A stretch of DNA of 64,000 bases, taken from the NCBI GenBank assembly GCA_965603825.1, contig CBFDEM010000006.1, positions 186,001-250,000 on the forward strand. Direction: 5' to 3'. The DNA comes from Blepharisma stoltei ATCC 30299 (lineage: Eukaryota; Protista; Ciliophora). Positions 1 through 64,000 of the stretch are shown in pieces (position 1 is the first letter of the stretch; every line of letters starts with the position of its first letter). Position numbers and translations under genes: made by a program. The notes beneath the pieces are model-generated. The model saw only the letters and a program-made list of their open reading frames with translations, did not search any database and had not been told where the DNA came from.

Positions 1-832
1 GGATAGCTTTAGGCATGCGTATAATATCAATGTGGATATACTAGAGATGGATGTAGTCAGAAGCCAAGACGGGGTAATAGTTGTTTCTCATGAAAACAGC
101 TTGAAAAGATTATGCGGAGTCGATAAATTGATTAGTGAGACTAATTTCAATGATCTCCCTCCTTATATGCCTACTTTTTTTACTCATTTTGCATTTGAAA
201 AAGTAACGTTTGACAACAAAGTTTATAAGTTTACTGACCTGGAGTCTGTTTTCAAAGAATTCCCAGATATTTATATGGCAATCGAAATAAAAGAGCCAGA
301 TGAAGTCACAATTAAAGAGGTTAAACGCTTGATTGATGATTATGATCGCCAACACTTGACAGTACTTCTTATACAGTTTGTTGGAAATAGCAGACAAAAG
401 GAGAATGAAAAGATTCAGGAAATTATTTCGAAAGAAATGAGCTTTATTTCAGCAGAAAAAGCATTGAAATTATTTTTTGCGTATTTTCTGGGATTTGTTG
501 CGTTTATACCTGTTGAAGAGCGCATATTAGGAGCGCCAGTTATGACAAAGCCTTTTAATGCTCTAAAATATGCAAATTCACCTTGGTATATTGCATTTCC
601 TTAGTAAACTCTATATAGTGAAATGATGGCAAGAGCTTTTGTATTTTTCGGAAGAGGACTTAATAATCACTTAAAGAAAAGAGGAGTAAAAGTGTTTTAC
701 TGGGTGATAAACTCAAATGAAGATGCAATTTATGCGCTAGGCGTAATTGTCACTTAGAGAAATTGTGACGGCTGTATAACTGATGCTCCGTCAACATTGA
801 TGAGATTTTTTAATAAGCTTAAGGTTAATTAG
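1..832 (+). CDS. Glycerophosphodiester phosphodiesterase, GDPD1/GDE4-like (5' partial); introns 362-376, 604-618, 743-757
   Basis: Motifs LEMDV..SQDG.IVVSH and IEIK. Removing three 15-nt GT-AG introns extends the frame to VFYWVIN...CDGCITDAP and TAG at 830-832. Confidence 0.88.
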
Positions 833-2231
833 TAATTATAGTAGGCGATTCAATTAATTTATCCTGCCAGCCACAGGCTCTCAATTCAAGCATGTCCTAA
901 ATAATTTTTACCAAAATCAAGAACTTCACTCTTGAATTTGCCGTTAGACCACGGTCCATTATTTCTTTAAGAGTATTAACTACCGCGTTTGTTTTGGATA
1001 CATACTTTTCATTTTCATAAGCAGCACCTCCAGCTGTTAGCATCAAAACAGCTCCTTCTAATTTGTCATCATTAAGGACCAAACTAACAAAATCAGGATT
1101 TTTAAATGTCTCTTTAAAATTCGGGCTTATCAATTCCATAAGGCACATAAAAATTACTTTAGGAGGTATAAATCCAGCCTTAAATAGCTCACCAATAAAT
1201 CTTACCATCCCAAGGCTTTTTACTTTATAAGCAGAATCCCCTTTATGGTCTGCCTCACTCATTCACATTTCTTCAAAAGATTCTTGGCAAACATTCAGCA
1301 GCATTTTTCTAAACAAACTATCTTGTGTTCTCTTTGAAGACTCCACCTTTCCTCCTGCTAGCTGAAAATCCAAGTACGCATCAGTCAGATATTTGCACAG
1401 GTCTGCATACATTCCAACATATTTTTTCTCAAAGCAAGCTTTTTGGAAAATTGCGTCTGCTAAAGCCTCTAAATATTCCTCATCCAATTTAGAAATTTCA
1501 AATAATTCAGTTTTCAGCTTATCAAAATTTCTCATAGTCAGCTTATTCAAAATTATTTTAATGTCACAAAGCTTTTTCTCTTTTGTTGATTTTTCTGTGT
1601 TGATTTTCTTTGTGTTCTCAAGTGCACCCTGCCTGATCTTTTTCTGTGTCTCGTCTTCTTCTGCGCGCCAATTAAATTTGTAATTAGTGTTACCTAAAAC
1701 CCGCCTCTCTGGCTTTGGCTCATTTCGTCTCCTTATTCTTACAATTTGAATAGGCAAGACCCAGGATAAATCCTCATCGCCTGCCTTTCTTATATCATCT
1801 TCACTATATCTTATTTTTGCTTTTGCAACAGAAATCTGGGAAAAAGTAGACCCAGTCCCCATTGGTGTGTATTCATGTGAAGTAATATCCTCTTCAATAG
1901 TAGACAAACCGCCTTTGAAGTGATTTTTTCCATTTGCAGGGATTTTGGTTTCTTCGTTGGTGTTATCAATTTCTTCTTGTTTAAAAGCTGGAGAAAGCTT
2001 TCGTGGAGGTCGTTCTTGCTCCTTATTTTCATTAGCAGACAAACTTTTATTATCCTGGGTGTCTATGTCAGAAATGACATTGATTTCTGGCTGAGTTTTA
2101 GATGAAATTGAAAGAGAAGACAATAAAGCTGCTTTTGCAGCCTTGTAATCTCGGAATTCAGGCTGGCCTGCGTCCGGAGGTGAAGTATTTGTACGAGCAG
2201 GCTTACGTTCTTTGGTGTTAGACGCTGACAT
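825..2231 (-). CDS. eIF4G-like MIF4G-domain protein; TGA=Trp at 1263-1265; intron 897-911
   Basis: MIF4G motifs ILNKLT..NF, IFQKACFE..Y..MYA.LC, FRKMLLNVCQESFE and RFIGELFK. After the 15-nt intron the frame gives RVKFLIL-DMLELRACGW. Confidence 0.88.
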
Positions 2232-2476
2232 CTCTTAAATTTTCCCTTATTTAAAATTTTAATGCAGAAAATTTGTTGGAAAAATTAAATGGGGGTGGAA
2301 GGAACTTTTTGAAGTTTAGGCAATATAGAAATTTACCATTATGAAAATAATACATGAATAACTAATTTTATAAATTTTAAATAAAATATTTTTATTTTGA
2401 GTCTAATAGACTTTCATAAAGACTGAATTGGAAGAATATTCTCTTTGATTAGCTTTTTAAATTTTGCGAATGTAAT

Positions 2477-3850
2477 ATGGATTTAAAGCCAAAAGGTGTG
2501 AAAACATACTCCAATTTTTCAGATGAGGACGAAAGAAGGGCAAATCAACGACAAGAAAATAATGAACGCTTTGCAGGAGAAAAAGGAAAGAATGAGTTGG
2601 TTATAGCTAAGACTTCAGAAAGGCATGTCAATCGAATGACCATCAAAGAAGAGGAAACAGCTCTTAGCAGGCTTGAGAAAATTGCTTTAGGCATGATTTT
2701 GCCTCCTGTTGTTATTTTTGTATGTGGAGCAATTGCTTTTTGAAAAACAAACAAGCACTTTTTGGTCTTTCCTCCATTTGTGTCACTAATAGCTTTATGC
2801 TCAACAGTCTGTGCATATTTCGGTGCCAAATATACCAAGGAGTCCCTAGTTAAGAACGAAACAATTGCTATTAAATGGAACAGCCTTGGCAGTCAAGATT
2901 TTCTAACGAATTCTTTATATATACTTCATTTGACATCATCATGCTACTTTTTCATAGGAATCATTTCTTTTATATCTCATGAAATTTTATTAGGCCCAAT
3001 TGATGATCCTAACTTAAGTCAAAAAGTCAAATGAATGCTATTTATAATTAGTGGAGCATCCTTGAAATATATAGTTGGCTACATATACATATTTTATTTG
3101 GCCTGCAAATTGAGCATCGATTATCAGAGCATTCATAATTATGTACAAGTTGTTCAAATTAGCGTTCTAATTGCAGCTATTGGACTAATTTTATGCCCAG
3201 GGATTTATTGGTGGTATTGGAGCTCATTTGATATTTCTGAAGAGTTATCCCCAGTAATAATCCAAGCTGGGATTGTGGCTGGGTGCTGCTTGTTAGCTTA
3301 CTCTCTATTTTCATTTTTTGCAGCGTTTAAAGAGCATATGTCTTTTATAATTATTTCTCAAATTTTGTGCGTAATTATGTTTATTTTCCTTGGCCTTTAT
3401 TGCATGCTTATTATTTTTTCAACCCAAGATTTCCTAGAATCAGTCAGTACGAATTGTTACTCTTTATTAAACATGATGCAGGATAAGCATTTAAATTATA
3501 TAGGGTGCTCAAATAAATTTATAGATATACAAGCCTCTGAAGAAGATTTGCAATGCCCTAAAGACCAAATTGTAAAAATTGTGGACAAAAGCACTGAAAA
3601 ATATGGATGCTTGAATCAAGAGTGCTGTGAGGTTATCAGTACTTCTGCATCTGCTGGGCTGGATTTTATTGTTGGATTTTGTATTACTGGACAAATATTA
3701 TTGATTTTTGCATTGGAGTGCACAAGGAATTTAGCTAAAAAGATAGAAAAATTCGGAAGAGATGGCGACAGATTTATGGATAAAAGACTTTTTGGGGTTA
3801 TTATTACTGTACTTCTAATAAGCCTTGCTATAGGGTATGCTTTGAAATAG
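2477..3850 (+). CDS. Multi-pass membrane protein, tetraspanin-like C-terminal half; TGA=Trp at 2741 and 3032
   Basis: Three in-frame ORFs are joined by TGA. There are many hydrophobic segments and a Cys-rich loop (GC...C...GC...CC) before the last TM segments. A possible 16-nt intron at 3835-3850 would extend the gene to about 3878. Confidence 0.6.
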
Positions 3851-3997
3851 ACATAGCTTATTTTTAGGATTGGAATAGCCAATTTATCGTGGCGGATCAA
3901 ATAATATAATATTTGAATTTAACAAATAAAGTATTTTCATGCGACATTTATATTAATTTCATATAAATTCGTTTAAATCTTAATTTTAATTAAGGAT

Positions 3998-4636
3998 TTA
4001 ATTTCCCCAATGAGCTCTACTAAGATTGAATTTCAATCTAAGTCTTGAAAGAAATTCATCCATATGGGCTAGTTCTCTGAAATGAGTTTTAAAAGCTGCA
4101 AAGTTAGGAGATATAGCTGCCAAATAGTCTGGGCTATAAGCTTCAATTCTTTCGATGAGTTCGTGAGCATAAAAATCTACATAGGTAGGTTGATCGCCAT
4201 TGAAAAATCTTTTTCCTTCAAGGTAGCTGGAGACCTTTTCTAGGGCAGCTCTCTTGCTATCAAGAGTCATTGGCATTCTGGTTGATGCGTCTGGCTCATA
4301 GCCAGCCAATGCAAATGGCATAAAAATATCTTTTAAGACGCCATAAACCATATTCACATGGGCTTGCTCAATAGTGGTTCGTCCAAGGTAGTTTGGATTG
4401 TATTTTAAAGCTATGTATAAAAAGATCGCATAGCTTTCTGTCAATTTGACTTGATCATCAATGTAATAAGGAAGATTAGGGAAATCAAGACCAAGACGTT
4501 CTTTGTCTTGAGGCCATTCTTCTTCTCCAAACACATAATACTTGTCTTCGAAGTCCACTTCAAGATGGTGAAGCAGCATTCGTATCGGCTCAGCCAAGCT
4601 TCTGACACCCCAGTAGGCGATTGTTGGCTTTTGCAT
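3998..4636 (-). CDS. Glutathione S-transferase, mu-class-like
   Basis: Motifs YWGVRSLAEPIRMLL, LGLDFPNLPYYID, KLTES and TYVDF. Confidence 0.93.
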   Translation of the reverse strand: MQKPTIAYWGVRSLAEPIRMLLHHLEVDFEDKYYVFGEEEWPQDKERLGLDFPNLPYYIDDQVKLTESYAIFLYIALKYNPNYLGRTTIEQAHVNMVYGVLKDIFMPFALAGYEPDASTRMPMTLDSKRAALEKVSSYLEGKRFFNGDQPTYVDFYAHELIERIEAYSPDYLAAISPNFAAFKTHFRELAHMDEFLSRLRLKFNLSRAHWGN

Positions 4637-5050
4637 TTTATTTATAACCACTAATGCTAGAGCCATCCATATCTATTTCTTATTTATCAATTTATATAAA
4701 TCTTTAATTGTTCAAAATTAATTAAAAAATTGGAAAAATAATTAAATTTAACACCGTTAAGTAATATAACTCTATTTTAATTATGAGTCAAGTTTTGTTT
4801 CAATTAACTTTTTCGTTTTTTTGGCTATGAATTATTATTTAGTATAAGAAATTATTCACAAAGACTTGAAGCCTTAATAATTTAACTCAATCCTTTGAGA
4901 ATCATTCCTTGGTTTTACAAATAGAAAGAAAATAATTTGCTATCTAATTTAATCCCAAAACCAGATATTTGAAGTTGATTAATAACTCCAACTATATATT
5001 TCATATAGGCAATAAGCAATTATGTAGAATCCATAATAATAATCAATAAT

Positions 5051-6421
5051 ATGAGTGATTCTAAAATGAACAGCAGCTATAGCTCTAGTGATAAAGAGTA
5101 TATTCGAGATCCAAACACAAATGAATGCAAAGAAAAGGAAGAAAGCTCTGATTCTAACGTAGAAAGTGATGATGAATCAGATAGTTATGATTCAAGCAAT
5201 GAATCAAAGTCTGAAGAAAGCCAAGAGTCAATAGAAGAACATGATGCTGAACAAGCTGAAGAGCCCTTATCATATGTAGAGGCTAAAATAAAAAATATCC
5301 CTTTTGGACTACTTTATAAGACAAGCCTAAAGAACCTAGGCGAATTGATACATCTAGACAAGCCAAGCCTCATATTGATAAAAAACGAGTCCAGTGGGTT
5401 CAACTTCAAGCTAAACAAAAATAAAGAAAAAATTGAAGATCTCTTAAGCGCCATCGAGACATTGAACGAACAGATAGGAGCAATGAAGCTTGGCAAAGAT
5501 GAAAACATAAAAAACTTAATTCAAAAACTCAAAAACTCTAAAAATATCGAAATTTCAGAGAGAATAAGCAAGCTACTAAGCTTTTATTATTGCGAAGATT
5601 GCAAGAAGCCTAAAGAAGAAATCCAACTATCTTGTGGCCACATTTTCTGCTCAAAATGTTTAAAAGCCAGCATACGTAAAGAAACTAAAGGATTTCTGCT
5701 TTTAACTGATGAAGAAAAGTTGTCCGGCGAGCCAAAATGCCCAAGCTGCAATTCTTCTTTTAGCCTCGACGACTATAAAAATGTATTAAAAGAAAAGTTC
5801 GAGCAAGCTAACAATTTTCTTGAGATTCGAGAAGCTGAGCAAGAGAAAAACAAAGTCCACTTTGAGAAACAGCAAAAAAATCATAAAAATATGAATATTG
5901 AAGCAAAACAAAAAAGAAAAGATGATCCAAGTTGTGTAATCAGATGCAAAAGGTGTCTGAAGACAAAAGAGGTTGGCCAATTTTTCAATGACCCTTGTGA
6001 ATGCACTTGTAAAGAGTGTTTTTCACTATTAGCTTGGGGAGGGATGACGAGCTGCTATAGTTGCGGCAAAGCCTATAATAGCAATATTTGCTATTTAGAG
6101 GATACTTGCGATGGATGCAAAAGAAATGTTTATATTGTTGGAGAACAGCTTAAATCAATCTGCAAATCGCATAAGCACTGTAATGATTGCTTAAATGAAG
6201 CCTATGAAAGTAAAAAATGCAAAAAGTGCAAAAAAATACTGAACGCAAGCACACTTGCTGAAATAAAAGATAGTTTGTATTTTAGATGCTTCAGTTGCAA
6301 AGATTTATTACTAAGAGCTGAAATATATCGTAAAGGTTGCTGCGTAAATCATACTTGCAACAAATGTCAAAATCGAAACGCTGCTTGCTTAGCATGTAGA
6401 GAAGTTATTGCTCCAGCTTAA
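5051..6421 (+). CDS. Acidic N-terminus plus multiple tandem RING-like zinc fingers
   Basis: CxxC...LSCGHIFCxxC...CPSC followed by three more Cys clusters; paralogous to 18235-19839. Confidence 0.75.
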   Translation: MSDSKMNSSYSSSDKEYIRDPNTNECKEKEESSDSNVESDDESDSYDSSNESKSEESQESIEEHDAEQAEEPLSYVEAKIKNIPFGLLYKTSLKNLGELIHLDKPSLILIKNESSGFNFKLNKNKEKIEDLLSAIETLNEQIGAMKLGKDENIKNLIQKLKNSKNIEISERISKLLSFYYCEDCKKPKEEIQLSCGHIFCSKCLKASIRKETKGFLLLTDEEKLSGEPKCPSCNSSFSLDDYKNVLKEKFEQANNFLEIREAEQEKNKVHFEKQQKNHKNMNIEAKQKRKDDPSCVIRCKRCLKTKEVGQFFNDPCECTCKECFSLLAWGGMTSCYSCGKAYNSNICYLEDTCDGCKRNVYIVGEQLKSICKSHKHCNDCLNEAYESKKCKKCKKILNASTLAEIKDSLYFRCFSCKDLLLRAEIYRKGCCVNHTCNKCQNRNAACLACREVIAPA

Positions 6422-6542
6422 TTATTCTTAATAAATATTATATTGCAATTTGTTTTTTATGCTTAATATATTGATAATACAATAGTGAAAAGAATTTCAT
6501 ATATATGTGCTATTTTTTAGGCAATGAATGATAATTAATAAA

Positions 6543-7601
6543 ATGGAAGAAGAAAATGTCCAAGCAGAGCTGCTACTCTCTGTTCAAAATACTGAAATAT
6601 ATAGTATAGTCGGAGATCAAAAAAGGCTTTTTACTACTGGTGAGCTACGATTATATCGTTTATCAGATCAAAATCTATATTTATTAACAGTGGGCGATTT
6701 TCGTTACTCCCTATCAAAAGAAATCCCAGTAATGAAAGGTGACAAGAGAAGCTACGTATTCCCAAGCACGGAAGGCTTCTATGGAATTATATTTCCTATT
6801 GAAGTTGATATAGAAGAATTAGACGTTTTCGAAATAATTCTTCAGGATAGCACTGAGTTCACCAAAATCAAAGATAGAAGAAATTCAATGCCTGAAGAAA
6901 GTACCAGTGATACTGAGGTTCAGGTTTACATAGAAGAAAGCCAAGAAATAGTAGAAAAAGAAAAAAAAGAAGGCAAAGTGGGTAAGATAAGCCACTATAT
7001 AGAATTAGGAGGAACAAAAATCAAGAAAGGGCTCATAAGAGGAGCAACTTTTACATCAAAAGGAATTGTTAAAGGAGGGGAGTACCTCAAGAAAAAAATA
7101 AAGAAAAAGCCAAAGCCTACTGAAGTTTCTGAAAAAAGTAAAGCGAGAATCCGTAAAATGAAAATGGCAAGCCAAATGGTCCTAGCTCTTTCTAAAGCTC
7201 TTGTAAGTGGAGCTGTTGAAATGACTACACAGATAGCCTCATCAATATCCTCACACTTCAAGAACTCAAAAACTGGAAACCGCTTGGAAAGGTCAAAAAC
7301 TTATCAATCCGCAAAAGAGCTTGGAATGGCTGGAATTAACGCCGTAGTAACCATATATGATGGGCTGGAAGAAGCTGTAATAATTCTTGCGAAATCAAGT
7401 GCCAATACAACTGTAAGCGTAGTCGAACACAGATATGGAGAGCAAGCAGCATCTGCCACTTCTGAAAGCCTCAGTGTTCTTGGGAATGTAGGAAGTGCAT
7501 ATAACCAAGTCAAAAAAATGGGATTAAAAAAGCTAGCAAAAGCTACTGCTAAAAAAACAGCAATTGGAATAATGGAAGAAGAAGAAGAAAAGAAAGAATA
7601 A
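6543..7601 (+). CDS. Spartin/senescence-domain (ERD7-like) protein
   Basis: N-terminal GELRLY...YVFP...YGIIFP region; C-terminal IYDGLEEA..ILA.....TV.VVEHRYGEQA senescence signature. Confidence 0.82.
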   Translation: MEEENVQAELLLSVQNTEIYSIVGDQKRLFTTGELRLYRLSDQNLYLLTVGDFRYSLSKEIPVMKGDKRSYVFPSTEGFYGIIFPIEVDIEELDVFEIILQDSTEFTKIKDRRNSMPEESTSDTEVQVYIEESQEIVEKEKKEGKVGKISHYIELGGTKIKKGLIRGATFTSKGIVKGGEYLKKKIKKKPKPTEVSEKSKARIRKMKMASQMVLALSKALVSGAVEMTTQIASSISSHFKNSKTGNRLERSKTYQSAKELGMAGINAVVTIYDGLEEAVIILAKSSANTTVSVVEHRYGEQAASATSESLSVLGNVGSAYNQVKKMGLKKLAKATAKKTAIGIMEEEEEKKE

Positions 7602-7676
7602 TTATTGTATTAATTAGAATGCTTATTGAAATGATTATTAACACATTTTAGCTAAAAAATGTTAATATCAAAGTGA

Positions 7677-9510
7677 TTACCACTCCTTATTACTTTTATA
7701 ATATTTTGATATCAGTGATGAGCACTCGTGGACTTCCCGAGTGCTTTTTAATATGATACATATTGGTTTTGATGATTTTCCAAAGTAAAAATTCAGCATC
7801 GTATTAGGGTTAAGCTTGGTTGTAAATTTCTGTAGGCTGCTTATTTTTTTAGAATCGATAACCTGAGTTATAGATCGCTTTCTGTTATTTCTGATTTGCC
7901 CTATCGCAATTTCAGTTTCTGTAATTATTAATGACATCGAGCTTTGTATGACGCAATTGCTTTCTTCATCATATTTTTTGCATAAATAAAATTTCGCACT
8001 TGGGTCGCTCAAATATTTTTCTGAGTCTGACAATTTTTTAGCTGGCTCAGTCGGGCTGATAGATTTACCAATATCTTTGACCACAGTGGTGAATGCTCTA
8101 ACCTTACCATGGATCACATCTTTCAGCTTTCTCAGCTTGGACTCGATCGACGAACAGGAGACATTTGGATTGCAAACATCGCATGAAGCGTTTTGATGGT
8201 TTTCAATATTTAATTTATAATGCATCGCGAATTCATGGCACTTTTGGAAGCCTCCCTCTACCAAGCTTACATAAGGAAACCCTTTTATAATGAAAAGCTG
8301 CAATAAATTTTCCAACATGTTTTGAACAGGATCTTCTTCATCAGAATTTTTCCTTAAACTGAAATCTGAAGCTCGGAATTCTTTATTTCCCAGAAGAAAG
8401 ATATGAAATACGCCTTTTAATTCATTAAAAGAATCTGGGATGTTAATCATAATGTTTTCGTCATTATACGCCCGCTTGTCGAGCAAAATCGAGTTAGGGA
8501 ATCTCCCATGCCTCTGCTCTGAGTCTGGCCGGCAGTCGATTAAAACGATAGGAATCTCTGGGACTTGTGAAGTACACCATGAGCATTTCTCGTCAATGCA
8601 GGTGCAAAATTTTTGGCCCGGGTAGCAGTTTTGCATGACTTCTCTTGGAAGGACACTCAAGCAATACTCTTTATTGAGTGCTGCAAGTACTGAGTCAATG
8701 GTGTCTAAATTATAAATATTATAATTTTGTAGCTTCATATGAAGAGAAAAAGGCATTTTTCTCTTCAGATCTTGAGCTTTTTCGATGAGGTAAGCGATTT
8801 CTTCAATGCTTTCAAGCTTGATTTTGGATATGACTTGAGCGATTGAAGGCCCTTGCTCTTCCAATAGTTTACTTTTGTAACGCTGAAGTAACGCAATTGA
8901 AATGTAGCAAATAAATAATACGTCTGATTCTTGTACTAGACTTTCCCAGAGATAAGATAATGTCTCAATATTTTTAATTTTGCTTGCAAAAGCGGTCACA
9001 AACCATGATGTCGCGTAACATTCTGGATATACTGTGTTTTCTTGAAAAAAAGAGCAAAGGTCTGGTTCATGGTATCTGAAAAGCAGATTAAATATTAAAA
9101 AGAGTCCATGCAATGGTCGAAAGGCCTAAATAAAAAATTACATTATCAATAAACATAGTAGGGAGAGTTATTTGTATGAATTTCTTGAATGAAGCATAAG
9201 CTTCATGTAAAGCAATTCCTTTTCTAGTCATCAGAAGAAATGGTGCCATTAGCTCATTCATCCCTTGCTTGTATGTGATTTTTAGTTCTTTGCAATAAAA
9301 CGTTAGCATGGTCTCCAATTGAATTCTTTCATTATCGCTAAGAACTTTTGGCCGAGTTCTGTCAACGTCAGAGTGAATAACACGCTGCTCTGAAAGGTTG
9401 AGCTTAGTCTCGACTTTAAATTCATTAATCGGCTTTTGATTTAATAAAGTCTATATAAAACTCACAAGGAGGCGTTCAAGTTCATACCCACAATGTTTAG
9501 CAGCAACCAT
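7677..9510 (-). CDS. TBC + rhodanese-like + C-terminal domain protein (TBC1D23-like); introns 9451-9465 (15 nt) and 9126-9141 (16 nt)
   Basis: Motifs IHSDVDRT, YKQGMNEL, LFRYHEPDL, YATSWF, LIDCRP and FPYVSLVEGGF. Both introns are needed to keep the frame from ATG 9510. Confidence 0.85.
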
Positions 9511-9877
9511 TTATAATAGAAAAATTGAGGAGAAAAGAATCCCCGCAATATTTTAACTATATTTCTAGAAATAGTTTTTAAACAAATTTATATGTAAAAT
9601 AAAGAAATAATAGAAATATTTTAGCATATTTTAAAATATTTTTATTGAATTAGGTATTAATAATTATTGTTTTTATAACCTTAAAAAATAAATGATAATC
9701 TACTATAATTTAAAATTAATTATTAAGAAAATTTAGTTAATTTAAAGAAGGAATATATAAAAAGGAAATGCAATTAAGAATCTTATTTCCCTAAAGAACT
9801 TCTAATTATTTATTAACTTGCAACATTAACATACTATAGCGGCGGCCTCCAGCTAGTTTAATTTTATAGATGTAAGC

Positions 9878-10861
9878 TTAATTTTTCAGTTTCCTTTTCT
9901 TACCATTTTTCGCTGCATTTTTACTTCTCTCATATCTTTTAATGATATAAATCACACATCTATCTAAATTATCATCTTTCCCTTTCAAAAATTTCTCTAC
10001 AATTTTACCATAAGCTAAACTTACTGCATCCGCATATCCTTCTTTTTCCAATTTATTTTCAATTTCTTTAAATCTCATATACGACGGAATTTTATGTTTT
10101 TCCAATGCTTTTTTAACTTGAAACTCATAGTAAAGCTTCATATTTGAAAACCCATAATTTATAGGATTAGTTGCTTCAGCATAGTTTAAATTAAGGGAAT
10201 CTAGCTCTTCTTGAGTAATTTTGAATTTACTCTTACAGCTTCCGATACTTAACATTTTATATTTATCCGATTTCAAGCATTTTAAACATATACTCTTCCT
10301 CAGAACTTTACAATAAAAGCAGTCAATTTTTATATTATGGCACTCAATGCAGCTCAATTGATATAATATAAGTGCAATATTTCGAAACTCATTTGGATCT
10401 ACTTTGTTTAAATCAGCACTTGTCAATGGAGGAGCTTGATCAACAATAAGTCCAGTCGTTTGAAAAAGCTCAAATAGATCATTTTCATCTTCTTTTGTGA
10501 CTTCATCACAGTAAATTGGGATGTATTCATCAATTATAGCTGCTTCTAATTTATAGTCAATCCGAGTAACTATGTTTACATCTTGGTATGATCCATTTAT
10601 TATTGATAAAACAAATTTCGATTGAAATTGACTGATAAGAATATCATGCCACAATTCAGGCTCATAAGAAACAATGTATAGCATTTTACAGGTTTTCATG
10701 AGATTAAAAATTTCTGGAATTGACAGGAAATGGGATACTAAAATTCAGAGTCTTTGCTGGCCTGTTCTTGGAACATCTTTAATTTGTTGTTTTGGCTGAT
10801 TGATTAAAGGATTAATTCTGCTGAGAGATCGAATAGGCATTGAGCGGTAAGTAAAGTCCAT
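9878..10861 (-). CDS. F-box protein with XPA-like zinc finger/DNA-binding module
   Basis: With TGA=Trp the frame opens to ATG 10861. F-box: LWILVSHFLSIPEIFNLMKTCK...LW. XPA-like region: CIEC..CLKC..KYKMLS...NP..YGFSNMKLYYEFQV. Confidence 0.72.
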
Positions 10862-11015
10862 TTTAGTCTTTTATAATTATTAAATTAATTATATGTTCCT
10901 AAAAACAAGGATATTTCATTAATAAAATATATGATTCATGTCCAATTTATCGTAGATTTCCCTTAAAATTCGACTCTAAATTTATCGACTTCTGCTAAAA
11001 ATATGTTAGATTAAT

Positions 11016-11804
11016 ATGAGATTAAACGCGCAAGCATCTACTCTATGCACAAGAATATTTTATATCCTTGCACACGCATTGGCTTTTACAGTTCTCTTTT
11101 ACTATCCAAGTGACTTCACCTCTAACATGTCATATCCGTTCTTCACATTCATTTTGTTAAAACTTGCAGCTTCTATCCAATATTTTACTTGTGGAATTAA
11201 TCCAGGCTATTTAAAAGACTATGATACCTCACACTATCAACAAATTGAAGACGATTGGCAGCCTCCTCCTCAATTCACCTGCAATACTTGCAAAATTATC
11301 ATTCCATATAGATCTAAGCATTGCAAAGACTGTGATTTATGCGTCGCATCATTTGATCACCACTGTTATTGAATAGGCTCATGTGTTGGAGAGCTAAATC
11401 ACTTTAGATTTTGCTTGTATTTATTGAGTGAGTCGTTAAGCTTGATCCTTTTTGCAAATAATTGTGTAAGCGGGATGTCCAGAGATAAGCAAGCGTATGG
11501 AGCTTTTATAGTAGTCTTCGCAATTTCTGGCTTAATGGGAGTTATGACATTAGGAATGGGGATTTATCATATTTACTTGGTATCAATTGCATCTACCACA
11601 TGGGAAAGCCAAAAATGAAATAAAATCACATATTTAAATATTTACCCAAGAAGTTTTAATCCTTTTAGCAAAGGGATTATAAAAAACTGAAAGAATGCAA
11701 TATTTGATAAACGTCCCCGGCAGTGGATACTTCCAAAGCCTCCTCAGTCCACAAGACAAATCTCTTTCAGTTTCTTTGATAATCAATATTACAGCTGCTG
11801 CTAA
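11016..11804 (+). CDS. DHHC palmitoyl acyltransferase
   Basis: [20 protein letters not shown](TGA=W)[14 protein letters not shown] and NPFSKG motifs; ends NQYYSCC-TAA. Confidence 0.93.
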
Positions 11805-12087
11805 TATGGATAATATTATTTAGAATATGCTTGTGTTATTGCTACAATCGATTTGAAATAACTAATAATTTGATATTTAGAAGTGTTAAATTATATTTTA
11901 ATTGGTAAAATGGTTTTAATAAGCAGAATAAGCAAATTAAATGCCCAATAGTATTACACACCTAATTCTCAAAATTTTTTCAAAATTTACAAAATATTCA
12001 ATATCTATTTCTTATTCATCCAAATCATAACTATTTTTATGCTAATCCGACATTCAATACTAAATAACCTTTTTAATAAATAAATCA

Positions 12088-13386
12088 ATGGAAAATCTCA
12101 AGGTTCATAAATTTCTACTCAGAAGAACAAGTGAGCAAACAAACCATCCAAAGGTAGGGCTAGAATTCATAGAGCTTATTTTATCAGCTTTAAAAAGAAA
12201 TAATCAAAAATTTTATTTAAATATACCAGAAACAATTGTCTATCTATTCGGCTGCAGTGAACCCCACATGATATACACAAAAGACAACGGACAACTATCA
12301 TGACATGAAGAAATAACTTCAAGCAGGTAAACATTAATTAGTGTGCGTCAATTTTTTAAGCGCTGCTATTATTTTAAAAGAGAGCAGTTTCCTGTTAACA
12401 TAATAAAATCAGATAGAGGTAATTTTTTTGACTCTTGCAAATGCTTGATGAGCACAAAAGAGTGCTATGGGATTTGGAAGCAGCATATTAAATCAGGAAA
12501 TCCAATCCTAGTACAAAGATTTATAATCTGCCCAAAGAAAGAAATATTTAAGATAAGAATCACGTATATCCCTCCCAAAGGCATTTTTTATTGTAAATTA
12601 ATAAAGAATAGGATTGATGTTCTAGGAGAACCTGCCAATCCTATAGAAGGCAAAAGTGGCTGGAAAAAATTTAGAAAATTTTACTCCCATGAGCCTAAAA
12701 AAGTTTTTACAGCTGAAGATAAATTCTTGGTCAGAAAAACTCGAGACTCATCTTATACTGAAAGCGAATTTAGTATAAATGACTCTCTGAGATCACAAAT
12801 GGAGACTTTGAAACGAATAATAGAAAAAGGCAATTTTATTAACGGAAAAACTAATTGCCTAGAGCTCCAAGCAGATTTTGCACAAGATGCCGATGAAAAA
12901 TGGTACTTTCTAAATTTGGTGCATTATAAAACTGAATTTTCTATCCAAAAGAAGCTGAATCCAGCATCATTTGGGCTTATTATGGATCGTATTTCAAGGA
13001 GAACTGCGAAGTCATCTTATGGGAAGCACAAAATCAGCTTAGCAGATAAGACTGTTATTTGCTCATCTCCCAATAATAAGCAAGAACCTGCAATTAGCGT
13101 CACAAACGCCAGACCTCTTTCAGCAGATAAAAAGCGCAATTCCAATTTTCTTTCTCCAAATACATCTGCAGCTAAACTGCTAACAATGTCATCTATGAAA
13201 TTAGATAATTCCCAATCAAGCATTCTTTTAGAAATACCCCATCTTGATGAAAGCAGAAATAGCTCTACAGATTCATTGACAAAAGAAGTTTTAAAAGACT
13301 TGCAATCATTTAGCAGGCGAGAATTTGAAATAAGAAAAAAGCCAAGATCTAAAACAATGAACGTGATTAGGTCTAAAATTAGATAA
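12088..13386 (+). CDS. Uncharacterised protein, possibly a degenerate ATP-grasp-like fold; intron 12327-12341
   Basis: TGA=Trp at 12301 and the 15-nt intron GTAAACATTAATTAG join the two ORFs. LVQRFI and ADFAQDADEKWYFL weakly resemble ATP-grasp segments. Confidence 0.6.
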
Positions 13387-13432
13387 ATTGTAAAAATAAA
13401 AATAAATTCTATTAATAAATTTAAACATTTTC

Positions 13433-14944
13433 ATGATAGCATTATTGATGATTTTGGCGAAACAAAGCTTGGCATATGAAATGCAGTCAGGAGATGATGG
13501 AAAATCATATGGATTTTACACGCTCTATACATATATTGCTCTATGGGGAGTTATGCTATTTTTGATTACAATCAAACAGAACCATATAGGTTTATATGGA
13601 AGCTTTACCCAGTCAATAACTTTTTTACAGTTTGCAAGATGGGTACCTCTGTTAAATTTTTCAACAAGCTCATATTATAAAGAATTCTGATTATCTATCA
13701 ACTACTTTTTCGAAGGATATAGATACACATGAACAACATATAGGCCTGAACAGCCAAATTTTGAAAAAAATAGAATTGAAACAACTTTATTTTTGGAGAA
13801 TGCTGAGCAATACTTCTTTTTGCTAATTATTTGTGTGCTTCTCTTTATTTTTATTCCAAATATACGGGTTGATTATAGACGCACAAGGCCTCAATTTTCT
13901 ATCTTGTCTTGGGTATTTTTAGTTTCATGTTTAGATTTGACTCTTTATGGATTTGTTCAGCTAAATCAAGTATTTTTTATACAGATTTCTGATTCTGGAG
14001 TTGTTATAATAATAAGTGTTGTTCTTGCTTTAATGGGGATTGTGTGGATTTTTTTAACAGGCTTCTTTGTTGCTGTTTCAATAGCAAAGGAGAAAACTGA
14101 GCATTCTTTTATACGATATTTTGTAAAAGAGTTTAAGCAAACATGAGTAATTTTGCATCTTTATTACCCATTTTTTATTATTTCAAGAGTTTCATTCAGC
14201 TTACTTCTTACTTTTGCATATAACCATCCTTATGTCCAATGCATTATCATGCTTTCAATCGAGTGTTTTTTAAGTAATTTTTACATAGTATTATATCTGC
14301 TTGTATGCTTGCCCTTTAGTGTGATAAGAAACTCAATTTTTACCATCCTCTATCATATTTACGAAGCTGCCCTTTTAGTACTTGTTATTTTATACGATAA
14401 AAATTATGGCTCAGAGTTTATTCTGAACAATATATCCTCATGAATTTGCTGGTCAGGGATTTTCATTGCATTGCTTAGATTTATCAGTGATTTTATATGA
14501 TCAATACCATCAAAAATTATTGTTCAAGACGCTAAAATTGAAGAAGAAATCCAAAACTCAAATAAAAATGATATTTCGGTTAACGCATCTGTTGAAGAAA
14601 CGATGATAAATGTAAACCATAATAAAGAAAATAAAGAGATTCCTGTAAAACGTAACAGAGAGGATAGAGGCAGCATTTCTTCTCTGCTGCAAGACCAAAA
14701 GGCTCTTCCAGGAACTCATGATACAAATAGAACTCAAAACCGTATACAAGACTCCCCAATAATTGTATCAGATCTAGAATCAGAGTATATACCTGCCACT
14801 AAGCCTATGAAAAATATGGTCAGTCCTACATACTCAGAACGAACAGATTATTTAAGACTAAAAATCCCTGACCCAAGAGTTTTTTCAAGTGGCAGCAAGC
14901 ATTCAAATATTAATGCAATGACTGTTAAAAATATAAGAAATTAA
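13433..14944 (+). CDS. Signal peptide plus multi-pass membrane protein with a disordered C-tail; probable in-frame introns 13970-13984 and 14274-14288
   Basis: Four ORFs in one frame are linked by TGA codons. There are about 7-8 hydrophobic helices and two 15-nt GT..A(10)..AG segments. Confidence 0.7.
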
Positions 14945-16104
14945 TCATCTTCATTAAAATCTTGTGATTCTTTGACTTTGAGCATCCTGAAGTGAGATTT
15001 CTCTTTAAGCAGCGAAAGCATGACTCCATCTGTGATAGCGCTGGCTGCGATCAAAAGACCCAAAGCTGAAGAAATTTGTAGCACAATCTTATAGAGCGAA
15101 ATCCCAATATAAACCCCTAGTGAGTCGAATAGAAACCTTACACCTTTCATATGGTATAAATCTCTATAGAGCGTATCGCCTTCTCTGTAGTAGTGGGCAT
15201 ATTGAATGCTATACCCACCTCCGTCCACTTCATCAAGTCTTCTCGCTTGCATATGTGTGTTGCAGTCTTCAAAAGGATTTGCTACACAGAGAACTACAAC
15301 TGAGACTTGAATAACAGCGCCTTTATCAGTGATATCTGAAAAATTGCTCCCAGTTAAGAGTGTTATATCATTAACTTCCCATGCATTAGAATTCGGTCCT
15401 GGATACAGCTCAATATCATCTGTGCTGTATGTATCTTTTGTAGTTGAACCCACCATGTCAAATTCTACCTTTCATCTGGCCCATAAAATTTGGTGAGATG
15501 CTCCTTCTAGATAATATATAACTGAGGTATCATTATTTTCGGGAGGACACCATTTCCAAGAGCCACAGCCTTTGGTGCCTTCTGAAGTGTCCTGACAATG
15601 GTTTCCTTCAATTACATTGGGAAGATCGATAGGGTCACAATCATCATCTGTTTCGCAATATAAGAGAGGATCCACACATAGGCCGTAGGTTTGTTTTTTT
15701 GTTATTATAACTTTGCTTGGGACGAATGCTGAGACTGTTTCATGGCCCCAAGGGTTTTCTTCAGTGATATCTCAGACATATTCGTTATCGCCTGTAGATC
15801 TTGCACTGCCAATTAAGGTCACGTAAATATCTCCATTGACTTTTTCTATGTCTAGGTATTGCTTGTTTATTAAGAATACAACTATAATCAAATATAGCAA
15901 AATCACGACAAAGCTGATTTTATAAATATATCCTAGTCGGCGATCTTTAATTGATACATCTTTTGAAGTTTGGTAGTCTTTCAAAAAGCTCATAAAATCT
16001 TTGAAGCGCTGTCATCTGGTGCGTGGGACAACTTCTTCTTCGTCTTCGTCTCTCATTTCTCCGTTGTTTAGAGGGTTTTCTTCATCTTCATCTCTTTCGC
16101 TCAT
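14941..16104 (-). CDS. P2X purinoceptor-like ion channel
   Basis: Single frame with TGA=Trp. Motifs YQTSK (YxTxK), TM1, YV-W-D, GVC...WCP, GYSIQYAHYY...RDLYHMKGVRF, TM2 with conserved Asp, and C-terminal FRMLK. Confidence 0.85.
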
Positions 16105-16227
16105 TGTATAAATGGAATTTTAGTATCTGTTTTTTAAATTGGTTTTATAGGTTCGATAGTTAGATATCGGTAATGGTCAAATTTTTAATGAAAATAGATA
16201 GATACAAATCTTTAAGCTAGAAATAAT

Positions 16228-17610
16228 TTAAGTGCTAATGTTATATATAGTTTTTAGCTTTGTAAGCTCTTTTTCAATTTTCAATGCTTCTTCCTGCAGC
16301 TGCTCATCACTTTTATCTGAAGCTTCCCATTTCCAGCGCCTAAAGAAGTTTTCAGTGCCCATCCTCTGCACTAAGCAAAGCCTGCTGACAATCCACCTTT
16401 TGAATTTATTATCCTTTGCTCGTATCAATTTCCTAAGCCTCTCACTTATTTCTTCATAACTTTCCTGCATTTCTTCACATTTTCTTTGCAGCTCTTCCAC
16501 AGCTTCTTCCATTTGTTTAAAAGTTGATTCTAAGTCTATTGAACTTTTTCCAATGAGATGTCTAAGATATTTCACGAGATTTTTTAACTTGGTTTCATTT
16601 CTCAGCTCACTATGGAGCTGAATTTTTAAGGTCTCATAAGGTTTCAGCTGTGATTGTAAAAGCGCATTTCTAAAGATGTGCTGTTTTCCATGAGAAGACT
16701 TTTCTTGGATTTCATCAACACTTTTTTGGTAAAGAAGCTGAGCTTTTTCTTTTTCTTCGTCTAGCTTGGTATGCTGTTCAATAAAATCTTCATCCTCAAT
16801 AATTTGTAGTTTCATTATTTCAATTAAATTATCTTTATCTTCGATTTGGGATTTTATTGCTGCCATTTGATCAGATATTATTTTCCCGTCTTCTGACTTC
16901 ATCTTGTCCCATTTGGCTTGCAGATCTTCTTTTTCTGCTACTGTTTTGTCTAATTTTGCCTGTGCATGCTTTATGTTTTCAACTTTAATTAAATAATCCT
17001 TTTTAAAGTGTTGGTATTTCAATCGTCTTTGTACAATCTCAATTTCTTTTTCTAAGTCACATCTATATTTTAGTCCCATTGAGACACTTCTGACTGTTTC
17101 ATCTTCTCCTTCTTCAATTAACCTTTCTTTTTCTCTTATCCTACTTAAATTGACTTTTAAACTATGGTATCCCTCTACAAGATCTTCAATTTTGTCTATT
17201 TCGGCAGAAATAATGTCGGACTTTGTCAGGTTCATCTCTTGGACTTTTTCAATTAGTCTTGCAAGATTAAGGCAAACCCTGGATTCTATTTTTGATTCCT
17301 CAAATCTTAGGCTAATATAGTTATTTTGCGGTTCAGGAATGTCGTCAAGAGCTTTAATATTTGCAACTAGATTTTCAATATCGATTCCTTCAACTCCTAT
17401 GTACTGATTAAGGCACTGAATTGAACTGAGTGCTCGTAATTGTTCTTGATGGACAATAAATTTGAAGCTTTCGTTTGGATCAATTTCTGAAATTTCATAT
17501 TCTTCTTGTCGACGCTTTAATTTTTGTTCAAGTTCGTGGCTTATCTTTCTTTGGGTGTCTAGCTCAGCTTTTAGTTTTTGCAGTTTTTTCTTGTTTAAGA
17601 TTGCACCCAT
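16228..17610 (-). CDS. Coiled-coil protein with Met-Gly N-terminus
   Basis: Long E/K/Q-rich ORF; first ATG at 17610. Confidence 0.7.
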   Translation of the reverse strand: MGAILNKKKLQKLKAELDTQRKISHELEQKLKRRQEEYEISEIDPNESFKFIVHQEQLRALSSIQCLNQYIGVEGIDIENLVANIKALDDIPEPQNNYISLRFEESKIESRVCLNLARLIEKVQEMNLTKSDIISAEIDKIEDLVEGYHSLKVNLSRIREKERLIEEGEDETVRSVSMGLKYRCDLEKEIEIVQRRLKYQHFKKDYLIKVENIKHAQAKLDKTVAEKEDLQAKWDKMKSEDGKIISDQMAAIKSQIEDKDNLIEIMKLQIIEDEDFIEQHTKLDEEKEKAQLLYQKSVDEIQEKSSHGKQHIFRNALLQSQLKPYETLKIQLHSELRNETKLKNLVKYLRHLIGKSSIDLESTFKQMEEAVEELQRKCEEMQESYEEISERLRKLIRAKDNKFKRWIVSRLCLVQRMGTENFFRRWKWEASDKSDEQLQEEALKIEKELTKLKTIYNIST

Positions 17611-18234
17611 ATTTATTAAGAATTTATTAAGGTCCACTTGAAGCTAAACTATTCTTGCAGCAATATATTTATGCAAACAGTTTTCTAGTTGTTTAGGGCT
17701 TCAAATATCGAAAAAGTAAACTAAACAATAAAATTTTAAAAGAAAATTATTTGATATACTCGAAATTATAGGCTAAATTAATTAAATCTAAATCTATTTC
17801 ATTTTAAATCAAAATCATATTGTTAGGGTCTTTTGATCTTTTAATGAAATAATATCCTTAGATTTTATAGCTTCTACGTTGAGAATCACAAAATTTATCT
17901 TATAAAAGTGTGTATTTTTTAATAAAAAGCATATATAGATTATACATAAAAAGCTTAAAATAGCTTAATGTTTATAGTTGGCATAATCGACTACTGTTTA
18001 ATCTTGTAATTCCTGCTCTTTGTGATTTGATAAGCAAGAAGATTTTATTTAATGAATTATCAATAGAATTTATAAACACCTTTTTCAAATTGAATATACA
18101 AAAGTGTTCTGCTTATTTTATTTGAAGTCCTTTCAATTTACATAATAAATGTAGATTCTATTGTGCATATGATTTAAAAATGCTTATTTTACAATTATTT
18201 TTACAATTCTACAATAATTCTAAAAGCGGATCAA

Positions 18235-19839
18235 ATGAAAAAAGCTAAATTGAAGAGATCCAATAGCTCCGCGGTAAAAGCGCCAATGCCAAAAGAAATC
18301 GCACCTAAGGCAAAAAAGGTTGAAAGTATCCAACAAGAAAGTATCGAATCAGATGAAGAATATGTAGTGTACAAAGTGGACAGCCCTAAAGTCATCAGCA
18401 TTTCCAATGATTCTAAAACTCCGACCGGCAACCCCACAAGTGATTATACTCCTCGAAAATTTAACCAAAATCCAAGTTCAGCACCTTTTAAAAAGATAGC
18501 GCAGTGTGATCAAATTATAAGCAATCAGAATGACAAGGACACTCTAAAAGGTGATTTTCCTATTATAAAGCCGCAGCCACAAATAATTCTATATGACGAA
18601 AACGAGGATTATGAAAGTTTACCAAACCTCGAGCCTCCAAATCATGAATTACTCCAAAAGGAAGTTTTAATAAGCAAATATGAGTTAAATTTAAAGGAAA
18701 AAGAAAATGTAATAAACAAATATCAGGCAAATTTAAAAGATCAAGAAAATGTAATAAAAAAATTAAATACAGAAATTGATAAGAAAAATGAAGAAAATAA
18801 ACAGCAAAAGCAAGCTTTTGAGTCGATTCTTAAGCTTGCTTTGAGCCTTTCTTTATATTTAGATTCAAAAGCTTTAATAAAAAGTGAAAATTCTCGTGAA
18901 ATTTTATGAGAAGCTCAAGCATTGAGCAAATCCTTTAAAAACGATAAAAGACTGCAGAAAATTAGTGAGAATACTGAAAAATCTGTGATGTGCATTTATT
19001 GTGCTAAAAATATAAGTGAGATGTTTCTTTCTTGCTCTCACAGCTATTGTAAGAAATGCATTTACGACATCCTGCACTTAGGAACAAATGGCCTTTTCTT
19101 TTTAACAACTTATGAAAAACAAAAATATGGAGTTTTCTGTAGAGAATGCAATAAAACTATTGAAGAAGATGACATAAAGAGCATACTAAACGCCGATGAC
19201 TGACAAAATTGAGAAAACCTCCGCAACCAAAGGCAGATTGACCAAGAAAACGAGTTTGAGCGCTTAAAATTATGCCAAAAATGCAAAATCAAAAAAGACG
19301 TATCACTTTTCTATCATAGAGACCCCTGCAAGCACATGTGCAAAGAATGCATCCTTGAATCAATTTCAGAAGGAAAAACAACGTGTATTTGCTTAAAGAA
19401 GTTTACTTTTGTTCAAGTTGCCAAACAAGAGTTAGGCATTTGTGATGGATGCAATCAAGAGCTCAGCTACGTTTATGATTACTTGACCACTCTTTGTGAT
19501 GGACATAAGCACTGCAAAAAATGCTTGAAGGAAGTTTATGAAACTGATATGTCATGCAAAGTTTGCCAAAAGCAGCTTAATGGAGCTTCGTTTGAAAAGT
19601 TGATGAAGGTTGTTCGGAGACAGTGTGAAAATTGCCAGCAGTACTTTGAAAAAGAGCATTTTGTCAAAAAAGCATGCTGCGATTCAAATATTTGTATAGT
19701 GTGTCAAGGACAGAAAGAGAATAGCAAGCTTTGTATGGTTTGCAATAGTCTGCTTGAAGGTCCTGTTTGTAAGCAGATTATGGATGTTGTTAAACTGAGA
19801 GAAAATATGCGAGATGCTGCAAAAATTCTGGAAAATTAA
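18235..19839 (+). CDS. Disordered/coiled-coil N-terminus plus multiple tandem RING-like zinc fingers
   Basis: Three ORFs in one frame joined through TGA at 18907, 19201 and 19210. LSCSHSYCKKC motif; Cys pattern collinear with 5051-6421. Confidence 0.78.
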
Positions 19840-20254
19840 TAATAATTCGGCAAATGCGATTGATAATTTAAGTTTATGCCTAATTTCATATATGATAAAA
19901 TAATTTTGTCGAGTCTTCCATATAGGATATCATCCGCCAGTTAAAAAATTATAAATATTATAACTCTATGGGTAGAAATGATAATAGATACAGAGTTTCT
20001 CATAAGTTAAAAAAATATATGAGATTTAAATTTTTGCATATGACCAAAATGTTTTTTATTATTACTTATAGCTTCGCTAATTTAAATTAGTAAAATTTCT
20101 AATTACTTGAAAGCTTCATGTTTTTAACTTATTAACAAAATAAATCTATCATTTATTCGCTATAAAACTTAAATAATCATCAAAAAATCATAAACTCTTT
20201 TCGTTTTTTTAATTTTCTAATTGATGAAAATTCCTTTCCATTTTTTAATAAAGC

Positions 20255-20800
20255 ATGTTCGGAGAGACACTATCAGTACTTCTATCATTTACAACATTAG
20301 GTATGATTATTGCTGCCAAAGTAGATATAAACTCACTAGACTTGGATTCGTCTCCCAGAGCCTTTTATGACCTCAAGCATAGCAACTCATCTCCATTAAT
20401 CCCAATCCAAATCCTCGTAGTAATAGCTGATTGTATTTTATTTACCTTAGCTCTGCGGACTTATTTAAAGCGTAAGTCACCTTTAGCTTTGAGTATGGAA
20501 AATTCCCCCTTTTCCAATTACTGTGTTAATCAGTCCTTTATATTTCTAACGAAAGGGGTAGGTCTGATGCTTTTAATGATTTTTGTGATTATCTGTCTGC
20601 TGGACCTTGAAAATGTCAGTGAATTGTACTCATATGATATAAGCTACCAAAGAATAGAGAGTGAGATCAGTGATTTAGCTACTTTGCTAGAAGTTCATTT
20701 CATATTAAGTTTTTTCATGTATACAATTATGCTTATTTTATGCGGCACAGGATGCTTTAATGCAGGCCAAAGAGCATCTAAAGTGGTTGATGCATTATAA
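20255..20800 (+). CDS. Small multi-pass membrane protein
   Basis: 181-aa ORF with about 4 hydrophobic segments. Confidence 0.65.
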   Translation: MFGETLSVLLSFTTLGMIIAAKVDINSLDLDSSPRAFYDLKHSNSSPLIPIQILVVIADCILFTLALRTYLKRKSPLALSMENSPFSNYCVNQSFIFLTKGVGLMLLMIFVIICLLDLENVSELYSYDISYQRIESEISDLATLLEVHFILSFFMYTIMLILCGTGCFNAGQRASKVVDAL

Positions 20801-20874
20801 AATAAATATAAAATTTATTATTAAAAAATAAGCTTAGCTTTCATTGTTTTATTTTCATACTAGTTTACTTATAA

Positions 20875-21349
20875 TTAGCTAGTAGCTGGCGCTGTTGCTG
20901 TAACTAAGGGTAAATTTTCATCGGAGTTTTGAAGCCTCCAAAAGATCTCGTCCGTGACTTTGACTGTTTGTTCTGACTCACATATTTCGTCCCAGCTATA
21001 TCTTTTTCCGTTGATATAGACAACCCAGACTTTTCCTTCTTGAGGCTTCTCTTTTTCAATTTCTACACCCAGTAATTGTTGAACAAAATACTCATATCGG
21101 TCTTCCTTTTCATTGTAAATTGAAATAAAGTTTGCTTTCACGTAATCGCCTTGATTTTTATCAAAACTAAGCAAATTCATAACTGTTGGCAGAGGCATAA
21201 TTTCGTAATTTGTAGGAAGATCGAACTCTGCAAGCTGATTATTTTTAGGGTTCATTATTTTTAAATGAAATTTTGGGATAGCCTAGGCTATTGGTTACCA
21301 TCTGTCGGATTGAGTTGCTTCGTTTTGCATGACTTGCTCCACAGCCCAT
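20875..21349 (-). CDS. N-acylated (MGCGAS) protein with a ubiquitin-like/DUF4430-like domain; intron 21283-21298 (16 nt)
   Basis: ATG GGC TGT at 21349. The intron GTAACCAATAGCCTAG restores the frame. Motif FVQQLLGVE...WVVYING. Confidence 0.68.
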
Positions 21350-21618
21350 ATTTAAAATATATCCGTAAAAACTCACTTTAACTAGTAGCTATTTTTTTCA
21401 ATATGTCATCTAAATGATTCAAACTTTTAAGTCAAACTGAAGCCTTGCTTTAAAATAATTAATTGCAAAATCAACGATTTTTACTTTTAATCTAAAATGC
21501 CAATGTCAATAATTACTATATCCAGAAATTTAAAAAATCTTTCTTATTTTTCTTTAAAGCAGCTTGAGAATTTTAAATTTTCGTTTCTCTAATAGGTTGT
21601 ATATTTTTATCATAATAG

Positions 21619-23397
21619 ATGGCTTTGAGCTCAAGATCATCAGTACGAAAATCATCATCTAAGGATTCTACCAGCAACGAAGGACTAATTGAAGAGCAAA
21701 TAGTTAAGCCAAGCGGCGAAGTGACTATTCGAAGATATTCCAAAGGGAAATTTTTAGGTAAAGGAGGGTTTGCTAGAGTTTACGAACTCACAAGTTTAGA
21801 AACTCGCAAAGTCTACGCTGGAAAAGTCGTTGTAAAGGCCTCACTCACAAAATCCCGAGCCAAACAAAAGTTGATGTCAGAAATAAAAATCCACCGATCT
21901 TTGCGGCATACAAATATAGTCAGTTTTGAACATTTTTTCGAAGACAATGAAAACGTTTACATTTTGCTTGAGCTTTGTCCAAATCAAACTATGAGCGAGC
22001 TTCTCAGGCGTCGTAAAAGACTGACTGAGCTTGAAGTTCAATGCTACTCAATTCAAATAATTTCAGCGCTGAAGTATTTGCATGCCAAAAAAGTGATCCA
22101 CAGAGACTTAAAAATTGGAAATCTGTTTATCAGTGAAAAAATGGAAATCAAGCTAGGCGACTTTGGATTGGCAAGTAAGCTTGAATATGATGGCCAGATG
22201 CGAAAAACTATATGTGGGACGCCAAATTATATTGCGCCTGAAATTTTGGATGGGAAAGAAGGCCACAGCTATGAGGTCGATATCTGGTCGTTTGGGGTTA
22301 TCCTTTATACACTTCTGATTGGAAAACCCCCTTTTGAGACCAATGACGTAAAAAAGACTTATAACTTGATCAAAATGAATGCTTACTCATTTCCGGATTC
22401 AGTAAGAATATCGGAACAAGCTAGAAGCTTGATAACTCGAATTTTAAGGACTGAGCCTTCCAGAAGGCCAAATCTTGATGAAATATTAGAGCATGATTTT
22501 TTCCATATGGGACACTCAATCCCTCAGTTTTTACCTATAAGTACACTTGCAGTTCCTCCCTCTGACAAATACATTAAACAGTTTTTGCCTTCATCAATGG
22601 GGACTCAGCAGCAGCCTACTACAGATACTGCTCCATTAAAGCTTTCTCGCAACACCCTTACACTTACTTCTCCCAGAGACATGGCAGCTTCTCTAAGACC
22701 TAAAACCCATGGCACCCGAAACTCTGTTGAAAACACCCAAAGGACCTTATCCCCCAAAGTCACTGAAGTCGCTTCAATCAAAGCAAAAAACGAGCCCCAA
22801 ACCCAAAACATTTGGGTGAAAAAATGAGTTGACTATTCAAGCAAATACGGTCTTGGGTATATTTTATCAAATGGATGCGCAGGAGTCTACTTTAACGACT
22901 CATGCAAAATTATAATTGAACCGAACTCAACACAATTTTATTATGTTGAGAGAACAACTGACAGAAGAGACATCATTTTTTCTTATTCCCTTGACAATTA
23001 CCCTAAAAGCCTTCACAAAAAAGTCGCTTTGCTACAGCATTTTAAGAATTACTTGGAAACTGAAGGGGATTCTCCAGTAGCCCAAGAGCTACATTTTTCC
23101 AACGAAAATCCACCTCCTTATGTAAAAAAATGGATGAGGACGAAGCGTGCAATTTTGTTTAGGCTTTCTAATAAGATTGTACAGGTGAGCTTCCAGGATC
23201 AGACTGAAGTTATTCTGTCAAGTGAAGAAAAAGTAGTGACTTATGTTAATAAAAAAGCTGAAAGAATCACTATTCCACTTGCAGAAGCACTGGAAAGCAC
23301 ACATGGGGAAATGGCGAAAAGGCTAAAGTATACACGAGATATTTTGAATTATATGATGAATGGACAAGTTAATGGAGGAACTGGAAGTCCGACATAG
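21619..23397 (+). CDS. PLK1: Polo-like kinase
   Basis: Kinase motifs GKGGFA, HRDLK, DFGLA and ICGTPNY. Polo boxes VKK(TGA=W)VDYSSKYGLGY and KKWMRT...FRLSNKIVQVSF. Confidence 0.95.
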
Positions 23398-23437
23398 ATA
23401 ATATTTTAATGATAGAATTAATTGGTATAAGTTAGCT

Positions 23438-24733
23438 TTAGTTAATCAAAAATCTAAATATATTTTTTCTTGTTGCCCATAAATATCCAACCATTGCTAA
23501 AGCAGAAAACAGCACTCCTATTATAAAGATTCCACTGCTTGAATTGTGGTCTTTTTCAATCTTAATTCTTGGCTTTAAACAAGTTTTCATTAGATCGAAC
23601 TCTACAGGAGCAGAATCTTTTATTGGAATTGTCACTTTAACTCTAGTGATTCCATCACTTATGCACCTATATCGTAATTCAAAGAGAGATGGGCTTGTGT
23701 TAATGTCCTTGGAATAACGAATCATCTCAGGCTGCAAAATGTGTTGGTTTGTGGTGAGCTTTGGAGTGTCTATTTTTATAGGAGTTTTATGAGAAATAAA
23801 AAAATTTGTCCAGTATTCAGTGCTCGGTATGCTTGTGTAATCTTTCAGAACTTTCCCGTCCTGGACAATATCATATATGCTAGGCTCAGTTCCTACGTTT
23901 AATGTTGTTGCTTGAAGTGTATCAGCTTCTGGGACTATTTGTTTTCATTTAAATATCACTGGCTTATAAGGATCAATATGCAATGTGATTTCAACAAACC
24001 CAGATCCAGGAGCTAGAAATAATAAACTTATGATTTTTTGCCCTGGGATAAGATAATGCAAATTTATAGCGGACCCTCTTGCATTGTACCTAAGATCTGT
24101 TTTAATTTCTATTTCTTTTAATAGCTGTACTCCTAAATCAATATACAAGCTGAATCCCACATTATGCCCGGTAACCTCTTTTGTTCCGTTTTTCCATTCA
24201 TCTACAGTTTCTCCTTCATCTACAATTGTGACTTCAAAAGACCCTTCCCCAAAATAAATCATCAAATCATCTCTAACCCCTGATTCACATTTTTTTGTGA
24301 AATCTAAATAATAGCTATTGCCTCCATCCCATATTTCTATGCTGACAACATTAGAGTCATCAGATACGCACTCAAACTCAACAAGGAAAATCTGAACGTC
24401 TGCATCACAAAGGGTCATAGTTATGTTTTGATTTTTCAAGTTGCTATGCTCTTTCTCAGATATAGAAACTTTTAAGGTTTCTCCTAAAGATGTAGCAGCT
24501 ATCGAGATATTCCTGGGCTCATTATTTTCAGTCCAAATATAAAATTTTTTGAAAGATGAGACATCGATTTCTTTGTCTGAAAAAGCTTCTTGTTTTCACT
24601 CAGGCTGGATTTCGCAGTTTTCGATAATATCAGCTGGCTTATTAGTGTCATAAAAACTTGACAAAAATAGAGAAAGTTCAATATTTTCATGACTTCTTAC
24701 TAGAGTCAAAGTCACTATCAAAATGATAATCAT
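23438..24733 (-). CDS. Type I membrane protein with three repeated extracellular domains
   Basis: One frame from ATG 24733 with TGA=Trp. Signal peptide, repeats DIIENCEIQPEW / TIVDEGETVDEW / DIVQDGKVLKDY, and a C-terminal TM helix. Confidence 0.75.
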
Positions 24734-24757
24734 GTAAATTTCTTATTTATTATATAA

Positions 24758-25192
24758 TTATGCACTTTTTGGCTTATCGTTTTCATCTTCTATCATACGA
24801 CTCAAAGTGGAGAATAATTCTGATTGCTTTAAACCATTTAGCAAGCCTAACGTTTTGGAATGATTTGATATAAGCTTCGCAAGCTTATTTTTAAAGAAAT
24901 GAAGCTTAGGTTCTTTAATAGTAGCATAATCAACCTCATGTGCTAAATCCTGCAGCTTCGATATAGACTCTTCTGCGATTTCTCCTATTTCTCTGTATCG
25001 ATCATATTGTCCAAACAAGCTACGATCTTCAAATCCTCTTATGACTGCCAAATTTCGCTTTTTGTTTACTTTATTTTCTTCATGCTGAACAAGCGATCTG
25101 TTTATATTTCTATAAGAAGTCGCCTTTGATAACTCAATAGATTTCTCAAGCCAACTACTTATAGTATCTAAACTTGGGCTGTGTGGGTTCAT
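24758..25192 (-). CDS. Hypothetical protein
   Basis: 144-aa ATG-TAA ORF with coding-like composition. Confidence 0.6.
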   Translation of the reverse strand: MNPHSPSLDTISSWLEKSIELSKATSYRNINRSLVQHEENKVNKKRNLAVIRGFEDRSLFGQYDRYREIGEIAEESISKLQDLAHEVDYATIKEPKLHFFKNKLAKLISNHSKTLGLLNGLKQSELFSTLSRMIEDENDKPKSA

Positions 25193-25223
25193 TGCTCTAC
25201 CATTTATAACAAAATTACCAAAT

Positions 25224-25928
25224 TTAAATTACCTTTTTACACTCACTGCAGATTTCACAGAGGATTGTCTTTTTCAAGCATTTTATGCAAATTTCTTTAT
25301 TGAGCATCCCTATTAATAAATTGTTTTCAGCATGGCTGATTAAAGCTTCTCTAGAAATTGTATGCCCGTGGAGAGAATGCCCTGTAACCTTTGAAACTTT
25401 TGGATTGTCTATGTCAATAACTGAAAATGTCACGTGAGAGTTCAAAAGGGTCCTGATTAATTGAAAATCTTCTACAGAGTTTGAATAATTAGAGTCAATC
25501 CTGATTATTAAAGAGCTATTAGGATTGCAAATTGGACAATAAGTATATGAAGATAGCGTGCCTAGCAAGTTTCCTTTGAGAAAATGCAAATATACATGAG
25601 GGCATCTTTTTCCTGTAAGGATTTTGGTGAGGTCTCCAGAGTCTTCAAGATACTGGAGCTCAGGGTAGCCTCCTATGTATACACCGTTTATCATGATTTG
25701 GGGGAGCGGCCATGAGCTTGTATTGTTTTCTCGTTTGATTTTAAAAAGCTGATGAGAGGAATATAGTATGATTCTCATTTTGGTGTTTCCAATTGGACCG
25801 GCGCTATTGAGGTCAATTTCTTCAAAAGGAATGCCTTTCACAGATAAAAGTTGGACAGCGAGCTGGGAGTGATCAAATTCAATCCTGCTTGAATGTAGAG
25901 ATGTTGTGTACACCTTGACGACTGCCAT
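25224..25928 (-). CDS. SH3BGR/glutaredoxin-like protein with CxxC motifs
   Basis: Motifs VKVYTTS, KGIPFEEIDL and LPQIMINGVYIGGY..L..LEDSG.L; second degenerate Grx-like segment. Confidence 0.75.
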   Translation of the reverse strand: MAVVKVYTTSLHSSRIEFDHSQLAVQLLSVKGIPFEEIDLNSAGPIGNTKMRIILYSSHQLFKIKRENNTSSWPLPQIMINGVYIGGYPELQYLEDSGDLTKILTGKRCPHVYLHFLKGNLLGTLSSYTYCPICNPNSSLIIRIDSNYSNSVEDFQLIRTLLNSHVTFSVIDIDNPKVSKVTGHSLHGHTISREALISHAENNLLIGMLNKEICIKCLKKTILCEICSECKKVI

Positions 25929-26158
25929 TTTAAATTTGCTAAAATAAAATGATGGGGGTTTTAAGTTTTTATTTAATGAAATATGCTAAAGTATGTGCAT
26001 TAACTTAAAATCGAAATTGTTTATTAATTTATGTTTAAAACAATTTAAGTTTGTTATTGAAGAAATATTATTTTAACAGTTTTATATTAGAATGCTTTTT
26101 AATCGACTATTAATTAATAAAATTTCAAAAAGGATTTCTAAAAATAGCAAAAATTTTG

Positions 26159-26890
26159 ATGATTAAACTTAGCTTCATAGTTTTCTTTTTATCTCAATGC
26201 CCTGTTTGGGCAGGCAAATGAGATGCATTAGCAACAGCACTTATCAATGCAGAATATAAAGAAGTTAGTGGTAAAGAAGCAAGACTTTTTGAAAGTATTA
26301 AGCTTATTCAAATTGAGGAATTCCCAGCAAGCCCTGGAATAAAATACACGCTGGTATTACTCTTGAATAGCACAGCAGAAAATAAACTGAGCTTACATAA
26401 AATCTCCCTATGAACCAGCGGCTCTGCTAATGAAATTAGGATTGATAGTCACAAATCTCCAATGATTGAAATTGATAGTAACTCATCGCAGCCTATAATT
26501 AAAGCGGCTATGAGTTTATATTTTAATGAAACAATTCCTGCATTAGGAAATTTCAGTATTTATAGGCAATCGATTAATGATAGTCATGCAAAAATTAATT
26601 TGACTTATGCTCTTGTGAGTTATAATGAAAAAGAATATTGGGTATATGTACTGAAGAATAGCACAAAAATTTATAATTATATATGAGAAAGCGAAACCTT
26701 AGGAAATAATGAAACTGAGCAATATAAAATTTCACTTATGAGATCTTTTATTATTACAACTATAGTTAGTGTGATTTTAACATTAATAGCAATTACAGCT
26801 ATTTGGAGGATTAAAGGAGACTATCCGCTACAACCAACGAGTACAGTAAAAGATTCACGATCAGTTAATATTCCTCCTAATAAAACATAA
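26159..26890 (+). CDS. Type I membrane glycoprotein, weakly cystatin-like ectodomain
   Basis: Frame is open from ATG 26159 to TAA 26890 with three TGA=Trp. Signal peptide, several NxS/T sites and one C-terminal TM helix. Confidence 0.65.
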
Positions 26891-27002
26891 TTTCATTAAT
26901 TCTTTAATCGTTGCAAAATATTTGAAATATATAAATATTAAAAATTTATTAAATTAAATTAATTTTATATCTTCAAATTATCGGTATCCTACAATACAAA
27001 TT

Positions 27003-28925
27003 TTAACAACAGCATCTTTTGCTAGCTCTTCCAGGATCTCTTTCTCGGTTCATAAATGCAACCAGCAGCTCTGGTGCATGCTCTGGAGCTCTTTGTTTTT
27101 TATTGCTAAACTCTTCATCAATTAAAAAGCACTGCAGCAAACAATCACAAGCAGTTTCATAAATTCCAATAAATAAGGACGCAATTATATATGATATAAA
27201 TAAAAATACTATTGTAGGAAATACAGGAGAATAAATTTTGTCATTTCATTTAGAGTTGTTAGTAATAATCATATAGCCTACTCATGTAGTAAAAATCGTA
27301 ATAACCCATTTGCCAAGCACCATAAAAATCCCTCCAATTGTTCCGAGGGTTAAAAATCTTGCCGCATTTCTGAGAATTAAAAAATAAGCATCTCTGGCTG
27401 CCTTACAAAAACTGGTAGACTGTATTGCAATCTGGATATAAGCATTTTTGTTTATGAATTTCGCAAATCTCTCAAAGCAATTAGCATAGCAAATCAAGCA
27501 TGATATTGCAAGCACAATTAATTTATTTTCTTTTTGTTTTGTTTGAGTTGACTTCAGCACTGCTTTTAAAACTTTGAGGACAATCTTTATAGCCCATATG
27601 ATTGCTAATAAAAATGACCCAAAAGCCAGAGATCCCTGATGGTATCTAAACGCTCTATAAAATGACGTAGAAATAGGAGTCTGTGCTCTAGAATCAGTAT
27701 TTTGAGAAAAATACCAAATGCAAACTGCGCTTGATAATATAAAATTATTAAGCGCAACAATAAAAGTATTCACTCACAGCATCCCAAAGAACTCAAAAAC
27801 AATTGCATTTCGCGAGTCTCCATTTCAGCTTAAATAGGGTGACTCAGAATTTTTTTTGATTTTTCCATCTGAATATAAGTATAAAATTGCGCAAACCCAA
27901 TAAATATAAAATACAACTGTGATAGCAAAAAATAAAGGAGGCACAAAAATAGCGTATCAGACATCTTTAAGAAACAATGTACTCGTCTTCATAATAGCAA
28001 TGGCTAGCCTAATCCTATTGCACATAAAAACAATATAAATTAAGAATAAAGCATCAAATGCGTATAAAAATGCAGAAAATGCTCAGAGCGTTTTTCTTGT
28101 TTCTTTATCTGTGTCGTCTTGGTATTTATTTGTAGCAGTCCATTGAATAAGGGCTGCAAAAATGAGCAAAGCTGAAAAAACTCCTAAAATCGAAAGCCAG
28201 ACGACTATTCCTATAAAATACCTTAAAAAAATCAAATAAATAAAAGCAAAGCCAAAAGCTACAGCCACAACAATTCCTATGACAGGCCAGGTGACAATAA
28301 CATCAGAAAATCATTTTATAAGAATTTGATAGTCACTGGTGTCTCTAACCTCGTCATATGAATCAAATAACCATTTTCTATTTGAGGTGTCTGGAAAACA
28401 AAATCTTGAAAAATAGCCTGTTGTTGGATATACTCCTCTAATATAGCCATATTCAGAAAGAGGCTCATTACTATACTCTTCAAAGCCAAATATACAGTCT
28501 TTAAAAATATGAGTTTTATAGCATGTTATGTTGTATTCATAGCTATCTGGGCAATCTTTAATGCAGACACTATAATTGAAGTAGCCGGAAAGAGGAAATG
28601 GGTAATATAAATATTTATAGTCTGATGCACTTCCTATGCCGCATTGATTGCCTGATGAGTCATAGGGATGGGTTAAAAGATCAGGGTCTCCATGGGCAAA
28701 TCCATAAAAGCCGATAATTATTCATGCCAATAAGAATGCAATAAATAAAAACAAAAATAAAAAATCTGTACATTTGCGATTATATGTAGGTCCATAATAA
28801 ATACTGTCATCAATAGGCTCTCCAGTATAATTTGGATCTAAATGCTTGTTGTATTGAGATTTTGAGTCTAATAAGTATTCGTTTCTTGTAGGTTGAGTCT
28901 TATTTTCGCTATTTTTATTTCCCAT
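27003..28925 (-). CDS. Choline transporter-like protein (SLC44/CTL family)
   Basis: Motifs GP..NRKCTD, RYHQGSLAFGS, KFINKNAYIQIAI...FC.AA and LQCFLIDEE. The fragments share one frame, linked by TGA. Confidence 0.92.
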
Positions 28926-29118
28926 TTATAACTGCTGGCTTTAAAAATAAGCATTTGGAATACCAAATTAAAGCAATTTATATATATGCTTGAATCTAGG
29001 ATACAGCAAAATAATTAATATAAATATCGCATAAACTTTAGAAATTTGGATAATTATTATATCATTTGACAATTATCCCTATTTAATCTTTTTAAATGCA
29101 ATTATTCATCTTTAAATA

Positions 29119-30639
29119 ATGAATAAGAGGCTGTGCTGGCAAGGCATTGATAAATGGATCTCTGAAAAAAAGCTTGCAAGAATCCTTAAAGACAATCTGC
29201 CAAGCATTGATGGCTTACTCCTCGCACGCCCTCCAAAAAAGCCATATGCTTTCTTAGAATTCGACACTGAAGAAAGAATGAATACCTTTGTAGAAGCATT
29301 CCAGCCTGAGATCGTGAACAAAAAATACAAATTCAAGCAAGCTACCGACCGTGCAATCGGTAAAGGTAAATCAATTGAAGAAATCCTTTTAAGCAAGCCG
29401 CCAAAGGTTACAATTGAAGCTCAGCCTTTAGGACCTATTGAGGATAAAGTCACGCCTTATTGGAATATGCAGTACTCAGCACAGCTTCTTGAGAAAAAAA
29501 ATCAAGTCTCCAAGTTTTACGGGACCTTCCTAAAAGATATGGAAATAAAAACCAAAAAAAGCGACACCGTCCCTTTGCAATGGCTAAGTGAGCCTCCACA
29601 GGTCCTGGATGTAAAAAGTAGCCCAGCTACTGAGGGGTATAGAAATAAGGTAGAATATACAATTGGTTATGCTGAAAACCGAGAAATCAAAGTTGGCTTC
29701 ACAAATGGCCAAATGGCAGCTGGAAATTTGAGAGTGGACTCTCCTGAAAATTGCATAAATATTTCACAATTTTCAAAAGATATTGCAGTAAAAGTTGAAG
29801 AATGTGTAAAAGCAAGCGGAATTCCTCCTGTCGATACAAAGACTAATGAAGGTGTGTGGAAAACAGTGCTTTTAAGAACAACAACATATACAAACCAAAG
29901 CATGCTTGTGTTGACGGTAAATGACAACCATCAAATCAGTAAAATTGAGCAAGCTTTGCAGCCTTTATCATCTGAAGTTGACACTTTGGTGCTTGTTGTT
30001 CAGAAATCTCCTAGACAAATAAAAGTGTTAAGCGGCTCTGGATTTATTACAGAGAGGCTGCTTAATAAGACCTTCCAAATATCTCCTTTGTCTTTCTTCC
30101 AAGTCAATACTTCTGGCTGTGAAATTCTTTATACAGAGGTAATGAATTCTATTGAAGGAGAGCTGTTACTTGATATTTGTTGTGGAACTGGGAGTATTGG
30201 GATTTGCTGCAGTGATAAAGTAAAGCGAATAATAGGGATTGAAATTGTACCTGAAGCAGTAGAAGATGCAATCATAAATGCTCAAATGAATAACGTTTCT
30301 GCAGAATATAAAGTAGGAAAGGCAGAAGATCTAATGAAAGATATTTCAAGAGAAGTTGAAGGACAAGTGATAACTGGAGTTGTAGACCCTCCCAGGAATG
30401 GATTACACAAAAACATTCTTACCGCGTTAAGAACTACAAAAGGATTGGACAATTTAGTCTATGTGTCTTGCAATCCAGAAACAATGTTTAAAGATTTAGT
30501 ACAGTTGTGTGCTCCAGAATCTGGAAAAAAGTTTAGAGCTCCTCCATTTGTGCCTTTGAGGGTACAGCCAGTCGACATGTTCCCTCACACTCCTCATGTA
30601 GAGTGTGTAGTAGCTTTGAAGAGAATTACAAAACTTTAG
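29119..30639 (+). CDS. tRNA (uracil-5)-methyltransferase Trm2/TRMT2A-like
   Basis: Motifs YRNKVEYTIG, ISPLSFFQVN, DICCGTGSIG, DPPRNG, YVSCN and VDMFPHTPHVE. Confidence 0.92.
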   Translation: MNKRLCWQGIDKWISEKKLARILKDNLPSIDGLLLARPPKKPYAFLEFDTEERMNTFVEAFQPEIVNKKYKFKQATDRAIGKGKSIEEILLSKPPKVTIEAQPLGPIEDKVTPYWNMQYSAQLLEKKNQVSKFYGTFLKDMEIKTKKSDTVPLQWLSEPPQVLDVKSSPATEGYRNKVEYTIGYAENREIKVGFTNGQMAAGNLRVDSPENCINISQFSKDIAVKVEECVKASGIPPVDTKTNEGVWKTVLLRTTTYTNQSMLVLTVNDNHQISKIEQALQPLSSEVDTLVLVVQKSPRQIKVLSGSGFITERLLNKTFQISPLSFFQVNTSGCEILYTEVMNSIEGELLLDICCGTGSIGICCSDKVKRIIGIEIVPEAVEDAIINAQMNNVSAEYKVGKAEDLMKDISREVEGQVITGVVDPPRNGLHKNILTALRTTKGLDNLVYVSCNPETMFKDLVQLCAPESGKKFRAPPFVPLRVQPVDMFPHTPHVECVVALKRITKL

Positions 30640-31365
30640 AATAAATTTTATAAAAAATATGACTTTTTCTTTGATGCGTAAAGCGCTAAATATATTTGGC
30701 ATAGCAAATTATGAAAAATTAGCTTTTTAGCCAATTATTAAAGGAAACTGCCAACTTATTATAACTATTTTAGAGATATGAATATGCTAATTCCTAAGTT
30801 GAGAATATTATTTGGATATTTACTGGAAAATAATAGCTTTCTGATATATTTTAAGTCTCAAATAATAAAACTTAATTGAATAGGACAATTTTAAGTACTA
30901 ATGAGGAGCTTACTTATGGTAGCACTAATTAATTTTTTTCTAGAATCCTTCAGATCTCAATTATTTTAATTATAATTGAGATTTCCTGATATTTAAATTT
31001 AAGTCAAATTTCAAATTATAATTATGAAAATTACCAAAAGTTGGACACAATAAATTCAGTTTCGATGCTCCTCCGATTTACTATTTAACTAACTAAAAAA
31101 ATTAAAAATTTGCTACAGATTGAAGCTTTTCTATTGGCTTATTAGCTCTCATTTTTATGTGATTACAATCATTTTTATTACACAAATATGAATTGATAAT
31201 ATAGGCTATAATTATCTCTAATAATTTATCTTTAAATCATCCTTATTACTTCTATTTCACTTAATTTCCTCAATTCTGATGTTCCCCACTAAAATAATCA
31301 TCATCACTTTTTATCTTTAATGATGTGGATTTGTTTGTCATATTACAAGAAAGTCCTATAATTTA

Positions 31366-31758
31366 ATGGAGAACAAAAGTCATCAGGCCTTCATGAAACT
31401 CCTCGCGATTGAAAAAGCCTCCTTGGCTCAATCGGAGTTCCATAATAAATCTAAATTTTCACGATCTGTGAATAGCCTGCCTGAATTTTTCAAACCCACG
31501 AAAGATCTGAACACGAATGAGAATTTTCCAGGTTCTGGACTAATCCACAGGAAGTGCTCAGAAATTTCAAGGAAGCCAAGCCACGATAATTGTGCCTTCA
31601 ACCGTTCGTCTGAAGTCATAATTGCGTGTACTCATGAATATACCCGAATTTTCAACGATAAGCTATCAGAAATGATGGATTTCCATAAAGAAACAATTTT
31701 AAAACTAATAAACAACAATGATCTTGACGGCAATCAAGACTTACAAGAACGAGCTTAA
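31366..31758 (+). CDS. Hypothetical protein
   Basis: 130-aa ATG-TAA ORF that is GC-richer than its flanks. Confidence 0.55.
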   Translation: MENKSHQAFMKLLAIEKASLAQSEFHNKSKFSRSVNSLPEFFKPTKDLNTNENFPGSGLIHRKCSEISRKPSHDNCAFNRSSEVIIACTHEYTRIFNDKLSEMMDFHKETILKLINNNDLDGNQDLQERA

Positions 31759-32277
31759 ACGTGTGATAAATTATTTTTGCTTGAATAATTATAATTAAAC
31801 TACGTTTGTAAATTTTCGATTTATTTAATGATGATTTTATCTGAAGAAATAGATGCAGCCTAGTAGATTTTTTAAAAGAAAATATTTATGGTGCTCAGAT
31901 TTATACAAAAAATGAAATAGAAGTATAGTAAAAGTAAAATGTGTCTATTCGATTTTATGGATGTTTTTATTTTCCATTCAACATCAATTTCAGCAATTAA
32001 GTAGTATAGTTAATATTCTAGAAATTAACAAATTAGTCAGATTCAAGGATTTATATTAGTTTTCAATTTCAGCAAAGTTTTAGTTCCTTAATTGGATATT
32101 TCATATATATTTTAAATTAAATTTATAATTTTTCCTAGCCCAAATTGCAAGTTTTAGTTGATAATAATTTTTTTTGTCTATAAGTTTTACGATTGTTAAG
32201 TTAGAATTTGATCCAATTGAATTCTTTCTTAATAGTTGAGTAAAAAATTTATATTGTATAATTGATCCGGTAATTGA

Positions 32278-32950
<673 letters not shown>

Positions 32951-33065
32951 GCAAATAAGGCATAGGCTAACGTAATTTTTATTATCAAGCTTAAATCCAT
33001 ATATATTATTTTTCAATTTGTCTGATAAATATTGTTTTTTATAAAAATATGTTCATTTAAATTAT

Positions 33066-34667
33066 TTACGATCCAGCTAACACTATTACCTCAAGGCATC
33101 TAATATCAAAAGTCGAGCTCCCAAGTACATCATTCCGATAAGTCTCGCACTGGTATGAAGAACATTTCATCAGATCTCCATCAATTGTTAATGCTGGCCC
33201 ATGTCCTCCACCTCCAAATATCATCATGTCCTTTTGTACATAACAGTATAATTCATTATTTCCTGTAGACTGAAAAAACTTCTTAACTGGACTAAGGGAA
33301 AATACAAATGACTCTCCACTTCCAAAATAATCATTTTCCATATGAAATATGCAGTCCAAAAATGCTCCAACAACATAATTTTCCATTGAAGAAATAGCCA
33401 AAATTACTGGGACTTTTTGGTCAATGTTTGAGCATTTCCCTAAAATCGCTGAAATTGATGAACCATCAGTTTTGCTTGAAAAAATTAATTTTGGAATAAA
33501 TGTCTTATAAAAATCGGTCATATTTGACCAAATTCAATAGAGGTCAGTGATGCTTAATATTGATGACTCCACAATTAGCGTTGACATAAAAATACTTGAA
33601 TTTCGCTTTGGAATTGGCATCTCCAGGTAATTTGAATTTGTATTCAGGCAAGGAAACAACTTTGCCTGAGCAGCACATTGGAGTATTCCATCAATATCTA
33701 AAGTGTCACATTTCGATTTAACTAGGCTTTTGATATCCACTGCTTCTTCTGGTATCTCATCTTTTAAGAAATAAAAAATTGCATACACAACCCTCAAAAA
33801 TGCTTTGGCTCCTCCTGATATAAAGTATAAAAATATCCTTAAAAGACTAGGTAACTTAAAATACCCAATAAAATTAGTAATATACATATCCCTGACGACA
33901 CCTATTATATTTACATTGTTCATGAAATGTGGCCTTAAAGTATAGATATTTTTCTTTAAAATTGCTTCGCAAAAAGTCATAAATCTCACTAATTCTTCTT
34001 CTGTCAACGTGAAATGCCATCTATATTTTTCATCTTTTTCTCAAGAAGCTCGGATTATTTTTGAAACTATTGAGCAGGCTTCATGCTCTTTGAAATAGAT
34101 AAGGAGTAATGATATAAAGCTTGATATTTCTGGACAAAATTCTATAATATGCGAGCTTTCTATAACAAATAGTATGCGCTCTAGGGCAGTTTTACCTTCT
34201 GGAGTGACATAAAACTTTGGGACTAGCTCAGATAAAGAATTTGAAGAAAACGTAGGGGGAGACTCAGGAGCTTTGAACTCACTGTTGTGGGAGTCAGTCT
34301 CAGGGTAAGCTTGAATTGAAGTGATGTTGTAAACGGAGGCCTGATCTTTTATGTCTAAAAGCTTGATTAAAAGAGGACGGATAAGGCAATTAGGAATGCC
34401 TGCTCTTATATTGTTTTTTCATAATTTGAGTAGCTCTACTTGGTATAATCTTTCAGAGTATGCGAATTCTCTGTTTAGTGACTTTCTTATTTTTTGGCAA
34501 TTTTTACCAAGTTTGTCTTGGCTCTTTGCGTAATTAATGTTATTGTCTTCTTCAAAATATATAGAAGGCGTGCAAAATCCGTTTAGCATCCAGTTTTCTT
34601 TGTCTAGTATGAAAGACTGTGAATTAGCTTTTTCTTTTTCATTGGCTTTATTGCAGCAATTTCCCAT
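33066..34667 (-). CDS. TBC + TLDc protein (TBC1D24-like) with MGNCC acylation motif
   Basis: One frame with TGA=Trp. Motifs IRAGIP, TPEGKTALERIL, FCPEI; TLDc motifs TDGSS, YFGSGESFVF and FGGGG..PAL.ID. Confidence 0.87.
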
Positions 34668-35248
34668 GATTTAAATATATATCACCAATTAGTATATAAC
34701 TTCTAAATAAAATTTTTAAGTAGTAACAGCTAATAAAATTGATCTTTTAACAGTCTCGTTATTTTTTTATAGAGACCCTAACGATTCTTAATAGAAAAAT
34801 CATTAATATTTTATTTAAGCATCTAAAAGTCTTTAGCAATTAGAGCAGTAAATTAACCTTTTACGCTAACTTCGTAAACTATCTCAATTATAATTTTTTT
34901 GTGTTGTTGTCTGCATTAGCTGCATTGCCTTATTTTGCAATATTGATAGATAAACAAATCCAATGGTTACCTGACGCAAATGGTATTGATATGGTGGCAT
35001 AAAGTTATAAAACTAATTTAAGTTTAAAATATGATTAATTCTCCCCACTTAAGTAATAATAATTTTTTTTCGCAAATGGAATGGAGCTACAAGCTTGCAA
35101 TTATTAAGATTAAAAGTGCAGATTTTTCTGACGACACATTTGACCTTTTTATATTTTTTATTTATTTACAAATAGTCAGTGCACAATAATTACTTATGAG
35201 TACTGCTGCAGATTAGGCTCTTAAAAGTAAATATTTTTAAAATTAAAT

Positions 35249-35821
35249 TTATTCTTTTCTCTTCATGTCGTCAGTTAGATTTTCTTCTGGGGACTGAAAA
35301 GTATCATTATCAATCTCATCAATTGTAGGGGCAATTGTGTATTCATCAGATTTAACCATATTTGGTATCAAAAATAAAATTCTCCCGAATTCCGGGCATA
35401 GTTTTATTACTTTAATCTGCCTTAGCCTCCTCATATTTTTTTCCTTGCTCATATATTTGCTTTTGGACATTTCAAATATTTTGTTGTAATATTCATTATC
35501 AAGAGCAGCTATTACTTTTATAATAAAATCTTTGTCAACAGGAGTTTCTGGCATATATTTATTGATAATTTCGTGAGATAAACAGTATTTTTGCATTCTT
35601 TCTCGGGATAAACTTATTTTATCTGAAGATAAGCATGACTTAACGTCTGAAAGAGACAATGCAAGCTTTTCACCTGACATAAGCTTGTAAAGATAGTCTA
35701 GGCTTATTATTTTGTAGTCTGGAAGTAAAAAATGCTGCCTGCCTTTAAAATAATCATAGAGAGTTTTTCTGCTGCCAAGAATCCTGGAGAGTTCTTTGAT
35801 AGTGTGGTCTTTGGATTCCAT
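35249..35821 (-). CDS. Hypothetical protein
   Basis: 190-aa ATG-TAA ORF. Confidence 0.65.
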   Translation of the reverse strand: MESKDHTIKELSRILGSRKTLYDYFKGRQHFLLPDYKIISLDYLYKLMSGEKLALSLSDVKSCLSSDKISLSRERMQKYCLSHEIINKYMPETPVDKDFIIKVIAALDNEYYNKIFEMSKSKYMSKEKNMRRLRQIKVIKLCPEFGRILFLIPNMVKSDEYTIAPTIDEIDNDTFQSPEENLTDDMKRKE

Positions 35822-36943
35822 CACAAAAAATTATAATATGCTTGCATTTATTTAATCATAACCCCCATACATTTTTTCATTAGTGGCTTGTTATATTTAA
35901 GCTGGTCTCTTTCTTTTTGCTGGCATATTAAAACTTGGAAAATAAATATTTCTACAGGTAAATTCATTTTATAGATCTCTGAGGCAAGTAAAAATTTTTG
36001 CCAATTCACCAAAGGGGAGAATTAAATTGCATTTCAAGTAGAGTGCTCAAAAGGTCTGAATACGCTTCTGTATAGATTTGGTATAATAAAAAGATAAATC
36101 AACACCGATTACTGACTTTTGCTTTTACAAAATTTGTTTGAGGGTGAGATTAATTGCTACTATTGATTGTTATGGGTATGTTTCAATAAATCATAATCCA
36201 AATATTCTAAGAATTATGCTAGGCATTTGATTATCTCTTTGCAGCGATTTATAGCTCAACCTTGAATTTATGTGTCCCATTCCAACTATTAATTAAAATA
36301 CTGATCAGTGTAGAAATATGTTAGACAATCAATTTGAAAGAAAAACTCATTAAATATTAAAATAAATGTATTATCTATCATACAATAGATATTAAAATGC
36401 TTGTAAATTACTTACTTCAGATTAATTGAAAGAAAACTCAGGATTGATTACGTATAGACATAATAAATAAAACAGCTACTTTCGGAGTAAATTTTCTTCG
36501 GGAACTCTTATTACAAATTTTATTATTAGAAGATTTGTTTTATGGTGTTCTTTATCCACATATGCCAATCAAGGCTTATCCCATATGCAAAAAGTTTAAG
36601 CCCTTAGCTCTAGAAGGTATAGAGTTCAACTTCTTGGCAATCACGAGTAAATGGAGTACTCACAAAATTCAAGCTTAGGTGAGTAGCACAAATTAGGAAA
36701 GACTGTTGCCATTAGTTGTGCTAAAAGGGTGGGTATGCTTTAATCATCCTGAAGAAGATGACATGATAAAACTAAATTATTAGTGTAATGTATTCCTTAC
36801 AGGCACAATAGAGAAATATTGGAAAGCTTTCATAAGCAAATAATAAATCACTAAGTTTCTTCTCTTCAGAAGTAGGCTAAATTTATGTAAAGTGATAATT
36901 GAAGTAAACATAAGTCATTCAGTTTTATAATTATCACTTTAGC

Positions 36944-37645
36944 ATGATAAATGGGTATGATATTCCTCAGACAAATGATTTTAAAATCTCCATCGAAAAT
37001 GAAGAAATTAAAGAAAATGCCTATAGTTCTAAAATTATATCTAAGCTACATAAATGTTTGAAGCGCTTGCAGTCAACAATGAAATTTGTTATGAAAGAAA
37101 ATATCGAAGCAATTTCGGCAATCCAAAAACAGTGCGAATGCATCCTGAAGGACATCGAATTCCTTCAAATAACTTTAAGAAAATGGATCAGCGCTTCAAA
37201 GCTGACAAACATAGACGACACATATCTGAATTTAGTCAAAAATTTTAAAAATTCAATAAAATCACATCCTTTACCTTTGGATAAAGGTTTTTCAAGTTTT
37301 CTGGACTCCTGGTACTTCAATTATGATAAACAAAATTACGAAGAGCTTAACAACATATTCAGCTCTTCAATTAATGCACCTTTTTCGCCAAGTTTAATAC
37401 AAAAAGAAGAAATAAAAAAGATGGAAGAGGAAAAGGAGCCTAAAGAACCTATAAAAGAAAAGAAAACAAAGAAATTGCACCAGAAGACTCCCAAATCAGA
37501 AATAAATGAATATGATGTTTTGATAGTTATGCGATATACCAAAGTTAGCAAGCTCCAAGCCATTGAAGCTCTTAAAGCTACAAAAGGAAACTTTACAAAT
37601 GCTATTCTATACTTAACGACAGGAAAGATTCCATTAGATGATTAA
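36944..37645 (+). CDS. Coiled-coil protein with a C-terminal NAC/HYPK-type UBA domain
   Basis: DVLIVMRYTKVSKLQAIEALKATKGNFTNAILYLT. Confidence 0.72.
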   Translation: MINGYDIPQTNDFKISIENEEIKENAYSSKIISKLHKCLKRLQSTMKFVMKENIEAISAIQKQCECILKDIEFLQITLRKWISASKLTNIDDTYLNLVKNFKNSIKSHPLPLDKGFSSFLDSWYFNYDKQNYEELNNIFSSSINAPFSPSLIQKEEIKKMEEEKEPKEPIKEKKTKKLHQKTPKSEINEYDVLIVMRYTKVSKLQAIEALKATKGNFTNAILYLTTGKIPLDD

Positions 37646-37730
37646 ATAAATTACTTATCATGATTTAATGCAAAAATGGTCGAATTATATAAATGATGAA
37701 ACCTTTTAGCTTTTATAAGTATATAATAAA

Positions 37731-40700
37731 ATGTCTGAAGAAGACAGTGACAGCAAGTTTAAAAAAGGCGACTATTCAGTTCACGTCTTCCTTGAGGATG
37801 GCAAAGGCATCTTACCACTAAATGACAGTGGAAAATCAGACCCTCTTATTAGCGTCAAAGTGTTTGACAAAGAAAAGTGCACTAAGGCATTAGACGATGT
37901 AGGGGCTGGAGCAATGGTCTACTGGGGAGAGCATTTTTACTTTGAGAAAGCAAACTGCCAATCTGCTGATATGGAGAGCCAGCGCTTGAAAATTGAGGTG
38001 AAGGACTCGAAGTTCTTTAGCAATTCTATCATTGGAAGTTATGAGATCGACTTGTCATTCATTTATTCGCAGAAAAACCATGCCATTCTTCACAGATGGT
38101 TTGCTATTTGCAACCCGCACTCAGAAGATTTCAGCCTGATGCGTGGGTATTTAAAGCTAAGTATTTCAGTTCTCCACGAGTCAGATAAGCCTGTTGATCT
38201 TTGTGTGGCTGAATCTGCAGCAGCTAAGGAAGAATTAATGCTGCCTACCCAAATTAAATTAGAAACAACGCAACTTATAGTGCAGCTTCTTAAAGCTGAT
38301 AACTTACCAATTATGGATGATGGAGGGACTTTAGATGCTTATTGTTTAGTTACATTTGGAACAGCAGAAAAAAAATCATCAATAAAAATTGCAGATAAAG
38401 CTACTATGTCAGCATACTGGTATGAAGAAGTTTATGTCCCAGTAATTGTCCCTTGTGTTTCTTCAAGGTTAACTATTACAGTTTTAGATAGAGATACAGT
38501 CTCAAAAGACGATTTAGTAGGTAGCATGAGTTTTAGCTGGGATAAAATCCAGCAAGGGGTTTATAATGATTATTTCTGGGCAAATATTTATGGAGCTCCA
38601 CCTAATGTCACTAACGAAGAGGCAGAAATTATGAATAACTGTGATAACTTAGCATCCCATTGGAGAGGAAGAGTGCTTTTAAGAGCTTTTTCACAAAATA
38701 CAAATAAAGCTGTCATGAAAGTGCAGCCAATTGAAGAACCAGGAATTAAAAAACTCGTCCAGCAAACCTATGAAATAGAAACTGATTATCATATTATGGC
38801 TCAGGTTTTCCACGCAGAATGTTTACCTACTAAAGATTCAGCTTATTGGATTTCTATTAAATGGGCTGGCATTGAGCTGAAAACACAGTCTCCAAATGCT
38901 CAAAAAGGTGTCTGCAGGTGGAATGAAAATCTTAAGCGCAAAGCAACAGGGATTCCTTATAAAGCATTGCTGCCTGATATTTTCGTGTACTTGATGCAAG
39001 ACAATAAGCCAATTTCGTTTGCCAGACTAAAGGCCAAGAACTACTCGGATCCAAATCCTAAAGAAAAATGGATAAGGCTCTACAGAGAAAAGGCAATTGG
39101 GAAGATCAAAAATGACTGGGAAGGAGGATTTGTGAAGCTTAGAATCTACCTTGGAGAAGCTGAAAACGAAGAAGTCGATCTTTCAAACTGGTCTAAGCTT
39201 GCCCCTCCTATGCCAGGAGCTCCAAAAATCCTTCTCTGCAACATTTTTCAATGCAAAGGTCTACCTCCTGCAGATTCAGACGGTCTAGCTGATCCTTATA
39301 TCAAAATTTACTGTTCAGGCGAAGAGGCAAGCACAGATCCTAAAGCTAAACCAAAAACCTTGAATCCGATGTGGTATGAAACTCTGTCACTGAAGGTCGC
39401 TTTTCCATCTATAGAATCTGGCCCTCCAATTATAGTCCAAGTCTGGGATTATGACGCAGGATCTTCTGATGACTTTGTTGGGATGTGCGTTGTAGATCTA
39501 GCAGATGCAGGGGTAGACTGTGAAGTTTCCCCTAGGCCAAGGTGGTATAAACTTAATATGGGAAGAGAAGGAACTGAAGAAGGAGAAGTTCTTATGTCAT
39601 TCAGTATTCATGACCCTGCAAGAGTTCCTAGATATGCTATTAAACCAGCCTGTATGGAAGTAAATGTGGAAATCATCGCGTTAGGCCTAAGAGCGCTTAA
39701 GCCTGCATTAGGATGGATGCCAGTCAATAAAGCTTATGTGAAGGTAAACTTAAACTCAATACAGATCCCAGGAGAAGATTTATTGATCCAAGAATTAGAA
39801 ACGCAGCCATTTGAATCAGGGCCAAACCCAAATATCAGCTCAGTTTTAAGTTTTACGTGCAAAATACCAATTGAGCCATTATACTGTCCAGTTTTAACTG
39901 TAATGTTTATGTAGTGTTATGTCCATGACTATATGTTGAGTGGGCTCTCTAAGCCTTTATTAGGAGCATTTTCTATTGATTTAAGCGAAGTTTTGGTGAA
40001 AAGAAGAGAATCAGTAAAAATGAAGCCAATAGCCCAAGAAGATGTTTCTGAAAATTTAGCAAGAGCTATGTCATCTCCAACCTTTCAGCCAGGACAAGCT
40101 GAAAAAATATTTGTGGCTACAGAGGAGGTGGCTGTACAAGAAAGAGGTGATGTCGATCAAACTGCAGAGCCAGAACAAGACGAAAGCGCCCCATTATTAA
40201 GTGAAAATCAGCAAGAAGAAAACTCTTCTACTGTTAAGACAAAAACCTCGATTTTCCCTGAACAAAAAGCAGTTATAGTTCCTAAAAGATCATATACTAC
40301 AAATCCATTAAGCCTTTCTGAAGCACAAAACGGAGACATGCTTAAAATGCCGACTTTTAACTATGATCCAATTAAGAAAAGAGATATTGAGGCCAAATTT
40401 ATAGACAATCATTATATTGGAGTTGGGTATAACAGGATTCCAGGTGACGGGAGAAAGCATTATAGATATTTATTAGATGAAGAACTGGAAAAATCAATTT
40501 TCTTCGGAGAAACTGCTTTAGATGTTTTCGATATTAAAAAAGGGCAGTCTAGAGGCTTGAATTCAGGAGATAGAGTAGATGCTAGTGGAGAAGAGTCAAC
40601 AGTTAGGTCAGCAGGCAAGTTTAAAGGCTTAATTAGAATCCAAGGCGATATAAATTCACCTCCAAACGATGAGTTCGACAAGATCGCTAAATCCTTATTA

Positions 40701-41867
40701 GTAAAAACTGATGTTTTGGTCAGAGTTTATGTCCTTAACGCTTTTAATCTATCTCAAAAAGACTTAAACTCCCCTTCAGATCCATATATCAAAATATCTC
40801 TTGGAAAAAATGTCATAGATGACCGCAAGAATTATATCCACGACAACTCAAATCCAGATTTTAATCGCTCTTATGAGCTAAATGCAACCTTACCTGGGGA
40901 TTCTCTTCTTAAAATCAAAGTTTATGACTATGATGATTTTGCACCTGACGAAAAAATTGGTTCAACTGAAATTGACTTAGAAGATAGATTTTATTCAAGC
41001 ACATGGAACAGTATTCCACAGAAGCCAGTTGAAACTAGACCTCTTTATATCAAATCCTGTAGGAGTCCTCAAGGTTTCATCAGACTTTGGGTCGAAACTC
41101 ATCCTTTATATCGCCCAGCGCCTGTTTGGGATTTAACTCCTAAGCCAGAATCCATCTTCGAAACCAGACTTATCATATGGAAAAGTGAAGGTGTCCCTAA
41201 CGCAGACCCTGAAGGAGTCAGCGACCTCTATGTCCGAGCCTGGGTCAACAATCTAGAACCAAAAGAAACTGACACCCACTACCGCTGCCAAAGAGGTGCA
41301 GGTTCATGAAACTGGAGAATGAAATTCCGCATCCCTGTCCACGAAAAAATGCAAAGTGCTGTAAATCTGCAGCTATGGGACAGAGACTTTTTCTCTGCAA
41401 ACGATATCATTGGTGACGCCTCATTTGATTTCAAAGATTTAGCACTTGAAGCTTGGGATAGCGGATTAAGGACAAAGATGCTTGGAAAAGCTGAAGGAGC
41501 CCAAGACAGATTGATGAGAAGAGAAAGCGAAAAATTCTGGGTCGATTTTAAGAAAAGAGAAAAAGACGGGACAGAGATTAAAGCTGGAAAAGTCCTTATT
41601 TCATTTGAGCTAGTCCCTGAAGCTAAAGCTGATGCTTGCAAGGTCGGAGAAGGTAGAGAAGAGCCTAATATAGATCCACCACTTCCAGCACCTGAAGGGA
41701 GAATGCAGTTTTCGCTTAATCCTATTAAAATGTTGAACCAGATGTGTGGACCTGAAGTAAGGATGAAAATTTACTGCTGGGTCTGTTCAGCACTATGCTG
41801 CATGCTTTTGATTTTCATGTTCCCTATGCTGCTTTCAAATACTATTACAAGCATTATCTTTGGGTAG
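37731..41867 (+). CDS. Ferlin (multiple C2 domains, tail-anchored); intron 39900-39914
   Basis: Several C2 domains (DSDGLADPY, SPSDPYIK, SDLYVR) plus IDLEDR, ETDTHYR, GS(TGA=W)NWRM, GEGREEPN and a C-terminal TM helix. Confidence 0.94.
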
Positions 41868-41933
41868 GAATAAGTTAATTTACTAATAAAAAACCTCCAA
41901 AATAAATTCTCCTTATTTAATAAAATACACGTA

Positions 41934-43436
41934 ATGAAAACCTTTGGCTTCTTTATCCTGGTTTTCACTGCACAGTGTATGGCTTACACAAAGGAAATGA
42001 ATGTATATCAATTAGAAGGAGAAGCAATAAGCGAGTTTCAATACGAATTCCGAGACCAATTAAGAATTTTTTGCTTCTATAGTCCATATGCAGTTGACAC
42101 AAAAGAATTTCTGCCAAAGTACAAAAATGCAGCAGCTACTTTGAAGCTCAATGAAGCTCCTATCACGTTAGCTATGATTGATATATCTCGGCCTGGAAAT
42201 AAAGATTTCTCTTTGAAGCATGATGTTTTGGGATATCCTGCTGTTGTTTATTATCTGTCAGGATTGACTGAGCCGAGACTTTATTTAGGCAAAAAAGAAA
42301 CCAATGCTATGATAAGCGAATTCCAGGAAATGGTTTTTGATTTCCATGATTTTAGCACTGAAGAAGAGTTCAATAGCTACATGACCACTCACCGACAAGT
42401 TCAAGGCCTTGTACTAGGAGTTTTCCAAGATTATTCAGGAAAAAGTTATGATCTATTTTACGATTTTGCTCAAAAAAATAGTGACGCTTACAAATTTGGC
42501 AGAGTCAAAGGAGAAAAATGGGCTGAGAAGTTCGGATTAGAAAAAGAAGGAGTTGCAGTAATAAGACCTACCCTTTTATTGACAAGTTATGATACCCCAT
42601 TCAAATCAGCGTCCAAGTTTTCTAGTAAAAGCGACTTTGAAAATTTCATTAAAACAGAAATTCATCCAAATATATCATGGGTGACACAGAGAAATAAGGA
42701 TGAATTTTTCAATGGGCCGACTCCTTTGGTCGCTTTATATTTTAATGCTGATCCGAAAATGTATTCTTCACAAATCAAATATTACATTAACAGATACGCA
42801 GATGCAGTAAACCAATATTTTTCTACTAATAAATTCAAGTTTGTGATTGTTGATAGAGAGAGCTTTATTGAAAAACTTGAGGCTGATTTTTTGAACACAG
42901 ACAAAATTGTCCTTGTTTTATATAGAGAAGAAAAAAAATACGTACTTCGCCAATCACAACTCTTAACAAATGATAACAAATTTTTAGGTCCTGCTATTAA
43001 AGAATTTCTTGAGGGTTGGGAAAAAGGAAAAGTTAAAAAATATGTACGAAGTCAGCCTGTACCCAGCAAGAAGATAGAAAATAGAGTAAGGGTCGTTGTT
43101 GGTGACACTTTTGAAGATGAAGTGCAAAATTCTAATAAAAATCAGCTAGTTTATATATACTCCACTAGTAATCCGAAATCAGTTGAGGTCATTAAAACTA
43201 TTGAAGAAGTTGCTGAGTATTTCAAGCAAGAACCTCAGTTTGAAATCGTGAAAATTGATGGCAGCTTGAACGAACTTCCGTTTATGTTTGATGTGAGCTA
43301 TTATCCGACCATGTACTTTTCGCCTAAAAAGCGAAAAGACATTCCAGTCCGCTATTCAGGATATGATTACTCAAAACAAAAAATAATTGAGTTCATCAAT
43401 CCTGAAGAAAAGAAAAAGAAGAAGGAAGACCTTTAA
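41934..43436 (+). CDS. PDI-family ER protein lacking CxxC, with C-terminal KEDL
   Basis: Signal peptide and PDI-like a-b-b'-a' layout (VLGYP, RSQPVP, VVVGDTF, KIDGSLNE, YYPTMYF); ends KEDL. Confidence 0.85.
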   Translation: MKTFGFFILVFTAQCMAYTKEMNVYQLEGEAISEFQYEFRDQLRIFCFYSPYAVDTKEFLPKYKNAAATLKLNEAPITLAMIDISRPGNKDFSLKHDVLGYPAVVYYLSGLTEPRLYLGKKETNAMISEFQEMVFDFHDFSTEEEFNSYMTTHRQVQGLVLGVFQDYSGKSYDLFYDFAQKNSDAYKFGRVKGEKWAEKFGLEKEGVAVIRPTLLLTSYDTPFKSASKFSSKSDFENFIKTEIHPNISWVTQRNKDEFFNGPTPLVALYFNADPKMYSSQIKYYINRYADAVNQYFSTNKFKFVIVDRESFIEKLEADFLNTDKIVLVLYREEKKYVLRQSQLLTNDNKFLGPAIKEFLEGWEKGKVKKYVRSQPVPSKKIENRVRVVVGDTFEDEVQNSNKNQLVYIYSTSNPKSVEVIKTIEEVAEYFKQEPQFEIVKIDGSLNELPFMFDVSYYPTMYFSPKKRKDIPVRYSGYDYSKQKIIEFINPEEKKKKKEDL

Positions 43437-43644
43437 TCTTTAATAACTATTGCTCTTTGGAAATTTTATTTAAAATAAAGAATGCTAAAGCTGTTCTTAC
43501 AGCCAAAATCATGAAAATAAAAATTAGAATAAGTTTAGAATTATTTTGCTTTATCTTTAATTTAGTGATTTTGACTACTATTAAGGCCATTAATGAATTT
43601 TTACATCATTACAAATAACTAAAAAAAATAATATAAAATCGAGT

Positions 43645-44988
43645 ATGTTGAAAGAAAACGATATATTTTTAGAAAAATATCACATAGAAAGCGTACTTGG
43701 CTCAGGAGGATTTGGGGAAGTTTATAAAGCAAAAGATCTAAGACACAACAGATCTGTAGCTATTAAAATTGACATAGCTAGAAAAAACCAAGTATTATTA
43801 GAATCTAAAATACTTTCTGCCCTTCAAGGAGGTGAAGGAATTCCTAAATTATATGAATCAGGTAGAACTGACGAGATAAGCTACATGGTCATACAGCTAT
43901 TAGGGAAAAACCTAGGCAGTGTCCAAAAGGAGTATGGTGGAAAATTTGACATTGGCACTACTGTGCATATTGCCTTGCAAATTCTCTCAAGGCTTGAATA
44001 CATACATCACAAAGGGTATATTCATAGGGACATTAAACCCCAGCAATTTTTGTTGTCTCTTGACGAAAAGTCTATATATCTGGTCGACTTTGGGCTTTCT
44101 CAGAAATATATTTATGATAATCATCATTTAGCATTTCAAAATCACTGCTCAAAGGTAGGGAATTCAACGTTCGCGTCTCTAAATGATCATACTGGGCTTC
44201 GTCAGAGCAGAAGGGATGACTTAGAATCACTTGGGTATATGCTGGTTTATATGTATAAGGGAATTTTACCATGAAGTAGCACATATAAAGTCGCAAGTGC
44301 CAATCGTTGGCAACAAGTTTTGAATATAAAATCAGCAATCACAATTCCTGATTTATGCCAGGGCTGTCCGCAAGCCTTTGAAGCATTCATAGTATACGTA
44401 AGAAATTTAAGGTTTGAGGAAAATCCTGACTACTCCTATTTAAAATCTTTACTTGAAAATATCAGAAATAGAGAAAAAATTCCAGCAAATTATTTCGTTT
44501 GGCACAACCAAAAAGAGCCAAAAAAGCCTCTTAGAATCAAACGGAAAAAATCTCTAACACACATAAAGTTAAAAGAAGCCCCTGAAATTGCCTTACAAGC
44601 ATCAGATGCCAATATAAATATCGCAAAAGAAATCACAAAAATCGCTAAACATAAGAGAAGGTCAAGAACCTTAATTCCAATAAAAATTCCTGATCTCAGT
44701 GAAGATGAAGCTTCAAGAACGGTTACAAGAGGATTCAGAATATCGACTCCAAAGGTTAATAGACACATCCTTTCCCCAACAGATGCTAGTTTGGTAGTTT
44801 TTGAAGAAAATCAAAATCCTATTGAAGAAAATTCCTATGATGTAGCAATCGATCAAAATAATACTCCGAAATCAAAAATGCCGGAAATTAAAAATCGAGA
44901 TATCTTAAGGAAAGCAAAAATAGTTGAGACAGAGCCTGAAGCTATAATGATTACAAAAAAGTCATCTGAAAACTGCTCTATCTTTTAG
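43645..44988 (+). CDS. Casein kinase 1 family kinase
   Basis: Motifs GSGGFGEVY, HRDIKP, DFGLS, QSRRDDLESLGY and LP(TGA=W). Confidence 0.92.
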
Positions 44989-45218
44989 TAATTGGTGCAT
45001 CATAAACATCACAACTCTTTACATTTAATAATACTTTTTTTTGTGCCTCAAATTCATTAATAAAATAAAAATATTTTGCACTACTTGATAATTTATATAA
45101 AGCAGTATCCATGCTATTATTTTTTATAATAAAATTTTGAATGAAAATTTTTATTATAATATTTTATAAAATTCGAATTCTTTATTATTACTCGGGGATT
45201 TTCATATAAAATTTGCAT

Positions 45219-45923
45219 TTAAAGGTGAATTCCTAAATAGTTTGAAAGACACATCTTACAAACACTATCTTCTCCATGCTTATGTAGTCTATCAACACAA
45301 GTGTTAAGGAGGATTTTCGTATTTCTAACAGATTTTGATACTGTTGGAGACTCAGAAGCAAACAATTTTTTGAACTTATTATTAGTTTCAAATCTTGTTG
45401 GCGTCACAGATGTGGTAGGAAAATAAATTTGTTTCCTCTTCTTTGTCATTCCAATTTCAGAGTAATTTCTATTCTTTTTTTGAAGTCTATTTTCGAGCTT
45501 TTTTATGACCTGGCCGAGTGCGTGGCTTTCGGGGCATTTGAATTTCTTCAGCAATTCGTCTTCGCTATAATAAATTTTTGACATTTCTTTGTAGGTACTT
45601 ATTGGTATATACAAACTGCTTCCATCTTCTTCATAATAATGGAGATTTGTTTCTTCCCTACTTTTTATTGGTTCAATAGGCTTTAATACTCCTGACTGAT
45701 ACTCAGGAGGCAGCGGTAAAAATTTGCATAGCGGTTTTACTTTAATTCTTGATAACTTAACCGGAGTTTCTTCTTTGGGACTCTTTGCAAATGAACTAAA
45801 ATTTTCAGAAAGTTTGCGACATTCTCCTACCATAGTAGGAGTTTGGCGTCCGAAAAGTTTTTCTAGCTTAATAAAAATGCTTTTATTGTACTCTGACCTT
45901 GAACAGTATCTATTCTTTCTCAT
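45219..45923 (-). CDS. Hypothetical basic protein
   Basis: 234-aa ATG-TAA ORF. Confidence 0.62.
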   Translation of the reverse strand: MRKNRYCSRSEYNKSIFIKLEKLFGRQTPTMVGECRKLSENFSSFAKSPKEETPVKLSRIKVKPLCKFLPLPPEYQSGVLKPIEPIKSREETNLHYYEEDGSSLYIPISTYKEMSKIYYSEDELLKKFKCPESHALGQVIKKLENRLQKKNRNYSEIGMTKKRKQIYFPTTSVTPTRFETNNKFKKLFASESPTVSKSVRNTKILLNTCVDRLHKHGEDSVCKMCLSNYLGIHL

Positions 45924-46153
45924 TTTTACAAGGATTTAGTTGTTGATTATATTTGTAATTAACAGAATATTTATCAATTTCAATGATTCATATGATAAAA
46001 TCAATATTTTTTTAAAATTCAGCTGAAGAATAGGCATTTTAGCTTCATTATGATTTTGAATTTATTCACCACCTAGTTTAAAGACTCATGTTTAAATAAA
46101 ATATGAATTTTTATTTAAGGTGAGAAATTTAATCTACTTATTCACGTTAAAGG

Positions 46154-46693
46154 TTAATTAATTTTTTCTTTTGGAGCCAGTTTGGCTATTACTTTTTCGG
46201 GGGTAATAAATATTGGCTTACTTATTTCAACTTTGCCACTCCAGCTTTTTAAAGGTAGCACAATTGCGTGCATGTGGAGATGAGGAATGCTGTTGCATAA
46301 AGGATGATGAAACCCGAATACATATTCTCCATTAGGATCTATATTCCTTAGCAATCTTTCGCCAACTTGACGCATGTGCTCGATAAGTTCAATATCTGAC
46401 CTCTTTAGATGCCAAACATTTTTAATATGCCTCAAAGGAACTATTTGTATATGAATTCTTCCAATTGGGTATTTATCGTAAAATGCTACAACCTTATCAT
46501 CTCGGTAAAACGGCTCTTTATTAGTGTGAATGATTTTACAGAATAAGCAATGCCCAGGAATTGAAGCAATCTGATCTTTATCGTCGTATTTGTTCAAAGG
46601 AGGATTTCCCCATGCTTTTTTATAGAGCTTGTATCCGGCATAGCTAACTGTAGTAAAAATCAATAATCCTGTTATGGTTGTTGAATTAAGCAT
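46154..46693 (-). CDS. HIT-family hydrolase (HINT3-like) with an N-terminal membrane anchor
   Basis: Motifs CLFCKI, HIQIVPLRHI and GFHHP..NSIPHLHMH. Confidence 0.88.
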   Translation of the reverse strand: MLNSTTITGLLIFTTVSYAGYKLYKKAWGNPPLNKYDDKDQIASIPGHCLFCKIIHTNKEPFYRDDKVVAFYDKYPIGRIHIQIVPLRHIKNVWHLKRSDIELIEHMRQVGERLLRNIDPNGEYVFGFHHPLCNSIPHLHMHAIVLPLKSWSGKVEISKPIFITPEKVIAKLAPKEKIN

Positions 46694-46911
46694 GGCTAAA
46701 TATTTATTAAAATAAGCCACATTATTGATAGGTCTGACAGAAAATAAATTTATATAGCTAATTATAACAAATAATCATAATATATTTATAAGGTATAATT
46801 CATGATTATCAAATTTCCAACTATAGTCCATTATTAAGTGCAATTGAAAACGTATAAGTATATTTTAAAGCACAAAGTTAACTAAAACTGAATTAGCATT
46901 ATATTAACCTC

Positions 46912-47229
46912 TTAGCCTCCAAATCCGTAAAGTGTCCTTCCTTGTCTTTTAAGGGCATAAACTACATCAAGTGCTGTCACAGTCTTTCTTCTTGCGTGCT
47001 CAGTATAGGTTACAGCATCTCTTACAACACCTTCCAAAAATACTTTAAGTACGTTTCTTGTTTCATCATAGACTAATCCTGAGAGTCTTTTAACACCTCC
47101 TCTTCTTGCCAATCTTCTAATGGCAGGCTTAGTAATGCCTTGGATGTTTTCTCTTATAACTCTTCTATGTCTTTTCTTTGCTCCAACTTTTCCTAATCCT
47201 TTTCCTCCTTTTCCACCTTTTCCTCCCAT
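46912..47229 (-). CDS. Histone H4
   Basis: Canonical H4 core ([21 protein letters not shown]...TLYGFGG) with a ciliate-style N-tail. Confidence 0.98.
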
Positions 47230-47300
47230 GTTTTATAAAGCTTCATTTGCATTTGGCCTGAAATCTTCATCTTCTACCCTTTTTGAAAAAATCTTAAATC

Positions 47301-47310
47301 TGATTGGCTG
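47301..47310. promoter_or_regulatory. CCAAT-box-like element in the bidirectional H4/H3 promoter
   Basis: TGATTGGCTG lies in the 193-bp spacer between divergent H4 and H3. Confidence 0.45.
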
Positions 47311-47422
47311 ATTTTAATTTTCCTTTCTATTTGTTTTTCTGCCTATCAAAATTCAGATTGTGCTAATAAGAGATAAATTTTAACTATAAAATGCAGTCGG
47401 ACACAATAGATTTTTATATTAA

Positions 47423-47836
47423 ATGGCAAGAACTAAACAAACAGCAAGAAAGACTACCTCAGCAGGAAAAACCCCTAAAAAGCACCTTGCAACTAAGGCC
47501 GCTAAGAAGGTCTCAGCCACCACCTCAGGTGTTAAGAAGCCACACAGATTTAGACCAGGCACAGTGGCTCTAAGAGAAATCAGAAAATACCAAAAGAGCA
47601 CTGAACTTTTAGTCAGAAAACTTCCTTTCCAAAGACTTGTAAGAGAAATTGCTCAAGAATACAAGACAGATCTCAGATTCCAAAGCTCAGCTGTCCTTGC
47701 ACTCCAAGAAGCTGCTGAAGCTTACCTCGTCGGACTTTTTGAAGACACCAACCTTTGTGCAATTCACGGTAAAAGAGTGACTATTATGCCAAGAGACATG
47801 CAATTAGCCAGAAGAATCAGAGGAGAAAGATCATAA
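47423..47836 (+). CDS. Histone H3 with a divergent N-tail
   Basis: ARTKQTARK...[23 protein letters not shown]; full histone fold. Confidence 0.98.
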
Positions 47837-47887
47837 TGTAATCCCTTAATTACCCTTTCGTAAATTTTGTTTTATAAATAAAATAAT

Positions 47888-48232
47888 ATGGGGCGGATTC
47901 TTAAGCCTTTAATAGTTACTTTGGTAGCTACTTCAGGAATGGCAGGGCTAGTTTACTCGTTTTATACTTATGAGGAAAGCAAAGGTAGTTGCTAAATAGT
48001 CTATCCAAAGATTGAGGGAATGCCTATGAAAGATAAATTGAACGAATCGAAAAGGATTGAGATCGAAGTTCATGATTTCAGGAAAAAATGAAAAGAGCAT
48101 GGAGGGAGGATTTTGAAAAGCTATAGAGAGGAGAGTAAAAAGTTTAAAGAAAATTTGGAGAATCAAGATATGGATATGCCTGCTGAAGGGAAAGTTATTT
48201 TGGATATCATCAATGACAATAAATTAGAATAA
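47888..48232 (+). CDS. Small single-pass membrane protein (109 aa), absent from the ORF track; intron 47985-47999
   Basis: ATG 47888, hydrophobic LIVTLVATSGMAGLVYSFY, 15-nt intron GTAGTTGCTAAATAG, one TGA=Trp, TAA 48230-48232. Confidence 0.7.
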
Positions 48233-49277
48233 ATAATTGAAAATTTAAGAGAAAATTGAGTATAGTATTGAGATTTGCTATAACTATAGCTGCATCTTGT
48301 AAACATTTTTAATTTTCGTTTTGAGAAATAATTTATAAGACCTTAAAACTTACAAAATTAATAAAAGGTTATTTTGTGACTGAGAAAATTTAGAACTTTG
48401 TATTAATATAAAGACAACTAAATCAATTATCTAGTTTTTTTACAATATGAGAAATTGTTGATAAAGAAAAATTTTCAAAGAGTTGGAATAAAAATATAAA
48501 ATAAATTGTCATCAAAACATAATAATTTTAAATTATAAGTAAATTACATAAATGGAAGTTTCTATTGGGAAAGAAATTAAATTATCAGCAATTTATTTGA
48601 GGAAAGTATGAATTATTACTATTAAAATCATATATAAACTTATGCTCAATAAATTACTTAAGAAGATCAAGACATTTGACAATTAATTTTCAAAAGAATA
48701 AGATGATATCAAAATTTCAAATGAAATAAATCGTTACAGAAAGCAATTAGCAACTTTTATTAAATAAGCCTTGATTCTATATCAGAAAAGACCAATCAAG
48801 CAAAAGCCCCAATAAATTTGATATGCTTAAACATCTCAAAATATCTCCACAAAAAAGAATTCAATAAATAATAAATAATTAAGTCAAAGTTATTACCCAT
48901 ATATGAAGAATCAGAAATATATCAAAATCTTGAATAATCAACATTGCGGCTTTTTCAATTTGACTTCGAAATCAAGAAGAGAACATTTATATAAGGTAAA
49001 TTAAGATTAAATAATTCAGCATGCACAGCACATAAGAATACATAACGAGCATTCAAATTTCACTTTTTAAACCCGCCCAATGAAATATTCACGCTAAAGT
49101 CAGCTTCTCCAACTTGACTAAATTTCAGATTAAGCTTAGATTTTCAGGCTATTTATCTCTATCATCAGCTAATAAAATTATCCTTAACCCTTCAAGTATA
49201 TCCAATTCTAAAAATAATTCCTAATCCCAATAAAATGCTGATTTTCAGAGATTTTTATAAATCGCCATAATTTTATT

Positions 49278-50525
49278 ATGAACGCAGATAGACGACAATA
49301 TACACCAAAAGTTCAAAACTCAGAAGAGCCACGAGACCAAATAGTCCGGCCCCAGCCTGACACTAGATTTAAAACCACAGATGTGACGAGTACCAAAGGA
49401 AATGAATGGGAAGACTACTTCTTAAAGAGAGAACTTCTCATGGGAATTTTTGAGAAAGGTTTTGAAAGGCCAGCTCCAGTACAAGAAGAAAGCATCCCCA
49501 TAGCTCTTGCTGGACAGCATATTATAGCAAGAGCTAAAAACGGGACAGGCAAAACAGCAGCCTTTGTAATCCCAATCCTGGAAAAATGTGACACGTCTCA
49601 GAACTATATTCAAGCTTTGGTGTTAGTCCCTACCAGAGAGTTAGCACTTCAGACAAGCAACGTAATCAAAGAAATCGGCAAACATATGAACGTGCAGTGC
49701 ATGGTTACCACAGGAGGGACCTCCCTGAGAGATGACATTTATAGGCTTTATAAAACAGTTCACATTCTTGTAGGAACACCTGGGAGGGTCTTAGATCTTG
49801 CTTCCAAACACGTCGCTGATTTGTCTAAAGCACAAATTTGTGTGATGGACGAGGCCGACAAGCTGATTTCTCCAGATTTTCAGCCAATTATAGAGAGACT
49901 GCTTGTTTTCCTCCCAGCTGACCGCCAGATATTGCTATATTCCGCAACTTTTCCAGTGACAGTGAAAGAATTTGTACTGAGGTATCTGCCAGAGCACCAC
50001 GAAATCAACTTAATGGACGAACTTACATTAGTTGGCGTCACCCAATACTACGCCCACGTCCAAGAAAAGAAAAAAGTCCATTGTTTAAACACCCTGTTTT
50101 CAAGACTTCAAATCAACCAAGCCATGATTTTCTGCAACTCCACACTTCGTGTGGAGCTACTAGCCAAAAAAATTACAGAACTCGGGTACTCTTGCTTCTT
50201 TATCCATGCAAAAATGCAGCAGCAAGACCGAAATAGGGTTTTCCATGATTTTAGGAATGGAGGCTGCCGATGTTTGGTGTCCTCTGATTTATGCACTAGG
50301 GGGATTGATATACAAACTGTTAACGTGGTCATTAATTTTGACTTCCCTAAGAACGCTGAAACCTATCTGCATAGGATCGGAAGATCAGGAAGATTTGGGC
50401 ATCTTGGCCTGGCAATTAATTTCATCACTGAAGAAGATAAAGAAAATCTATTTGCGATAGAGCAAGAGTTAGACACTGAAATCAAGCCAATCCCACCAAT
50501 TATCGATAAGTCTTTATATACTTAA
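49278..50525 (+). CDS. DDX6: DEAD-box RNA helicase DDX6/Dhh1
   Basis: Motifs [40 protein letters not shown] and HRIGRSGR. Confidence 0.96.
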
Positions 50526-50566
50526 ACTCTTCAGTTTCAATATGTCTTTATAAAAATTAGTTAAAA

Positions 50567-51559
50567 TTAAAGAGACTCTAATTCTCGCTCAATTTTTTCT
50601 TTGCTTTGGAGTTTCATCATTTGTTGGGGATCGAGTTTTTCACCTCTTTTGTAGGCTTCTTCGAGGAGCTGGATTTCTTTGAGCTTCTTTTTCAGAGTTT
50701 TTTTGTTTTTTGTGATAGAGGCAGAAACTTGGAATTCGGCTAGGGTGTTGAAATCTGACTGAGAGATGGGAAGAGAGCTATTGGAGTCAGATTTTTTTGA
50801 TGGCTTCTTTTTAGGCTTGGATTTAACTGTGACCCACTCGTCTTCGTCTTTTGGTGTGTGAGGTTTAATTGGAGATTGAGATTTTGAGGTCGGGAGGATT
50901 GGCTCAGATTTTTGAGGAAGAGGCTTTGGATCTGAAACTTTTGTGTCTGGAGTAGGAATTGAAGAATCAAGAGGATCTTGCTGATTTTTTGTCTTAGAAT
51001 TTATAGGTGATGGCTGCAGTTCTTTTGCTTTGGAATCTGACTCTGAATCTTTATTTTCATGTGTAAACTCTTCAAAACCAGGCGGAAGTCCAAATTGAAT
51101 CCCTTCTATGCATCCAATCATTTCTGAATCAGGCTCCAACCACTTATTCGTAGGCAAATACACATCATTAGGGTCTTCTGCACTCTCCTTCTTATTTGTG
51201 TTATTTGTGCTATTCTTACTATTTTTTTTCTTCTTTTTAGCCTTGGTTGCAACCGGAGCAAATCCAGGTGGCAAATCACTTTGTGCTTTTCCTTTGTAAT
51301 GAGACGGATTTGAATTAATTGTCGCCTGCATTTGTTTGAATACATCTTCTCTTTCTTGAATTTTATTTTTGCAGGTCTGAATGTGTGCTTCGAGCAGTTG
51401 TGTAGGAACATGATGCAATGCGTTGTAAGGACAGATTGCAAAACCGCTTGACTGATTTATTTTGTCTTTACACTCTATAAGGTGCCATTCAAGCCTGTTG
51501 CTTGGCATGACGTGGTTTTTGTTATATGGACAAACCAGGGATTCTTTTGAGCTCCTCAT
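50567..51559 (-). CDS. Gtsf1/Asterix-like tandem CHHC zinc-finger protein with a C-terminal PYM/eIF2A-like helical motif
   Basis: CPYNKNH...HLIEC and CPYNALH...HIQTC; C-terminus LKKKLKEIQLLE...GEKLDPQQMMKL. Confidence 0.78.
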   Translation of the reverse strand: MRSSKESLVCPYNKNHVMPSNRLEWHLIECKDKINQSSGFAICPYNALHHVPTQLLEAHIQTCKNKIQEREDVFKQMQATINSNPSHYKGKAQSDLPPGFAPVATKAKKKKKNSKNSTNNTNKKESAEDPNDVYLPTNKWLEPDSEMIGCIEGIQFGLPPGFEEFTHENKDSESDSKAKELQPSPINSKTKNQQDPLDSSIPTPDTKVSDPKPLPQKSEPILPTSKSQSPIKPHTPKDEDEWVTVKSKPKKKPSKKSDSNSSLPISQSDFNTLAEFQVSASITKNKKTLKKKLKEIQLLEEAYKRGEKLDPQQMMKLQSKEKIERELESL

Positions 51560-51614
51560 CTTTATAGAGTATTATCGGGATTAAAATGGTTTTAAATTCT
51601 ATTAATCATTTACA

Positions 51615-53918
51615 TTAAGGGTATGCTATTCTACCCAGTTCATTTTTCATATTATTCAGCCAATTTCCATGCTTTGTAAGGACATCACGTGTATATTCTC
51701 GATTTTTCGCATATGCATTGACTTCACGCTGATAAACACGGATATTATTGGCTTTCCAAGCTGGTCTCACATATTGAGCCCACATTGGAGGATGAGGCTC
51801 ATTATTTTCAGGAGGAGAATCAAAACTATCGCCTCCTCGGTTTCTTCATTCATCAAGTATGCGATCTTCTTCTAATGACTCCATTTCTACTCTTGAATAA
51901 GACACATCTTCGTCTCTTGTACCTTTCAATAGCTTTTCAGCTGCTTTTAAGTCTTTTACCCTTCTATTGTGAACTTCTATTTGTTTTTCAATTAATTTTT
52001 TAACTTTTGCGAGCTCTTGGCGTCGTTTTTCACTGGGGTGCTCTTTATAATATTGGAGGTCTTTTCTTCATTTTTCTCTATCCATCTGGAGCTCTTTTTG
52101 GAAACTTTTTAGTTCTCTTCGTTCTTGTTTGAGGGCTTCTTTCCATTTGCTGACAACTTCTTGGCTTTCTTTTCGTCTCAAATTTTCTTCTTCCTCAATC
52201 CTTTGTTTTTTATCAAGTATTTTTCTTAACTCAAAAACTTCTTTTTCCAAATTTTCAATTCTCTTAGGGTGGACTTCTGCAAATTTTTCAATTTCCCTTT
52301 CTTTTTCTCTGATTTGCCTTTGATATTCCTCAATTAATGAAGTATCTGTATTGATTCTTGTTTCAATTTTAACTTTTTCAGGTGTTTTTGCTTTGAGCTC
52401 GCTTTTAATTTTATTCAAGTCTTCTTGTAGATATCTTAAGGTTTCTTCTTTAGACTCCAGCATTCTTTGTGCAGATGCATACTCATTTTGCAAACTTGAA
52501 AGCCTTTCTTCTAGTTTTTCTTTAAAAAACAAATCAGGCTTCCTTACTGATTCAAGCTTTCTTTCTTCAGAAATTAAAATTCCTTCTAGCCTCTCTCTTA
52601 AATCATTTAGCTGCTCTTTTAAGTATAATTCTTGGTTAATTCGGTGGTTTGATAATTTGTCTTGAAGGATTTGCTTTTGCTTTTCCTCTTCTTGTAGAAG
52701 CTCGCTTTCGAATTCTTTTTCCCTCAAAATTCTTTCGCTTTGTTTTCTTTCTTTGAACGTTGATTCTATTCTTTCTTTTTCACTAAATAATTTTTCTTGT
52801 AGCTCGTTTTTATATTTTGCTACTTCCAATGCTGTACTGGTTTTTAGTTCGTTTTCTATTACGTTTAGCCTGAATTTTTCATCCTCAGAAAGTTCTTTTT
52901 CTTGCTGCTCTTTGGCTAGAAACATTTGCCACTCGAATTCTTTTTCAATTTTTTTCACTTCATTTTGATAGTCATTTTCAGCATCATTTTTTAGCCTATC
53001 TATTTTTTTCTCGAATCTCTGCTTGCACTCTTCTTGCTCTTTTACTTCTCATTTAACTCTTTCCTTGTAAGTATCAATTTCTTCTTGCAGCTGCTTTATT
53101 TCTTCTTCTTTCAGCATCGAAATTCTTTTTAGCTCAACTTCAAGGTCTTTCTTATAAACTTCAGCTTGTTTTCTCTTCTTTTCTTCAAGGTCATTTGCAA
53201 ACTCCTTTCTTAATTCATCTAATTTGGCAGTCACTTCTTTATTTAAAGCATTTTCTCTTTCTTGCTCAGCTTTTTTTACTAATTTGTTGATTGAGTCTTG
53301 CTGTTTTTCTAATTTTTCCTGATGCTCAGCTTGCAATTTATTTTCTTTGTCTTTATGGATTTTTAAAATTTCTTGTTTTTCCCTTTCTATTTCTTTATCA
53401 ATTTGAGCTTTCAGTTGTTTTCTTTGGTTTTCAAAATCAAGTCTAATTCTTTCAATCTCTTCATTATAAGCTTGTTCCATCTGGTTTTTTCTATTAACAA
53501 ATTCTGAGCTTGCATTTATTTCGTTTATCAGTTTTGGCTGTTTTTTAGGCAAATTTTGAGGTTTTTCAACAAATTCTTTTGGAGTTGGGCTTTTTGACGA
53601 TTTCCTCGTTGGAGTTTCTTTACGCTTTGCTTTGGCTGCCTTGGCTTCTCTTGCCATCTTCTTATAGTACTCATCACATGGGTGAGTCCATACGCTTTCT
53701 CCTGTAGAAAAATTAAAATAGTAAATCTCTCCATTCTTGTTTTTGCATGGTTTTCATTCTGAAGGCAATGGAGCCATCAGCCCTTCTCTTGCTATGTATA
53801 GCAAATCTTTATCTTCTGGCAGTTCTAAACCAAGCCATAAAGCATATTCTTCAACGTCTGTTTTTGAAGGCTCATAGTTTGGGTCGATTTCTTCAACTAG
53901 AACAGTGCTGTCATCCAT
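51615..53918 (-). CDS. CEP164: CEP164-like WW-domain coiled-coil protein
   Basis: With TGA=Trp one 767-aa frame starts MDDSTVLVEEIDPNYEPS...IAREGLMAPLPSE-W-KPC...YYFNFSTGESVWTHPCDEYY, followed by a long coiled coil. Confidence 0.85.
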
Positions 53919-54027
53919 TTTTGAATCTTTATAAGAATCAAATGAAAAATTTTCTTTATAAAGCGATTGAATTTAATGCTGAAATAGAAAAGAATGATTA
54001 AAATAAATTTTATGAAAAATGAATAGA

Positions 54028-54567
54028 TTAATCAAGACGATGCCCTCTCCCTTCAAAATAATGAGGAGCTGAAGGTGGAGGTGGCTGGTAATTCCCTTGG
54101 TTTCTTTGATTCCAACTGCTATTCATTTCAAAGTTTCCTCTGTTTTCTGTTATATAAATAGCTGCTTATATTTTACCTTTAACTTCTTTGTACGTCAAAT
54201 AACAATAATACATACTAATAAGGTAAAAAGGGACTTTTGTCAATAAAAATACTTCAAATAAGTGAGATCCTCCAAAACCTTGAGGTGAGCCGATCGAGTC
54301 CAATGTAAATAAAACAAGTGTAAGAAAATCTGTCAGAGTGATAAGGATATAAATCACACAGTTGCACCAATTTCGGTACTTAATAATGAAATAAAGATTT
54401 AATGCTCCAATAAACATCATTATGCTGTTTCAGGGATTCCTGACAAGCTCCAAAACTGCGTAAATTATCTGAGCTGCAAAAATGTATTTCAGGATTTTGA
54501 AGAGCTTGGAGAGCTGCTGAGAATTGTTTTGCCCGATACTTCCATTGAAGTCAAAGCAGCATAACAT
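54028..54567 (-). CDS. Small multi-pass membrane protein with a C-terminal SHP-box-like motif; intron 54162-54176
   Basis: ATG 54567, one TGA=Trp and a 15-nt intron; ends FEGRGHRLD (FxGxGxRL). Confidence 0.72.
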
Positions 54568-54758
54568 TTTTTATTATTAATTATTTATGCTGCAGATTTA
54601 GATGTATATTTATTATGGCTTTCTAATAATTTTAAAGCATTTTGATGCTGATATAATTTGGTTCTTTAATTATGTTAATGCAAACTAGATTTCTAAATAG
54701 AAAAAAATGAAATAATCTTCAATATGTATTTTAATTGGTATGCAAATAAACATAAAAT

Positions 54759-55706
54759 ATGAGAAATGTAAAGGGTTTTGACTTATTTAGAAAATCACTT
54801 GGCATCTCTGAGCAGACTTCATTAGGAGGAATAATCACGCTTATTGCATTCACTGCTATGGGCTTTTTATTTTCATCAGAGCTCTTTTACTATCTAGAGA
54901 ATACCATCAATAAAGAAACCATGATCGATCAAGATAGAGGTGCTAAATTGCTTCCAATAAATATAAACATTACTTTATACAGGGCTCCCTGCCTTACAGT
55001 AAGCTTAGATCAGCTAGATAGCTTAGGGAATCATGTTGTTGACGTTGGTGGTGCCTTAACAAAGACTCGTCTTGATAAAAACGGCAATCGAATATATGAG
55101 AAATTGCCTGAACTTAGTCAGAGCGCTGCAATAAAAATGACTGATGATGAAGAAGGTTGTGAGCTCTCAGGCAATTTCTCAGTGACCAAAACTCCTGGAA
55201 ATTTTCATATAAGTTTTCATGCAGCACATGAAATTATGATAAGGCTTCCATATCTGAATTTAAGGAAGCACAAATTAAGCCATCGCATTAATCATTTAAG
55301 TTTTGGAAAAGAACAAAAAAATCATTATATTTATTCAATTTTTGGCAATGGAGAACAGACAAACTTTGCTCCATATGATGGACTTGTAAAGAAGGATGTA
55401 GAAGGAAGCGTGATAAAGTATGAGTATAACATGAAAGTAATCCCAGTTCAGTATTATGATGAAGCGTCAGGGGAAGAGCTAAATAGTTACCAATATTCTA
55501 TGGTTGGATCTTCTGAGCCACTTAATAATGGATTCGGAATTATTTATTTTAGATATGATGTGGATAGTGTAACTATGAGATACACAAGAGTCACGAAATC
55601 ATTAACCAGCCTTCTTGTCTCAATGAGCGCCATCCTAGGAGGAATTTTTGCAGTCTTAGGGATCATTCATTCAGCAATGCAAGAAGCATTAAGGAAAACT
55701 AACTAA
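54759..55706 (+). CDS. ERGIC3/Erv46-like vesicle transport protein
   Basis: Motifs FDLFRK, GGIIT, EGC, PGNFH, SHRINHLSFG and AILGGIF. Confidence 0.9.
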   Translation: MRNVKGFDLFRKSLGISEQTSLGGIITLIAFTAMGFLFSSELFYYLENTINKETMIDQDRGAKLLPININITLYRAPCLTVSLDQLDSLGNHVVDVGGALTKTRLDKNGNRIYEKLPELSQSAAIKMTDDEEGCELSGNFSVTKTPGNFHISFHAAHEIMIRLPYLNLRKHKLSHRINHLSFGKEQKNHYIYSIFGNGEQTNFAPYDGLVKKDVEGSVIKYEYNMKVIPVQYYDEASGEELNSYQYSMVGSSEPLNNGFGIIYFRYDVDSVTMRYTRVTKSLTSLLVSMSAILGGIFAVLGIIHSAMQEALRKTN

Positions 55707-55755
55707 ATTTAATATTAGTTATTTAGCAAAAATTTCGTTGATAAAAGTATATAAA

Positions 55756-56853
55756 TTAAGAAAATATGTCTTCAAACACAGATTTTTCTTCATTTCTTAT
55801 ATGAGTTTGCATATCAATATTAAGCCAATCATTAGGGTGAGAGTGATTCATAGAATCAAAAGTCTGAGGCGATGAAAAGATGTCCATTTGAGGATTTAGA
55901 TTTACGCCCATTAAAGAAGGATTTATAGAACTATCTTGTTGACTGGTGGAGAATACATTTTCTAAAGGATGAGGGGTTTCTATCAATTGCTGATGAGGAG
56001 AGCTTTGAATTTGGCTTGAAAACCCAAAGTCTGTTAGTAAATCTTGACTTTGACTGTACTTATGTGTTATTGGAGGAGGGGATTGAGAATTTGGACCTCT
56101 GCTTCCATTTTGTGGCAATTTCATAGCGAGGCTTTTGTTTGCGAATACAGGAGTGTGGCTAGGAAGTTTATCTGATATTTCAAAATTTGATGTTTTTGCT
56201 TTATTTTCAAACAAAGCTGTAAGTTTATTATCCCCTGTGCTTCTTTTCTCGGTATTTTCTTGTAAATTTTGTTTGGAATTTACACTAATCCCATTGCCAG
56301 CAGTAAAAAAATTATTACTCAGGTCGTTTGCATCTAATTCCAGAAAATCGCTCCCTAGTTCTTTTTTCACATTTTTACCTTCAACCACGTCAGAAACTTG
56401 GCTATTTTGTGCTTTACTATCCTCTACAGGCTTACCAAATGTTTCTTTTGGGTATTCTCCTTGTGAGTTTTCTTTTTTAAAACCTGGATTAGGATAAGAT
56501 CTATTTCATATTCTTTGCTGGTATAAGAAATTAAATGAAAGACTGTCTACAAGGAGATCGGCGTCTGTCCGAGGATTATCAATAGTAATTACATGCTTGT
56601 TGTGGAAAAACCTGTATTGGAATACTCCTCCTATTGGTTTCATGCCAGTAAATAGCAGAGTCCTATCAAAGGTAACTCTTCGCTTATTTGTCAAAAATGA
56701 GCACTCGAGCTCAACGGTGTGCTCTTCTAAATCTAATTCGAATTTTCAAATAAAGTGTTTTTTAGAACTAGGTGGATATTACCTTCGAAATTTTAGCCCA
56801 ACTCCTTCAGATGATACGTGAAGCGGCTTGAAAGACTGATCCATTTTGCTCAT
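55756..56853 (-). CDS. FAIM-like N-terminal domain plus low-complexity tail; intron 56768-56782
   Basis: With the intron removed and TGA=Trp the frame reads WKFELDLEEHTVELECSFLTNKRRVTFD; the tail is S/Q/P-rich and ends VFEDIFS. Confidence 0.65.
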
Positions 56854-57013
56854 TTTTAAATATATGATAATGACACTTTTTTTTTAGATTTTAATAGTAG
56901 CTAAATTGAATTTTAAGCAGTTTTTATATGCCATAAGCTGACTATTATTTAGTTTTAATAATTTCCAAGATAATTTATATTTATATAATCTAAAATCATA
57001 TGGAAAATTTGTT

Positions 57014-57877
57014 TTATGCACGAATGTTAACTCGCTGAGATAAATTTACCATGGCTTCAGCTTCATCTTCATTCAGCTGATTTCCAGAAAGAAACACTTC
57101 TTTAAGACCTTTAAGTCTATCAACAATTTCTTTAATTGTGCTTGCAGATTTCCCATCAATTTGGTTAAAAGCAAGTCCTAGTTTTTTAAGATTTCATAGT
57201 TCCGATATCCCTCCAGCCAAAATAGACAGTTGCTCCGTGTCAATTTTTGTTGAGTCCAGATAAAGTTCCTCAAGCCTTTCCAAAGTTTGTAAGGCAACTG
57301 ATATATTTTGAGCCCCAGTTATTCCCAGAATATTTTGATGGATGCTTAGAATTTTCAGATTCTTTAAGTGTCTTAGTCCTTTAGCTAAATATGAAAAGCC
57401 CACTTCTGTGATGTTATTTTCTTCTATTGAAAGCTGCTGAAGACGCAGCAAGTTTGGAAGGCATTTTGTTATGTATTTTATCCCTGAGTCTCCTAAATTT
57501 GTCCTTCATAAATTAAGCTTGTAGAGATCTGGACAGTAAGGCAAAATGACACTTAAAAACTTTGCTTGTTTCGCATTGATTGCTCTAAATTTGAATGAAA
57601 CTTCTTGGACGTTTCTTGGCTCGCCATTTAAGACCTCTAGATAAATCAATAAGATTTCTGGGTCTATTTCAGACTTATGAAGCCTATAAAATGATTTGAG
57701 AAGTGATTTGCTTGAGTCATTGATATAATTCATGTTTTTTCGTGATGGTTTTGGTGCAGCTTGAGCTATTTGGGGCTGGGGCGTTGTTTTATATGCACTG
57801 TAGTCTGGAGCTTTCTTGGCAACCTTACTAGAATTTGTATCTTGGTAATCTAAGCAATAAGATCTGCAAATACCCAT
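57014..57877 (-). CDS. RI-like leucine-rich repeat protein with an MGxC N-terminus
   Basis: Repeats LxxLxIxxNxI and LEELYLDST; ORFs joined through TGA at 57506 and 57194. Confidence 0.85.
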
Positions 57878-58103
57878 TTTTTATTAGAAAAGAAGTCTGA
57901 TTAATTTTAAAAAATTATTAGATTAGAAAAATGAGAAATAAGATAGTTTTAGGCTAAATAAAATTATATTTATAATATTATTTATACCCAAATCAATAGT
58001 GCTTATGCTTTTAAATTTATTTTAAAAACATTAATTGGGGTTATTTATATTTTAAATGAGAATTATAAAATTTTCAAAAGCAAAGCCCCAATAAAAATAA
58101 GTG

Positions 58104-58829
58104 ATGAAATTCCAAGATTCCCAATCCCAACCTGAAGATTCTCCCTCTACAGATAATGATAATCCCGAACTCAAAAAAATTAGCATTGATAAGCAACCTT
58201 CCAATGGCATTAAATACACGCCCAGGCTAAAAAAAGAAAAAATTCCTCAGATGATTGACGAAGTCCTAAGCAACTTAAACCCTGATGTTTTAAAAAATAA
58301 ATCTTTATCACTTTGTGGAACTAGCGAACAATCTTCTACTGAATTATCCTTCGATAATGATAAGCCAATCCAAATTGGACGTGAAACTCTCTTTACTTCA
58401 ACTTTACTTAATTCTGCTTTAGCCAAGAAAAATAAATCACAAAAGCCAAAATATTCAGATGCATTGTTTAATGGTAATCCCAAGCCAAAAAATATCCCAA
58501 AGAAGACAGCATTAAATCCTTTTTCGAATATAAGAAAAAGCACAAAAAAGTTTGAGAGACCTAAGCTAACTGTTACAACTAATTCTGGGTATGATCCAAA
58601 AGATATTTTGAAAGAAATGCTAGTTAAAAGAGCTAGAATGAAAAATGAGCCCATAGTTAACACTTGGGGTGGCTTGAATGAATGGTATGAGGTTGATGAA
58701 AATTCTAGTAAGAACCAGAAGAGAAAAAATCAGGCAAATGGAAAAAATGTGTGAGAAGAGACAATTTGGTGGGAAGTTAATGGACACAAAAAACTTAAAA
58801 CTTCTGTAAGTGAAGATGATATGAAATAA
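58104..58829 (+). CDS. Hypothetical Lys-rich protein
   Basis: Frame extends through TGA at 58752 to TAA at 58829. Confidence 0.65.
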
Positions 58830-58996
58830 AAATAATGTTTAATTTATGCACTTCTTTTTAAATTGCAAGTAATTCTTAATTTTGATTTTCAGAAGCATAT
58901 AATAAATCTAAAACATTTACACATTTTATACTTATATTTTATTATAAATTCAAAAGAATAGGTATTTTTCTTTTATTCAATTTGAATAATAGCTCA

Positions 58997-59716
58997 ATGA
59001 CATTAAATAAATTTACCCTCTTATGTTTATTACTTGAACTTGCATTAGGAAACGATTTAGAATTCAAGCTGCAAGAAATTCCTAGCCCTTATTGTAAAAA
59101 CTCATGCAGTTTTTCTGAAGAATATCTAAATCTTATCACTTTTACAGTCTTAGCTCGCATAAGGCCTTCAGATAAACGCTACAAAACGTTTTTATCAGCT
59201 CTTAAGCTAATGATAGATCGCAATTCTTATAGACTTATAGAAACTGGCTCATACCGAGCATCAGATGATAAATTTTGTGTCCGAGACGGGTGTGGAACAT
59301 TAATTTTTTCTCAATTTGCTTTTCTTACTGACAGAGAATTTACCTCAATTGATATAGATCAAGAAACAGTTGAGATATCAAGAGAAGCTGTCAGTTTTTT
59401 TGGGGATAATACAAGATTGATTTGAAGTGATAGCATTGAATATTTGTCAAAAATCAATGAAACAATCGACTTTCTATATCTTGATAGTTTTGACTATGAC
59501 GAAAATAGCCCTGAGCTCTCTCAAGAGCATCATTTAGTCGAAATTATGGAAACATATAATAAACTACATAAGGATTCTATTATATTGCTTGATGATTGCA
59601 ATTTACCTTATGAAGGAAAGTGCAAGCTTGTAGGAGAATTTTTAGTTGAAAATGGTTGAGAAAAGGTAATGGATGAGTATCAAAGAATTTACCTTCATAA
59701 AGATAGCTTTCTTTAA
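58997..59716 (+). CDS. Class I SAM-dependent methyltransferase (Methyltransf_24-like) with signal peptide
   Basis: Motifs LIETGSYR, DGCGT, SIDID, IDFLYLDS, HHLVE, ILLDD, GK and G-W...YQ; two TGA=Trp. Confidence 0.8.
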
Positions 59717-59847
59717 TAATATAAAATACTTAATAAATGGAGTTCAAAAATATCGGAGTATACAAGTTGATTGAATTTTAAATTGGTTTTCTTATTGGTG
59801 GTTTTTCAAATGTATAATTATAGGGGGCTAGCATACCTTATATTTAA

Positions 59848-60519
59848 ATGATGTCAGATGCCAACGAAATTACTGATTTTTCTGAGTTACCTCACAAGAA
59901 AATAAAGCTTGAACCCACAGAAATTAATTCCAATGATGAGATAAGAATACCTGCCAACGTATCTGATTTAAACGAAAACTCCGAAACCGCTTCGTCCTCT
60001 AACCCACAAGAAGAAGTAAAAGCTTTAAATGACATTAAAAGAGAAGAAAATAGCTTAGAAGATTATGGAGACATAAAAAGGGGCTCAATTTGGCTGGGGA
60101 CTTTTTGCAATAAGCTCCATGGCTCAGTAGCTTGCACTTATATGATAAAATCGTCTAATGGTAAAGTTCTTGAGCAGATGACGAATATTTATTACAAAAA
60201 ATCCAAAGCTTTGTCAGTAATAAAACACTTAAGGAGAGCCATAAAAGTCTGTGGCCGTCGGTCGATGGTCCATATTGACATATGTACAGACAATGACGTA
60301 GTTTTTACCAATTTTGACAAGTTTAAGAAGCTGAATCCACAGTTATTAGAGGAAAGAATGAAGACAAGTGATTTATTTGCCAAATTTAATATGACTCATA
60401 AGTTTAAATGAGTTTTTAAGCCTGCTAATGTAGAAGCAAATAAAATTGCTAGAGAAGAGTTTGAAAAAAGAGATAAAGAAGAGTTGTCTGACTATTCTGC
60501 ACATGAGACTAATCCATAA
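59848..60519 (+). CDS. RNase H-like fold protein, probably catalytically degenerate (paralogue A)
   Basis: Frame extends through TGA at 60409 to TAA at 60519. Pattern of three strands, helix, IDICTDND and KFK-W-VFKPANVEANKIAR mirrors type-1 RNase H (TDS...WV...N..AD.LA). Confidence 0.65.
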
Positions 60520-60731
60520 TAGGAAAATAATTAATTTTTGATTAGTGTCATTTGCTATATAACTTTTCTAACCTTTAAAACTTTTTAAAAAGAGCATATC
60601 ATGCTAAAACTTATATAAAATAAAAAAATGAGATAATTCAAGACGTACTTGATATGCTTACTGAATGATGGTCGCTATTATATTTATAATGCATAGTTTA
60701 AGATAAGAATAATATTGGAGATTGCATATAT

Positions 60732-60821
60732 AAAAATAGTTTTTGCGCCAGGAGAGGTCTTGAATTTCCAACACCCGAGGGACTTGAATATATAAACGAA
60801 GTATCTCCTTAGCTTAGAACT
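60732..60821 (-). ncRNA. Predicted Pol III structured small RNA, copy 1 (90 nt, divergent)
   Basis: AGUU...GCUAAGGAGAUACUUC...CCUCUCCUGGCGCAAAAACUA-UUUUU; terminal stem AGUU/AACU; upstream element at -54..-65. Confidence 0.72.
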
Positions 60822-60874
60822 GAATATATATATTCATTTTAATTTAAATAATAAGCTTATTATCTTTATTTTTA

Positions 60875-60886
60875 TTATGGGATAAG
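60875..60886 (-). promoter_or_regulatory. USE/PSE-like element CTTATCCCATAA (copy 1)
   Basis: Identical 12-mer at the same spacing upstream of all three RNA copies; resembles the CCCATAA core of ciliate snRNA upstream elements. Confidence 0.7.
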
Positions 60887-61371
60887 AAATCTACACTTTA
60901 AAAATATGGAACTATGATTATTAGAGCATCTATGTGGCTTTAAATGACTAAATCCTATTATTAGTTACCTTAGTCAGAATAGGATTTAATTATAATTAAG
61001 AAATGCTGAAATATTTTAACGAAGCTATAACGTCTTAAATAAATATCACCAGAAGATCAGCAAAATTCACTGATCTCAGGGATTCATAGAGCTGAACTTT
61101 CCACCTTAGATTGCTTGAAATAATTGTAAAAGATAATGCTAATTACTTAAACCGATAATAGCAAGTCTACTAGCATTTTATTTTCATCTAAGGATATCAG
61201 ACAGATCAGATTATTATGAGCTTCTTTATATTTAAGATAAGATCATGCTATTAAAACTCTAAAATTGCATTTTTGAACTCTGCATACTAGAGCAATATCA
61301 CTCTGAACAGCAAGGCACAGGCCTTTAGAATCTAAGTAATTTTCAATCTTTTAATAGCTAAAAGGGCAGAT

Positions 61372-61457
61372 AAAAAGCTATTGCGCCAGGAGAGGTAAGT
61401 TAAGCCCGAAGGCATTGATCTTGAATAAATTCAGAAGTATCTCCTTAGCATTGAACC
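61372..61457 (-). ncRNA. Predicted Pol III structured small RNA, copy 2 (86 nt)
   Basis: GGUUCAAUGCUAAGGAGAUACUUC...GCC-UUCG-GGC...CCUCUCCUGGCGCAAUAGC-UUUUU; TTTATAAA at 61478-61485. Confidence 0.75.
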
Positions 61458-61509
61458 ATCTATAATTATCCCAACCCTTTATAAATTTTAATGAATTTAA
61501 TGAATTTTA

Positions 61510-61521
61510 TTATGGGATAAG
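61510..61521 (-). promoter_or_regulatory. USE/PSE-like element CTTATCCCATAA (copy 2)
   Basis: Lies at -53..-64 from the inferred start 61457. Confidence 0.7.
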
Positions 61522-61950
61522 TAAATATTGATGCATCTGATAAAAGTGGATATCTAATAATCAGGAGTTATTTATAATCAAGAAATGTTGAAATATTTAG
61601 CGGACGTAATGTCCTAAATAAATATCAGCAGAAGGTCAGCATAAATCACTAATCTTAGGATTCATAGAGCTGAGCTTTCCACCTTAGATTGCTAGACATA
61701 ATTGTAAAAGATCATGCTAAATACTTAAACCCATAATAACAATCTACTAGCATTTTATTTTTATTCTAAGGATATCAGATCAGATCAGATTATTATGAAC
61801 TTCTTTATATTTAAGATAAGATCATGCTATTAAAACTCTAAAATTGCATTTTTGAACTCTGCATACTAGAGCAATATCACTCTGAACAGCAAGGTACAGA
61901 CCTTTAGAATCTAAGTAATTTTCAATCTTTTAATAGCTAAAAGGGCAGAT

Positions 61951-62036
61951 AAAAAGCTATTGCGCCAGGAGAGGTAAGTTAAGCCCGAAGGCATTGATCT
62001 TGAATAAATTCAGAAGTATCTCCTTAGCATTGAGCC
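61951..62036 (-). ncRNA. Predicted Pol III structured small RNA, copy 3 (86 nt)
   Basis: Same as copy 2 except U3->C, which converts a U-G pair to C-G in the terminal stem. Confidence 0.75.
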
Positions 62037-62088
62037 ATCCATAATTATCCCAACTCTTTATAAATTTTAATGAATTTAATGAATTTTA

Positions 62089-62100
62089 TTATGGGATAAG
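62089..62100 (-). promoter_or_regulatory. USE/PSE-like element CTTATCCCATAA (copy 3)
   Basis: Lies at -53..-64 from the inferred start 62036. Confidence 0.7.
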
Positions 62101-62230
62101 TAACTATTAACGCATCTAATAAAAGTGGGTATCTTATAATAGGAGTAATTTATATTGAAAGGCTAATAAATTTAGCATTGAAATTATTTATAAATAGAAA
62201 TTACTATTTTATTCGCACTTAATATATAAA

Positions 62231-62968
62231 TTATAGGCTTCCTTCTAATTCATTTTTTTCTTCTTCATTAGAAGACGCAGAAGATTCATCAGATTCATTC
62301 TTAACTAATCTCTCAAACTCATCTCTAGCAATCTTAATGGCCTCCGCATTGGCGACTTTCAGCACCCATCTTCATTTGCAAGTCATTCCCAAGCGGCTTA
62401 AAAGTCCATTAGTTTTTAATCTTTGCTGATACAACTGATTAATCCATTTTCAAACTTTATCAAAAGTCCCAAAAATTTTATCGTCGTCTGTATACATATC
62501 AATATGAGTTATTGACTTCTGATGGCATCGCTTCACTGCTCTTCTAATATGTTTCAATAAGGATAATGCTCGCGATTTTTTGTAGTAAATATTCGTTACC
62601 TTATCGATAATCTCATTATTGGGAGATTTTATTAAATAAGTGCAAGCTATTGGACCTTGGAGCTTTTTCATATAATATGCGAGATATACAGAGCAGGTTT
62701 TTATGTATTTTGATATGTCTTCGTCTTCTTTTTTTATAGGAGGAGGGAGATCTTTAGAGGTTTTTCGGTCTGAAGCATCAAGTTCTTCAATGACGCTTGA
62801 ATTTGACGAGTCGGAATCGCTAAGGTCTAAAATTTCTTTGCTGGGGTGTTTTTCATGAATTGGCTCTGTAGGCTCGATTTTTGTTTTCTTTTGTGGAGCA
62901 CCAGGGCTTGGATGGTAAATTTCATCGAAGATTTTTCGCTTTGAAAATTTACTATTATTAGATAAAAA
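62231..62968 (-). CDS. RNase H-like fold protein, probably catalytically degenerate (paralogue B); start codon unresolved
   Basis: Frame is open 62968-62231 with TGA=Trp. Collinear with paralogue A (PQKKTKIEPTE vs PHKKIKLEPTE; ACTYLIKS; TNIYYKKSRALS; IDMYTDDD; WVLKVANAEAIKIARDEFE). Confidence 0.65.
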
Positions 62969-63048
62969 TTAATACAAATCACAGAATTTAAATTTGATAA
63001 GATTTAGCTTGCTCTGGGGGCTTAGAAACTTTAAATATAAGGTAAATT

Positions 63049-63789
63049 ATGATGGAAAGATTGCAATCAGAAAACAACCAAAAAAAGAGTTCAGACGATA
63101 TCTCTTTGCCTGCAAAAAGAATGCACCCTGAAGTCCTCATAGATGCATCAGAAACACTCAATCGAAGACAAAAACTTGACCCTGAAAATAAAAATCGAGG
63201 CTATTATATTCCCAGGGTGTGCATACCAGTAATCATTTCAACCAAAGAAAACCCATATAAAGCAGCCACTGCAAAAAAACAATCCAGTAGCTCTGAATTC
63301 TCTAATAATCCCTCACAAGCAGCCAAAACCATCTCAAAAGATAAGTCTGAATTAGTCGATTTAACAGAAGATTACCCATCAATGCCTAAACAGCCCGCAC
63401 CAATCGAGAAAAAATTAGATTTTAGTACTCCAACAATAAGCAAAGTCGTCATGAATAATATAGAAGCGTCAGAAACCCTCAAAATTCCTCAAAATACATT
63501 GGAAGAAAATAATCCTGACGATAGAATGGACATTGAGAGTGATACTGAAATAGAAAATTATAAAAATTTAAGAGTGACTGTATATGAAGACACTAGGACT
63601 GTGCTTGATAAGGATGAATTATTTAATCTTTGTGCTGAAAATCGCGTTTTAGAACGCTTTGATAAACTTGTGAAGAAATGCAGAGAAATTACTAATAATA
63701 AAAGACTTGAAGCAGCAGATGTGCTAAGGATTTTAATGGGAAACGATGGAGATACCAAAGATACGCTGCAGTATTTTGGTTATAAGTAA
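63049..63789 (+). CDS. Disordered nuclear-type protein with a C-terminal UBA/Rap1-C-like helical bundle
   Basis: Basic motifs, SIM-like LVDLTED, and C-terminal VLRILMGNDGDTKDTLQYF. Confidence 0.6.
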   Translation: MMERLQSENNQKKSSDDISLPAKRMHPEVLIDASETLNRRQKLDPENKNRGYYIPRVCIPVIISTKENPYKAATAKKQSSSSEFSNNPSQAAKTISKDKSELVDLTEDYPSMPKQPAPIEKKLDFSTPTISKVVMNNIEASETLKIPQNTLEENNPDDRMDIESDTEIENYKNLRVTVYEDTRTVLDKDELFNLCAENRVLERFDKLVKKCREITNNKRLEAADVLRILMGNDGDTKDTLQYFGYK

Positions 63790-63874
63790 TTTATGATAAT
63801 TTAAATTGTTCGAAATTCTCCATATAATCTTAAAAAATTTGCTTTAAACCGAGACCTAATTTTATTAATAACAA

Positions 63875-64000
63875 TTAATTCATCAGCTGTGCAAACTGTG
63901 CTTCATTATAATCAACTTCTAAAAGATTTACAACCATTTGATTCGCTTTTTCTTCCATTATTTGCTCTTCCTTTTGTTTCTTTATTTTGTCTTTCAGCAC
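63875..64000 (-). CDS. 3' end of a gene entering from beyond the window
   Basis: Open frame VLKDKIKKQKEEQIMEEK...QLMN-TAA. Confidence 0.55.
   Translation of the reverse strand: MLKDKIKKQKEEQIMEEKANQMVVNLLEVDYNEAQFAQLMN

Follow-up and report, generated by a model that had tools for sequence, protein, structure and literature searches.

The window analyzed here, a 64-kb stretch of contig 6 of the Blepharisma stoltei somatic genome, contains a locus in which two convergent paralogous genes, A and B, flank a 1.7-kb spacer occupied by three related structured-RNA units, all on the minus strand (Table 1). The spacer holds no open reading frame of at least 40 amino acids. The products of A and B are 49% identical over their domain and 41% identical over 205 residues and, together with the opposed orientation of the genes, bear out the two convergent paralogous ORFs described in a first-pass annotation of this DNA.

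Table 1. Features of the A-B locus and the third paralogue (window coordinates; bit scores are to the RNA family covariance model R1)
Feature	Position	Strand	Remarks
Gene A	59848-60519	+	223-aa product P0001, identical to database protein
Small RNA copy 1	60732-60822 (unit 60728-60828)	-	~90 nt; T5 at 60732-60736; R1 76 bits
Proximal sequence element (PSE) of copy 1, TTATCCCATAATAAAA	60870-60885	-	~50-65 nt upstream of RNA
579-bp tandem duplication	61028-62103		origin of copies 2 and 3
Small RNA copy 2	61373-61457 (unit 61368-61464)	-	~85 nt; T5 at 61372-61376; R1 106.7 bits
TATA-like box of copy 2, TTTATAAA	61478-61485	-	
PSE of copy 2	61505-61520	-	
Small RNA copy 3	61952-62036 (unit 61947-62043)	-	~85 nt; R1 106.5 bits
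TATA-like box of copy 3	62057-62064	-	
PSE of copy 3	62084-62099	-	
Gene B	62231-62968	-	paralogue of A; 245 open codons; TGAs at 62452 and 62374
Gene C	contig 13		third paralogue

Because the RNA-seq-type contigs over gene A (59755/59834-60550) and over gene B (62201/62249-62950) are collinear and free of joints, both genes are transcribed and intron-less. Gene A has a single in-frame TGA, at 60409, which is read as Trp. The same reading of in-frame TGA was applied for local alignment and tblastn, with the database proteins P0001-P0003 or stop-free pieces as input for searches and folding. P0001 consists of an acidic, Ser-rich N-terminal tail carrying an NLS-like PHKKIK motif, followed at residues ~78-215 by a catalytically degenerate RNase H1-like domain.

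The reading frame of gene B begins directly after the stop at 62969-62971, and its first in-frame ATG lies only at 62671. The earliest ATG in the transcript (62925) is out of frame and opens a frame that ends after 32 codons. The N-terminal homologous part of the gene (PQKKTKIEPTE) is transcribed and has no start codon, and 99 codons nevertheless remain open (p~0.005 under shuffling). The annotated product, P0002 (146 aa, 62231-62671), is without strand beta-1. Gene B may be decaying, or it may yield this truncated 146-aa product.

A paralogue search of the genome returned contig 6 (twice) and contig 13 only, the latter carrying gene C. Among 1.84 billion representative proteins the family consists of these three proteins, and the same three were recovered by a word-index search of 5.8 billion sequences; neither database contained an orthologue of A, B or C in another species. 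UniRef names paralogue C an 'RNase H type-1 domain-containing protein', and the Pfam family RVT_3 (PF13456) matches all three paralogues below threshold (best E 2.7e-4). The RVT_3 score of A is 17.7-19.2 bits against a Pfam gathering cut-off of 21.6 bits, which none of the three exceeds. Searches of PDB sequences with the gene A protein or profile found no RNase H.

An AlphaFold model computed from an alignment of three sequences only (pLDDT 79.9, pTM 0.77) has the order beta-beta-beta-alpha-beta-alpha-beta-alpha, consistent with the five-stranded mixed sheet of the RNase H fold (b1-b2-b3-aA-b4-aB/D-b5-aE). A single-sequence model of the full protein reached a pLDDT of 42.7 and was left out of the fold search. 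The best Foldseek matches in the PDB are the RNase H1 entries 4e19, 3hst and 3u3g (E 3e-7, TM 0.71-0.78), which are Halobacterium RNase H1, the N-domain of Mycobacterium tuberculosis Rv2228c and LC11-RNase H1, respectively. All of the top 50 are RNase H domains, either of stand-alone RNase H1/HI or of HIV-1 reverse transcriptase, and the ESM Atlas gave TM values of 0.8-0.87 to RVT_3/RNase_H clusters. Modeling and fold comparison, which the first-pass annotation had proposed as its check, thus agree with the RNase H fold claimed there.

The degeneracy claimed alongside the fold is also evident. The trio aligns by hhalign with the genome's own canonical RNase H (probability 77%, E 2e-5), and residues can therefore be mapped onto that enzyme, whose catalytic motifs are YFDGG, NNEAEY, YGDSE and TEADQLA. 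The first catalytic Asp is replaced by Gly/Ala/Ala; at the catalytic Glu of helix A the trio has no acidic residue; the second Asp, on beta-4, is kept as D/D/E; and the last Asp has become Asn, Ile or Cys. One acidic position of the Asp-Glu-Asp-Asp tetrad is left. Judging by these replacements, which remove three of the four catalytic carboxylates, the three proteins cannot cleave by the two-metal mechanism.

Compared with type 1 RNase H, the trio shares the fold, the order of strands and helices, a length of ~140 aa and the absence of a basic protrusion. It differs in the replaced catalytic acids, in its Pfam scores below cut-off, in a lineage-specific disordered N-terminal tail with an NLS-like motif, and in having homologues only in B. 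stoltei in the databases searched. Because the motif PHKK(I/R)K lies in this disordered acidic N-terminus, the proteins are presumably nuclear. We infer that A, B and C are putative nucleic-acid- or protein-binding pseudo-enzymes. The trio is restricted to Blepharisma and would add a further case of an RNase H fold without catalysis.

Each of the three RNA units in the spacer has the same 16-mer upstream, a TATA-like box and a run of five T residues. The 16-mer occurs three times in the window against an expectation of 0.12. Copy 1, the most divergent of the three, has an A/T-rich TATA-like stretch after its PSE. Copies 2 and 3 arose by the tandem duplication, whose repeats are 98% identical over a 300-bp block (61202-61501 / 61781-62080) and 85-92% identical elsewhere; its spacer parts are absent from the other loci of the RNA family. 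Transcripts also cover the intergenic DNA around copies 2 and 3; they come from the same four runs as those of genes A and B and include longer species at 61790-62033 and 61014-61416. Folding of the transcribed segment 61785-62043 revealed no excess stability on either strand.

With covariance model R1, at least 20 members of this RNA family were found in the 41 Mb genome, distributed over at least seven loci on contigs 7, 6, 63, 53, 12 and 50. A BLAST-level genome search with copy 1 recovered only copy 1 itself, and the contig 7 copies were reached through the PSE pattern. Rfam models applied to 20 PSE-bearing loci returned one tRNA and nothing else. Family members are ~76-130 nt long (85-90 nt in the window) and fold from both ends, with a 4-bp terminal stem that pairs the 5′ and 3′ termini, an internal loop, and a 10-bp helix whose 5′ strand has a single bulged purine. 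This helix encloses a variable center, which in most members contains a GCC-UUCG-GGC hairpin. In the R1 alignment, 96.4% of cells are paired and eight pairs change on both sides, compared with 38-57% pairing in slid controls. The compensatory changes fall in the terminal stem and the bulged helix and are already present in a MAFFT-only alignment.

Every member is followed by a T-run, and the family has a U6-type external promoter, with a PSE at about -62 and a TATA-like element at about -25; boxes A and B show no conservation among members. In the U6 snRNA gene of the same genome, the core TNTCCCATAA is likewise found about 50-64 nt upstream, together with a T-run terminator and an A/T-rich box near -30, whereas the family RNA itself is unrelated to U6. 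These features point to transcription of the family by Pol III. The covariation, shared PSE, TATA-like box and T5 runs uphold the earlier description of three related structured RNAs, each with its own promoter and terminator. A weak R1 match elsewhere in the window (12522-12593) lacks the family motifs and was discarded, as were 22 metagenome contigs from a pattern scan, none of which (0/22) matches the covariance model; we regard the latter as chance matches.

We consider these transcripts best called vault/Y-like Pol III RNAs. Rfam assigns no curated family to the locus at E values up to 10 or to the whole window at gathering thresholds. Vault (RF00006) is the only Rfam family with repeated matches, at 26.9 (copy 1), 26.2, 23.0, 18.9 and 17.2 bits, all below its gathering threshold of 34. 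The family could represent genuine vault RNAs, which would be homologues of RF00006 borne by Blepharisma MVP particles via a TROVE protein, an identity that we find plausible but somewhat improbable. The matches span the full model length, with an E value of 0.007 for the best in an all-family search of 3.8 kb, and the helix plan is shared: terminal stem, internal loop, helix bulged on its 5′ strand, variable center and U-tail. Common motifs extend beyond box A to UACUUC after the helix and GGCGC in the 3′ strand. In its paired termini, bulged second helix and U-run end, the ~90-nt product resembles the Pol III transcript that is Vault RNA, to the extent that Pol III is presumed here. The genome also encodes three MVP genes, as well as three TROVE genes. 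MVP is known in ciliates, and the Trypanosoma brucei vtRNA was identified by similar criteria (PMC3762200, PMC7916137).

Several observations argue against this identity. A majority of the members, the contig 7 copies among them, has no Vault match at all, and matches below threshold also turn up in seven of 14 bacterial genomes used as controls and in one coding-like stretch of contig 64. That stretch was the only result of a genome-wide search with the Vault model, from which the family members are missing because the prefilter did not score them. The promoter is external, built from PSE and TATA, and conserved boxes A and B are lacking; the family has at least 20 copies where Vault RNA has a few; and the TROVE genes are open frames of ~600 aa, with no TEP1-sized protein seen.

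Such a promoter is instead shared with nematode stem-bulge RNAs (sbRNAs), which have a type-3 Pol III promoter, paired and bulged ends, a variable loop and a U-tail, and which occur in multi-copy clusters. The RNA family has the same set of features, and three TROVE genes of ~600 aa fit the possibility that its members are equivalents of Y RNAs or sbRNAs bound by a Ro60-like TROVE protein. We nonetheless judge this unlikely. The Y_RNA model (RF00019), at E values as permissive as 10, matches neither the locus nor seven further loci nor anything else in the genome. A reading of the alignment does not show the Ro-binding helix sequence that is widely conserved elsewhere, and the TROVE proteins have no sequence match to Ro60 chains in the PDB. 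In the literature searched we found no ciliate partner of a vault or Y RNA described, and we know of none.

Other RNA classes were rejected. Matches to the C/D snoRNA DdR16 at 61044-61124 and 61623-61702 score 19-26 bits where the threshold is 70, lack a box C and were judged to be chance. ARAGORN finds no tRNA or tRNA-Sec in the window. Rfam lends no support to U4, U5, U1 or telomerase RNA, readings that had been suggested by eye, and no repeat resembling a template was noticed.

That three RNA genes should lie precisely between two paralogues is a striking picture that speaks against coincidence, and the first-pass annotation had suggested that proteins and RNAs might form a linked system. 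Elsewhere in the genome the two do not travel together. Within the 1.5-5 kb of flank inspected at other RNA loci, and in a genome-wide protein search that scores the best candidates only, 17 of the 20 RNA genes have no RNase H-like neighbor, and one of the three protein genes, C, has no RNA. Comparison of A, B and C with all fetched RNA loci by tblastn yielded nothing, and neither a family RNA nor a PSE/promoter motif is found near gene C on contig 13. The genes beside the contig 7, 63, 53 and 6 arrays have no protein family in common, either among themselves or with A, B and C. The ~875-aa ORFs that adjoin the contig 63 and contig 53 arrays are not homologous to each other. The one resemblance is between two short neighboring ORFs at the distal contig 6 locus.

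Linkage of protein and RNA thus does not recur at independent loci within the genome, and the proposed linked system is not supported. Because the RNA family comprises at least 20 scattered genes that lack such neighbors, its pairing with A and B looks coincidental. Of the earlier suggestion that the linkage is a by-product, the accidental part fits better. A simple inverted duplication does not account for the locus, since the three RNA genes are co-oriented and A and B, at 41% identity, are old duplicates.

It could still be argued that the enclosed RNAs have dedicated binding partners in the inactive RNase H-like proteins and that the linkage reflects shared function or regulation. RNase H folds bind RNA-containing duplexes, the proteins carry an NLS-like motif, and the four runs that show transcription of A and B also show it for the spacer near copies 2 and 3. 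We consider this very improbable. In addition to the missing linkage at most RNA genes and at C, gene B has no start codon, and contig depths do not co-vary, although depth cannot rank genes. Linkage at one locus is itself weak evidence, because eukaryotic genes cooperate without linkage.

We therefore think it likely that two independent items adjoin here, members of an RNase H pseudo-enzyme trio and a group of Pol III RNA genes, and that their relative position is coincidental. A, B and C would be a species-restricted trio derived from an RVT_3-type RNase H1 fold, within which B would have lost its start codon and now be decaying or produce a truncated 146-aa protein. Ordinary dispersal would have brought the RNA genes into the A-B spacer, and the local 579-bp tandem duplication would have come afterwards. 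Going by architecture alone, the family RNA might serve as a La-bound scaffold or as a partner of one of the three TROVE-domain proteins and/or of the three MVP vault proteins.

Specific binding of the vault/Y-like RNA family by A and C, and perhaps by truncated B, is more doubtful still, and we give it hardly any credence. If true, such binding would constitute a ciliate-specific RNP in which an RNase H fold, no longer enzymatic, serves as an RNA-recognition module. The system proposed in the first-pass annotation would likewise be a new kind of RNP, which the evidence does not carry. By contrast, an unclassified vault/Y-like RNA family of at least 20 members, in a ciliate with MVP and TROVE, is well supported. 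We regard it as a more valuable lead than the protein trio, and covariance model R1 supplies a concrete candidate for pull-down.

Positions 186001-250000 of contig 6 make up the window. In it, the 1.7-kb spacer between the convergent paralogues gene A and gene B holds three small-RNA genes (copies 1–3), all on the minus strand. A 16-mer, TTATCCCATAATAAAA, lies about 50–65 nt upstream of each unit in the window (3 matches against 0.12 expected), and all three possess a T5 run as well as a TATA-like box near -25. Upstream of the genome's U6 snRNA gene lies the same core of the proximal sequence element (PSE; TGTCCCATAA; TGTCCCATAAAGAA) at -64, together with an A/T-rich box near -30. The RNA genes carry a U6-type external Pol III promoter, and the U6 upstream elements define the Blepharisma type-3 Pol III promoter, which the RNA family has in common with U6.

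The promoter motif led to further copies on contig 7. A covariance model of the family (R1), built from eight copies, identified 20 members across the 41.46-Mb assembly of 64 contigs. The 17 members besides those in the window mostly form same-strand arrays with a spacing of 0.3–2.6 kb, and their lengths range from 76 to 130 nt, the difference being made by a variable centre. In the RNA, the terminal stem has 4 bp and is followed by an internal loop and a 10-bp helix, in which one purine bulges from the 5′ strand; the centre, variable in length, contains a GCC-UUCG-GGC hairpin in most members. Among the 20 distinct sequences, pairing holds in 96.4% of cells, compared with 38–57% when partners are shifted by 1–3 columns as a control, and both sides change at 8 of the 19 pairs (for example GGAGA/UCUCC to GGAGU/ACUCC, and G-C to A-U in the bulged helix). 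This compensatory pattern is already visible in a MAFFT-only alignment. Promoter elements, T5 run and covariation together bear out the first-pass annotation's description of three related structured-RNA units, each with its own promoter and terminator. A metagenome pattern scan for the family returned chance matches only.

Coordinates of the protein and RNA genes (window positions unless a contig is named)
Feature	Location	Strand	Details
Gene A	59848-60519	+	identical to database protein P0001, 223 aa
Gene B frame	62968-62231	-	paralogue of A
Gene C	contig 13, about 163500-164200	-	P0003, 228 aa; sole further paralogue (genome-wide search)
RNA copy 1	60732-60822	-	
RNA copy 2	61373-61457	-	
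RNA copy 3	61952-62036	-	
RNA family, contig 6	262909, 266940 (contig coordinates)		5 members, with the three in the window
RNA family, contig 7	1336, 28013, 30659, 31501, 33339, 34455, 96343		7 members
RNA family, contig 63	within 177108-178884		4 members
RNA family, contig 53	within 146043-146883		2 members
RNA family, contig 12	121197		1 member
RNA family, contig 50	230680		1 member
U6 snRNA	contig 53, 457433-457536		only one found; 93.6 bits

No family member reached an Rfam threshold. Vault RNA was the only recurring Rfam family, matched over the full model length each time (26.9, 26.2, 23.0, 18.9 and 17.2 bits; threshold 34). The helix plan of our family is also that of the Vault model, and the two have short motifs in common, but the majority of members have no match to the model, and bacterial control genomes and one coding-like stretch likewise give sub-threshold Vault matches. 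The genome encodes three major vault proteins (MVP; contigs 40, 33 and 25; frames of 831–866 aa); MVP occurs in ciliates, and the TEP1/Tetrahymena p80 relationship and a T. brucei vtRNA are documented (PMC3762200, PMC7916137). That these are true vault RNAs is thus a tentative reading, somewhat less probable than its negation. An identity as Y RNAs would fit the presence of three TROVE-domain genes (contigs 30, 27 and 56; open frames of ~600 aa), but is unlikely, as the Y_RNA model does not match the family and the TROVE proteins have no close sequence match among Ro60 chains in the PDB. Given the recurrent sub-threshold Vault matches, the Y_RNA null and the MVP and TROVE genes, we provisionally call the family vault/Y-like Pol III RNAs.

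The proteins flanking the RNA genes had been described as degenerate RNase H-fold paralogues, and both parts of that description stand. A, B and C match Pfam RVT_3 slightly under its cut-off (best E 2.7e-4), and UniRef names gene C an RNase H type-1 domain protein. A single-sequence structure model was poor; AlphaFold run on the three-sequence alignment gave pLDDT 79.9 and pTM 0.77, with the strand and helix order of RNase H. Foldseek, the check suggested in the first-pass annotation along with AlphaFold, ranked the RNase H1 structures 4e19, 3hst and 3u3g first (E 3e-7, TM 0.71–0.78), two ESM Atlas searches gave TM 0.8–0.87 to RVT_3/RNase_H clusters, and hhalign against the canonical RVT_3 enzyme encoded on contig 11 of this genome gave a probability of 77% (E 2e-5). 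Mapped onto that enzyme (order A/B/C), the first catalytic Asp is replaced by Gly/Ala/Ala, the acidic residue of helix A is absent, the beta-4 Asp is retained (Asp/Asp/Glu) and the last Asp becomes Asn/Ile/Cys. These models and mappings support a degenerate RNase H fold for the trio. An acidic, Ser-rich stretch makes up the N-terminal 75 residues and includes a PHKK(I/R)K motif that may be a nuclear localisation signal. Neither phmmer with A against 1.84 billion representatives nor a profile run against 5.8 billion sequences returned anything besides A, B and C, and hence no orthologue outside B. stoltei.

Contigs assembled from four RNA runs cover gene-sized pieces only (59025-59669, 59755/59834-60550, 62201/62249-62950 and 63053-63767) and contain no joints over A and B, indicating that both genes are transcribed and intronless. 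In-frame TGA codons within conserved protein regions of A and B indicate that TGA is read as Trp. The first of these contigs covers an upstream neighbour (58982-59659, +), whose frame continues through an in-frame TGA and whose pieces match no Pfam family. Gene C starts with an ATG and is intact; it has two in-frame TGA codons, and its N-terminal motif reads MSDFDDIYDSPHKKRK. A and the B frame are 49% identical over the domain and 41% over 205 residues. A stop at 62969-62971 directly precedes the B frame and the earliest in-frame ATG is at 62671, leaving gene B start-less; the first ATG in its transcript (62925) opens another frame that ends after 32 codons. The 99 start-less codons (62671-62968) are transcribed, align to A and C at the N-terminus (PQKKTKIEPTE versus PHKKIKLEPTE) and are open with p~0.005 by shuffling. 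The database product (P0002, 146 aa) starts at 62671 and lacks strand beta-1. Gene B thus appears to be truncated, non-AUG-initiated or recently decaying.

The proposal that A and B form an undescribed RNP with the enclosed RNAs is not supported, real as the features are. Genome-wide, paralogues occur only here and on contig 13, and the remaining RNA loci lie on other contigs or 13–17 kb away. With A, B and C as tblastn queries, no fetched RNA locus gave a match, and no neighbouring protein family recurs among the arrays on contigs 7, 63, 53 and 6 or with A/B/C. Conversely, no family member or promoter motif lies within 1.5 kb of gene C, and contig 13 has no R1 match. The linkage, found at a single locus, is best read as coincidence. 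An accidental linkage had been considered in the first-pass annotation, and fits; its suggested cause, a local inverted duplication, does not, since the three RNA genes share one orientation and so did not arise together with the protein genes by palindromic duplication. Copies 2 and 3 derive from a recent 579-bp tandem duplication, and none of the other RNA loci compared contains the spacer portions of this repeat. The RNA family is a more interesting lead than its pairing with A and B.

RNA contigs at 61790-62033, 61150-61416 and 61014-61227 span copies 2 and 3 plus 160–440 nt on their 3′ (minus-strand) side; none covers copy 1. Copies 2 and 3 are 98% identical, and so are the 166 nt 3′ of them, against 85–92% for the rest of the repeat. 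On neither strand does the transcribed spacer at 61785-62043 fold beyond shuffled sequences. The longer cover could reflect either transcription running past the T5 terminator or an independent plus-strand transcript, the contigs carrying no strand. Two spacer sites (61044-61124 and 61623-61702, -) resemble the Dictyostelium C/D snoRNA DdR16, probably by chance, at 19–26 bits against a threshold of 70 and with no visible box C. Both sit in the duplicated spacer, and one RNA contig covers the first.

Follow-up and report, generated by a model that had tools for sequence, protein, structure and literature searches.

A multi-copy family of Pol III-type small RNA genes in Blepharisma stoltei as candidate divergent vault RNAs

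Introduction

What kind of RNA is encoded by three short genes that sit as a cluster between two convergent, mutually paralogous protein genes of the ciliate Blepharisma stoltei? A first-pass annotation had described them as a three-copy family of Pol III-type structured RNAs, similar in shape to vault, Y and stem-bulge RNAs and possibly a novel class. We followed up this proposal in the window, a stretch of 64,000 nucleotides (contig C6, positions 186001-250000), and in genome searches covering the 41.46-Mb, 64-contig assembly, in which UGA codes for Trp.

In searchable papers, validated vault RNAs come only from deuterostome animals (vertebrates, sea urchin) and trypanosomatids (PMC7058938, PMC9326685). 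According to a 2013 survey, finding them elsewhere would call for structure-based searches (PMC3762200). Since vault RNAs have so far been reported from animals and trypanosomes only, a ciliate family would add another eukaryotic branch, the third, to their distribution. We found no report of a ciliate vault RNA in the openly searchable literature, a scope outside which most subscription papers fall. RNA models in the B. stoltei genome annotation were confined to tRNA, rRNA, SRP and spliceosomal RNAs (10.1101/2021.12.14.471607), so that the present genes have probably escaped annotation.

Three related genes in the window

The minus-strand genes of 86-90 nt ending in T5 are present as annotated (Table 1). 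They share a 16-nt 5' core and a 15-nt 3' core, identical in all three, and the closing stems AGUU/AACU, GGUU/AGCU and GGCU/AGCU pair as described. The identical upstream box CTTATCCCATAA was likewise recovered at all three USE/PSE sites, together with a TATA-like tract at -28/-29.

Table 1. Features of the gene cluster, in window coordinates; +1 positions are inferred from the stem.
Feature	Position	Strand	Remarks
Vault-like RNA gene copy 1	60732-60821	-	90 nt including T5; +1 inferred; Rfam Vault 26.9 bits, model positions 1-99; family model R1 73.7 bits
Vault-like RNA gene copy 2	61372-61457	-	86 nt including T5; R1 93 bits; one base different from copy 3
Vault-like RNA gene copy 3	61951-62036	-	86 nt including T5; Rfam Vault 17.2 bits, full model; R1 95 bits; 61660-62033 covered by a contig of a presumed-RNA run
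TATA-like box copy 1 (-29)	60843-60850	-	Similar TATTTAAG tract at equal distance in U6
TATA-like box copy 2 (-28)	61478-61485	-	
TATA-like box copy 3 (-28)	62057-62064	-	
USE/PSE copy 1, TCCCATAA core at -61	60875-60886	-	Motif and position as upstream of U6
USE/PSE copy 2, core at -60	61510-61521	-	
USE/PSE copy 3, core at -60	62089-62100	-	
579-bp tandem duplication	60960-62110		Two units holding copies 2 and 3 with promoters and non-coding spacers; repeat families D1, D2, D5

The two units of the tandem duplication are 98% identical over 300 nt and 91% identical in their spacers, which hold no notable open reading frame. The single base that separates the two genes keeps its pair (U-G to C-G), as against a difference of ~9% in the spacers (Fisher p 0.007). 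The first 170 bp downstream of both genes are also nearly identical, so that gene conversion could account for the low divergence between the genes. The first-pass annotation had taken the elements kept in copy 1 amid its diverged flanks as a sign of selection. Copies 2 and 3, as units of a tandem duplication, are not independent evidence of it. Set against the divergence of its flanks, copy 1 can be regarded as the informative copy for selection: its identity with copy 2 is 84% in the gene, 64% upstream and 55% downstream. Copy 1 also retains a B-box-like ATTCAAGAC immediately 5' of the 3' helix strand.

The genes on either side (59848-60516, plus strand, and 62234-62925, minus strand) are convergent paralogs with an alignment score of 430 and without a Pfam match; on visual inspection alone, their C-terminal halves resemble RNase H.

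A family of at least 23 copies

Genome-wide, the supposed three-copy family grew to at least 23 copies on eight contigs (C6, C7, C8, C12, C50, C53, C56 and C63). Searches with the 16-nt core (up to two mismatches), a two-motif pattern and a covariance model found 22 of them, on which all per-copy counts given here are based, and the C8 copy was found by the pattern only. The two-motif pattern gave 19 matches versus none for the reversed control. UACUUC is present in all 22 copies and GGCGC in 21, and every copy ends in a T4-T7 tract. The length to the T-tract ranges from 58 to 158 nt, with nearly all of the variation falling in a variable centre of 18-120 nt. Two elements singled out in the earlier description, AUUCAAG and the YUCG hairpin, are indeed present in the window genes. 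They do not extend to the family, where AUUCAAG occurs in 3/22 copies and the hairpin (by the pattern GCC-UUCG-GG) in ~10/22, and both are best seen as subfamily traits. A tree of the copies is mostly unresolved.

Four copies are devoid of the USE (C6:267k, C12, C56 and one truncated C63 copy), and these promoter-less or truncated copies are probably pseudogenes. The C56 copy (C56:347685-347851; L034:1360-1526, minus strand) combines a 120-nt A-rich centre and an absent USE with an intact helix and T6. Matches to the 5' core only, on C36, C39, C44, C51 and other contigs, miss the 3' motif and were rejected as copies; C44, C56:689k and C6:294k could represent 5' fragments.

A selfish or neutral, SINE-like Pol III repeat with little function would also display many copies, tandem duplications of recent origin and several decayed members. 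However, USE and TATA accompany 18/22 copies, and retroposition would not carry them. The promoters travel with the copies, which argues for spread by duplication at the DNA level. In addition, we saw no poly(A) tails, another organism has a homolog (see below), and the paired ends have been kept amid diverging flanks and centres. Altogether, we judge a SINE-like origin extremely improbable.

A probable U6-type promoter

The USE lies at -59 to -61 in 18/22 copies, with the TATA-like tract near -28 in most. At a background rate of 1.2e-4 per base, the chance of finding the USE in a 3-nt window is 3.6e-4. The upstream box is not restricted to the vault-like family and is common to snRNA genes, as the U6 gene has TCCCATAA at -61 and the two U2 genes have TCCCTTAA at -56. 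In Stentor the USE reads RTCCCWTA, and in ciliates the spacing between USE and TATA selects the polymerase (PMC8287931). The family upstream box can thus be identified with the heterotrich snRNA promoter element, positioned at the U6-like (Pol III) and not the U2 geometry. The exact 12-mer at four further sites has no Rfam RNA downstream, and these sites were discarded; the functional core is TCCCWTAA.

Internal promoter elements are much reduced. The A box is degenerate, and the B box, which animal vault RNA genes require and which helps to define them, is absent from most copies; by Rfam alignment, only copy 1 of the window has a B-box-like element among the Blepharisma copies. The earlier description, of Pol III-type genes for small structured RNAs preceded by an upstream element, is supported. 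We hypothesize that SNAPc and TBP recruit Pol III as at U6, which would yield oligo-U-ended RNAs of 60-160 nt, and that the internal B box was free to decay because the promoter is external.

At the otherwise intact gene on the plus strand at C6:266945, the USE (~-60; L062:7007-7015) reads AGGGATAA, a 5-bp micro-inversion of TCCCT, which probably inactivates the promoter.

Structure and covariation

The consensus fold of the copies consists of 13 pairs: a 4-bp closing stem, an internal loop that holds part of the conserved GGCGCA, and a 9-bp helix in which 4 bp and 5 bp are separated by an invariant bulged A, followed by the unpaired UACUUC. The 5' and 3' ends thus pair through a bulged helix, the panhandle feature of vault RNAs. 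Among the copies, 96.5% of the paired cells are complementary, compared to 92.0% for shuffles and 37-55% for slid registers. Changes on both sides occur in 5/13 pairs, including the closing stem, for instance G-C to A-U in three copies (C50/C53) and A-U to U-A in four (C63). This covariation represents few independent events among related copies, and the shuffle control overstates its significance. Folding of single sequences does no better than shuffles (z -0.2 to -1.0), and the panhandle structure for this reason rests on covariation.

Similarity to Rfam Vault and a metagenomic homolog

Vault RF00006 matches copy 1 over the whole model at 26.9 bits (E 0.015 in 8 kb). Full-length matches recur on copies 1 and 3 and on four of the five C63 copies (18.9-26.2 bits), and scores overall span 17-27 bits, so that no Blepharisma copy attains the gathering threshold of 34 bits. 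The RF00006 seed is animal-based. No other Rfam family recurs over the genes. The Vault alignments display the same register of GC-xx-bulged A-helix, UACUUC and GGCGC, and include compensatory departures from the Rfam consensus. A genome-wide RF00006 search returned one match only, on C64, which lies inside coding DNA and was rejected as chance.

The first-pass annotation had proposed that a blank Rfam search would support novelty and a significant hit refute it. The search was not blank, since Vault came out on top over its whole model; the gathering score was not reached, and the proposed refutation was missed narrowly. Novelty as a class is not supported: the full-length Vault match recurs below threshold, the vault motifs form the family core, and vault proteins are encoded in the genome. 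We place the family beside RF00006 as a variant and not as a member, because both formal points, the score (below 34) and the internal B box (missing), go against membership.

Further evidence comes from L073, a metagenomic homolog (JGI Ga0163179_10197345, 991-1075, minus strand) with the same core, a canonical B box, T5 and a 5-bp closing stem of its own, GAGAG/CUCUC. It scores 32.9 bits on Rfam Vault over the full model (E 5.9e-5), still below 34. On a model built from Blepharisma only it reaches 49.5 bits, a score that is inflated and partly circular, as L073 was selected by a family-derived pattern. We regard L073 as a true, independent homolog that bridges the Blepharisma family and Vault. 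The remaining 10 of 11 metagenome pattern matches were GC-rich DNA without stems or a T-tract and two matches in prokaryote genomes did not fit the family model, and all were rejected; the pattern search of viral contigs gave none. We also looked for homologs by synteny, via the RPL7, PP2C and TROVE orthologs in the related heterotrich SRR24908292 and in heterotrich-like contigs, and found none there; the surroundings of RPL7 differ in gene order and the PP2C contig stops 1.5 kb beyond the gene, hence this does not amount to absence.

A cysteine-rich ORF beside L073 contains, over 305 codons, six in-frame TAG but neither TAA nor TGA. One of these TAG aligns with Gln in a relative, and TAG in this ORF probably encodes Gln, while TAA may or may not be a stop. 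This one ORF suggests a ciliate-type code in the source of L073.

Could the vault likeness be convergent, arising in an unrelated ciliate-specific Pol III class from an A-box-like start, pairing of the ends and a U tail? The Rfam scores all fall short of the cut-off, most copies have no B box, and the U6-type promoter is unlike the type-2-plus-upstream promoter of animals (PMC7058938). Nevertheless, UACUUC, GGCGC and the bulged A reach beyond promoter boxes and keep the same register with compensatory changes, and L073, with its B box, links the family to vault RNA. The known ciliate family, the Arisong RNAs of Oxytricha, Stylonychia, Paramecium and Nyctotherus, resembles the present genes in being multi-copy and in having an upstream PSE. 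By published description, it is set apart by its coaxial dumbbell, 3' GUUC tail and Pol II-type 3' box (PMC3177221), in contrast to the panhandle and T-tract end of the Blepharisma family, and we rejected Arisong identity on account of fold and ends. Convergence thus appears very unlikely.

Other identities were rejected as well. ARAGORN reported 0 tRNA genes in six copy-holding loci, with no cloverleaf that would point to a tRNA or tRNA-derived RNA, and the 22 copies contain no template of at least 9 nt for CCCTAACA repeats, as expected from the noted lack of tRNA and telomerase signatures.

Vault and TROVE proteins

The genome encodes vault proteins and TEP1-type TROVE proteins. Three major vault protein (MVP) genes have open frames of 830-870 aa, and the two that were scanned both contain all Pfam vault domains. 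Three TROVE genes encode proteins of 590-606 aa, homologous both to Tetrahymena p80 (35% identity, E 6e-130; cluster containing Q94818) and to the N-termini of animal TEP1. They are Ro60-sized and do not have the long C-terminal part of animal TEP1. In a copine-like gene we noted a recurrent neighbour, located within ~50 bp after the p80-type TROVE gene at two paralogous Blepharisma loci and in the related heterotrich sample SRR24908292 (L005, L006 and L082 taken together).

In mouse, TEP1 is needed for the stability of vault RNA and its loading into vaults (PMC2193651). The trypanosome vault RNA was recognised from a bulged helix at its ends, from transcription by Pol III and from its binding to TEP1 (PMC9326685), and it sits in vaults of three MVP paralogs (PMC9326685, PMC12547018).

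The most likely reading is a real, selected, multi-copy Pol III RNA family that would constitute the vault RNAs of a ciliate. More specifically, we consider it probable that these are divergent vault RNAs whose genes no longer have the B box and depend on a U6-type promoter, and for which binding by p80/TEP1 is predicted. The three stand-alone p80/TEP1-type TROVE paralogs would bind the conserved panhandle and stabilise the RNA. Like TEP1 in mouse and trypanosomes, they would also bring a share of the RNA into vaults assembled from the three MVP paralogs. Specificity or partner binding would probably lie in the variable centre, and the copies would have spread together with their promoters by DNA-level duplication. 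Bases that stay fixed across this distance without a B-box promoter role (UACUUC, GGCGC and the bulged A) point to the TROVE-binding determinant.

The same genes could be vault RNA homologs by descent that now function largely apart from vaults, as free RNPs with p80 whose role resembles that of Y RNA, either in RNA quality control or as an adaptor to a nuclease or other partner recruited by the centres. The TROVE proteins are Ro60-sized, 23 diverse copies exceed structural need, only 5-20% of vault RNA resides in the particle in vertebrates, and Ro60 and Y RNA were not found, as in trypanosomes with their proposed Y-like role (PMC9326685). Against this, the MVP genes are intact, and, to go by a title cited in PMC3762200, TEP1 needs no more than its p80 region to associate with vault RNA and with the particle. 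We regard a role mostly outside vaults as unlikely, and it differs from the reading as vault RNAs in emphasis only.

A bolder extension would make the family a ciliate repertoire of vault-type RNAs, the natural ligands of p80. More than 20 Blepharisma paralogs, each pairing a fixed p80-binding handle with a central domain of its own, would then serve as interchangeable adaptors that guide p80/vault RNPs to different partners or RNAs. We find this conceivable yet doubtful; if true, it would mean a role beyond any described for vault RNA. Ciliate p80 was once taken for a telomerase subunit. The Blepharisma family suggests a natural RNA partner for it, allows a direct test of which RNA it binds, and offers a better search model for other protists.

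Comparison with known vault and Y RNAs

The family shares with animal vault RNAs (RF00006) the size range, panhandle, bulged-A helix, UACUUC, GGCGC, variable centre and oligo-U end, as well as clustered paralogs and a genome that encodes MVP and TEP1-type proteins. In contrast to them, its copies score only 17-27 bits, the B box is mostly lost and the A box degenerate, USE and TATA stand at U6 spacing, the closing stem has only 4 bp, and the predicted partner is a stand-alone p80 of ~600 aa and not full-length TEP1. The at least 23 copies compare with 1-4 in experimentally validated species (PMC7058938).

Compared by description, Trypanosoma brucei vault RNA (TBsRNA-10) is likewise a protist Pol III RNA with a bulged terminal helix, in an organism with three MVP paralogs, a TEP1-type TROVE protein and no Ro60 or Y RNA (PMC9326685, PMC12547018). 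It differs in having one gene and proven binding, whereas Blepharisma has many genes and predicted binding.

Of the likenesses first suggested, that to vault RNA survived and that to Y RNA did not. Y and stem-bulge RNAs (RF00019) also have a type-3 Pol III promoter, an end-paired bulged stem and TROVE-type binding partners. Unlike Y RNA, the Blepharisma copies bulge an A and not a C, match no Rfam Y RNA, and, as noted at the outset, none of them carries the Ro60 GUCCGA site. Genome searches, in which only the best candidates were scored, revealed no Y RNA and no separate Ro60 gene, and in PDB the Blepharisma TROVE proteins did not match Ro60 structures. With neither a Ro60-binding helix with a bulged C nor a Ro60 gene found, we rejected Y RNA identity.

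Expression and minor observations

Contigs from four presumed-RNA runs cover the flanking protein genes and leave most intergenic DNA uncovered. Low-depth, unstranded contigs lie over ~61648-62033 (copy 3) and 61014-61227, with none over copy 1; short RNAs are lost in such data. These contigs extend ~300 nt downstream of copies 2 and 3, which fits read-through past T5 from both genes, to the extent that strandless contigs can tell.

Low-depth presumed-RNA contigs also overlap the two tandem spacers (61623-61702 and 61044-61124, minus strand) with weak matches to the Dictyostelium C/D snoRNA DdR16 (25.6 and 19.2 bits; cut-off 70). One spacer has the 14-nt guide and D' stretch, with no evident box C, and the match may be due to chance or to a snoRNA that has decayed.

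Just 5' of the 3' helix strand, copies 2 and 3 carry ACUUACCU, which we take to be identical to the U1 sequence that pairs with the 5' splice site. It is confined to these two copies (UUACCU occurs in 11/22) and was rejected as a meaningful element, being probably due to chance.

Lastly, contig 10 of run X2 (365 nt) contains the RNA 3' end at 61949-61990 with two mismatches and then continues into sequence absent from the examined loci, which suggests read-through from one more copy or from the allele of a second strain.
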